A DNA stretch of 59,746 nt, counting the filler, from Dimargaris cristalligena (lineage: Eukaryota): the NCBI GenBank assembly GCA_003614675.1. It is 9 parts of 9 records of this genome, joined end to end, with 100 filler letters (N's around TTAATTAATTAA, not from the genome) between each part and the next. Parts side by side here need not be neighbours in the genome. Positions count along the whole stretch, not along the records: positions 13,406 to 19,983 come from ML003503.1; 8 more parts are not named here. One strand, given 5' to 3'. The position numbers and the translations under genes are program-made. This document shows, one piece after another, positions 1-59,746 of this stretch. The notes under the pieces are model-generated. The model worked only from the letters and a program-made list of their open reading frames with translations, was not told where the DNA came from and did not search any database. The first letter of the stretch is position 1. Every line of letters begins with the position of its first letter.

Positions 1-55
<55 letters not shown>
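1..55. repeat. (AG)n microsatellite at contig start
   Basis: Perfect AG dinucleotide run from base 1. Confidence 0.98.
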
Positions 56-57
<2 letters not shown>

Positions 58-3000
58 AGTACATTCGCATTCTACTGCTATTATGCATGCATATATACAA
101 CGACGGGATTCCTTTATTTAACTACCTAAAAACCACCCCCTCCCTCCGGAACAGTAGACCTCATCAAACTCGGCTTAAAACTTTTGGACCTTGGTTTCTT
201 CTACTTTGACTGTTTATATATATATATATATTTATTTATTTATCTCGATTGGCCTATCCGGTTACTCGAAAAACTCAGCCCTCGTCTCTGCGTCTCGTTG
301 TTTTGACATTTCCAACAATAACCGCACATCTCTCCGGGTGTGCGTCACTTCATTTCACCCTCTCGCGCATAACCACGCCCAATGAACCGGAGAGTAAAGA
401 CCTAACTTCCCAAGTACACTGTGCCCAGGACACACCATGTGTAACACGTCTAGTCTCATCTACGCTCATTTACTTCAACAGCCTACACGCGGTGTGCAGG
501 GTAGGACGGAGACACACGTACTAGTCCCGACACCCCCTCCCTAACCAATAGCCACTACTACTTCCCTCCCCCTCTCGTTTCTCTGTCGTCTACTATAGAC
601 TTTTTTTTAAATACACCGCTCCCCGTTAAGGGTAGTGTGCGGCGGTGCGCAACACCCTCCTCCGCCCGTCTACTGTGGTTGGCGTAGGGCGTTTGCTCCT
701 CTCCCGTCTCATCGATACGCAGTGCGCAATTATATATATATATATATTTATTCCAATTTTATTCGCTCTGTAAAATCACATTGTTCCAGCTGAGTGTCCA
801 TTACCCGCCTCTACTATTCACGCGCTCCTAAACAGATATATATATATATATATTTAAGCACTAGGGTGAACGGCTGCCCCAATAGACCCAGCGATCCCCA
901 AGATAGTGAAGCAGCGGACTTACATTTATCCTTTGCGGTCCTTCATTTCGGATACTTCGTCACCATCTATTATTCAAGTACATTTTTACCATTTGTGGAT
1001 TTTGTTTATCGCCACACTTGTCCTTTGGCCACATCTGTTTAGCTCGGTTTCCCTACCCACTCCCGACTTGTATCAATCTAGTGACCGTACCCGCTGTTGC
1101 CTTGTCAAAACCAGCGACCTTACCATCCTCTCGCCCAAGCTCTATTTTATTTCCATTAGCCCTGTCTGGTGGCACACTTAGCGTTTCTTGTGACCGTGTC
1201 TCCCCACCGAGCCATTGTATAGGTTACATTGGTCCGCCCTCTTTTCGTCCGATTAATCAGTCTCGAGCCATCCGGCTTACTCTGTACAATCCCTTGCGCT
1301 GGTCTTTCGCCTTGAAGCGCTTGCGAGCCCGACGTTGTACAATCCCACCCTTTCCCTCTCTTGGTTGACTACTTCATCCCGTCCGTTGGTCTTCCCGAGT
1401 CCCTTGTTTATATTGCCCCCAATATTCCGCCCATTCTCTCTTCGTATCCACTCCCTGTTTCCTGCCCAACTGGGAACTACCGATCCCTGCCCCCATCTTC
1501 TCCTTTTATTCCCCCACCTCCCCTCCGACTTAACTCTTTCCCGTTGCCTTATTCTCCAATTGACGGCACCTCTACGTTTGGCATCTATAGAGTGTCCTCA
1601 TTATAATATTATACTTCTTTTACGATATTAGTAGTATTATTGTCGGGTAGCCCTCCCTTTTGCTGCTGTATTATATAACCGGCCCCTGTCCACACGGTAA
1701 GTACCTCCTCTTTTTCAATCCCCCTTTTCTTTTTACCGTCCGTTTAATTTTATTAGTTAATTTATACCCCATTATTTCCCCAATTAATCAAGTATTCCTC
1801 GGATTACATTTTCTGTTTTCCGTCTAGTGTGCATAACTTTCGACCGGGTCTTCGAATGGTTCCATTTGGCTCATCCAAGAATTTCAGGGCCCCCTTTGTC
1901 ACTTTTCTATGCATGATCACTTTCCATATATCTCACTCCTCATTACCCGTAATTCAGTTCGTTGCGAATTCCGTGTCCCTTTTCTTGTCAACGCCATCTG
2001 ACCGTAGATTTCCCCCTTTTATATTACTTGGAAACTCTCCGCACTCCTCCATTAATAATTTAAAATTACACCGTCTGCTTTCGACATCACCCTCCTCACT
2101 GATATTCTAATATTCACACTCTACCACAGCTCCATGCATATCGGGCGATCGTTTATGCTCAATTACCTTTGAAGTTATTCCAAATTTCTTTTTTCTAATC
2201 ATACTACTGATCGATCGACTTTTCCTACTTATTTTACTAATTCCATTTGTTTTCTTCATTATTTCTTGTCCTAGTTTTCGGTACTGTATTCGCTTATCTC
2301 CGCCTTATCGGCTTTGTTTAGTGTTTTATGGGTCTTTTATCGGATTGCACTTGCATTGTATAACTATCTTTATCTTCCACTTGCTCAAGTTAATCGGCCT
2401 GTGAATTGCCACTTTTACTCCACCCGATCCTTATACTTCTACTCCCCCAATTCACGTCCTTTAGCCCCTGCCTGTATCCACATCCCCTTCGTCACCTCCC
2501 TCTCCACATTCGCCCAACTCACTCACTCACATACCTAACCCCACTTGCCATACGCGTTATTGCCCCCACTAGTCTGCACCGCCATTTCTCTCGATTCCCC
2601 TCTGTGCCCCTGAAAGTGTAAGTCCCTTTTATCTTGGTCAGTCGGAATACTCTCATCTCTCTATAGGCACATATGCCATTTGCCGACTGCTGTACGTGGC
2701 TGTAACCCTGCCTTACCTCCTGTCGGGATTTATTGAAGTTGCTCGGCCCGGGTCATACATACCACTCTTTAAAATTACAATCCACAGCGTAATTTGCTAA
2801 ACGGACTCGCTGTTAAACTACCTGGCGGGTTTTATATATATACATATGTGTGTGGGGGGGGGGGTAAATTGACCTTTGGGTCACTATAATTTCCGCTTAA
2901 CGTACCCCCTATATAAAATATGGCTAGTGGGCGAACCTAATCCCTTTACTTATTAATGTCTAATCACCTGCCTTATCCACCTTGACCATAGATATAAAGC

Positions 3001-3197
3001 CTCTATTCTGGCCCCAGTCCGGTTATTGTACACCACACACCCCTACCCGATTTAATTAACCCGGCTTCTTCTTGGTGCCCCTAGTCCTTCACTTGCCTAA
3101 TTACAGCTGGTCCTGGTGCCTGAGCCTGCTGGTTATTTCTTCATCTACATATTAGTTTAGGCTACTTCCTTGTTTTAATTTAATATTTCCTCCCACA

Positions 3198-6100
3198 ATG
3201 TCTCAATCAGCACCACTTCAACGGATATGGGGGCGGACTATTCTCGTGACCCTTGTCCTCATTCATTTGTTATGGGCCCCTTTGGTATGGGGCGTTGGTG
3301 ATGATATTTCACCCACTATTCCACGGGCCCGGGCTCCCTTTATGGTTTCATCATCTGGTGAGGACCTTGATCAACTTCGTCAAATCAGCGAAGCGCGGGC
3401 ACGGAGCCCACCGTCCACAATGCTTACATCTACCGGGGAGGATCTCGACCGGCTTCGTCAAGTCAGTGCCCCCCAGGTACCGGCCCGTGATGTAATTCCC
3501 CCTCGGTCAGCCCCTGAACCTGCACCAAGACTTCCAATCCGGCGCCAGCGGCCTGTCCTCGATGTTGAGTCGTCTCTTCCTGTCGAGGAACCTACCATCA
3601 GCAACTCAAGCTCAGTCACTGAAGATAATGTTTCACCGACCTCAGCCATTGATGAGCCCACTGAATATGCGGCAGAGCCAGATGCCAAAACTGAAGTCGA
3701 ATCCCGCGATGCGGAGCTCGACAAATGTCGCAACATCCACAGTCGACCTAATCCGTGCGAGTATGTCAGGCAAGAATGTCCGCCTGACAGTATCATTGAC
3801 TACCTGGGTCTCTACTACTGCGAGCTGTCCTCTGCGAAGCCAATGTTCTATGTGGTGGCGATCCTGCTGATTCTCATTTACTTTTACACCTTGTACCATA
3901 TCAGTGACGTGTATTTGACCAATGCTCTTCAACAGCTTTCCAATTTTATGAATATGTCCAACGAGGTGGCTGGCCTCACTCTTCTGTCTTTCGGAAACAG
4001 TGCCCCCGATTTCTTTACCGCCCTAGCCGGTGTGTCCACCGACGGCCTGGAGCTTATTCTCAGCTCATCCATCAGTGGCGGTATTTTCGTAACCACTATT
4101 GTATTGGGCTCTGTGATTATCGGTGCCGTCTCATATTACAATCATACCAATGGTTTGGTCAACGACCCTGAGCGGACTGTGGGAAATAGTAGGGACTCGC
4201 TGACCCTACCCCCGCCCCCCTCGGGCAAAGATTCGCCCACCTTCATGAACCACCTGCTGAACCAGCGCGCGTTTCGCCGCATTCGGCGGCGTCTACGTAA
4301 CCTCACCCGACCCCTTCGTCAAGGTACACATATTGAGCGGCAGCAGATGGCCCTGGAGCACGCCCGGCGGGCGGATCCCTGGTTTTCCTCCCCCACCGCC
4401 CCCGCCCGGGGAATTCCCGCTTCTGGGCTGGTGGGTTCAATGACCGAACTGACCGCTTCTAAGCAGCCCGACCGCCACTTGGCTAACCTGCAGGTGGTGT
4501 ACAACCCCAACAGCCTGGACTCCCATCATGTCGTCAACGGCCACACCTTGGACGGCGCCGACCTCTCAATGAAGGCCTCATCCTCCTTCCGCGGCTACCG
4601 AGTGCCAACGTTCCACTGGCTCCGGATGACCATTGTCTATGGCATCGCTGTGGCGGCCCTGACCATTTTCTCCTTCAACGGCCGGATATATGACTACGAG
4701 GCTGCATTGCTATTTGTAGGTTACATGGTGTTTCTTTTGTCCTACCTAGCCCACTATCTTTTGCGTCGTTGGAGGGTCTGGCGAAAACAACAACAACAGC
4801 TTAAAGAGCAAACAGTGTCGGCGGTGGAGGGGCAGGGGCAACCTCCCCATTCCGGTATCGCGGCTAGCCCCCAAGTAGGAAACCCGAACTACCTCAGTGA
4901 AAAACCGCTTGGTGATTACTCACACGAGATGTCCGTGGCTACGACGCCTACTGCGGCCGAACGGCACCTGTCGGCGATACCTGACCGCATCAGTGAGCAC
5001 CAGGTTCCCAACTGCCGTGCCTATATCGAAAATCAAATGACAGGTACTGTTGTGGCCGCGACGCCTAGGCGCCAGGCGTTTATGGACTATAGCGCCGTGG
5101 TGACTGAGTTGTGGCCCCAGACTAGCGAGTTCCGTACGCGGCCAGTATGGTCCATTCTGGAGGTGATTAAATTCCCTCTCCATTTGGTGGTTCGTCTTAC
5201 TATACCCCCTATTCTGAATACTGTTGGTGAAATTGAAGAGTCCGATTCTTCAGATGACGAAGAAGACGACGATGAAATCGATGACAACCCTATCGACGAG
5301 TCCGAACTGAAAGCCGGGGATTATCGCGGCCACGCTGCCGAGTTGGACGATGAAGTGGCCACCCTTCCGGCCGAGTCTTTCCACCACTCCGCTTCTACGC
5401 AGGATTGGGCCAAATTCACTGACCATCGTCCTTCTCCTTTGGATGTTACCATTCCTAATTATAATATTGGCCATGAAGGTAAATCGGGCACCGCCATACC
5501 GCCTAGTTTCACTAGCGAAGGTCTCGCCGCCCCCCGTGCGTCCCCATCGGTGGGAGAGGGTGGGGTTTCCCGGCGTCTAAGCACTTGGTATAACTATCAC
5601 TTTTACCAAAAGCGGTTTTCCTCCAGTCCTAATTTGTCCGCTGGCCAAGCCGAAGCAACTCCCGCCGCGGACCCTAATGAACAATTGAATGACCGCCGGG
5701 GGCCCGGGCGTAAGCGTTCGTGGTTCGGCGAGCTAAGCCAATTCCGCCAAGTTCGCACCGACCAGTCAACTGGTGTGAGTACCAACGAGGCCTGTGTCAC
5801 GGCCCATGTTGAACCATCGGCCGCTAATACCCTTTCACCTCCTGCACCTCGCCGCCAGGCACCCCGCATCTTCATCGATGATTATACCCAAGAGGTGCCT
5901 ACGCGTACCGAGTGGCTGAGTGGAAGCTCGTTTTACACTGTTACTTCGGTGGCCACCGACGACTCGTTAACCACAACTGCGTCGTCGACATCATCCTACT
6001 TGTACGACTCGACGGATTCGGAGGTTAGTACCACGGAGGAAAGCGAGAATCAGCCGTCGTTTGATCAGCCAGGGCATTCTTCCGTGTCCGCAACCAAGGT

Positions 6101-6612
6101 GGATTCCCCGCAGGTGGTTGAGGCTTCCTTGATTGACCAGCGGGATCAGACGCGCCGCCAGTCCATCCCCCCCAACTGGGTACTAGATGAACCCGTGACC
6201 GAGTTCGATGATTACTCGACCTATAGTCCCGGAACAGCCAGTTTCCATACAGCCAAACCGTCCATTGATTCCAGTATGGTGGCATCCCCGCCATTCCCGG
6301 TGGGCCAGTTCCCTGGTCGGCAGTCACCCGAAATTCGAGTTCGGGATAGTTTAGCGTTCAACCGGTCCTCGTGGATGACCAACAATTCCAATGACGCCGA
6401 CGAGAGCTTCTACTCGCTACCTTCTCCGACCCAGGGCGCCCCACCCCACCCCCTTCGTTTGACGGGTATCGATGCCCAAATCACCAATGGCGATGGTAGT
6501 GGCAATACCAGTGAGCTGGGACAGCCAGACAGAATGGCCTTCTGGGCGACTGATGGGCGCCAGGGCCACGCCCCAGCCCGGGATAGCCATACTTTTGGGC
6601 GGCTTAGCGGTA
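3198..6612 (+). CDS. Cation/Ca2+ exchanger, CCX/NCLX-like (Na_Ca_ex family); 3'-truncated by contig end
   Basis: N-terminal signal peptide; Cys-rich luminal motif C..C...C...IIDYLGLYYC; alpha-1 repeat VAGLTLLSFGNSAPDFF; hydrophobic TM segments; very long acidic/Ser-rich loop. The second alpha repeat is not reached before the gap. Confidence 0.88.
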
Positions 6613-6712
6613 NNNNNNNNNNNNNNNNNNNNNNNNNNNNNNNNNNNNNNNNNNNNTTAATTAATTAANNNNNNNNNNNNNNNNNNNNNNNNNNNNNNNN
6701 NNNNNNNNNNNN
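6613..6712. other. Artificial contig spacer N44-TTAATTAATTAA-N44
   Basis: Identical 100-nt linker with stops in all six frames recurs 8 times. Confidence 0.97.
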
Positions 6713-6794
6713 AATCGTTGGCTGCGGGCATAGCGAGCACGCTATTCTGGATGGCCGCAAGGGCCACAATGGCAATGATCGACACACGCATCAT
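6713..6794 (-). CDS. 5' end of a secreted protein (signal peptide only; runs off contig)
   Basis: Reverse strand reads MMRVSIIAIVALAAIQNSVLAMPAAND, a classical signal peptide with a VLA cleavage site and ACCATG start context. Confidence 0.6.
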
Positions 6795-9700
6795 GGTTAG
6801 AGTGCCTTAATTGGGCGAACAATTAATTCAGGGACGGGACTATGTAGGTGTTTAAGGCAATTATAAGTAATTGATTCGATGAGAATGCGTGTAGGGCTGT
6901 CTAGTAATAATGGGAGATTAACGAGTGAGGGGGTGTGGATTGAGAGACTAGTCAAAATGAGAATGGCGTAACAGTAGGTGAATAATAAGGGGGGAGGTGG
7001 CGTAAATGAAATCTAGGCTACCGGATGTGAATAGAATGGAGGAGTAGAATAGGGGGGGGGGCCTAAGAAAATCAATTCTAGGGCTTAACAAAAAGATGAA
7101 TATATCGTTACCACGGATGGTCATAAAAAAGTGCAACAACCCTACGTTGTAATCAATGTAAAAGAACACATTGCTTGACTGAAAGACATTAGAGGTGGCC
7201 GAGTGCAGTGGTTTAAATAGACCAGCGGATTCCATAACGGGGAGTGGGAAAGGCCGGCGGAGATGGCAACATTCACCTGGTGGCCCGGAGTGAGGCGAAT
7301 AGACGGGGATTGGACAAGTCCGACCAGTTTGGCAATATTCGCTTATCTGCCATTACTGATGATTGCTACTTAAAAATAGACGGAATGTGCGAAGGCATAG
7401 GATTGGTTGATCCGACATCAACGTCGAGAATGACCCATACCTTAAACTAATGTACATGGGAGTAGAGTAGTTCCGCTCAGGTTCTATTGAATACTGCCCC
7501 CCCTACCTGTGCCGCCCGCCTTGCCCTCTCATCCAATTGGGTTTGGGTTGCTCTATTTTGCTTTTTTTCCTCTTTCTAATCCAACAATCTTGGTGAAAGC
7601 GGAACCTATGGATGTCCAGTGAGAATAACCCTCCTCGTTTGCTACTCTCCCCGTGGAATTACCTACTATTCTTGGGGGAGCGACTGTTTCAATTGTGGCG
7701 ACAACAGCGAATATCGTTCACACCAACAGCTGGCCAATCCAACTGTTGATCCCCCTCTACCCTCTCAGGCCTTTCCATTAACCCCACTTGCTCATTCCCA
7801 TGAGGCCAACTGAGTTACAGGACTGGCACCTGTTCCTGAACCTGGAGTGACACAGACCGTTAGAAAGCGGTTTATGAAGAAGTAATAACGGCAGCGCAAT
7901 AGATTAAACCCAATTAAAATTGAGCTTGATGACTAGTATCCCGCTGGAATTATAGTGCATTCACAAATTTACGTAAGTATTCCGTAGACCTACGGCCATC
8001 AGGGGGTTCCGATTTATAATCGCATGGGTAAAGTGGGTCTCTTACATGTATAGGTCACCGATTAGACAGATATCGTAATTTGACACAACTTGAATAGCTA
8101 TGATTAATTTTTAGATTGCACTCCGACTAAGACTGACACTTCCCGTGCAATACGAGAGACTCAGGTGACCCAACATTCGATACAGAAACGAGGGAGTTTG
8201 AGTGAGCGGTAAAAGGTGTCCTCACATGCAAGATGATATGGTAGATGAGACGAAATGGATAGAGTATTGAAGAACTTCCATGTACTCTGAATTGACGATG
8301 GAGCCCAAATCGGTTCTCATTTTCATTGCCTTGGTTCTGTTGATGTCCCCCATGGCCTTAATTATCAGCGAAGCAGCCTAATGGGTAATGAGATTCCCGG
8401 CCTGCTACTCAAACGGGGACTGCCCTTATTGTGTGATATATTTATAATGATGATAACAACGATTCACATTGAATTGGTTGGTCAGAGGCGATCTCACATA
8501 CTGGAGAAGGCTGACGTTGGCAAGTCTCTCGCCCTCGGGTACGCAGAATGAACCTCTCCAACCAAGGATAAGATCCCTGGATGGGTGGATGACCATCGCT
8601 TGTCACAGGCACATACTGGCATGTTGTTGTCAGAATATCATAGATCGGTTGGGATTGCTATGAACAGATGTGCTGCTGGGCCTTAATACCCATGTCGTCT
8701 GCTCTGTTTTGCTACATCATCCCAGGGGAAACAAGGCTTATTCGGGAGGCTTGACATCCCCGCCCCAGACTGCAAGTTGCCGCTCTTTAGCTGATGCGGG
8801 CCATACCCGCAATAGACATACTTTTACCGACTTGCAGGTCACCAATAAGAGTCATAACGACCGATGTATTCATCCAATTGAGATAATAGTCGAAGTATAA
8901 CAACGGGCATCAGCAATTTATCCCAATGGGAGATAAACCAGCCTTTTACATCCGTACCACCCGGTCGCTGTGTAGTTCGGTGCATTACCGTAGATATTGA
9001 GAAGCAGGGGGAACATTGCACCAACCATGCTTTACGGCGACATGGCTTTTTAATAACTGATTGGCAGGGGGAACATGAGCTATCCCAATTACACCTCCAA
9101 TTTGGGAATGTCTTCGAAAACAAAAAAAAAAGGTAGACATGAAGCACTTTGCAAGTATCGCCACCCCCACATTACTTTGAGGAGTATTACAAAAGTGAGG
9201 TAAAGCATATCAGCCGCAGGCCCGACCCCCAATAAGTATGACCGTCCCTCACAATGATCGACCGGGATTCGGTAAGGCGGGGGCGTATTGGCACCATGTT
9301 TAGAAAGAGTAGAGCGATGAGGAAGCAGTAACGAAAGACAAGGAAAATCCCTGACCTCGCTTTTATTCCCTTATTGTACGTCGCGACTCACACGCAGTGT
9401 CTACCAATTCCGGTCCTTCCAGAACGTACAATCATGTGATTCAGAAGCTTCGTCGGGGAGAGAGGGGTTAATAGAAAGGGCGCGTACACCTAGGGCGACC
9501 CTCCCCCTCAGCTGGGAACTTCGATGCCGGTTTAAACCATATAACACGAATGGGAATGGCAGAAATAAATGGACCTGCACATTGCGTGTGGTCGTCAGTC
9601 GATTAAGTGATCCAGCCAAATCCGGAAATGCTGCATTGCTAATAGATGTCTGCGCTGAATATACTGCCATCCTAACTCGAAAAATAATCTGTTAGCCAAA

Positions 9701-10474
9701 TGCTATAGCGTTGATTCCAACAGACCCCAAAATCCCGCATTTTACAATAAATCACTCCCCGGTACTCCACTTTTTACATGATCTAAATATAGCCAATTTT
9801 TTTATCTAATCAATCAACTTTGACGACGATTCGCCATGAAAGAGGCATTCCCCTCAATAAATATTGGTGATTGATATGGACATTTCGAATATAAAATTAC
9901 ACAGCATCAAGTTTGCTCGCCGCGATAGTGCCTGAGGTATTTATACTTCTTTAATAGACAACCAGGGATGGGCCATTCCTACCACGCAGCTACACCACCA
10001 TTTCGTTGATAAGATAGTAAAGTACGGCAATGTGCTTGATATGTGCACCAAAATACAGCCTACAATCCCCTGTAACTCAATTGGCCAGTGGTTGGGGTGA
10101 TTCCCAGCTATCAATTATGGTTTTTCTAGCGTGCTCAACAGGGCCCAGCCACTTAATGGCTGGTTTTTTGACTACGGGCAATCAGGTCCTCCATAAAAAT
10201 AGATTAACATTTCAGAGTGAAAAGCTGTATTGGGCTGATTGGCTACTGGCCGATACCGTGGAAACTATATTTCTCGAATATAATTAACCACATTGCAGGA
10301 AAATGTGTGTTCGATTTTTCGTTATATACAAAAAAAAAAGAATAACAATTATATGGGGGGATTTTGCACCTTCCGAACGATTCTCTAGCAAACCGTTCAA
10401 GCCCGGTCTCATTACAATCGCACATTGTATGTTTAACATATGCCCCTCAGGATATGCTTAGAGTCGATTAATAT

Positions 10475-10610
10475 GGGAGAAGTTCAACAAGGCTGTATAA
10501 CGAAAAATCCATTTGATGAGGCAACTACTACTGGTTGAAATTAAATATCCCACCGATTTTCCCATACATATATCAGTTGAAACCTTATACAACCGAGCTG
10601 AACGTCTCCC
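10475..10610 (+). mobile_element. 136-bp MITE-like repeat, full copy 1
   Basis: ~26-bp imperfect TIRs (GGGAGAAGTTCAACAAGGCTGTATAA ... TTATACAACCGAGCTGAACGTCTCCC), ATAT on both sides; homologous copies at 13233, 13406, 17433 and 43260. Confidence 0.8.
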
Positions 10611-13232
10611 ATATGGTACAGTCACCCTGGTTCACCTCCAAATACTGACCATCTACTTGAGATATAACAAAAAGACAACAACCAACATCGATTATTTTGA
10701 AGACCTCCAGTTAACCATATGTATTTCCTTAGGACCCATGGTCCCCTAGCCTCCATACGTATGTGCAGTCTAGTTAATAAAAGGGGGGCGTGGGCGGCTG
10801 AAGTAGCTGTTTTTCCTGATTAAGTAGGCGTATATTAAGGGCGGATAACAGGATAAATTACAGGCATTTCTAAAGATTAGTTTTGTTATTACTGCCGCCA
10901 AAACACTTGATAATGTACACGGCTAATCCTTTAGACGGCCAATCGGCTTCCCCACTTTAGTTCGCTGGCAAGGACCAGTGTATATCTTTTGGCAGTCGTC
11001 ACTAATATCCACGAGTGTGATGTAACGGCATCATAGCCACGAACAGACATCCAATAGTCACTTCGTCGATAATAGACTATTCGCGAGGTTTGCCAGAGGG
11101 TCGAGCATAATATCCAAAAATACAATATACTAACAGGAACCCCCTTTTATCAAGCTAGCTCCTATAGAAATGCACTTAGATAGACGGGAAGTTATCAAAC
11201 GGATATTTGGCAGGACATTGCTGGTAGTGGTGAGGATACGACAGCTGCTTGTTGTACAGTGTGTGGCACCATCATTTTACTATCATTTAATAACCCCAAA
11301 GAACTATCATATGCCACGATTTTCTCGTTGATACAGGGGTATGCTGGAATGTTATCCTACAGCGGCTTGCTGATCAGTAGTATAAATATTATTGGTCGTC
11401 AACTAATCAATCCATTCATCCAAAAGCAACTCCCAACGTTGTGGTAGGGGGTGGGCACCACTATACTGTTGGCCTATTTCCAGTCCGATCAGACTATTTT
11501 TATCTGAAGAATACCAACCAAAAAGGGTCACAGCCGTCCAGGCCCATTTAATACCTTCCTCATTGGCCTCTTTTACCCCCTGGTATGATAAGAAATAATC
11601 ATAGCCATTTATGAACCGTTTGAAGTTCAACGTGTTTATTTATTGGGATATATATTTTGCACCTCCTTTCCCTTTCCCCTTCACCTCCGCCTTCGTCCCC
11701 GTCCTTCGCTTCAAAGATGCTGTTTCAAGAACAGGGCGTCAGTGGGGTTATTTCCCACCAATCCCCTGGAGGAGGAGTCGGAAGCCACACCTCCATAACG
11801 ATTGGCCCCAAAAGAGCGCCGGACATAGTCGTACCCACTGATTGTGGGAGGATAGAGAGGTAACAATAAAGGGCGATCCGGCTAGTCAGCCGTATGGTCC
11901 AATCAGTCAATTAGTTAGTCAGAACTAGTATAGTTTTAACGAGTCAATAGTTGCAATCCACTGTCTACAATAACAGCACACCATGAACACATCTTGGACT
12001 GTAGAGGTACCAGGTCGGATAATCGCTCAACCACTCCTACACACTTACGCCGATTGACCCGCTCGCACTGTATATTCCTCAGCTAAGGCCAGTGTCTATT
12101 TATTCTTTGGACCAATATGGGTAACATTGAATCCAGAGACTCACACTGTGGGATAATTCCCAAATAGAGTCGACTGACCCCCAGCATTCAATTTTGGGAC
12201 TTTTCGCTGTACATATTGAGAAATGGTGGACGATCCTCACCTAACTAAGGTGCATGAATTGGCCTTCGCTTTGCTTAAGTGTTTGGGAATTGCCGCCTCT
12301 ACTTGCGGCGGTTCCTGGCAGTGGCGGATGGGGAGAGCCAGCCAGTGTGGCAAACAATCTTAATTCGATTGCACGCCAACAACTGCTGAGGGCTCCTCTA
12401 AATAAATATATACTCATGCACATAATCGCCTCCCATTCCTCTCTCACCCTCCCCACAGACTCACAAAAACCCATCCAACATGATGGACAGCGCACGCTGA
12501 CCTGGCCCTCTTGTACACTTCGCGACAGTTTGGGATGAGGTGACCAATATTCCGGCTTTGTAGAGAATCGAAATGTTCCCAGTTCCCTCGCTTGAAACAC
12601 CAATACCCCATTTCGATCACCCGAATGCAACTACGAGGCGTAGTAAATTCAGCCAGGTCAGTTGGGTGTAGGATGGTCCAGCCACTGCCACTTTGGGTTG
12701 CGATGAGTGCAGTTCAAGGATCTTCCCAATTGCCTGTGGGGTTCTCGCCATAGTTCTATTTCGGATTATTCCAAAGCCGGCGTAGCAAGTTACTCGGTAG
12801 AGCCCTAAATCCGGCTAAATGGGATAGGAGAACCGCCGCACGATTTCGACTGATATCCATAGTAGGGTTAAACTATAGGTCTTATCAATCAACGATCATA
12901 GAAAGGGGGGAAGCTGGACCTTGGATAATCCATTACTGGCCTCGTATACTCTAACCTATCCATCGATTTATCTGCCGACTAAGCAATGCCATGAACCAAT
13001 ACTCTAATCACCATACGAGCATTATCTCTTACAATAATGAATCGCTGTGGCCAGGGGGTTATACCGCTAAACTATTTATTTTTTCCAAAATTTATCCAGG
13101 AATATCGGTCAATACGGTTCAACAACCATATGGAATGCCTTAGACAGTATCTGTCGTTACGATTAAATTGTCCAACGAGCCACAAATACCCTCTCTGAGT
13201 ATTGTTTCTATCTAAGTGACCGCTTAACATAT

Positions 13233-13305
13233 GGGAGAAGTTCATTCAGGCTGTATAATGAAACATCCATTGGATGAGGCCCATATTACTGGTTAAAACT
13301 ATTCT
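13233..13305 (+). mobile_element. MITE-like repeat, left part (cut by contig end)
   Basis: ATAT-GGGAGAAGTTCATTCAGGCTGTATAATGAAACATCCATTGGATGAGGC aligns to the start of the 10475 copy. Confidence 0.75.
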
Positions 13306-13405
13306 NNNNNNNNNNNNNNNNNNNNNNNNNNNNNNNNNNNNNNNNNNNNTTAATTAATTAANNNNNNNNNNNNNNNNNNNNNNNNNNNNNNNNNNNNNNN
13401 NNNNN
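13306..13405. other. Artificial contig spacer
   Basis: N44-TTAATTAATTAA-N44. Confidence 0.97.
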
Positions 13406-13497
13406 AGGCAAATACTACTGGTTGAAAATAAACATCCCACCGATTTTCCCATACACATATTAGCTAAACCCTTATACAACCAAGCTGAACTTCACCC
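13406..13497 (+). mobile_element. MITE-like repeat, right part (cut by contig start)
   Basis: CTACTGGTTGAAAATAAACATCCCACCGATTTTCCCATAC...GCTGAACTTCACCC-ATAT aligns to the right half of the 10475 copy. Confidence 0.75.
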
Positions 13498-14286
13498 ATA
13501 TCATCATTGCCTTGGGTTAAATATTGGATGGATTATTACCGTGGACTGGGCATTGGACGGAGGAGGCGTGCGAGTCTGTTTCCCTTCATACACACCAATA
13601 GACTCCGGCCACCCGTTGTCAGTAATAGTTTCCATCCACCAATGTAAGAACGAAATTGAATGGTATGGTATGGTGGGGTAAAAGCCCTTTAATTGTACAA
13701 GGGAAGGGCCTCCTTCTTCCACTGGCTGGGCCTACACCGTGCCCCAATCCTTCTTGAGGAGGGGGGGGGGCATCTGTCTATTAACACCTATGGTGCTCTC
13801 CTTTAGACAATCAATTACTACTTGGTTCCTCCTTCTCCAACCCAACCCACATGAATTGGCAAATACATGGTGTAAATACCATTTACGGACCAACAAGGGC
13901 CACGCAAGTCGGTAGAGATTGGCACTGGACGAGAGAACGAGAGAACGAGAGAGGTGGCAATTATATACTGGTCGCTCAGCCTAGCCAGAAGTAATCTCCC
14001 GGATAATCTCACCAGGCCAATTCTTGAGATATTGGATTGCATTGATATAGTAAGGGAGAGGAGAACCCTGCAGGGAAGGCTCTGGATAAAACTATACGCT
14101 TCTTCCCATGAGCTTTATAACAGCCCATTCCTCCACCACCACCATCTTTCCTACCTTATATACCTGACCAGTATCCTCATTTCTGTTATTCACCCCAGTC
14201 CCATTGCCTCCCGACGTCTACGCTCCCCTCAACCCGCCCATTCCCCTCCTACTGCCACTCCCTTGCCAGGCACTCGCTCACTCACT

Positions 14287-15045
14287 ATGCGCGCCTACAT
14301 GTACAACGACCAAGCCACCAGCGAGGCCCACGAGAAGGTCCCCAATGAACCTGTAGACCTAGAGGCTTTGGCCCGCCTCGGGGTTCTCTATTGGGCTTGC
14401 GACGGCCCCGACGGTCGAGAAAAGATGGAGCAAATCGCCCGAGACCGCGCCTACAAGAACCGTGACGAAGTGGTCATCTCCCCCGACCGGCTGCCCAACT
14501 ACGAGGAAACACTCAAAATCTTCTTCACCGAGTAAGTACGACACTCGCACAACCATACACCTATACCATCATCCCAGAAAACCCCATATTAATGTGCTCT
14601 TGGAGACCCGCTTCTTGACCCCCCTTTTTCCTCACCCAATGATCCCCCCACCTGCGCTAATCTCTGCTCCCTTATTATATACTTCGAAATACATGGATCA
14701 TCAATATTAACTACCCCCTTACTCTTCGCCACTCGACCTTGATCCTGGGACATCGCTAACAGACATATCCACGAAGACGAGGAAATCCGCTTTATGCTCG
14801 ACGGGTCGGGCTACTTCGATGTGCGGGACCAAAACGACCGGTGGATCCGTCTACAAGTTACCGCCGGTGACTTGATTGTGCTACCCGCCGGCATCTACCA
14901 CCGTTTTACCCTCGACAACTCCAACTACATCCAGGTGATACGTTTATTCCGTGACCTCCCCAAGTGGGAGGCCATCAATCGCCCCCTGGCCGACCAGATC
15001 GAGTGCCGCCGCATTTACTTAGAGAGTCTCCTGCAGGCCGCTTAA
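14287..15045 (+). CDS. ADI1: Acireductone dioxygenase (methionine salvage); exons 14287-14531, 14763-15045
   Basis: Spliced product contains [21 protein letters not shown] and [17 protein letters not shown] (ARD cupin motifs). GTAAGT donor and CTAAC-AG acceptor keep frame. Confidence 0.95.
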
Positions 15046-15375
15046 TCATCATTACGTATTATCCTACGTACCCCACCGCCCCCCAACTCACACTCTTCTC
15101 ATAGTGTAGCCAATTCCACACTATGCCCATTTAAATGGTTTAAAAACATTCCCCGGCAACCTTTATTATCCCTACTTATTTATAAATCAATACACATATG
15201 GCCACAATATAGTGGCTATGCAATCAACCACCATGAGGGAGAGGGGTCAACTAAAACAGTTCACGGTCAATCGGTTTCCAGATGACGCATCGCCTAAATG
15301 TTTATATCAACTTATATATATTTATTATAAAATGGTTGGCGAGTATATATGGTTAAAGAGGGCGGCTAGCCGTTA

Positions 15376-16833
15376 TTACGGAGCAATGCGGCGACGTAAG
15401 GCCTCGGCTTCCTGGGCCATAAATTGGATTTCGTCGTCATATGTTCGCTCATCGTCACTAAAAAACCCCACCGATTGAATTCGATATTTAGTTTAGTGAT
15501 ATACAGTTTAAAAAATCAGCAAGCCATTGTAGACAAATAGTCGTCAGTCCAATTAGACGTACAAGCGGATCGGGAGATAGTCGTCGGAAGTGGCGACCAA
15601 GAGTACTCCGTCAGTCGTAATTAAAACTGTAATGAAATACTAAATAAAGCATATATGCTTATCAACGGACAGCCAACTAAATCCACCACTTACCTATCGT
15701 CCTCCGCACCACTGCCATTGTCGTTCCCCTGGTCATCGTCATCACTATACGCATTGTGTTGGCGGGGAAGATCATTAAGGGACACTTCGGCAATCTTTTG
15801 TAGGGCGGCTTCGAGATTGGCCTCCTCGAGCGTTCGCAGGTGTTCGTTTTGGAGCTGGATGGACTCTTCGACACTAATTACTTTAACACAACTCTGGGCC
15901 TAATCAGATATTCCCGGACCAGTCCAACGGTATTTATATAGGGGTCGTACAAGGAGAGGTGCACAGGGTGGTTTGAATAAGTCAGGAAATATACACCACA
16001 ATAGTCTTAAGTGAAATGGCTATCCTTAACGTAGTAGGAACGCACCGCCTGCCTAGCTTTAAAACGGCTACATTAGATTCACCAATAGAGGCTAAAAATG
16101 GAAACCCATATATACTTACCCGAGCTTGTCGGGGTCCGATGGATTGGCGACGGGTAATACTCCCTGGTTTAGCCGACCCACTCTGGCCGGATGGTAAAAA
16201 GGTACTAGGAGTGGCATCCGGTTTGTCCGAGTTGCTGCTGGTGTTACGGGCGGGGTCCGACTTCGTCACGCTATCCGAGTCCAAATCCATCGCCGATGTT
16301 GACTCAGGTAGTTCTAGCGTCTTCAAGCGTTCACGGATAAGGCCATTGGTATGAATGATCCGAGCCCCCTTGTCAGGTAAGCTCCGCACCATTTTCCTGT
16401 AACGGGGTGGTAACAGACGAGGTTCACCGCCACATAATACATATGAAGAAAAATAAGAGAATTTTGCCGACTGTTAAAACATCCAGCGACCCAGATGGTG
16501 ACTCAATTTAGATGGTAAATATATAATAAAACCCAAGACGAAGCCCGGTACTATTCTGCAGCAAAAATTCAGTGACTCAACTTACCCGTCTTTCAAAAGG
16601 GCTAGGTTCTTCGCCAGCAAATCTTGAAGTCCAGTCACTGATAGATGCTCAATGTCTTTAACCGGCCCCATGCGCTGTCCCAGGATGGTGAAGCTGAACA
16701 CATTCCTTCGGCTACGGGGAACTGGTGAGCGTAGAGACGAATTGGTCGAATGGGCAGTAGTGCCCCGGGGCTCCGCCGAGGGATGCGTCACTGGGGATGG
16801 GTTAGGCGAATTAGTGGGGGAATCGCAGTCCAT
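15376..16833 (-). CDS. Putative Gdown1/POLR2M (GRINL1A)-like Pol II-associated protein; exons 16833-16586, 16396-16120, 15899-15694, 15457-15376
   Basis: Phase-consistent GT-AG splicing gives LSVTGLQDLLAKNLALLKDG|KMVRSLPDKGARII (LPDKG motif) and C-terminal KVISVEESIQLQNEHLRTLEEANLEAALQKIAE plus an acidic tail. This matches my recollection of both conserved Gdown1 regions. Confidence 0.68.
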
Positions 16834-17432
16834 GGCGTCGAATTGAAACAAAGTCGGTCAAATAAGTAAAGTACAGGCTGGGAGCAATTCGACCCAGCTA
16901 TATAGTGTATATGTATTCCTTAGGAGTTTATTGACCTATTCAAGTCAGATGTTGCAACGGGGGAGGATGGTTAGGTCAGTATTGGTAAAGGCATGTCAAT
17001 GAGAGGACCAAAAGACGATAAGTATATATCATTGGTATATTGCTGGTGCAACCTTCAGAAAAGACGGACAGCTTCAAGGTTGGACGATCCCTCTCTCGAC
17101 CAATAGCGCACTGCCCAGCACCTTTGCCACAACTACCCTACTGAGCAAGTGGCAAACAGTAGTACTCGTCGGCTAGGTAGCAGAGCTACAAATGCTATGA
17201 AAATAATAACTATCTTCTCACTCAAAATATCCTCATGTTTAAATAGTATATTAATTATAATTATTAAAGGTCTAAGCAAACTATATTCATCTGGTTTGAT
17301 ACTTATTTTGACCCTACTCGGCACATCTGTAGTGCTGCAAAGTGCAGGTAGGGAACCTTTTGACGAATTGCCCGATTCCTTTACCGGTTACGATTACATT
17401 ACCAACGGATACCACAATTTCTGCAATCATAT

Positions 17433-17568
17433 GGATGAAACTCGGCCCCTCTGTATAACTATATGAATGCTACGTGTATAGGAAAATATTCAGGAAAATC
17501 ACTTTTAACCAGCCGTAGTTGTCTCATCCAATGGATTTTTTGTTATACAGCCTGGTTAAACCCCTCTT
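17433..17568 (-). mobile_element. Degenerate full-length copy of the 136-bp MITE
   Basis: CATAT-GGATGAAACTC...CTCATCCAATGGATTTTTTGTTATACAGCCTGGTTAAAC aligns to the 43260 copy with many substitutions. Confidence 0.6.
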
Positions 17569-17737
17569 ATGGTAAGGCGAATACGAGTTTATGCAATTCA
17601 AGTCAATAGCTCAGATTGAGGTAGAGCCTACTTTCTAATTGTATTCAGTCTTGGTGTGAGACCAAATATAGGATCAATCCAAATTACATAATTAATTAGG
17701 CGGGTATCAATCTTTAACCAACCCAGGTGGGATACCT

Positions 17738-19622
17738 TCACTGCTGAGAGAGTTGGCCAATGATCAAGTCTAGTTTCTGGTTAACCTCGGCATGGTTCTG
17801 CCGAATAAGATTTTGTAGGCTGGCCTCCTGTTGAGCCAGTTTGTCGTCAATGTAGGTTTTAATGACTTGTACCAGTGCTGCATCAAATGCCGGCGGATCA
17901 GCAACTCCAGATGGGGAATTATCCGAGACCAACGACGTCTTCAAACAGAGATCCACTGGGTTGGAAACGGCAGATGATGTAGGCAAGGCTTCTGGTACCG
18001 AACTACCTCCTAATAAGCCGGCTATACCTACGGGAGGCTGTCCTGTATTGAGCGAACCCAAGAGCGAGGTGAGCAGGGGCAGATTTGGTGGGACCGCACT
18101 AGCGGTTTGCTACGATTAACAACGGTGTTATTAAATGAAGAAATGGCCAAAAAAACAGACGAGAGTTAGGCACTAAATGTGTCCCAGTAGAATGCATAGC
18201 CGCAGAGCAGAATTAACGTGCAATTTCTGGGCTTTTACGCACACTTGGAAGGTGGAAGTACAACTACATGATTCAAAATGGGCTATTGACGTACCAAATG
18301 AGACATGGGCGGGGAAAGGGCGTCTGCAAGCAGGGTTTGTAAAGCAGGTAGGTGCTGAATCAGGCCAGCAGAGTTGCCCATTGTCAGAGGCTGTAGGTGC
18401 ATGTAGAAATAAAACGTTCAGTATCAGTTTATTGCTACGGACGTAACCAAAAAGGCACATACCACGAGGAAGGGATACAGATTATATACACGTTGGACAG
18501 AGACGCACATACCTTTTCGATGGCTACGGGAGTAAAACGAGACTCCACACACACAGTCAGGTTGGCAACACGTAAAGTAAGCTTTTCCCCCGAAGGCCGG
18601 GACAGGAACTTGGCATTTCAACAAGTAATATGGTGAGGGATATTTGCGTGTATTAATGTATTAGGTATTGGGTATTGAATACGTGTGATATTTCTAATCT
18701 AGCCCCCCCCCCATTTGAAAATAGCCTTGGAAACCCGTACAAAAAGAAACTATATACCGACGAATAGGCACATGTAGGCTTACCTTGAGAGAGAGATGTG
18801 TGCAATTTGTCAAAGACATTGGATAGGCATCTCGCCGTACGATTGTAAAATACCACGCCGGTCTGTATTACGTGTATGATCAGTAGGCCAGACCCACAAT
18901 GGGAACACGAACCCAATATATTGGTTAGTAAGGCCTGGACTGTCAAACCGTTTGGGGGCAAGCGAGGCGAAAGGATAGCTAGGCACTGGTGCTATGGAGA
19001 GCAACCAGGGTCACATGGATCAATTATACAAGCAAGTCCAATTACCCCTCATGTATATCATCCACCATTTCCTTGGGCAGCGGTATACCCCGAGCGGTAC
19101 CAAGATACGTGGATCCCTCGCGGATTTCAATATGGCGAGCATTCGAAACGATATGGAGCTCAATCCAGTCAATGTGGACCGGCTGCAGACGGGAATTCCC
19201 GGAGCCCAAGCTGCCCTCTATCCTCAGAGTGACGGTGGGGATGGTTCCAGGCGCGGACTCTTCGTCGTGACTGGCGCTCTCGACGGGGGACAAAACCAGC
19301 CCCGGGTCAAGCAAGCGGGGCCGGACCGCGTCGAGGGATTCGGTGGCCGTAGGCAGGGCTACCGGAGGATTAAGTCAAACCCACAGACCATTAGGTGAAG
19401 ATGGATGGTGGGTTAGTCGAGGGCTTCAGTTTTAGTTGGTAATGCGCCGTTGGATAAAGCAAGCAAATGGGGAAGGACAGTTGAATGTTACCCACCTGGG
19501 GCGACGGCTACTCGGTAGTAGGGCTGCCAGGGGTCAGCCGGGGTGTTGGGTGGCGACTCCTCATTCCAATTCGACTGGACTCTGAGTATGGGATGACCAA
19601 CTGGCGTTTTAAGATCGGTCAT
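17738..19622 (-). CDS. Putative PAAT/C10orf88 (DUF4506)-like protein; exons 19622-19496, 19358-19046, 18862-18784, 18608-18513, 18390-18295, 18109-17738
   Basis: Six phase-consistent exons. Motifs VQSNW, IVSNARHIEIREGSTYLGTARG, HLSLK|FLS and C-terminal coiled coil KTYIDDKL...QKLDLII resemble C10orf88 as recalled (SSW, LSSARNMEVY..EEYCGTSRG, KIKLLS, YIDQRI...DKIALLL). Confidence 0.62.
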
Positions 19623-19983
19623 GGCGGGCAATAGTGTAACAACAGTTGAATGGACTTTGGGACCCGAACACTATTTAATTTACTATATTTAAAACCCTGG
19701 ACTGCAATGTGAAAAGCGGGTTTTCCCGTTCTAAGACGGCTGAATGGTGTGGAAGTGGGGTCCCCCCAACACATGAGCCTTCCGACCTTCCTATCTGGGG
19801 AACAACAGCTGCATACCTCCCAATCATCCCAGGTTAAATAACCCCAATACAAGGCCAACTCTTAACACAAGTTTCGAGATAATTCGTTTTTAAAAAACTC
19901 ATTATGTTAATAGAGGGGAAAGAAAAATTTTTCCGTAAAAATATTACTTTCCCCGAAGTAGAAAGGAAAAATTTCCATGCGAA

Positions 19984-20083
19984 NNNNNNNNNNNNNNNNN
20001 NNNNNNNNNNNNNNNNNNNNNNNNNNNTTAATTAATTAANNNNNNNNNNNNNNNNNNNNNNNNNNNNNNNNNNNNNNNNNNNN
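19984..20083. other. Artificial contig spacer
   Basis: N44-TTAATTAATTAA-N44. Confidence 0.97.
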
Positions 20084-20460
20084 GTTATCCTACACCAAAC
20101 ACCCACCGCCCCACTCACCCCGGTCGAGTATGACCGGGAAATGAACCATATTCTCGATCGGTTAGAGAAACTCTTTGGGGATATCTGATAGTAGTATCTT
20201 CCCCTGATTATCCGCTTCCAACGCCCTCCTTTTACTGTTTTAGAGGGACATCCCGGTAACTGTTTCATTATTTTACATTGGGCGTCCCCTTGGTTTACCC
20301 TGGGCAACCACTCTAGTGACGTACTCGTATGTACCGCGGCATTCCCGTCTATTTTCTTTTTGGATATTTTAATTTGTATTTTTGGGGTTTCTGGTCCTGT
20401 ACCCGAACCCGGGTATATGAAACATACGGCCTTTATATTTTCATCATCGGAGGATTCCAT
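20084..20460 (-). CDS. Possible 5' end of a hypothetical protein (MESSDDENIKAVCF...), open at contig edge
   Basis: ATG-initiated frame open to the gap; no recognisable motif; may contain an intron or be a relic. Confidence 0.25.
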
Positions 20461-21784
20461 AGTGGACGAATGGTCCAATCGAAATCTCGCTCGTCTAGCT
20501 ATACAGCTCAGGCCATTAATTGCTTTTTTTGCCCACCTAGTCGTCCGATGCACACTATACCCACTGTTGTTCTCACACATTTTACATTTGTATATTAACT
20601 TCCGGCAATACCAACCCTCGATTCCACCTACTTAAAGTAATTCCCTGACCCGCCACCCGCCGGATGGACTAGGTAATGGTTCGAATGTATAGGGCGCCTG
20701 TGGGTGTAAAGCGAAATCCAAAGAGAGGTGCTGAAAATAAAGTTAAGGAAAATGGTCCATCTTATTAATGGCGGAGATGCACTATTTATTGACTTTTATA
20801 GTTAAGTCGTGTTAGGGTTTTAGGTAGAGCACTGAGCCGCGGGGGGGGGGGTTGGTTGGTCACTTCGGCCACAGCCTTCCCGTATTCGATCTTTCCGAAT
20901 TACAGGAGAAGGGCTATTGGCCGAGAATTAAACGTGGCCACCGCACTAATTGGTCACCGCCCTCATTCTAATGTGATTTAATTACAGAAACGTAGCTTGG
21001 CGATGTTTTTTTTGAAGAGCCGGGGGATGAGGAGGAAATAATCCCTTTGACCAGATATTCTGAAGTGGGATATAATAGGTTTGGTGAATTTCCAGCAGGT
21101 ATTTGGAAAGGGGAAGTTCGCTCTTTTGGCCCGTCTAGGTGGGGCTATAGGCTTGCCAGATTGGAAAGCCTAGTATAGCCCAGAGGGAGTAATGGCGCAA
21201 AGGCTCGAGAAGGTCACCAGCAGGCCCAAACCTGGTTAGGGAATCTCACTTGGCTATATCCCCAAATGCCTCTGTAATCAGCTTGCACTAAACTGCGTAG
21301 GCGCCTTTTCCAGACCCTATATTTCAGAAGGCTATGAGATAGTGTCCCGTCTTTGTACGAAACAAAGCCCCGCTTTGCACTGATGATGGTGGCCTCCGTC
21401 CGCGTTCCCTTAAATGAACCGAAATAAAGCTTACAGAATACCTCGGCCATTTCGCCCAGCAGGGCCGTATAAGCGAAGTGGCCTGATCCTTAAATATCGA
21501 GAACTCTATATATCAATATGAGCACTTTGTCACCCTCCCCTTTTTACGTCCATTGGGGATAGACTGCCTAATTATAGGGCCTCTTACTGGACTCGCGTTT
21601 AGAATAAAGATTTATAGGCGTGTTGGCGGTTCATTATCAGCAGAGAAGCGGTAACCAAAGTCACTACAAAATGGCACAGCTTGGGCGTGGCTAAAGAGAA
21701 ACAGATGATTGGCGAGGGGGGAATGAACGTCACTGTATGTAAAAAATCAATGGTGGGGGGAGGGGGTTGCAGGCAAACGGGTGC

Positions 21785-24167
<2,383 letters not shown>

Positions 24168-24772
24168 ATAGGCTGGCGAAGTGGGACTACCGACGGGAGG
24201 GGAGATGGGGGAGGAATGGAGGCAATGGGAGTGAAATGAGAAAGGCAGTTGCGTAGGGGAAGGTTAAGGAGATGAAGGGACATGGGGACTGGAGCCGGCT
24301 TTGCCAGCGTAGGTGTGTTGGGTTGGAGACGAGACGACCAGCTGCTGCCCGTCTCTCCCGCTATTGACCGCGGCTGCGTCAATGCCAAGCAAGGGAAGGG
24401 GGCAGTTAGTTGAAGGCCCACCGCTGTATGCGCCTAGGCGAAACTGCCCCGCTTCGCCTGCTTTGCCCTCCTTCTAGACTAGAAATTCCCCCACCCATGG
24501 GGCTAAAAGCAGGTGGGCCAGGAGGGGGTGTAGGGTATTGTTTATAGGAAGTGGCCGTTGTGCCAGATCAACATTCCCCATTGATAAATGCAGGGGAGTT
24601 GGCACCCGCACCCAAACCAGCCACCCCAGGGCAGCTTGGTGCCATATTACGGACTCGGCCCAACCGCCGTCGTCTTCGAGTTGCACTTTACCTTTAATTC
24701 CGGGCCTCGAGCGAGCCTCTTTCTACCTGTTTCCGCGAACCTCCGCACCGTACCTTTTCCACAAACCCCCCC

Positions 24773-25921
24773 ATGTCCGGCCTTGCCAAAGCGAACCACG
24801 CCATGGTCCGAGGCGCATTTATTCTTCTGGAGGGCTGCGATCGTACCGGCAAGTCAACCCAGGCCGAGCGGCTGGTGGACGCCCTGAACCGCCGAGGCCA
24901 GCGCGCTCTTCTCTGGAAGTTCCCCGGTAAGTATACTCACTGTATCCCAGGTCTTTGCTCTGTTGCAGTACCATAAAGGCGAAGGGCATGCCCCTTCGAC
25001 TGGTCCACGGAACCGCCAAAGAGCCGAGTCCCCATATCACTTTATCTTCTTCAGCCGGATCGCCCTTATTTACGGCGCCTCTAGTTACTAAACGGCCAAC
25101 CCCCTCCACTCGCACAGATCGAACCACCCGCATAGGCCAAATGATTGATGGCTACTTGGCCAAGGGGCAGGACCTCAACGACCAGGCGGTTCACCTCCTA
25201 TTCTCGGCCAACCGGTGGGAAGCCATTGGGCAAATCCAGGCCCACCTGCGCGAGGGTACCCATTTAGTCGTGGACCGCTATGCCTATTCAGGGGTGGCGT
25301 TCTCTGCGGCCAAGGTACGTACACGGCCACGTATATCTACAATTTAGCCGAGCCCCTATCCCGGTGGTCTTCTGAACATATCCCCCTCCTTCTTTTCTAA
25401 CCTCGTGAAAGTGTTTTTTTCTGCCTCCTCGCCCGAACCGCAACAGGGACTCGACCTCCACTGGTGCAAACAGCCCGATGTTGGCCTGTTAACCCCCGAC
25501 CTCACGTTTTTTCTGGACATGTCCATCGAAGAAAGTATGAACCGGGGTGGCTTCGGCCAGGAGCGTTATGAAAAGGTGGCCCTGCAAACCCGAGTCCGCG
25601 AAATGTTCCATGCCCTCCGTGAACCCGATTGGAAGGTAAGGCGGACTCCACAATCTGTATGATATTGAATATATTCTGCCAGGTTTCCCGACATATACCC
25701 GTTTTGCTAAACGGCGCCTTTCCCGCGATTAATACCTTGGCTAACTGATTCTTCCACGGGTGGAGTTTGCCTTGCCCCGCCCCTATTCCTTTGGCTATGT
25801 CCAGGTCATTGACGCCACGCAGACTAAGGACCAAATTCACGCCGAGCTATTGGGAATAGCCCAGGCCACCATTGGTTGCGTCGGCAACACAGAGCTCAAG
25901 CACACGTTATGGACCGTCTAG
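24773..25921 (+). CDS. CDC8: Thymidylate (dTMP) kinase; exons 24773-24926, 25118-25314, 25447-25635, 25805-25921
   Basis: RGAFILLEGCDRTGKST P-loop, FP|DRTT, HLLFSANRWE, DRYAYSGVAFSAAK, GFGQERYE. Canonical splice sites keep frame. Confidence 0.95.
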
Positions 25922-26563
25922 ACGTACCCGATTGCCCACCACCCCCCATCCAAATATATATAGTCCTTTATACTCGTTATTGTCCAGTTCTTGGTTTTGG
26001 CAACCTGGCGTCTTTTTACTAAGTCATACATCCCATTCGTTGATTTTTAAGAACTTGGCGTGGTGCTAATGAGCTGGTCCCCGTTGGCAATTGGTATTTA
26101 GCTTGACATGCCCCTTGGCTTAGTCGAGTTAGTGCGGTGTAATATCCCAAGGTCGAATTTGACCTCAAGTGGCTAGAGGGTTAGTGGTTCGCAGGGCCCC
26201 GCCCTCTATATGGCGCAAAGGCCAAAGCAGCATTTGCAATGACAAATGGGCTGCGGAATTAACCAGTGCGTTGCCTATCCATGTTTTCATTCATAAGCCA
26301 AAAGAAGCAACCTGGGCTGCGGATGCCTCAGGTGGGAGGGCAAATCCTTAAAGGCCGAAACCACTACAACTACAACACCCACTACCACTCCTCTCCGCTT
26401 ACTTTTGCCTGGTTTCAATAAATTTTTTTAGTTCAAGGCCCCATTCCACATCCATGGAGCTTTCCCACTTAGTCTATTAACTGTTGGCATAGTCCATGTG
26501 AATACGCCCATTCCCGTAAATTATACTGCGCCATTCTATTCCTTCACCTCTATATTACTCCCC

Positions 26564-26643
26564 ATGGCTTCTTCTGACACCAACTCCGTTGACTCGTTGC
26601 CAGCCAGGACCCCCATTGAGGCTGGTGTATCCGAGTCCTTGTC
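26564..26643 (+). CDS. Possible 5' end of a gene (MASSDTNSVDSLPART...), truncated
   Basis: CCCATGG start context after a pyrimidine-rich leader; frame open to the gap. Confidence 0.3.
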
Positions 26644-26743
26644 NNNNNNNNNNNNNNNNNNNNNNNNNNNNNNNNNNNNNNNNNNNNTTAATTAATTAAN
26701 NNNNNNNNNNNNNNNNNNNNNNNNNNNNNNNNNNNNNNNNNNN
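26644..26743. other. Artificial contig spacer
   Basis: N44-TTAATTAATTAA-N44. Confidence 0.97.
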
Positions 26744-27336
26744 GTCTGATTATCTCGGTGATGCAGGCGGTGTTCTCGGCTATGTTCTACTACGCGCCGA
26801 TTGCCTTGTACCAGGGGGCGCTGATGGTTGGGTACACGACCGTTTACACCATGGCGCCGGTTTTCTCACTGGTGCTGGACCAGGATATTGCGGATGATAC
26901 CGCCATGTTCTACCCGGAGCTGTACAAGGAGCTCACCAAAGGCCGGTCCCTATCATTTAAGACTTTCTTCTGGTGGCTGCTTATCAGCGTGTACCAGGCG
27001 GGCGCCATTATGATGCTGGCCATCTGGCTCTTCGATACGGAATTCATCCACATTGTGTCGATTTCGTTCACGGCGCTTATTTTCAACGAACTCCTGATGG
27101 TGGCATTTGAAATCAACACCTGGCACCGGTATATGATATACTCGGAAGTGGGATCACTGTTGATTTACATCTTGTCGATTTATTTCCTCAAATCCGACTT
27201 CGACCCGGCCTTCATGCTGACGTGGGCATTTATATGGAAATTGGGGGTCATTATCCTGGTTAGCTCGTTCTCATTGTACGTCGTGAAGCTGATTCGGCGG
27301 CGGTACGCGCCACCTAGTTACTCCAAACTTACTTGA
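26744..27336 (+). CDS. NEO1: P4-ATPase phospholipid flippase Neo1/ATP9, C-terminal part (5'-truncated)
   Basis: [48 protein letters not shown] and terminal PPSYSKL are Neo1/ATP9 hallmarks. Confidence 0.93.
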
Positions 27337-29154
27337 TCGCCGGTTGTGTAGTGTAATCAATAAATTTCCTACAAGTATCTGCGCCTCTCTTCAACAAGGG
27401 CGGGGTATACTGGAATAAGGGGTGGAGCGCGGCCATGAGTCACATTGCTCGTCTACGCTGTTAAGCTATTTTAATAAATATTTTTAAAATACGAGGGATA
27501 CTGGATGAAAGACGGGTTTTTAGAGTTAAAGTGACTTAGCGAGTGCGGTGGTTGGTAAGACGATCAGTTGACGAAAGTTTATCTATTAGTTAAAAGCCGG
27601 TTTGCTCGGAGACGTCGATGCTTGGCCGCTCGATTGAGCCGGAACGGGAGGCGACATGTGATGGCTAGGTAGGGTTAGTTGATGTGTGCATTATTCATTA
27701 GTAGTGATTGCGCCATGTCGGGTTGTGGGTGTAGCGGAGCCTAACTAGTACGGCGGTGGCTGCGACAAGGACTAAGCGGCGGCCGATATCAGCGGAGGGG
27801 TATATTGTATGAATAATACATTCGGAGTGAGTCACAGAAAGTACCCACCATAACCTAAAATACCCTTCGCAATTGGCTGGCATATACCCACCCCCCCCTG
27901 GCATGAAACTGCTGGGTGTATGCGCATAGATAGACAAGGGAGAAGGCTCGGGTAGCGTGATCCGGCTAGCACTGTAGGGCACAGGTCAGGCGACCCTAGG
28001 AAACCCCAGGAGAGGCGGGGCTGGTGATTGGCCTGGCCCATGTGATGCCTCCACCAATACTACTGGCCTTACTATCCCCCAACATCGCATCATTTAGAGT
28101 TGTAAGGATGCCATCCAATCTCGCCCTGTTATCCGCCACCTTGTCTGCTCTACCTACAGAAAGGGTGGTAGTATAAGTAGTAATGGATGAGGGAAAGGGT
28201 CTGCGGCACTCCTTCCCGCCTGCTCTTGGCCAATGCCGCGACATCCTTCATAAGCAACTCACGCTCTATCTGGCTCATCATCCATAGGCCCTGCCGCGAA
28301 TCCGAGGGCCGATCGCCCCACACCCTCTCACTCACACTCACTTCTTGGCTACGAATCGGCCATATTCCAATCCTTCCATTCCCCTTGCCACTAGGTGCTA
28401 CGCATATACTGCAACCCTCACGACTCCTTTAGCCGCACCCTATAAATATCGCGGCCCCGCCAGTCCCCGGCCAGGTGCCTATCCCCTCGCCCCTCTTGTT
28501 CCCCCTTGTTCTCCCAATTCCACCCGCTACTATTATCTTCTACCCTACCCTATTATTTCTTTCGAATCTTCTATCCCCCCTTTCCACCTTTCCCGCCTCT
28601 CCTTGTCTTGTATCGGGCCGCCGCTGTCACGCGCTATTCCACCCGTTCTCGGGGTGTGTATATTACGTTTACCCTTGTTCGCCTTACCCTGCTGTATTAC
28701 TACTTCCCACTTTCTTATTCTTGTTTTCATTATCACGCCTATCCCCCTTATTCTAAACCTTCTCCATCTCCCCTACCGACATTTATATTATCTGCTGCCC
28801 CTCTCATTTCACCAACCCCGTCCCTTCTCCATACTTGACCGTCAACCCCAGTGCCCCGCTTTTCGCCAGCTCGTCATAACCAGCATATTGCATATATCTT
28901 GCCATTTGCTTTATAAATACCACCCACTACCCTTCAATACGATACCACGCACTTGCAATCCCACCCCCCCTTTACAACAACTACGCCTTTAGCTGGTCTC
29001 TACCGCGTTTATTTTTGGTGACTTTCCCGCAAGTTTACCTTCCACCTTCAATTAATTATTACCCAATATTCCCCTAGCTCGCTCAAACTCGGCCTGTTAC
29101 TCTCACCAGCCACACTTTCATTTTCCCAGGCACCCATTTAAACTACTACTGCCC

Positions 29155-31299
29155 ATGTATTCCGTGTCCTTATTCTCCGCCTATGGGCTGGCTGCCCTGT
29201 TGGCGTGCTCTCCGAACCCCGCCTCGGCCCACGCTCCTTCCCGTCGCGCCATCCAGCCCTTCGGTCCGGACCTTACTCAGCGCTCGTATGTGCAATTTCA
29301 GTCTGAGACCTCCCAGTTCCGTAGCTACCGTCTTCCGTCCAAGGGAAGCCGCCAGAGTGTCTGCTTGGACTCCGCCTTGCGCCACGCCATGGAACAGGGT
29401 GGTCTGACCGAAAACGGCTTTATTGTCAAGGACTCCTACCGCTCCGAACACAACGGCGTTACCCATGTCTATCTCCGCCAGCTGTACAACGGCGCCGAGG
29501 TGGTCAACGCCGACATGAACCTCAATTTGGACGCTGACTGTAACCTTATCTCGGTTGGCAGTTCATTCCAACCCGGGGCTAGTTTGGCCCAACCCCCGGT
29601 TGCCAAATCCTCCACGAATCTCTGGTCCTATCTCCGTAACCAGGCCGGGGCTCTGAGCCAGGTTATCTTCGGCTTCAATCCGGTCAACAGCGACCTGTCT
29701 CTGTGGCGCAGCGAATCCCACCCCGACGACTCTTTCCTTACCGCAGTCGACCCCCTTGCTGACCACAACTCGGTCCATCCCCGCATTTCCCCCCAGAAGG
29801 CCTTTGGTCACCTCCTCGAGCACATCGGCGAAAGCCTCCCCGAGGGCCATGACATCCACCTGGAGCAGGTCAACTCTCTGACCGAGGAACCCTACTCGGT
29901 GCTGACCAACGTGCCTCACGCCCAGGACAACAAGGTCCCCGTCCGGCGTCACTACATCCTGAACGGGCAAAATGAGCTCGAAGAGGTTTGGGATATGGAA
30001 ATTGAGATGGAGGAAAACTGGCTCCACGCCCATGTTTCTACCACCACCGGTAAGGTCGTGTCCCTCATCGATTGGGTGGCTGACAGCCAGTACAACGTCT
30101 ACCCCTTGGGTGTGAACGACCCATTGGAAGGTAACCGCACTCTTCTTACCGACCCCCATGACAAGAAGGCATCCCCCTTTGGCTGGCACGACCAAGGTAA
30201 TGGTAAGAAATTCACTGATACTCGCGGTAACAATGTCTATGCTCAGGAGAACCTGGACGGCATGTACGAGTGGATGAACAAGGGCCGTCCCGATGGTGGC
30301 GAAACCCTCAAGTTTGATTTCCCGCTCGACCTGATGTCACAGCCGGGCGATTATCTGGACGCCGCAGTGACCAACCTGTTCTACATCAACAACATGGTTC
30401 ACGACCTGTTCTACCAGTATGGTTTTACGGAGAAGGCCGGTAATTTCCAGGAGAACAATTTCGAGCGCGGCGGTAAGGGCAACGACGCAGTGATTGCCAA
30501 TGCTCAGGACGGTTCGGGTTACAATAACGCCAACTTCGCCACCCCACCTGATGGCCGCCACGGTAAGATGCGCATGTACGTGTGGAACGGCATCGATCCC
30601 AACCGCGACGGCGATCTGGAAAGTGGGATTGTTATCCACGAGTACGCCCATGGTATTTCCACCCGCCTGACTGGTGGCCCGGCTAACTCGGGCTGTTTGG
30701 GATGGGGAGAGGCCGGTGGTATGGGTGAGGGTTGGGGTGATTTCTTCGCCACCATTTTGCGTACCCGTCCTGCCCACAACAACACCATGGTTTTCTTCAT
30801 GGGTGAATACGCCAACGCCGGCGAGGGCATCCGCCGTTACCCCTACTCGACGAGCCTGGATGTTAACCCGTCTACCTACAAGATCATGGACAAGCCTGGC
30901 TATTGGGGCGTGCATGCCAAGGGCGAGGTCTGGGCCGTGATTCTCTACGAAGTTTTCTGGGCCCTGGTGGACAAGCATGGCTACACTGAAGACTGGTTCT
31001 CTGCTTCCCCTCACCACGGCAACACCCTGGCCCTGCAGCTGGTTGTCGATGGTTTGGCCCTCCAACCCTGCCGCCCTAGCTTCATGGATGCCCGTGACGC
31101 CATCATCCAAGCCGATACCGTTCTGACTGGAGGTCAAAATAAGTGTATCCTGTGGAAGGCTTTTGCTAAGCGCGGTCTCGGTGTGGATGCCAACATCCGC
31201 GGCGACACCCCGTGGGGTGGCGGTGTCCGTGCCGACAGTTTCAAGACCCCTAGCGACTGTGGTGACGACGTTCCCTCCCCTCCTTCCGATGACGAGTAA
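29155..31299 (+). CDS. Fungalysin (M36) extracellular metalloprotease, prepro-form, intronless
   Basis: Signal peptide; FTP propeptide (NGVTHVYLRQLYNGAEVVNAD); YNVYP mature start; HEYAHGISTRLTGG zinc motif; GMGEGWGD; LQPCRPSF. Confidence 0.96.
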   Translation: MYSVSLFSAYGLAALLACSPNPASAHAPSRRAIQPFGPDLTQRSYVQFQSETSQFRSYRLPSKGSRQSVCLDSALRHAMEQGGLTENGFIVKDSYRSEHNGVTHVYLRQLYNGAEVVNADMNLNLDADCNLISVGSSFQPGASLAQPPVAKSSTNLWSYLRNQAGALSQVIFGFNPVNSDLSLWRSESHPDDSFLTAVDPLADHNSVHPRISPQKAFGHLLEHIGESLPEGHDIHLEQVNSLTEEPYSVLTNVPHAQDNKVPVRRHYILNGQNELEEVWDMEIEMEENWLHAHVSTTTGKVVSLIDWVADSQYNVYPLGVNDPLEGNRTLLTDPHDKKASPFGWHDQGNGKKFTDTRGNNVYAQENLDGMYEWMNKGRPDGGETLKFDFPLDLMSQPGDYLDAAVTNLFYINNMVHDLFYQYGFTEKAGNFQENNFERGGKGNDAVIANAQDGSGYNNANFATPPDGRHGKMRMYVWNGIDPNRDGDLESGIVIHEYAHGISTRLTGGPANSGCLGWGEAGGMGEGWGDFFATILRTRPAHNNTMVFFMGEYANAGEGIRRYPYSTSLDVNPSTYKIMDKPGYWGVHAKGEVWAVILYEVFWALVDKHGYTEDWFSASPHHGNTLALQLVVDGLALQPCRPSFMDARDAIIQADTVLTGGQNKCILWKAFAKRGLGVDANIRGDTPWGGGVRADSFKTPSDCGDDVPSPPSDDE

Positions 31300-32884
31300 A
31301 CCAACTTCTCAATTATCACCTACTATCCCAGGTGAAATAACTTCGTAACCGGGATTAATTTATCGACCCTAGTACCCATCCCCTTTATTATATTTACATC
31401 TCGAACTGGCCTTGGTTTTTTGCCTTGTCTTAAGGCGCGGTCGCTTTATGACCTGCTATACCCGCCAAGTAACTCTAAGGTTGGGAAGATAAAGAGTGTC
31501 TTCCATTTATATGACTATATACTATTGTATGTTCTCATCCACCAATATTTTCTCTGTAACTTATAACCAGACGTGTAAAGTACTCAAAATTCCTAAAATC
31601 ATCCTAATGGAGTTGTATAGTGAAATGTTAAACTTTGCAATATGATAATAAGGGGTGGTCAATTGCTAAAATAGGAGCCATCGTATATGGCTTATGGTAA
31701 GCTTTAACCATTATGTAAAATGGCCACTAGGTCCTCACAAAATGCTAGGGGTTGGTGGTTGTTAAAATCTAATCTGCAGAGATGCAGTCGAGGAATACCT
31801 CCAAGAATTAAGGAACCACCTATAAATTGCGAAGGAAGTCCAAATTGCCGTTCATTTCCTTTGTTAGAAAACTGCAGATGTATGAGCGCTCACAAGTACA
31901 GTTTAGTAATGGTGGGGCTGATATAGGCTATTATTCAATACATAGCGAAGTGTGCGAAGCTGCGTAATTAGGAGGAAAACACGGGCCAGGCAATAATTTG
32001 AAAACAGCTGAAAGTTGTGGAACCCTCAGAATACGGGATATTCCCCCTCTCCCGTGTCGGCAAACTATCATTAAAAATAGACCATGCCATTGAGCTAAAA
32101 CCTGTAAATGGGTATGACACACCGCCACCCCTTTCACCTGTAGCCCCAAGGTACTAAACCGTACGCCACCGCATGGGGAGGGAAATGGCTACCGGGTGTT
32201 TTACACTTTTTCCAATTCTCCTGTCTGTATAAAACAGGGTTTGCCGCATACGCAGCTAAACCAATTTCGCTGCCTACTTCTTATTCCAATTAATGTCGCT
32301 CATGGACGAGCATCCGATTATTATGGTTGACAACGTTTCCCTTACACAACATTTCGTGTACCGGCCACCGCCAATCGGTAAAACAGTTTAAGGCTAAAGG
32401 CATGCTTATGGGTCTCTCTTATACGGGGCTGCGCATCAAGGATAGGTATCTATATAATATGTAATGGTAAACGAGATACAAGTACGCGGCTTTTGTAGCA
32501 CTTTATAGTTAATGGGTGATTGGGGGGCTGGCCAGCCATGTGCTAGGGGTGTACCAAAATCAGCCGGAAGTGCGGTAAGGAAGGTGCTATTAAAAAGAGG
32601 ATATACTAGGGCTGAATACTAGGCTAGCCATGCAATAACCCCATATCGCCTTTGTTTTTCTGGTATTTAAGCTGGGGAGGGTTCTTGAGGAGGGGGGACT
32701 CTATCGAATATAAAAGGCGCTTGATATCACCTACTTGAAGACACAGCTACTGATTTATCACATTGGTTTCTATGTCTTCATTTTAGATTGATTGCTTTTT
32801 ATACACACACACATATATATATATTCCCTCTTTATCCCTGTAGTGCTTTCTCTACCCGAGAATTCACCTGTTCTAACATTTAAG

Positions 32885-33295
32885 ATGCGCTTCGTTGCCC
32901 CCAGTTTCCTTTTCGCTCTCACCACGGTCCAGGCCGGGACCGACTACTGCCAGAACATATCCCAGAACGTCCACTATCAGCAACTACACCATTTAGTGCA
33001 AGAACATGGTGCTTCGTCCGTCCAACAAGTAGCGCACCGGTACTACCGGGAATTATCACCCGAGGCACGCCCTACCGACACCAACGATCTCTTCCTCCAA
33101 AATCTGGCCCGTTACGAAAAAGCATCCCTCGGTGCCAAAGGCTCGGCCGATGGCCCTCGTCTGCATAAACGGGATGACGACGACCCTTGTCTGCATTGTT
33201 GCGTTAATTGCTGCACCGACAATTGCTGTGAGGGAGGCATTCTGGCCGCCCTATTCTGCTGTTTGGTAGGGCGTGCCTCGGGTGATAATTCCCGG
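32885..33295 (+). CDS. Secreted prepro-protein with Kex2-type site and Cys-rich mature peptide (3'-truncated)
   Basis: MRFVAPSFLFALTTVQA signal; pro-region ending PRLHKR; then DDDDPCLHCCVNCCTDNCCEGGILAALFCC; TATAAAA about 175 nt upstream. Confidence 0.7.
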
Positions 33296-33395
33296 NNNNN
33301 NNNNNNNNNNNNNNNNNNNNNNNNNNNNNNNNNNNNNNNTTAATTAATTAANNNNNNNNNNNNNNNNNNNNNNNNNNNNNNNNNNNNNNNNNNNN
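33296..33395. other. Artificial contig spacer
   Basis: N44-TTAATTAATTAA-N44. Confidence 0.97.
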
Positions 33396-33564
33396 TGACC
33401 CCTGTGTAGAACACTAATACCACCTTGGCTTCAGGTGACTATTAGCTACTACTCAGCTTACTCTCTGTTTTCCTTTTCTCTGTCCTCGGCAACAAGTCCC
33501 CTTTTATCACCTTGGCTTCAGGTGCTAATTAGACTTTCACCCAGCTCCAGCTAATTCGGCACCT

Positions 33565-35493
33565 CACTACTACCTTTGTTGGGGATCTACCCTACAACGA
33601 TTGAGAAGTGATCCAGTGAATGGCAGCTGTGTAGCTTACAATGGATACGGAATGCAGCTCTATTCGTGTTTCCGCTTAATAATCCCAAGTGCCCCTGTTG
33701 CTCTGTCCATATTCCCTTGCGCAGGTCTCACCAGACCACAATGGCCAAGGCAGCGAATGGCCAGCCAACTTGCAAGGGTTGCTGGAGCTACCCTTGCAAT
33801 ACAATTGCCCATCTTCTCCTTCGTATTTACGAGGGCAGTGCGGGGTTTCTGGGATGTTGCGTAACTAAAAAAAATGGTATTATATTTCTTGTAATTGGTG
33901 CTGTATATTAGAATTAATCGACTGGCTGTGGATAGAGGGTAGGGCTACGCAAATAGCCTAAAAACAAGACATGTACAGCCCGTTTGGTTGGCCCTTTTCT
34001 TCCAAATCAAACAGATTAGATATCTACAAATATATTTTATTGGTCGAGTTTCTTCTACTATAGCTCTCCATTGCAAACAACACATATAGTCGACCTATGT
34101 GATCAGAGCGGAAGTCAGTGTTTCATCATACTCAGCAGAATTAAGGTGAATCCATGTCTAAAGCATCTAATGTATAGCCAATTTGCTTGAAGGGCAAGGA
34201 GGGGGGGTCGAATAATGACAACGCCCAGCGGGCTGGGCGGCGGAGCAAGGTATAGTGGACTTAAAGGAGAAGGGGGATAGATCCAACCATGTAGTCACGA
34301 TAGTGCAGGGGTTGACAATGGGAGCTTAAAAGCACCCTGTAAAAGATTAGCCACCTAGTGCAACCGCAAACCAAGGCGGACGTCCTTGACCCACTCCCCA
34401 CACGTGACTTAATAAACCGAACGCCCCCCTGGAGCGATGCGCGAACGATAGCCGTCCCCGAATTTCCCTAGATTAAACAGGAAGTATAAATTAGACCATA
34501 TGCTTCGGAATCCCCATATCGGGTATGTTTAAATAAAATACTAATTTAACCTTTACTAGCTAGTTGCTTCATGGAATTAATCTCCACCCCCACTCGGGCC
34601 GCAGTTCTCTGGTAATTCACTTCCCAGCCCCCCTCGTCTGTGCTGTTATACTAGGTCAACATATGAGAAAACGCCAACTCTTGTTAACTTTGGGTGTAGG
34701 TTGATTATGGGCAGGCATGACAGTGGGAAGGTATGGTAGAAAGAAAACGGGAAAAATTATCAATTCATGGAAATCCAATATACTTGTGCTAAATGACATA
34801 TATCGACTCAATGGGTCGATCATCCTTTGTTTCCTGGTCTTTTACATTCCCCATCCCTATATCCCCACCCATTTGGTTGATATTCTAACTGCCGGGTGGG
34901 TTCAACCACCCGGGGTCGGGCTGGTTTCCTGGCTCCTTCAATGAGAGTGTACCTTTGCGCAGGCAATGAATAGTTATACGCCCAACTGACCATACAAATA
35001 AACTCAGTGTATAAGACAAGACACAGCACCATTCATTGTGGGTTCAATATCCAACTAAAATGGCAATACAAACTATCTATCTGTACCATTTCCCTATAGT
35101 TAATAAATGCAATGCTGGCCCCCTTTAACCCTAAGTGTATTGCCACCAATATTGGGCTATAAGTACGTGACGAAGCAGCATACCATTTTTTAGTTACGCA
35201 ACATCCCAGAAACCCCGCACTGCCCTCGTAAATACGAAGGAGAAGATGGGCAATTGTATTGCAAGGGTAGCTCCAGCAACCCTTGCAAGTTGGCTGGCCA
35301 TTCGCTGCCTTGGCCATTGTGGTCTGGTGAGACCTGCGCAAGGGAATATGGACAGAGCAACAGGGGCACTTGGGATTATTAAGCGGAAACACGAATAGAG
35401 CTGCATTCCGTATCCATTGTAAGCTACACAGCTGCCATTCACTGGATCACTTCTCAATCGTTGTAGGGTAGATCCCCAACAAAGGTAGTAGTG
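33565..35493. mobile_element. Non-autonomous DNA-transposon-like element with ~315-bp TIRs (33565-33880 / 35180-35493), termini CACTA...TAGTG
   Basis: Near-perfect inverted duplication (the ORF track shows identical peptides on opposite strands); ~1.3-kb non-coding interior; flanks CCT / CCA. Confidence 0.7.
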
Positions 35494-36020
35494 CCAATAG
35501 GTGATTCTCCGGTCAAATCTGAGCTATAGCCTGCCTATATTTACCGCGTAAAATGAGGTGCATAGTAAAAATTACCAGCTATATAGTGATGGTAGATTAC
35601 CTAGCCTACCAACAAGATGTGCACCATGAGCAATGGAAAGGTAGAGGAGAACGGTAGTAATGGTTGTAAATCAATGGTTCGGGTCCCTGGTGAGTATTGG
35701 AAATGCCTGGTGAACTTGCTGTTGGTTAGTTATGGGGCCTCCATCTCACCATGCCCAATTCAAACATTGGTGACTCTCTCACACTGTTGCCACTCCAGTG
35801 TTCCAGCATTCCAGGGTATATAACAACCCTTGAAGACCAACATATAAATAGCGGCATAGTACCCCCCTTCCCTAGATATCCATCAGCTTCAAGTCTTATA
35901 TCCTTACTTCATCCACACTGCCATCTCCACATCCATTCTCACCCATTCGCAACCTTCGGCTGACTACTAACATCCCAAGCCTTGTACTCCAGCCTCCCTC
36001 TGACCATCATTCTTACCACC

Positions 36021-36392
36021 ATGTACTTTCAGACCATCGTGCTTACCCTCGCCCTGACAACCCTGGCCGCTCACAGCCACGTCACTAACCCCGCTACAAC
36101 TGGCTCATCTGGTCAATTGAGCCGCCGCTCGCTGTCCTCGGACACTACATTGCCGCAACTTTTCCGCCGGACGACAGTGACCTTTGATCCGTTCTCCAAA
36201 GAGGGGGCGAGGTACCAATCTAAAAGCACTACCCCCGTCCCCAAGACAAACAAAAACACATCTAAGCTCGATATTTCTCAGGAGGTTACCCGCACAGGTT
36301 CCCCGCAATCAAACAACCTGTCCAAGAATGCCGCAACCAAAAGAAACGCCCCAAGCCTGGCCAATTCCACCAACAAAAAAATTAAGGCATAG
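36021..36392 (+). CDS. Small secreted basic protein with two dibasic sites (QLSRR, QLFRR)
   Basis: ACCACCATG start; MYFQTIVLTLALTTLAAHS signal; TATAAATA near 35843; Lys/Thr/Asn-rich C-terminus. Confidence 0.65.
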   Translation: MYFQTIVLTLALTTLAAHSHVTNPATTGSSGQLSRRSLSSDTTLPQLFRRTTVTFDPFSKEGARYQSKSTTPVPKTNKNTSKLDISQEVTRTGSPQSNNLSKNAATKRNAPSLANSTNKKIKA

Positions 36393-38726
36393 CTGCAACT
36401 CCTCGTTACTGGCAATCATTGGGGTATCCTTAACAAGCGGGAAAGTTCACCACAGCTCTCGGTTCAGGTTGAGCAATAATAGCTTTGGCCGGAAAACCCC
36501 ACCGCCCGCCATCCAAATAGGCTAGACTGGTGACTCCATCATTGTGGCTGCTTCTAGTTGTTTGTGTTAAATATTTTTTCATTTCATGTTGGAATTATTT
36601 TCATTCGATTAGCCAATAAACTCTACTATACCTAATATTTGTTGCAATACAGTTCACCAAACCCCCGGCCTTAAGCTACTGTAGCCGGTTGACATGTTTC
36701 TCTTTAATAGGCGATAATAGCCCATGGTCTCACCTAAGGTTGAATTAATGTCACTTTATACTGATCGTCAAACCAGATGCCCAAGATAATGGACGGCTTG
36801 TTGCTCAGACACTAGCGGTATTAATACCCTCAATGATGTATTCTATTCTGGGGATACCATTACATGTTGTCAGTTGTAATAGCAGTTATAAGGCCAATGC
36901 AAAATGCTATATGAGCTTAGACTTATCACCAAGCCTTAATTTCCGTGAGGATGCCTCCGTTGATATTATGACACGATAGGGGTAGTTATTTATGCAACCT
37001 TCGGCCTATCTCTACCAAAACTCAAGATTCAAGAATGGCCCTTTAACTCACTGGCTGGACCACTGTGACCTGCTCCGAAACCGATGGCTATTGTCGCCCA
37101 GAACTTACATTTTTTAACCTTCGCCCAATGCAGAATCCTAACAGTGTTTCGTTTACAGCCGGGCAATTCTCTAATAAGTGGCAACAACTTTGTTTCATAT
37201 GCCTATTGGCGCTGAGGACAGAAATTCTAGAGAATGCTGTAAGAGGGAAATTGATTTGAACGGCCAATTGAAGAGAGCTGTCCACAACTCAACTAGTTGT
37301 GGTGAAATATGCAACCAAGTCTATTGCCATCTACACAGATCTGACAATGACTCCCTCAGGACTTGATAATTAGCAGGTATTCTTCCTAGGCCTATAGTCG
37401 TGGACTCTGATAAAATGATGTTGTGGCTAATCACTGAAAAACTCACTATCAATGGTTTAACATATTAATATGTACATTATTTAATATATCTATATATATA
37501 TATGGGGAAATAGGTACACAATTTATTTTAAACTGGCTGACCATATCAACTATCTTAATTAAGTATTGATTAGTGGTGCATGAAGGTATTCAACTAAAGA
37601 GGAATAAGTGTGGAAAGATTAATGAATTAATCGAGATTTTAAGCTAGATTGGAAGTTGGAGAATTTTATTATTTGGCAATAAGTTGTTCTTTTATAGAAA
37701 ATGGGAGTACACCAGCAAAATGGAAACCCGCTCTTCGACTGTCTGATGATGTTTTACTTCAAACCACAGAAAAAAATAAGGGTTGGTGAGGATAAACCCA
37801 ACACAGGGGCAGCTTTTAAAAGGAGTGGAGAAGGCCCATATAGTTGTTATCATGCAGTAGAGCTTTATTCACTTGAATTCGTAGTATTTAATATTTAATA
37901 ATGCATTTGAATGATGCCTGAAGAAATACTGAAAAGAGAGGAGGGAGACGGGTCTTAATAATCGCTTCCCAATTCGGATATTCCTCAATAAACGAACAAG
38001 TCAGATAACCCTCCCTTATTCTATAGTTTAAGGACTCCAGCCCCCATCCCTTTTCATTTACCACCTTCCAACTACCTGTTGCAATTGTCCCCTTTCAATC
38101 GTCACACTGATGGAAGAGGCACACTAAACGAGGAACCTAGAATATCTTGCAGACCTGGGGTCATCCTTTAGTAGGCAGTGGCTTTAATCTTATTCAGAAG
38201 AGTAGTCAACTAGCTGAGGGTTTATCGTTCCTATCTCTCTTAAATGATATTTAACTGACCCGCACATATTGAATCTTTTGGTGGGCGAGATAAATATATG
38301 TGTGCCATATTATTTAAAAAGGCCCCCAAGCCCCAACTCTAATACCAAGTCTTCGTCCTGGTGGCTGGATTGATTAGAAGACCCTAGTCCTCGGAACGGG
38401 TGATGCATAGGTTAATAGGAGTAAACGGGGACGGGGTCAATAGGGCTCATAGAAACAACACAAGGGAACCTCTGTTGACGAGGCTATTTGGCTCTTGCTT
38501 ATCGAGGTAAATCTCACACAGGTCATACTTTCCCTATAAATACCGCATTCCCCTCCCTCTTCACTAAACAAACACCATCCCCGTCTCTTTCTCCTACTTG
38601 GTCACATCATCCACAGGATATTTTCAGTCTTTCTACTTTCTACTCTACCTTAACTAACCAGAGAATCTGTAAGCTACTTGCTCTCCCATCTCCCCTTCCA
38701 CGTACTTTTCTCTTCGACACTTTACC

Positions 38727-39035
38727 ATGAAGATTCTGTCCTCCATCACTCTCGTCCTGGCTGCCATCAACACCGTGTCTATGGTCCACGCCAACCCTAT
38801 TACCACCACCGAGGATAGTGCTGGTCGCCAACCCCATCTTCAGAAGCACTGGTTCCGCTCTGGGATGGTTAGGGCTGGTGCTGGTCTGGCTGGTGCGGCC
38901 GTGGGTACAGCTGTCCTCCCTGTGATTGGTACCGTTATTGGCGGAGCTGCCGGTCTGTATGGCAGTAACAAGATGGTCAAGGGCTACCGTCAGTGGCGCA
39001 ACAATAAAAAGGCTGCCAGCACCATTGCCCAATAG
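38727..39035 (+). CDS. Small secreted glycine-zipper cationic peptide precursor
   Basis: Signal MKILSSITLVLAAINTVSMVHA; pro-piece ending PHLQKH; GAGLAGAAVGTAVLPVIGTVIGGAAG zipper; basic tail; TATAAATA near 38535. Confidence 0.75.
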   Translation: MKILSSITLVLAAINTVSMVHANPITTTEDSAGRQPHLQKHWFRSGMVRAGAGLAGAAVGTAVLPVIGTVIGGAAGLYGSNKMVKGYRQWRNNKKAASTIAQ

Positions 39036-39171
39036 AAGGAGAATCACTGACCAGTAACTTTGCTTTGAAGGTTTTTTGCTACTGTTTTATACCTCAAAAT
39101 ACTTCTGCTCATATCCACATATAGGAACTGTATCATTTCCCTGCTGGCTCCCTTTGTGAATATTAGTTTAT

Positions 39172-39173
<2 letters not shown>

Positions 39174-39202
<29 letters not shown>
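39174..39202. repeat. (AT)n microsatellite
   Basis: Perfect AT run. Confidence 0.95.
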
Positions 39203-39208
<6 letters not shown>

Positions 39209-39706
39209 TCTATAATGTCTTTAAGAATAACTATCCCCATGTCTTTCTATTACCTATGGTCCACTCTTTACATTATAATTTAATGAGCATCCTGGGTTAA
39301 TTCATATTTCTAAGGCCCAATAAAACTCAGTTAGAATAATTTATTTCATACATTAGGTAGTTTGCTTAAACAATATTGTATTCTGTTGGCCTTCCTAATC
39401 TGACTTAATCCAGTCCTAATGATTGCCCATCCTTATTAGGCCTTATAGTGTCATAATAACCCTCCCATAGTTACCCTTAGTACTATGGGTCATCATTTAT
39501 TATATAACGCTACCCATTGCAACCCCAATACTTTGCACCCCAAACACTCCACTTACTGATCCAAGACTCTTCCAGTTCCCATAAGAGTCTTCCTAATGTG
39601 AAGCTATCCAGTCAGGCTCTTTACCTATCCACACCTTAGCCTTAGTCATATTCCCCGTGGGACCTCCCTCTGGAGCTGTCCCCATGTATATAACCAGGCC
39701 CTACTG

Positions 39707-39797
39707 GGACTGGTTTAATACCTTAGCTTATTCCTACCCCTTAGTTTACCTCAATAAACTCTATATATGCTCACCTCCCTTGTACTAACTAGTAAGT
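39707..39797 (+). repeat. Dispersed repeat fragment shared with 40113-40206 (different contig)
   Basis: GGACTGGTT...CTTAGCTTATTC...CAATAAACT...TATATGCTCACC...TAACTAGTAAGT is present in both; CpG-poor context. Confidence 0.75.
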
Positions 39798-39909
39798 GTG
39801 TATAAAGAACTGAAATCAAATCCTTGAAAACTGAACTTTTATTTGAAAAGATAGATGATAAGAAGGGAAAGGTGATAGACTTGCTGTTCCAAAAGGTGGC
39901 AGCAAGGGG
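39797..39909 (-). mobile_element. LTR-like fragment (family A), homologous to 46675-46785
   Basis: Reverse complement CCCCTTGCTGCCACC...AAGTCTATCACCTTTCC...AATAAAA.TTCAGTTTTCAAGGATTTGA...TACAC matches the start of contig 8; ends in ...ACA. Confidence 0.65.
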
Positions 39910-40009
39910 NNNNNNNNNNNNNNNNNNNNNNNNNNNNNNNNNNNNNNNNNNNNTTAATTAATTAANNNNNNNNNNNNNNNNNNNNNNNNNNNNNNNNNNN
40001 NNNNNNNNN
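39910..40009. other. Artificial contig spacer
   Basis: N44-TTAATTAATTAA-N44. Confidence 0.97.
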
Positions 40010-40112
40010 CTCATTCACTCGTCAGGGGCATACTTCCGATAAGTGCAAAAAATAGATAAAAAATAAAAGTAGGTAAAAAAGGTGGTAAGTTCACCACAAC
40101 TGGGCCCCATTA

Positions 40113-40206
40113 GGACTGGTTCAATTCCTTAGCTTATTCTTACTACCTTCAGTTTATCCCAATAAACTTTCTATATGCTCACCCCCCCTTATATTAACTA
40201 GTAAGT
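40113..40206 (+). repeat. Dispersed repeat fragment shared with 39707-39797
   Basis: Direct alignment of about 90 bp. Confidence 0.75.
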
Positions 40207-40279
40207 ATACCCACTGCATGTCCCTTGCATATACCAGTACTTAGCCTTTATTAGCTAGTACTATGCCCCCCACCTAACA

Positions 40280-41255
40280 CTAGGATCCACTTGGCTGAAT
40301 CTAAGCCCCATCTATTGTTAGAAGCCTACCCCTGGGACTCTTGATAGACTAAGAGTGGTTAACCCAGGTGACATCCCCAATGGCTGAAAAAGATTATTGT
40401 GAAAGAATATCACATAATCTCTTTGAGCCAGAGATGCTCAGTAGTGTGCTGCTTTTAAATTAACTGACAATTGACTTGACTTCATTACTGTATTATCCCA
40501 ATGCCTTTTTAACTCTCCAGGCATGGCCAAATTTGACTCTCCCCTCTTTTACCAGGCTGAATAAAATATTGATATTGCTAAAGGTCTACTTGTGATTCCC
40601 ACTTTTCATGTCTGGGGAGTAGCCTATAGACAGCCATTGGGTTTCCAATAATGCATTATATAAGGCACTAACTCAGTAATGTAACAAAGGGCTACTAATC
40701 CAGGTGAATGCACTTCACAGCCTCCTAGTCATGAGGTTGGGCATATTTCCAAAATTTAGCCCTTGGTTGATCAAGTCAGTGGTCTACTAAATTGTAAATT
40801 CACCTAATGGTCTCAGAGAAAGCAACTTGTATAGGGGTGTGGTGGTGCTGTGACTATTATCTGAAGCCAAAGGGCGAGCAGGCCAATCTGGACTATTATA
40901 GGGATTGGCTATTTTGTTTAAAGTGAAAGATTGTGAGTATTAAGAGGCACTTGGCCAATCTGTGGATTCTGTATAAGGGAAGGTATCCTCACTTCCTCAA
41001 CCAATCCTCTTTGAGGAATTCACTTGATGGAGGCAAGATACTATTATGCCTAACCCCACAAGGTGTAGGGAAAATATCAATGCCCATCGGCTGCAAACCC
41101 TCACCACTACTAATACTAGGTAGTGGCAGTTCACCTGGAGGGCCATGGGCTGTGATACTGGTGTTTGGTTCAGCCATGGGCTGGAATTGGCTTGGGTCAG
41201 TGGCTAGAAGCCAAATGAGGGCCAGGGTAGCCAGGCAGGTTGGTAGAGGGGTCAT
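40280..41255 (-). pseudogene. Possible decayed gene for a secreted protein
   Basis: Starts MTPLPTCLATLALIWLLATDP (signal-like), is broken by TGA at ~40989 and further stops; region strongly CpG-depleted. The 3' boundary is approximate. Confidence 0.3.
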
Positions 41256-43259
41256 TCTGTTGGCTTTTGTGACAGGTGGACGAAGCTTAGGGACTTGGGA
41301 AGAAGGTTGGTACAAAACATAATATAATACTGACTGTAGTTGGGACTTGGTTAGAAACCGCAAACAGGTGAGTAATAGACAGTGAGTATGTTCAATGCAA
41401 GATACAATAATGTTTGCAGAATAGTGGGGTTGCAGGTAAAGTCCGGAATAGCCAAAGGGTGCCTATGAGACGGGTTAAATATACCGTAAGGTCAAGAGAC
41501 AACCCACCAGTGGTTCCTCACTGAACATTTTCTATGCCAGATATTTCCGTGATTAGACAGCTCACAATTTTTCTAATAATTGGGGTACTCCAGCTATTTT
41601 CGGAGTATATGGAGGTCACCACGTGGAATTGTGCCAATCATTAAGAAACTGGGGCTAGCAATGTGTGCAAGTATTAGTGTGGCTAATGCGGTGCACGTTA
41701 GTTATAAAGAGGTGTTCTAGAGGGACTTCTACTTGCACATTGTAAACGGCACCACTGTGAATTCATTGGAATGCATGGGTTCTTGGACTGTACCATAGCC
41801 TGTTTTTATGACTGGATTAAAATGGGCAAAGGTAGCGGGTCTTATAGCAGCTGTCTGGGTCTATTGGACAACTCACCACTTCCTATGGTAGGATATCTGT
41901 GTGGTCATTGGCCAGTTCAATTTTACGGCAAAAAAAATTGAGATCTGGGCCAAATTAGCTCAATAAAAGCATACCCCACCCAACTACCCAATATACATTA
42001 CTCTCTGTGACGTCACCCTGCATATCTTCTATTATTATTCAACAGTCCAAACTATTACTGCCTTGCATTACTCCGGGGTACCCTAGCTTTACTATGTTAC
42101 AGTCATATTGGCCGACCTCAGCAGGCGCTGGGTTATCTAGCGGCAGATCCTTCCATATAAGGAATACACTATATTGGCCAATAGGAACAGTCCAGAGAAT
42201 AACTATAGTATGTGGCCTAGGGCTGGCAGGGGACTTATACTGCGCCCCTCCATGCATCTAGGAGGTTCCTTTTCTGTTCTTTTCGATACATATTATTTGA
42301 TATACTAATAAGGCTTTTATAAACGTTACAACTACAACCCGCTATATTTATATCCCGGTCCCAACAACTACGCCAATACTTCATAAAAAAATGTCCTCGG
42401 TGGACGTGGAAAAACACCAATCATCATCATCCCCAACAACTCGTACCATCACCGTTTTAGGTCTTTTACTTGTTTGCTTATTTTTATCTATCTTATTTTC
42501 ACCCCTCACATAAATATTCGTCTTAACACCAACATTGACACTGAACGAAGTGAGGTTTTCTCTAAACGCTTAGATCATTACACTATTAATGCCCTTTAAT
42601 GTGTAGAACTTCTATTAGACATACTTTGTTTTCAATATATCTCCAATACTGCAGTTGTGGTATCCCCGATGTCGATTGTAATCTATTGTATTCCGAAGGG
42701 ATAGTAATGGGGTTCGCCAATGTAATTGAATGTATCGGATGTCCCATTAGTATCCCGTCACCAAATGGAAGACACTTATTAGAAACAATAATTTTATAGA
42801 AAATCCCGATACCCACTTTTATTGATAAATACTTTAAAATCTGATAGTGGTATTGTCCGCTATGAGGCATAAAAACTGTACTGCAGCAAATGTAAAATGG
42901 GTGAGAGGTGAGATATGTATAGACAGTTAGCCTATCAGTTAGGGTGTGGAACGGCAAGTAAGCTAAACTTTGAGGCAACTCAGCCTTAGGTTTAATATAC
43001 TGGGACATATGCCGATGATCGCCCTTTGGGCCATGGATTGTATCTCTATTACCTACTCCTAGCTTCAAAACTTGGGCTTAGTCATGCAAATGGTGGAGTA
43101 TTGTTTTCAGTTAGGCTTCAATTTGATACTCATGCCGAGGCTAAATCAACCCTACTCCTGAACCGTCTTACAGGTAGTTGCCTTGCTGTCGCTGCCTCTG
43201 TTGCTGATGCCACAGGCTTCTGGTAACCCCTTCACTATACCCCCGCCATCCTAGCATAT

Positions 43260-43395
43260 GGGTGAAGTTCAGCTTGGTTGTATAGGGGTTTAACCGATAT
43301 GTGTATGGGAAAATTGGTGGGATGTTTATTTTCAACCAGCAGTACTTGCCTCATCAAATGGATTTTTCGTTATACAGCCTTGTTGAACTACTCCC
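43260..43395 (-). mobile_element. 136-bp MITE-like repeat, full copy 2 (inverted relative to 10475)
   Basis: ATAT-GGGTGAAGTTCAGCTTGGTTGTATA...TATACAGCCTTGTTGAACTACTCCC-ATAT; same length as the 10475 copy. Confidence 0.82.
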
Positions 43396-44729
43396 ATATG
43401 ATTGTCTATAAGCTTGAAATTATTTAGTCGGCCAATGAAAAGACTGGGTTAACAACCAATAGAATGGCAGGCTCTTTCTATTATTATTACTGTACAATAT
43501 ACCATTGACGCGCTTATTTGGCCCCCACCGAAACATCCCACTATAAAATGTATTATTTACTTGTGTTAAATTTTCACTAACCCTTATACTAGCACTTTTA
43601 CATACACGTGAGAATTATATCGGTAAATATATCGCTAGCTCAAGAATATAAAATTTTAGTCTATGCAATGCGGAAAATATACCAATTAATAGGCCCGAGT
43701 TAGCTAGTGGCAGTATGGCGAAGCTCGATAACCCATACCGAAGAGCCCGGCAAGGCTACTCGGGACACTGTTATCAAGGCACTTTTATCTTTAAACAATA
43801 TAGAGGCCATGGGCAGTGCATATTAAAAAATTGACATACTAGTTATTGGAAGAAAGTGCCCTCATTCTCATCCTGAACCGTTTAGTTCCAACCCTCCCCC
43901 CAACCTTCACTACTGAAGGCTCTATAGATAGGTTTTGAGTTGGGTATTGACCCTATTGAGTTCTTTATTTTTTCCCCATAATAAGTAGGTTATTTATAGT
44001 CCGTTTACTATATAACTGCTTAATATACTAGGCGAAAATACGTTTTCGGCCGTATATTCGGTGGGTGACCATATGCCTGAAGGGGGGGGGGGGGTACTGA
44101 TTGCCTGACACACCGGTCTACGCCAGTGAAGGGCGGAAAATGCAGGGTGTGCAATTTCCGCATCATTGCCGCTATTTTCCGACTGATTCTGCCGCCTATA
44201 CCATGAAAACATGCTAACACAAAAAAACTACCATTATTTCAACACTCGCGGGTTGCATTGGTAAGTCTGGCTTGCTCCCGAGTGTTTCAAATTAATTTCA
44301 TTCTGCATTTTTCTATTCATTGGCTCTTAATCGTGTCCTCCTTACAATTCAGCGGCCTCCGAGGCCCCCCTATAGGTTGCATGAGTAACCATCGGAATTC
44401 CCCTCTTCTTAGGAGGTTGTCATTGCCTCCCCCGTTTTAATTCTCGTATGATTCTGATCCTATCTTGCATCCTTCTTCCCTCAAAGTTTCCTTATCACTC
44501 GACCATTTTATTCAATAAATCATTTATTACTATCTCATACCCTCGTCCCTTCTTGTTGAATTATTCGCCTGCTCTTATCCGGCATTGTGGCTACGTCCAA
44601 CTCGGCGTGCCTCCCGTCTTCTGCCATTAGAGAGCCGCCCTCCGCGCCTATAGAGAGCCCACTCCCTTCACTCAGTTTCCGAAGGCCAACAACGTGAGGC
44701 CGGACGCCAATAGCAGCACATTACCGCCC

Positions 44730-46525
44730 TCAACCCTTCCATTTGGCAAACCACGATTTGAGGCATTGCACCGTCGTAATACAGTCCGGGTTCTTGTCGT
44801 CGTTGTCGAGGTCATCATTTGATTGAAGGTCAATTTGGAACCAATCCTCGGGTAGGTCGGGGTGACCAATCTCGGCTATGGAACCGCGTCGAGGTGAATG
44901 ATTGATCGTCGTTGAAAGATAATCAGTCTTACCCATAGGAAGTGAGGTTCGGCAGATTGGACCTCGAATAATCACAGGTCGGGGCTCGAATAATCTCCTG
45001 GAATCAACATCGTTTGGCGGAATTGGAGCCGTCGAAGGTCGAATAGTTAACTGTATGTGATCGGGTGCCGACCTAACAGGTATATGAGAGCTACCCAGAG
45101 AGCCCTCTAGAGACAAATTATAGGTCTCATCAACCAAGTCCGCTGTATTGGTCGGAGACGGAATCGGTATAACAATATGATTGGTCATCATAGGTGAGCT
45201 TGGAACTGGCCCAAAGACGTCGGTGATCGAATTAATCGCATTATCCTCAAAAGAATGGCCGGAATTGGTCGGAGCGGGCTCAGGAGTCACAGTCGACGCA
45301 CGAGAAAATTCGGCGGTGGTGGATGGAATACCAGAAACATGGCTATGGAACTCACTATTGGTAAGTTTAATGTCGGATAAATCAGCTATCATATCTGTAT
45401 AACCCTGAGCGAATTTACATTCTGAATGTGCGTCATCATCCGGATCGTAGGTGTAAGTATTAATTGAAATCGGATTTGAAGCGGATGCAGAGGCAACGGG
45501 AATCATGGCAGCACCGGTGACGTCGGTTGAACTAGTAAGCACCGGAATGCCGAGGCTATTATCAGCAAACCTGATGTTAGAGGAAATAGCGAGCGCATTC
45601 ACGCTATCTTGGGAAATATTACTGGCGAGAGTGCCAATCAGAGTCGGGATCGATCCAACAGATAATAAAGAAATGTGTTCGGCCGTGGTGGTGGTGTCGT
45701 CATCCGGGGAATTGTACATGGACATTTCGAGGCCGTTTCTAGCGATTTCACTGGGAGAGGAAATGATCGGCGAATTGACATAATTCTCGGGTAATTGGTC
45801 AACCAAATGTTCAGCATTCGCGGAATCACAAACCAGGGTCTCAGTTGGAGCCGGATCCAATGTAACGGACGATGCAGAGATATGACTGGCCATGCCATTG
45901 GTGTTGTCGTCTGAGGTATTGAACATGAACATCTCGAGACTGTTGCTAGCGAGTTGAAGGTGAGAGGACATGGCTAGTAAGTTAGAAAATAGGTCGACCA
46001 AAAGTTCGGCATTAGCAGGATTAACGACCAGGGCCCCGGTCGGAGCCGGCTCCGATGCGATAGAAAATGAAGCAAGATGGCTGGCCATGGTGGTGGTGTC
46101 GCTGTCCGGGGAATTAAACATGGACATTTTGAGGCCGTTGCTAGCGAGTTGAAAATGAGAGGAAATGGCTAGTAAGTTAGAAAATAGGTCATCCAAAAGT
46201 TCGGCATGAGCAGGATTAACAACCAATGCATCAGTCAGAGCTGGCTCTGATGCAACAAACGATGAAGAAATATGATTAGTCGTGTCGATGGTGTCGTCGT
46301 TCGGGGTATTGTGTATGGACATCTCGAGTCCGTTGCTGGCAGATTCAGGGTGAGGAGTGATGCCCGGTGAATTGGCGTAATTCTCGGGAAATTGGTCAAC
46401 CAAACGTTCGGCATTCGCGGGTTCATTGGCCAGGGCATCAGTTCGAGCCGGCTCGGATGCAATGGACGATGGCGAAAAATGATTGGCCACGGCTTCGGTA
46501 TCGTCGTTCGGGGTATTGTGTATGG
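44730..46525 (-). CDS. Acidic Ser/Asn/Pro-rich protein with tandem ~65-70 aa repeats (5'-truncated)
   Basis: Frame open from the contig edge to TGA at 44730; at least 4 repeats of ..H.S..S.ASEPA.T.AL...PANAE.L.D....N......ASNGLEMS..N.P.DDT; no known domain recognised. Confidence 0.7.
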
Positions 46526-46625
46526 NNNNNNNNNNNNNNNNNNNNNNNNNNNNNNNNNNNNNNNNNNNNTTAATTAATTAANNNNNNNNNNNNNNNNNNN
46601 NNNNNNNNNNNNNNNNNNNNNNNNN
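46526..46625. other. Artificial contig spacer
   Basis: N44-TTAATTAATTAA-N44. Confidence 0.97.
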
Positions 46626-46932
46626 TATTCATCTATCTTTTCATTTAGGCTTCCTCTTTCGAGTATAAATACTCCCCCTTGCTGCCACCTCTTAGAACAG
46701 TAAGTCTATCATCACCTTTCCTTTTTATCACTTATATTTTGGAATAAAATTCAGTTTTCAAGGATTTGAGTTCTATTCTTTACACCCCCTTTTATAGTTA
46801 ACCTAATTAATTGGATATCCCCCATATTATTATCTATAAAGTACCCTTTGCATCAACTGCTTGTGTGTTATCTCTTGTAAACTTGTCTGAGGTGTAGCCC
46901 TTTTATTATTTCTTATATTAAAGACTACAACA

Positions 46933-46942
46933 TTAGTGGAGG
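46933..46942 (+). promoter_or_regulatory. Putative primer-binding site (mutated TGGTGGAG, tRNA-Ala-like)
   Basis: TTAGTGGAGG directly after the LTR-terminal ACA; one G>A away from TGGTGGAG. Confidence 0.5.
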
Positions 46943-48923
46943 ACCACAATTTTGATCATTTTCTCACACACTGCCTTCTCCCTCTCTTATCAACACACCC
47001 ACTCAACCTACTGGCCACCCATTTTGCCACTGCACCCCCATGAGCTAAAGAACCACCAAGGATAGCAACCTAGGTAAAGGAATAGCCACCCAAACTCATT
47101 CTGCAACCCAGACCCAGTGAGCTACAACAAGTGCCCTGGAGGAAGAGTCATTAACAGAAGAGGAACAATGTATAATAGTGGAAATTTTCAAGTATAGCAC
47201 TCAGGAGTTTGACCAGTGAGATTGCAGACAGCTTCAGCCAACTAGGACAGTGGCTACCAGCAAAGCCAGTATTCCTTGTGAAGGAACAGTTGGGCAAACC
47301 CAGCCAGCAAGTACAATTACTTCTAGGGCAAGTGCCACCACACCTACTATTGGTAACCTGTTAAATCAACCAATTAAGGTCACAACCACCTAGTCTAGTG
47401 AGACTACAGTTCAGTTATTACAAAGTGAATCAATCAGACAATTTGACTTTACTACTGGAATAAGAATGGCCAAAGGTACTGGTCAACAATTTCAGGGTCA
47501 AGGTAGACCCCCAGTCCCAAGTCAATAGTATACAGTATCCCAAGATTGGGCAAGATCCAACAGGGACCAGCCAGGGTCAATCAATGAATCAGCAAGACAG
47601 CTGTTGGGAATCACCCAGCAGGCACAGATTAATCAGGCAGATCAATCCAGCCAGGAGCAAAGAGCACAGCCAGCAATGGACAGTTTCAATCAAACTATTG
47701 CTGGAATGCTAGGAACAACTTTAGTATGACAAACAACCACTAAGTAAGCCGTCAGGATGACAGAACTCCAACAACAGGTGCAGCAGCAGGAAGGTCGTCA
47801 ACAAGCTATGGAAAGTGAGTTATAATTCATGCACTCAAATTTGGCAAGGATCCAGAAGACCCAGGAGGAGATGGCAAGCTTCCTCCAAATCTTTAGTGAT
47901 ACCATCAAGAACCAGAGTGACCAAGCAGCACTCATGGAGGATTGATGGGCATGGATGGATAGCCAAAACCAAGAAACCCTGAAAGTAATGCAGGAAATCC
48001 AGTGGGATATGACCAGGAAATTCAACCTACTAGCCATGAACCCCACCCCTTATCAGAATAATGAAACAGACTGTACAGCTACACCTACCCCAAGGCTTCA
48101 GTCCAGTAATCAGAATGCTAAGTTTGTCCTACCCAGTGCGGGACCCCAAAACCCGGACACCCAACTACCTGGAACCAGTGGCTGGCCACAGGAACCTTGG
48201 CCAACCTCCAGAGACCATAGGTCCACCCCTCAGAGCCGCCACACCCTGGAAAACTACAGTTATAGCCATGATCAACCCACTGGTTTAGTAATTGGACCCA
48301 AGAGCATTCCTAGGCTTAAGGAAAGTGATACTACTAGTGTCAGAACTTGGACTATTCAAGTTGACTATGTGGCCAGGGCCAACCAATGGGTCCCTGTGCA
48401 GACCCTGGTAGAAGCCCTTAGTGCAATATGTGCTCCCCTTCAAGATTGGCACACAGCATTTCACTAAGACATCAGAAGTTAGAGTGATTTCTGAGACTAA
48501 CTACTAGAAGAACTAGAAGGTGCTAATCGCTATGCCAGTATTCAGGAAGAACTAGCCAAGGCCAAGTGGGATAGGAGGACTGAGTATCTATATTACTTTA
48601 GTAAAGTCATCTCCCTTGGGGAGTCAATTGGGCTAGACAAATCCCAAATCAAGTACCATCTTTTAAGAGTCCTTCCATCTAAGTGGTTTGATGCCCTTAT
48701 CTACAATGGCTATTCCAACTGGAAGGACTTGTACCATAGGGTCCATGAGAGGATTCTTAATGCATCCTATGTCTGTGACTATGAGTGCCAGTCTCACTGG
48801 TTTGAATCATCATGATATAACCAAGACTACCGAACCAATTGTCAATAATCAAGTAAAGAAAAGCCAGCTCTTAGTGAGGATAAACTAACCCAAGGCAAAA
48901 CCCCGGCAAAGAACTCCAGCTCC

Positions 48924-51900
48924 TGTTTCAAGTGTGGAAAAACTGGACGTTTCATGGCCGACTGCCCTCAGAGAAGAAACCCCAAAATTCAACAAGTTGG
49001 GATTACTTTGATTGCAACTCAGAAGATGACTCCTCCAGTGTTTTGACTACTGAGGATAAATCTGATGCTGTTGTAACCACTGTTACTGCTACAGATATTG
49101 GATCACAATACAAAATCCATGTTCTAGTTAATGGGGAACCCCGTGAAGCAGTGCTTGACACTGGAGCCTAAATCTCAGTTATCCCTCAGTCTCTCTTGCC
49201 CCAGGAGGTCAAGGATATACCCTCCATAGGCTCTGGGTACATTGTACTAGGTGATAAGAGAGGTATTGCAGTCAGCTGCTATGTGGAAGTGGAAATAACA
49301 GTGGGAGCAGTAGTAGTACCAGTTACTGCTGCTGTATTACCCTATGGAAGCTTTCTGCTAGGGACCAACTGGGCAGATCAGGCCCAGCCAGTCATTGATA
49401 TTGCCCGTCGAACACTGGCTCTGGGTGGATAACAGACTACCCTCAGAGTAATCCACCTGACAACTATACCTCCTGGAGGTTTAGTAGCTACCCCTGTCCA
49501 AGCCGATGGCCTTGTACTAGTGACTGCTTTTGTGCATACCTTGCACCACCATACCACCCGAGCCCTGGAAGGAATAGCTGCATTTACCGACCAAGAAACC
49601 CAGGTCATGGTTAGGAATCCCACTGGGGAACCTATAGTATTGATGCCCAAAACTCGAATAGCAACTGTATCGGCTGGTCCTGAAATCACAATGTCCACTG
49701 ACCTCCCCTTAGGTAAACAACTGACCTTAGAGGAGCAAGAAACCTTGACCAAACTGGTTAGTAAATATGGATTCTTTGCAGAGAACCCTAAGCAACCCCA
49801 TGTAACTGCTAGTACCACTCATCAAATCAAGTTACTGGATACAAAACCAATTCGAAGTCGGGCCTACCAGACACCATGGGCAAAAAAAGGCAAACCTAGT
49901 CAAGGAAGTCCAGGAAATGTTGGAAAATGGGGTCATTCAGCCTTCCAATAGTGCCTGGGCAACTCCCATTACCCCAGTACTGAAGAAGGATGGCTCTACT
50001 TGGTTCTGTGTAGATTACTGAAAATTAAACAAAGTAACCAGAAAAGATGCCTATCCCCTACCCAGTATCGAAGAAGCCATTGACTGGTTGGGATCTGCCC
50101 GATATTTTACTACCCTGGACCTAGCTTCCGGGTATTGGCAAATTCCCATGGAGCCCGGTGACATTGAGAAGACTGCCTTTACAACTGGTGATGCATTGTA
50201 TGAATTTACAGTGATGCCTTTTGGATTGTGCAATGCCCCAGCCACTTTTCAGTGATTAATGAATGAGGTCTTGGGTGAGCATATTAATGTTTGCTGTCTA
50301 GTTAATCTAGATGATATTATTATCTTCTCCCCGGACTTTAAACAACACTGTCAGGATATTCAACAAGTACTTCGTACCCTTCAAAAGCATGGCCTCCAGC
50401 TTAAGAAGAGTAAATGTACTTTTGGTGCCGATTGTGTACCTTACCTAGGGCATGTGGTATCTCGGGAAGGAATTTGACCCAACCCCGAAAAAGTTGAAGC
50501 TGTATGGGCTATGCCACCACCAACTAACCTCAAAGGAGTACAAAGTTTCATTGGGCTCACCTCTTATTACCGGTGGTTTGTACCTTGATTTTCAATGAGG
50601 GCCACCCATTTACGCCGATTAATGCAAAAGGGTATTCCATTTACCTGGGGTGAAGCTGAACAGGCTGAATTCGATGACCTAAGGAATGCACTGACCACTA
50701 ATCCCATCCTACGCTACCCGGATTTCAACAAACAGTTCATCATGCAAACGGATGCCTCTGATCATGGTGTGGGTGCCATCCTAACTCAGCGGGAGGGGAA
50801 AGAGGAATATGCCATAGCATATGCTAGTGCCAGTCTTGAGAAAGCCCAAAAGAATTATACGGTCACTGAAAAAGAATGCCTGGCTGCAGTGTATGCTCTA
50901 CAGAAATTTCGACCCTATTTATATGGCCGTAAGTTCATCCTGGAAACTGACCATGCTCCACTGAAGTGGTTACAATCAACTACCCCTCGTTCTGGATGTT
51001 TGGAACGATGGTATCTCACCCTCCAAGATTATGATTTTGAAATACATCACCGACCTGGGAGAATATACAATAATGCTGATGGATTGCCCTGGTTATCCCT
51101 GCCTACTGCACCATCTGAACCAGATGGGGCAATGGTAAATAGCTTGAACATTGAAAGTCTACCAGAATTTTGTATTCGTCAATGCCACCCCAAGGCTACC
51201 CTTCCTAATCGAGGTACTCAAGGGTCAGCAGGGTATGGCCTATATATCTACCGAAAAATCCACCTTAGTCCTCATAGTTTTCAAGCTGTTGCTATTGGAT
51301 GGGCTCGTCAAATGCCATCCCAGTATCACACTCAGATTCGGGAGCGAAGTTCATTAGGAATCCAAGGTATTGCAGTTCGTGCTGGGATTATAGATAGTGA
51401 CTACCGAGGGGAAATATCTGTTGTCCTACATAATCTAACTGCAACTGAGTACACCCTTATGCCCCAGGCAAAGATTGCTCAACTACTATTTATCCCTAAC
51501 GGAATCCCTGATTTAGTGGAGGTAGCTGAACTGGATAATACCCAACGGGGGAATGGTAGTTTTAGTTCTACAGATAGGCCTTCCTTGGAGAATTCCGTGG
51601 TAATTGAAGCTACACCAAAAGCCCTTCTGATATCTGTTGCCAATGACCAAATGGGTCTCGACCAAAAGAATGATCCGGAAATTGGTAACCTAATTCAATG
51701 GATGGGGGACAAAACTAAATAATCATTTCGGGGCCGAGGCCAAACCTTTACCATTCAAGAAGGATTAGTATATCAAACAGTTAATGGTATTAATCGCCTA
51801 TACCTACCTGCAGTACACCGTCCTTCCGCCCTCACTGCAGCCCTTGAAGCTATGGGGGTTGGCCATTTAGGTACTACTACGGTACAGCATCGTCTCCAAC

Positions 51901-52882
51901 AATCTTTATACTAGCCCACCATAGTAAAGAATGTCCAACAACATGTACGTAATTGTTCCACCTGCCAACTACATCGATCCCAGACTGTCCCAGACTGTCC
52001 CACAGCCCCAAACGGAAAGCCCTCTAACTGCACCCTTGGATCGTGTGGGAATTGATATATTAGGACCATTCCCAGTGGCTGAAAGTTCAAACCGGTATGT
52101 CATTGTAGCCATTGATTACTTCACAAGATGGCCATTTGCCCGGGCTGTGCCGCACATTACAGCTCAGAATGTAGTTAACTTTATCCTAGAAGAAATTGTG
52201 TGCATTCATGGATGTCCCCGGGTCCTTATCTCCGATCGAGGCCCTCAATTTGTATCCCAGTTATTAAGGCATGTACTTCGCCTATTAGGAGTTAATCATC
52301 GCCCTACAGTAGCCTATAATCCTGCAGCAAATGGTGCAGTTGAACGATTGAATCAAACATAGTCCCACATGATTGCTAAATATGCCATTGACGATCCGGA
52401 GCATTGGGATACCTATATTCCCTACCATCTATTTGCCTACCGGACGGCCTATGTCTCCCCCATACGAAACAAACCTTTTTACCTCATGTATGGCCGAGAC
52501 CCTCGAATGCCAATTGATGTTGCATTAACTCCTGAAATCAACCCCAATCCAGCACCCACTGGATCCGAGTACACAGACCAGTTACGGGACTGATTGGCCC
52601 ATGCATATAATATGGTTCGACATGTACCTTCTTAACAGATACCTGTTGAAGTTATCAAATATCACCGTGGCGATCAGGCAATGGTTCGGATCCCCACTGA
52701 CCCTACTAAATTAAATTTCCGATATTCCGGGCCGGTGACTATTGTGGATGTACATGGAGGCAACACCTATACAATTGAACCCGCAGTTCATAATACCCGC
52801 CTACCCCGGGAACGTGTCCCTGTCACTGAATTAGCTCCCTATATTCAAGGGCTCGAGGACGAAGCCCAGTCTAACGGGTAAT
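48924..52882 (+). pseudogene. Disrupted gag-pol polyprotein (NC, PR, RT, RH, dUTPase, IN)
   Basis: Domains in Gypsy order across several frames; in-frame TGA/TAA/TAG; 10-bp duplication CCCAGACTGT at ~51980; no chromodomain after IN. Confidence 0.88.
51168..51575 (+). other. dUTPase domain inside pol, between RNase H and integrase
   Basis: All five trimeric dUTPase motifs in order: SAGYGL (I), RSS (II), GIIDSDYRGEI (III), KIAQL (IV), RGNGSFSST (V); in frame with RNase H. Confidence 0.92.
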
Positions 52883-53136
52883 GATGTCGTGCTAAATAAT
52901 ATATAGGATTAAAGCCGACTAACTATGAAGGACTAGGCACCATCATCGCCTAGTTCTATCAATGAGGCGCGGGAATTTGGCCTTGTTGAAGGATCAGCAT
53001 CCTTCAGCCATTCCTGCCACTCGATTCACATATTTCACATATCACCTTCATTATATACCCATCTATTATTAGTTATCATTTATATTACTATCTAGTAGAG
53101 TCTTCTAGCATCTTCTATGCTGGTTCAATGCCTTTA

Positions 53137-53236
53137 NNNNNNNNNNNNNNNNNNNNNNNNNNNNNNNNNNNNNNNNNNNNTTAATTAATTAANNNNNNNN
53201 NNNNNNNNNNNNNNNNNNNNNNNNNNNNNNNNNNNN
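53137..53236. other. Artificial contig spacer
   Basis: N44-TTAATTAATTAA-N44. Confidence 0.97.
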
Positions 53237-54471
53237 TCCAGGAAGACCTGTTTACCAGGCTCGACCGCTGGTCCACGTTGCTCTTTACCCCGGCGACCCT
53301 TGCCTTTTTTGTTGGCGCGACTGGCAGCCGCACCCTCATCAGAGTCGGAGTCATCGCCGCCATTCATATCAAAGGCAAAATGCGATCGGCCGTTGTGGCG
53401 GTCGGACCGGGTCAGCTGCTTATTAGCCATATCGCTCAGGAATTCCTGGCCCTTGGCGCCCGGCTGATCCACCAAACGACGGCGGATGTCCAGGGTGCCG
53501 CCGGACATGCCGGCCACCAGGCGCGTTTCAGTGGGGTCCAGCGCCACCCGCAGGACAGGCATGGGGTAGTTGGCGGTGAAGGTACACTCGAAAGTAGCCA
53601 AATTGAAGATCTTCACCTGACGGTCGAGCGAACTGGTCAGCAGTTTGGTCCGGGTCGAATCAAAGGTGAGGGAAGTGACGGTTTTTTGGAAATTGTCGAG
53701 CGAGCAAATCTCGGACCCGTTCATGAGACCGTCGTACATGGTGATAGTAGGGCCGCCGGCCACGGCAAACATGGTGCCCGACGTAAAGGCCAGCACGTCT
53801 TCGATGGGATCAGCGTGGTTGACGGATAGGGTACACTTACCGGCGCGCAGGTCAAACACCTTGAGGGAATGGTCATAGGACCCGGTCACCAACAAATTGG
53901 GGTTCGTGGGGCACACATCCAGGGCCCGCACATAATCGGTATGGTCGGTAAAGGTGGACAGCGTCCGCTCGGAGGGGATATCCCAGACCCGTACGGTTCG
54001 GTCATCGGAACACGACGCTACTAGGGAGCTGCTGGGGACAAAACGGGCCCGGTGCACGGCGCCGGTATGGCCCCGCAGGGTTCGCAAAATGGTTCGACTC
54101 GACAGGTCAAACAGCTGCAGCTGCCCGGACTCGTCGGCGGCCAGCAGGACCCGACCGTCCTGGCGGGTTTCGGCCGAGAGCACGGTATGCTTGAACCGCG
54201 CGATGGATTTCTTGAGCTCGCAGGTGGACCGGTCGTAAATCTGCACGCGGCTGGACGACGCCACTATCAGGTCATGGGGCGCGGCGGGGGAAAAGCACAG
54301 GGAATTCACGGTGGCGAACTCCTTGATAATGACGGGAGATTCAAAGGACTTCCAGTAGGCCGAGTCACCCGTTTGGTCCCGCTGGAGAACCTGGGCGGCC
54401 TTGGGGACCGGAAGGGGCTGGACCTTGAGGGGATCGTGCTGCCAGCGACGATTCCAGCGGTATATTGACAT
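53237..54471 (-). CDS. UTP15: U3 snoRNA-associated WD40 protein Utp15 (3'-truncated)
   Basis: YWKSFESPVIIKEF, FSPAAPHDLIVASSSRVQIY, IARFK, RQDGRVL, SRTILRTL, HTDYVR, TGSYDH are typical Utp15 segments in WD40 repeats. Confidence 0.88.
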
Positions 54472-56157
54472 GGTGTGGGAAATGCACGGAGAGGAGGAGG
54501 AGATAGTGGGGTGTCGAAGCGAAGACGGTCAGCTGAAAGGTACACAGCAACGGTAAGCAAAATAGAACCAAACGAAGCCTCAATGTGGTATCTACAACGA
54601 CGTCAAGGGAAATGCAGAAAACGCCGGCGATAGTCTCGGCCCAGCACAAGTGCAAGTATGGATATTATTGATACGAGGCGGGGGAGGAGATTCTCTCTTG
54701 GTTTTTTTACATTGCTGGTTAGATATAATTTTATCCTTTGGAATTTGCCTGTCCTCACGTAGCTAGGCCATACAGAATGCACCAACCCGGAAAAAAATGA
54801 AGGAGCCGTCCTCCTTATTCCTTTAGTTTACAGCAAAATGGGCCAGGCCAGTATTGATTAGCTTGGAAAAAAGGGAGACGGGAGTGGGATAGGTTTAATA
54901 GGTCACGTGATGAAAGAGTTGGCTGTGAGGAGTATCGCTTCTCTCATCCTAACCGTTTCCTGTCTATAAATGGCTTCGGATTATAGTTGTAGCCATATCA
55001 ACCAGAGACAAGTGTATATTTGTGTGTCCCCTCCTCTCCTACTTGCTCATTTAAGGCCCCCTCCCTGAGAGCTGCCGCCCATATCCTTTCCCTCTTTATT
55101 TGTAGCTTTTGCGGGTTTTTGAGCTATTTATCCTTTAATATGTTCCCTGTGGATGGCAAATTATGACCAAAAGGTCGCCTGCCCTAGATTCACTTTAAAT
55201 AAAACTCTACTTCATCTGAGAGCTGCCGCGGAAACCTTCTTTTGCGTGATTCATTTAATCGACAGGTTTCAGTTCAGGTCCGCTCTTTCCCAAGCGCAGA
55301 ATACTGCAGGACGCTCTAGCACCAGTGAAACATTCCCTTTAGGATCTGGGCAATCGTGGAGTATATATAATTTGGCACTACCTGGCGACAAATCCGACGT
55401 CCCGATTTAATACAATTGGCATGTAATGCATTTAGGTATGGGGGAGGTGAGTTCGGCTCTAATGGCAATATATCATTCATCACCCCCTGTTAGGGAAATT
55501 TGGCACATGCTATATATCCCCTTACAATCATTAGTAGTGGACACTGGCTGAGTAGTTTGTTAGATGCCTGTCCCTTTTTGGCGTGTACCTGGGATATTTT
55601 GCCTCTTTGTTTATCGATTCCGTAGATAAGAAAATTCTTTCAAAATTGGCAAAGATATGCCTTTTTCGGGTGTAAATTGGGATTTCTGGTTTCCATAGAC
55701 ATGGTAATGACTCGGCCATTTTAAATAATCCTGCATTAGCGGCGGCATAACCAAACAGGCCGATCCACTAATTCTTCTTAAGCATACATTCCATGGCTAC
55801 AATTACGCAAGCGGTCGGAGGCAAATAGGCGGTGCTATTCCCAGCCAATGCAAAATCTGTGGGGTTTCAGCCAAGGCCCCTGGCCCATAGGCCTTCGTTC
55901 TTCTTCCGCCCCACCTCCCACGGTGCCACTCACCTTATTCTATTATACCACCACCACTGCTTTTCCGATTATTATTATTCCCTTTTGTTCGTAGTGGTAT
56001 TCTCCGAGGTAGTGCGGAGCCCAATACCCCGCCGCGCGCGTCCTCTCTTTGTTCCCTATCCATTTGATCATTCGCCCATTTGTCTTTTGCTGCTGGTTCA
56101 ACTCTCCACCCCTTTAGGGTTTTACTGCCATTTGTTCACTGTCCGTGTAACACCACC

Positions 56158-59100
56158 ATGCCTTTGGTGAATCGTTCACCAGCCACCATCAACACGGGCG
56201 GGATGTTGACCGACTCCGACCCCGACCATGCCTGTGACGACCCGCAGTCACCCGCCACCCCCCTTCTCAGATTGCCCGGTACCTGGATCGCCCAGCTTCA
56301 CACCACCTTTGCCTACCTCGCCTTTGCTGCCGCCTTTGCCGTGGCCTGTTACACCCACTACCACAAGATCGTTCGTAATGAATTCTTCGGCTACCCCCAG
56401 GAGTGGTTGCCCAGTGTCAGTGCCACCATCGGCGACCGCTACCCCGCCCGCTCCATCTTCCAGATTCTGATTGCTTTGACCGCCGGCCCCCGGTTTCTGC
56501 TCATCCTCCTCTGGTTTGCCCTGTGTCAGGCCACCCCCCAGGGCCGGGCCCAGTGGACCCCCAAAGTGCTCCTGGGCGTAGGTTTGGTGCGCACCGTAAG
56601 CTGCGGCGGTTGGGTGTATATCACTTCCACCGACGACCACACCACCCACGATGTGGCTATGATTACGTATATGCTGTGCACCCTCCCCTACATGCTGTGT
56701 ATGCTCTCCACCACCGCCTACACGCCTCTGGCCCTGACCCATCGCCGCGGCCTCGAGGCCGCCAAGAAATGGCGTGGCATTTTCTTTTTCAGTTTTTTTG
56801 CCGCCATCGTTCCCCTGGTCTACTATTTCATCCAGCACAAGGTCCACCACGTTCCCGGCGCTTACTCCATCTACGCCATTTTCGAATGGTCCCTGATTAT
56901 TCTGGACGTGGCCTTTGATGCCGTCTCCGTTTTCGAGTTCTCGCTCGTCGATATCGTGGTGCGCGCCAGTGCCGCCTCTAATAAGAAGACGGATGCCTCC
57001 CACCTGGCCGTATTGGCCGATCCCGACACCGCTGCTGCTGCCGAGGCTACTGTGCGCTCCGGTTTCATCGGCTGTCTTCTCAGCCCCGGTCTGCGCCACT
57101 TCGTCGCCGATAGCTACATGGCCTTCGTCTTCTGGACCCTGTTCACTGCCCTGGGCGCCTGTATTTGGTACTTCCCCCTCTGGCACATGGGTATCTCGGG
57201 GTACGAAGCCTTTTTGTTCATTACCCTCAGCCCCTTCTTGCTGGGGATTGGCCCTCTCCGTCGCCTTATCCGTACTCACCGGGCCATCTTCCACGCGCTC
57301 TCCCTGGTGGGCATCGCCGCCTACATGGTTCCCGACCCCATCCCTCGTCTCTTGATGGTGTCCGCTGGCACTGGTCTGTCGACCCTGACCTGGGCCGCTA
57401 CTTGGTACGAATCCAAAGGCCCCGCTCTAGTGGGTCGTCTGGACTACGACGTAATGACCTGGCTTACCGGTCTTGTCTTTAGCGTCATCGTCAAGGCCAT
57501 GGGACGTACCAACAACCTGGCCTGGCCCATCATGAACCAGGAAACCGGGGGTTGGAACGGAGTGGCCCTGGTCCTGGGCCTGGCCGCCTGTGTCGACATT
57601 CTCGTGCGCGGCGGTACCGCCTTCGACTCCGATCCGCGTGAACGCCTCCACCCCACCAGCCCTACTCCCGGCTCCGGTCCTTTGGATTCGGCTGAAAAGA
57701 AAGCTTCCAACCTTGGTCAAAGGGGCGGGGCCTCTGCCCTGGCTGGCTTGGCCTCTTCCGCCGGCCTGGGTTCGCTGATCTTCTGCCTTCACAGCATGTA
57801 CACCGACTCCTCCACCATTTCCCGCTGGGTCGTGGACGGCTACCCCAACCCCGGTCCTAGCCCCGTTCCGTGGGGCTTTCTGATCATCTTTGCCCAAATC
57901 GTGGGTGCTATGCTGAGCCCGCGTGCTTTTGTGCGCTCCTGGGCCTGGTTCGGTGCCGGCTGTGTATTCACCGCTATCCTCTACACCTTCCCCGGTACCC
58001 CTGGCTTCTTGGGCGGTGTCCTGATGGCCGCCTTTGCCACTTCCATTACCCCCCTCTTCATCCAGTCCGCTAGTCGCTTCGCCCCGGGTCGCACCCTCGG
58101 ATTGGCCATGTTCATCTACTGCCTCCTCGTCCTGGCCCATGTCTGGGTGGTTGCCTACGCCTTTGTGCCTGGAGGTCCGGTGCTCCGGGAACGTACCTGG
58201 GTGGTCCTGTCCGTGATGATGGCTCTAATCGGCCTGGGATTCACTAGTGCTTTGGACAGTTCTGCGGTTCGCCACGCCCCCGCCGCTCTGCGCAACTACT
58301 CTGGTTTCATTTCCCGGCGCTTTACCCGCTACCAGAAGCGCCAGGTCTTGTCCACCTGGGCGGGCCTGCTGGCCCTCGCCTTTGGTGTAATGCTGGTGCG
58401 GGTACCGACCGAAACCCCTGCTCCCTACCACCCCGAGGCTAAAGTGCTGACCACCGCCATTTGGACCATCCATTTTGCGCTGGACAACAACATGTGGGTG
58501 AGCGAACGGCGTATGATTAACGCCATCCGGGAACTCGAAATCGATGTGATTGGTCTCCTGGAATCCGACCTGGGCCGTATCATTATGGGTAACCGGGATT
58601 TCCTGCAGTCCCTCGCCGAAGAACTGAACATGTACACCGACTATGGCCCATCCCCCATTAAACACACCTGGGGCTGTGCGATGTTATCCAAATTCCCCAT
58701 TAAGCGGTCCAGCCATCACCTCCTCCCTTCGCCGGATGGTGAATTGGCCTGCGCCATTTACGCCACCTTGGACGTCTACGGCAAGGAGGTGGACGTGATT
58801 GTATCCCACAACGGCCAAGAGGAAGACCCCATTGATCGGTTCCTGCAAACTACCGAACTGGCCCGCATTATGCGCGAGTCTTACAACCCTTTCGTTTTCC
58901 TGGGCTACGTCGTGACCAAGCCCCACCAAAAGATCTACAACATTCTAATTAATGACGGTCGTATGCACGATATCGATCCCTCGGATTCGGACCGTTGGTG
59001 CCAGTACGTGGCCTACCGTGGACTGCAGCGCGCAGGTTACGCCCGGGTGTCCCGGGGCACGATCACTGATACCGAAATCCAAATGGGCAAGTTCATCGTG

Positions 59101-59268
59101 GATGACAATACCTATAATAATACCGCCGTTGACGCGCGGTCAGCCCAAAACCTACGGGTTAGTGAAGACCACTACCCGCCGGCCCTGCATTTCCCCGCCC
59201 AGTTCCGTGGTAAGGGCGTACGTGGTCATTTTTACCACGTCTTTAATGAACCCCGTTACTTCGAGTAA
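56158..59268 (+). CDS. CWH43: Cwh43/PGAP2IP GPI lipid-remodelling protein (Frag1 N-terminus, multi-TM region, C-terminal EEP-like domain)
   Basis: YGYPQEW-like FFGYPQEWLPSVSATIGDRYP, WVYITSTDDH, YFIQHKVHHVPGAYSIYAIFEW, IWTIHF, GLLESD, SHNGQEED, DRWCQY, ITDTEIQ, GHFYHVFNEPRYF. Start placed at ACCATG 56158. Confidence 0.95.
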   Translation: MPLVNRSPATINTGGMLTDSDPDHACDDPQSPATPLLRLPGTWIAQLHTTFAYLAFAAAFAVACYTHYHKIVRNEFFGYPQEWLPSVSATIGDRYPARSIFQILIALTAGPRFLLILLWFALCQATPQGRAQWTPKVLLGVGLVRTVSCGGWVYITSTDDHTTHDVAMITYMLCTLPYMLCMLSTTAYTPLALTHRRGLEAAKKWRGIFFFSFFAAIVPLVYYFIQHKVHHVPGAYSIYAIFEWSLIILDVAFDAVSVFEFSLVDIVVRASAASNKKTDASHLAVLADPDTAAAAEATVRSGFIGCLLSPGLRHFVADSYMAFVFWTLFTALGACIWYFPLWHMGISGYEAFLFITLSPFLLGIGPLRRLIRTHRAIFHALSLVGIAAYMVPDPIPRLLMVSAGTGLSTLTWAATWYESKGPALVGRLDYDVMTWLTGLVFSVIVKAMGRTNNLAWPIMNQETGGWNGVALVLGLAACVDILVRGGTAFDSDPRERLHPTSPTPGSGPLDSAEKKASNLGQRGGASALAGLASSAGLGSLIFCLHSMYTDSSTISRWVVDGYPNPGPSPVPWGFLIIFAQIVGAMLSPRAFVRSWAWFGAGCVFTAILYTFPGTPGFLGGVLMAAFATSITPLFIQSASRFAPGRTLGLAMFIYCLLVLAHVWVVAYAFVPGGPVLRERTWVVLSVMMALIGLGFTSALDSSAVRHAPAALRNYSGFISRRFTRYQKRQVLSTWAGLLALAFGVMLVRVPTETPAPYHPEAKVLTTAIWTIHFALDNNMWVSERRMINAIRELEIDVIGLLESDLGRIIMGNRDFLQSLAEELNMYTDYGPSPIKHTWGCAMLSKFPIKRSSHHLLPSPDGELACAIYATLDVYGKEVDVIVSHNGQEEDPIDRFLQTTELARIMRESYNPFVFLGYVVTKPHQKIYNILINDGRMHDIDPSDSDRWCQYVAYRGLQRAGYARVSRGTITDTEIQMGKFIVDDNTYNNTAVDARSAQNLRVSEDHYPPALHFPAQFRGKGVRGHFYHVFNEPRYFE

Positions 59269-59746
59269 ACGGAATATATCGGAATCCTACTATAACTTAT
59301 TCTATAATGGACCTGCCATTCATCAGTGCTTTATACGGAGTTAGGATTACCTTATGCAGATACTGCTATCTCTCTGGTATCATCATTATCTTCTTTACTT
59401 TTATTTTTAAACTGCTTTCCTCATTTTACCCCATTAGGGTGAATTTCTACGCTTTGGATGTTTTCACATGTGCACTAGTCATTTTAATCGCTTAGTGTCT
59501 TGTCGGATTACTTATATAATCAGCCCGTTCTGTATTCACCTTTAATAAATATCATTCCAGTGAAAGTATTGCGTGTTGATCTGAGACAGGCTTGGCAACT
59601 AGGAGTGGTATTGGACCTGTATGGGCCACAGTGCCAATATTCGCATTCGTTTGGAGCAGTACAAACTTCCGTGCTATTAAACAGTTGAATTGCAGGGTAT
59701 ACTGGTGAATGCATTATTGACACCTGTGATCATTCTAGACGCAATT

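Follow-up and report, generated by a model that had tools for sequence, protein, structure and literature searches.

An analysis of positions 15,376 to 16,833 of the window (the whole stretch of DNA studied, 59,746 nucleotides with filler, from Dimargaris cristalligena, an early-diverging fungus of the Dimargaritales, Kickxellomycota) suggests that a fungal relative of an animal regulator of Pol II is encoded there. We consider it likely that the locus specifies a divergent homologue of metazoan Gdown1/POLR2M, probably an orthologue, whose product would dock bivalently on Pol II in the manner seen in the human structure. Homology to Gdown1/POLR2M, with the two conserved blocks collinear, is well supported at the level of sequence, and the Gdown1 family is probably older than animals. 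The divergent fungal member is what is new here; the Gdown1 family and an unnamed NCBI model of the gene were already known.

Gene structure

The gene lies on the minus strand. By predicted splicing, four exons and three introns yield an 813-nt open frame of 270 codons plus a stop, with mutually consistent phases across all four exons. Its parts, and the two conserved blocks of its product, are the following.

16833-16586, minus strand: exon 1, 248 nt; ATG at 16833-16831; residues 1-82 and 2 nt of codon 83; a poorly conserved N-terminus, then helix 1 of the N block
16397..16585, minus strand: intron 1, 189 nt, GTAAGT...AG, 40% GC
16396-16120, minus strand: exon 2, 277 nt; residues 83-175, with LPDKG, helix 3, then a disordered Ser/Pro/Thr-rich linker
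15900..16119, minus strand: intron 2, 220 nt, GTAAGT...AG
15899-15694, minus strand: exon 3, 206 nt; residues 176-243, carrying the long helix of the C block and the first part of the acidic tail
15458..15693, minus strand: intron 3, 236 nt, GTAAGT...AG
15457-15376, minus strand: exon 4, 82 nt including TAA; residues 243-270, with an acidic stretch and a C-terminal helix
16312..16659, minus strand, spanning intron 1: N block, residues 59-111, predicted to form three helices, the second and third separated by LPDKG; putative counterpart of the RPB10-binding region of human Gdown1, residues 19-73
15774..15884, minus strand: C block, residues 181-217, predicted to form a single long helix; putative counterpart of the protrusion-binding region of human Gdown1, helix alpha5, 305-344

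The gene is visible only after splicing. Read straight through, the frame meets a stop after residue 83, and the protein is therefore found in no single ORF; retention of intron 3 would bring an immediate stop inside its donor. The sequence-only reading had described four phase-consistent exons and had called the gene hidden. The exons are there, and hidden is apt as far as single ORFs go, but the gene had already been annotated: the spliced translation is letter-for-letter identical to P0001, the 270-aa NCBI entry 'hypothetical protein H4R33_001234' of Dimargaris cristalligena, and the gene is therefore already modelled at NCBI, though unnamed.

A gene finder is the source of that model, which might then be an annotation artefact or a dead gene, its exons not joined or not expressed. 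We regard this as very improbable. All three introns are canonical (GTAAGT...AG) and poorer in GC than the exons (39-42% against 52-56%), and the spliced frame stays open over its 813 nt. Furthermore, the peptides flanking every junction are conserved in relatives; the spacing from helix to LPDKG across intron 1 is ungapped in fungal and animal relatives and even in human; and the exon 4 peptide is kept in all four Dimargaritales. In the alignment, about four residues directly after the intron 2 junction are missing from the relatives. Intron 2 also has an additional in-frame AG 6 nt downstream of its acceptor, at 15894-15895.

Architecture of the protein

The product is a mostly disordered protein with a few confident helices. 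Each element that the sequence-only reading had listed is present: a helix (residues 64-82), separated by intron 1 from LPDKG (residues 89-93; window 16366-16380), then the disordered linker, the SVEES block (residues 184-213) and an acidic tail. AlphaFold2 predicts helices at 66-81, 83-88 and 94-111 (pLDDT 90-92 over residues 61-111), at 185-217 (87-94 over residues 181-217) and, in exon 4, at 249-268 (window 15385-15444; 84-86); outside these confident helices pLDDT is below 50. Among the relatives aligned, helix 249-268 occurs only in Dimargaritales and is thus clade-specific.

The accessible text of PMC13443923 describes three helices in the RPB10/RPB3-binding region (RBR) of human Gdown1 and one long helix in its region binding the RPB2 protrusion (PBR; 290-344). 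The predicted helices of the two fungal blocks match this arrangement of three helices and one. Structure searches added little: Foldseek with the AlphaFold2 model against the PDB (to April 2026) returned no match at E<=0.001 (best E 0.98), which is uninformative for so disordered a query; in the ESM Atlas, the whole-protein structure search gave meaningless TM values (0.12-0.18), and a feature search with residues 55-112 gave nothing usable.

Similarity to human and animal Gdown1

Human Gdown1 is the best match of the fungal protein among solved structures. With P0001 alone as query against solved-structure sequences, the human chain (28jc_M/9t5h) is the first of eight sequences at E<=10 (E 7.6e-4), and the alignment runs collinearly over residues 59-111 with human 14-66 and residues 181-235 with human 302-355. 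With A2, a fungal-only profile of eight sequences, the same chain reaches E 2.7e-9 (40.3 bits) among three sequences at E<=10, the next of which has E 4.7; the N block, aligned with human 14-68, contributes 33.5 bits (independent E 3.3e-7). The human match is free of the circularity that affects the two animal sequences discussed below. The human C-terminal block, as the sequence-only reading had quoted it, agrees with the sequence of this chain.

The pairwise alignment places several human contact residues. L44 corresponds to L89, which is nearly invariant, and R30 to K75, while R33 is replaced (A78 in the Dimargaris cristalligena protein). Two hydrophobic residues, V182 and I183, precede the C-block helix at the place of human L303/L304.

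An exhaustive phmmer scan with P0001 alone over 1,835,955,588 representatives (E<=1e-3) returned ten matches, all 191-296 aa long: P0001 itself, seven proteins of early-diverging fungi and two of animals, with none from other families. The two animal proteins, from Lingula (E 9.3e-5) and Chelonus (E 7.6e-4), carry the name 'DNA-directed RNA polymerase II subunit GRINL1A(-like)' and, with 57.5 and 50.1 bits, both clear the Pfam GCOM2 cut-off of 27. The nearest relatives beyond fungi are thus Gdown1 proteins: these two are the sole non-fungal phmmer matches, and human Gdown1 is the only significant PDB match.

The same results bear on TTF2, a termination factor of the SNF2 class that also carries LPDKG, and which the sequence-only reading had named as a best reciprocal match that would speak against Gdown1. 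Kinship with TTF2 in place of Gdown1 has the motif in its favour and nothing else, and can be regarded as already refuted: the fungal protein is 270 aa long, Pfam finds neither an SNF2 nor a helicase family in it at E<=10, its phmmer matches are all of similarly short length, two of them bearing the GRINL1A name, and its best solved-structure match is Gdown1.

Profiles built separately from fungi and animals recognise each other. Scored with a fungal-only N-block profile, the two animal proteins reach 38.1 and 32.1 bits, and none of 10,000 shuffles exceeds 12.6. Under an animal-only profile all eight fungal proteins score 17.5-47.7 bits, higher than the best of 8,000 shuffles (12.5), and hhalign of the fungal against the animal profile reports the N block alone (probability 97.4%, E 1.2e-11). 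Because both animal sequences were picked as P0001 matches, the scores of P0001 against them are partly circular: two collinear BLASTP HSPs with the Lingula protein (E 2e-8 and, for the C block, 3e-6), and 27.3 bits for its C domain under the animal-only profile. The animal-only profile, set against human Gdown1, aligns at just these two blocks (15-82 and 300-348), which means that the fungal protein has retained the parts that are retained among animals. The kinship proposed by the sequence-only reading, with both blocks in order, agrees with the match to the human chain, the profile comparisons and the shuffle controls.

The C block taken singly is statistically marginal. Against the human chain it has an independent E of 1.3 when P0001 alone is the query, and of 0.75 with the fungal profile. 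A fungal-only C-block profile places the animal proteins first (16.7 bits) and third (Chelonus, 11.0 bits) of 10,002, and one shuffle (14.2) comes between them. This leaves room for a different account, namely an unrelated disordered protein that carries a portable, LPDKG-bearing three-helix module for docking on Pol II, with a C block that resembles Gdown1 by chance as an amphipathic Glu/Gln/Leu-rich helix. LPDKG is found in TTF2 too (PMC4007455), and a structure search of the Atlas with residues 55-112 has plant SNF2 ATPases and the SUMO protease ULP1D among its look-alikes, as leads only. Since the three-helix module may be portable in this way, the N block alone is no proof of orthology. 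Nevertheless, we think a chance C block unlikely. The block occupies the same relative position and order in all eight fungal and both animal proteins; the C-terminal half holds the best-scoring stretch for both animal phmmer matches (query 120-252 and 109-253); and the C domain of P0001 has the 27.3 bits already given under the animal-only profile. Length and architecture also agree, with a disordered middle and an acidic tail in proteins of 191-296 aa, and animal and human Gdown1 likewise share just the two blocks. We therefore retain homology over both blocks as the preferred reading.

Pfam gives a weaker signal. The sequence-only reading had looked to the GCOM2 profile (PF15328), and here its expectation was disappointed: with 16.2 bits (E 0.013; residues 78-162 aligned to positions 7-97 of 214), P0001 falls below a gathering score of 27 that is the operational threshold of one model covering the N-terminal part only, and not a structural feature. 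Exon 2 alone scores 16.8 bits (E 0.0082). None of the eight fungal proteins reaches 27 bits; five match weakly (14.1-18.0 bits) and three have no match at E<=1. Two further sub-threshold Pfam matches, RNF34L-like_3rd (15.8-17.7 bits, cut-off 27) and DUF5938 (E 0.27), were taken as chance.

Fungal relatives and the age of the family

The seven fungal relatives share the two blocks and the architecture (phmmer E 4.8e-23 to 6.8e-4). They come from Dimargaris verticillata (P0002), Tieghemiomyces parasiticus (P0003), Dispira parvispora (P0004), Chytriomyces hyalinus (P0005), Paraphysoderma sedebokerense (P0006), Polychytrium aggregatum (P0008) and Ambispora leptoticha (P0009), and span four fungal phyla: Kickxellomycota, Chytridiomycota, Blastocladiomycota and Glomeromycota. 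Their LPDKG motif varies (LPDGG, LPDQG, LPDRG, LSDKG and, in the truncated Dispira model, RTDRG), and only D91 and G93 are invariant positions in it. None of the eight fungal proteins, P0001 included, is from Dikarya, in a single-sequence search of limited reach. Word-indexed protein searches returned only the query itself for exon 2 (1 of 144 candidates) and for P0001 (1 of 1057), and for alignment A1, with 8000 candidates scored, only two sequences that were already part of it.

The distribution over four phyla supports an origin before the animal-fungal split, in line with the earlier proposal, and would push Gdown1 back to the opisthokont ancestor or further. From an origin in that ancestor it follows that absence from model yeasts would be loss. 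The accessible texts of papers up to 2026 call Gdown1 'metazoan-specific' (PMC13443923) or 'metazoan-restricted' (PMC8887472), or give it as absent from yeast and worms (PMC3852498), and its appearance is linked in this literature to animal-type promoter-proximal control. Among the openly accessible main texts examined for a fungal or plant Gdown1, none reports a non-animal member.

As for the novelty of the fungal member, all seven relatives are indeed listed by their sources as hypothetical, as uncharacterized or with no descriptive name. An NCBI model exists, however, and the ESM Atlas has an 82-member cluster, mostly Mucoromycota, with PF15328 on 11% of its members, and a plant cluster with PF15328 in 55%; novelty at the database level is lowered accordingly. 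The value of the result is limited to this extent: the family is known, PF15328 seemingly already sits on some fungal and plant database proteins, and the function proposed below is modelled on the human protein.

Proposed function

The human cryo-EM structure (PMC13443923, in its accessible part) suggests how the fungal protein might act. Its N block (59-111) would dock on RPB10/RPB3, and its C block (181-217, with V182/I183 before the helix) on the RPB2 protrusion, with the disordered linker bridging the distance between the two sites. Bound at both, the protein would occupy the surface that TFIIF uses and keep Pol II initiation-incompetent. The form of Pol II so held could be a nuclear repressed one, an assembled but not yet released one, or both. 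Gdown1 itself is characterised by tight, salt-resistant attachment to Pol II, by competition with TFIIF and TTF2, and by relief through Mediator. Pol II subunit genes were sought in the window, and none is present there.

A true Gdown1 homologue might have its main job in the cytoplasm, escorting new Pol II (or an RPB2 subassembly) through biogenesis and nuclear import, and not be a Mediator-reversible nuclear repressor of the 'Pol II(G)' kind. In two 2026 structures, fully assembled Pol II from the cytoplasm carries human GDOWN1 together with RPAP2 and GPN1/3 (accessible texts of PMC13443923 and PMC13486763), and in somatic cells the human protein is described as strictly cytoplasmic (PMC9728996, likewise). 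In the alignment, the positions of human NES2 (L332, L336, I338) fall on I211, L216 and D218/L219, within a fungal hydrophobic stretch at 211-219 (I211, V214, L216, L219), although this pattern is mere hydrophobic spacing within a helix. The aligned blocks do not take in human NES1 and CAS, neither of which is recognisable in the fungal protein. Sequence features do not separate a nuclear from a cytoplasmic role, and we hold the mainly cytoplasmic one to be possible, but the less likely.

The broader proposal is a bivalent Pol II clamp in the animal-fungal ancestor that still holds Pol II inactive in early-diverging fungi and was lost in Dikarya and nematodes, with an N-terminal module that is maybe older and portable across eukaryotes. 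For this full scenario we see the chances as evenly balanced. The N-terminal module may be portable in the sense suggested by the Atlas leads, short PF15328 plant proteins and SNF2 ATPases of plants and green algae that share the predicted module, in parallel to metazoan TTF2.

By comparison of sequences, the ancient parts of Gdown1 are the RPB10-binding and protrusion-binding regions, whereas the external-binding region (EBR), NES1 and CAS look lineage-specific. Fungal residues 115-177 show no match to the human EBR (224-255, helix alpha4) and no predicted helix, and the animal-only profile also leaves the EBR of the human chain unaligned. Separating ancient from lineage-specific parts may help in judging whether the ancestral role was nuclear repression, a mitotic role or the escort of new Pol II.

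Comparison with known systems

TTF2 is a large SNF2 ATPase. It has the LPDKG pentapeptide in common with the fungal protein, but its ATPase domain is absent from the latter, among whose phmmer matches there is no long protein. Gdown1 depends on LPDKG both to bind Pol II tightly and to block TTF2 (PMC4007455, accessible text).

The human EBR, NES1 and CAS have no recognisable fungal counterpart, and the extra C-terminal helix (249-268) is a fungal feature, of Dimargaritales only, that Gdown1 lacks. The fungal protein is 98 residues shorter than the human one, while its size is near that of the invertebrate members (283 and 296 aa), and it shares about 24-30% identity with the two animal Gdown1 proteins. 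The likeness extends to the whole layout: metazoan Gdown1 and the fungal protein both have a three-helix LPDKG region, a long disordered middle, a long C-terminal helix and an acidic tail, with the blocks in the same order. In both, moreover, two hydrophobic residues are followed by a Ser-x-Glu-Glu-Ser-type turn, with which the C-terminal helix begins.

Gene structure and splicing

The Gdown1-like gene occupies positions 15376-16833 on the minus strand of the window and is split into four exons. These were first drawn by eye from stop-to-stop ORFs and splice signals, and then checked by script.

Exons of the Gdown1-like gene (ORFs and splice signals, script check)
16833-16586, minus strand: exon 1
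16396-16120, minus strand: exon 2
15899-15694, minus strand: exon 3
15457-15376, minus strand: exon 4

Joined, the exons form 813 nt, giving 270 codons and a TAA stop. All three introns (189, 220, and 236 nt) start with GTAAGT and end with AG, and their GC content is 39-42% versus 52-56% for exons. The unspliced reading frame ends after residue 83. Using exon 2 as the query, we retrieved an NCBI gene-model product, P0001 (‘hypothetical protein H4R33_001234 [Dimargaris cristalligena]’), that is letter-identical to the spliced product. It carries LPDKG at residues 89-93 (window 16366-16380, minus strand) and the SVEES... block at residues 184-213. The four exons, helix, LPDKG, linker, SVEES... 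block, and acidic tail described in a sequence-only reading are all real. That reading called the gene hidden across four exons; in NCBI annotation it is already modeled, though unnamed.

Conservation among relatives supports the exon junctions. In alignments, the spacing from helix 1 to LPDKG over intron 1 is gap-free in fungal, animal, and human relatives, and the exon 4 peptide is kept in 4/4 Dimargaritales. An artefactual gene model is therefore unlikely, since conservation spans all junctions. One small uncertainty is the choice of intron 2 acceptor (window 15893-15899, minus strand), where two in-frame AGs are offset by 6 nt. Splicing at the second of them would remove residues 176-177; relatives are ~4 residues shorter at this junction.

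Homology to Gdown1

Sequence comparisons support P0001 as a divergent new member of the known Gdown1 (POLR2M, GRINL1A) family. Curated Pfam taken alone would leave this relationship ‘not shown’: against GCOM2 (PF15328), the check proposed by the earlier reading, P0001 scores 16.2 bits (E 0.013), below the cut-off of 27, and exon 2 by itself reaches 16.8 bits. The remaining tests give clear results, and together they uphold the proposed homology.

Among solved structures, P0001 is most similar to the human protein ‘DNA-directed RNA polymerase II subunit GRINL1A’ (28jc_M, also 9t5h; E 7.6e-4), first of the 8 sequences listed at E<=10, with the runner-up at E 0.27. Two stretches align collinearly with the human chain: residues 59-111 with human 14-66, and 181-235 with human 302-355. 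An exhaustive phmmer search of 1.84 billion representatives returned 10 matches at E<=1e-3, P0001 itself included, and no family other than Gdown1-like.

phmmer matches to P0001
Dimargaris verticillata (Dimargaritales): E 4.8e-23
Tieghemiomyces parasiticus (Dimargaritales): E 3.2e-20
Dispira parvispora (Dimargaritales): E 4.8e-11
Chytriomyces hyalinus, Paraphysoderma sedebokerense, Polychytrium aggregatum, and Ambispora leptoticha: E 3.4e-5 to 6.8e-4
Lingula, NCBI name GRINL1A(-like): E 9.3e-5
Chelonus, NCBI name GRINL1A(-like): E 7.6e-4

The Lingula and Chelonus proteins clear the GCOM2 cut-off (57.5 and 50.1 bits). Both were selected for matching P0001, so its scores against them are partly circular, namely two collinear BLASTP HSPs with Lingula (E 2e-8 and 3e-6) and, under an animal-only profile built from the two, 24.9 bits for the N domain and 27.3 for the C domain; the human PDB chain was not so selected. 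A profile of the eight fungal proteins (P0001 and seven relatives) finds human Gdown1 in the PDB at E 2.7e-9 (40.3 bits; runner-up E 4.7). Aligning fungal and animal profiles with hhalign gives a probability of 97.4% (E 1.2e-11), the alignment covering 58 columns in the N block (residues 59-111).

Shuffle tests point the same way. Under a fungal-only N-block profile, the animal proteins score 38.1 and 32.1 bits versus 12.6 for the top of 10,000 shuffles. For the C block (residues 181-217) they score 16.7 and 11.0 bits, ranking 1 and 3 of 10,002, with one shuffle at 14.2. Conversely, all eight fungal proteins (17.5-47.7 bits) exceed every one of 8,000 shuffles (top 12.5) under the animal-only profile. 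That profile aligns with human Gdown1 at 15-82 and 300-348 only, the same two blocks as the fungal protein; thus, the lack of a match to the central part of human Gdown1 does not count against membership.

A less likely reading is that P0001 pairs a portable LPDKG module with a chance C-terminal helix. LPDKG also occurs in TTF2 (PMC4007455). Residues 55-112 (window 16309-16671, minus strand, across intron 1) have structural look-alikes in the Atlas, which for so short a stretch are leads only; among them are a 93-aa plant cluster (55% PF15328, TM 0.88), SNF2 ATPases from plants (‘CHROMATIN REMODELING 24’) and green algae (TM 0.82, 0.77), and the plant SUMO protease ULP1D (TM 0.74). Taken with metazoan TTF2, they hint, as a lead, that a module for docking on Pol II may be portable and pan-eukaryotic. 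However, the collinear C block, the common size and architecture, and the C-terminal half being the top-scoring stretch for both animal phmmer matches favor Gdown1 homology. A TTF2 relationship is excluded by the size of P0001 and its lack of an SNF2 match in Pfam.

Distribution among fungi

D. cristalligena belongs to the order Dimargaritales (Kickxellomycota), and the fungal relatives span four phyla: Kickxellomycota, Chytridiomycota, Blastocladiomycota, and Glomeromycota. This spread supports the earlier suggestion that Gdown1 arose before the animal-fungal split. None of the eight fungal proteins (query and seven relatives) is from Dikarya, in a single-sequence search of limited reach. All eight are labeled hypothetical or uncharacterized, or lack a descriptive name, and no Pfam match in any of them reaches its cut-off.

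Gdown1 has been called ‘metazoan-specific’ (PMC13443923), ‘metazoan-restricted’ (PMC8887472), and ‘absent in yeast and worms’ (PMC3852498). Our literature searches found no published non-animal Gdown1; supplementary files, outside their scope, could hold relevant alignments. One Atlas neighbor of P0001 is an 82-member cluster (score 0.91, 200/256 features), most commonly Mucoromycota, with 11% carrying PF15328; therefore, some non-animal members seem already flagged in databases. A second neighbor is an arthropod GCOM2 cluster.

Genomic context

The neighboring genes are ordinary eukaryotic ones, and the window holds no Pol II subunit genes.

Other features of the window
14743-15045, plus strand: last exon of acireductone dioxygenase (ARD), convergent with the Gdown1-like gene, stop codons ~330 nt apart
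29056-31299, plus strand: fungalysin (M36) metallopeptidase with propeptide motif, uninterrupted 747-aa frame
50589-51722, plus strand: retroelement fragment, RT-RNaseH then dUTPase domains, 377-aa open frame
44730-46577, minus strand: 615-aa open frame, no Pfam family at E<=1e-5
13876-14535, plus strand: 219-aa open frame, no Pfam family at E<=1e-5
20032-20631, minus strand: 199-aa open frame, no Pfam family at E<=1e-5
Further neighbors: Na/Ca exchanger-domain ORF; dynamin; PGAP2IP/CWH43-like protein

The fungalysin gene is of note in a mycoparasite.

Comparison with human GDOWN1

By 2026 cryo-EM (PMC13443923), human GDOWN1 contacts Pol II through three regions: the RBR (19-73), which has three helices and LPDKG, binds RPB10 and RPB3; the EBR (224-255) binds RPB12 and the external and protrusion domains of RPB2; and the PBR (290-344), which includes the long helix alpha5, binds the RPB2 protrusion. 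An AlphaFold2 model of P0001 (10-sequence alignment; mean pLDDT 63) is confident in three places only; residues 1-42, 115-177, and 222-245 are mostly below 50.

Confident regions of the AlphaFold2 model
Residues 61-111: predicted helices 66-81, 83-88, and 94-111, pLDDT 90-92
Residues 181-217: predicted helix 185-217, pLDDT 87-94
Residues 249-268 (window 15385-15444, minus strand, exon 4): predicted C-terminal helix, pLDDT 84-86

The exon 4 helix is amphipathic with an Arg-rich end. It is kept in 4/4 Dimargaritales and missing from the aligned chytrid, Blastocladiomycota, Glomeromycota, and animal relatives.

We infer bivalent binding to Pol II, in which the N block of P0001 would dock on Rpb10/Rpb3 and its C block on the Rpb2 protrusion, with a flexible linker connecting the two sites. 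Bound P0001 would take up surface required by TFIIF, and Pol II may thereby be held initiation-incompetent. In the cell, P0001 could hold nuclear Pol II in a repressed form that Mediator reverses, or it could accompany newly assembled Pol II in the cytoplasm, a role to which two 2026 structures point in human cells; sequence cannot discriminate between these roles.

LPDKG varies among the fungal proteins (LPDKG, LPDGG, LPDQG, LPDRG, LSDKG, and RTDRG in a truncated Dispira model), with D91 and G93 invariant; LPDRG is also a Xenopus variant (PMC4007455). Functionally important human residues are R30, R33, L44, and L303/L304 (PMC13443923). In our alignment, L44 corresponds to fungal L89, near-invariant across the family, R30 to K75, and L303/L304 to V182/I183, whereas R33 corresponds to A78 and is hence not kept.
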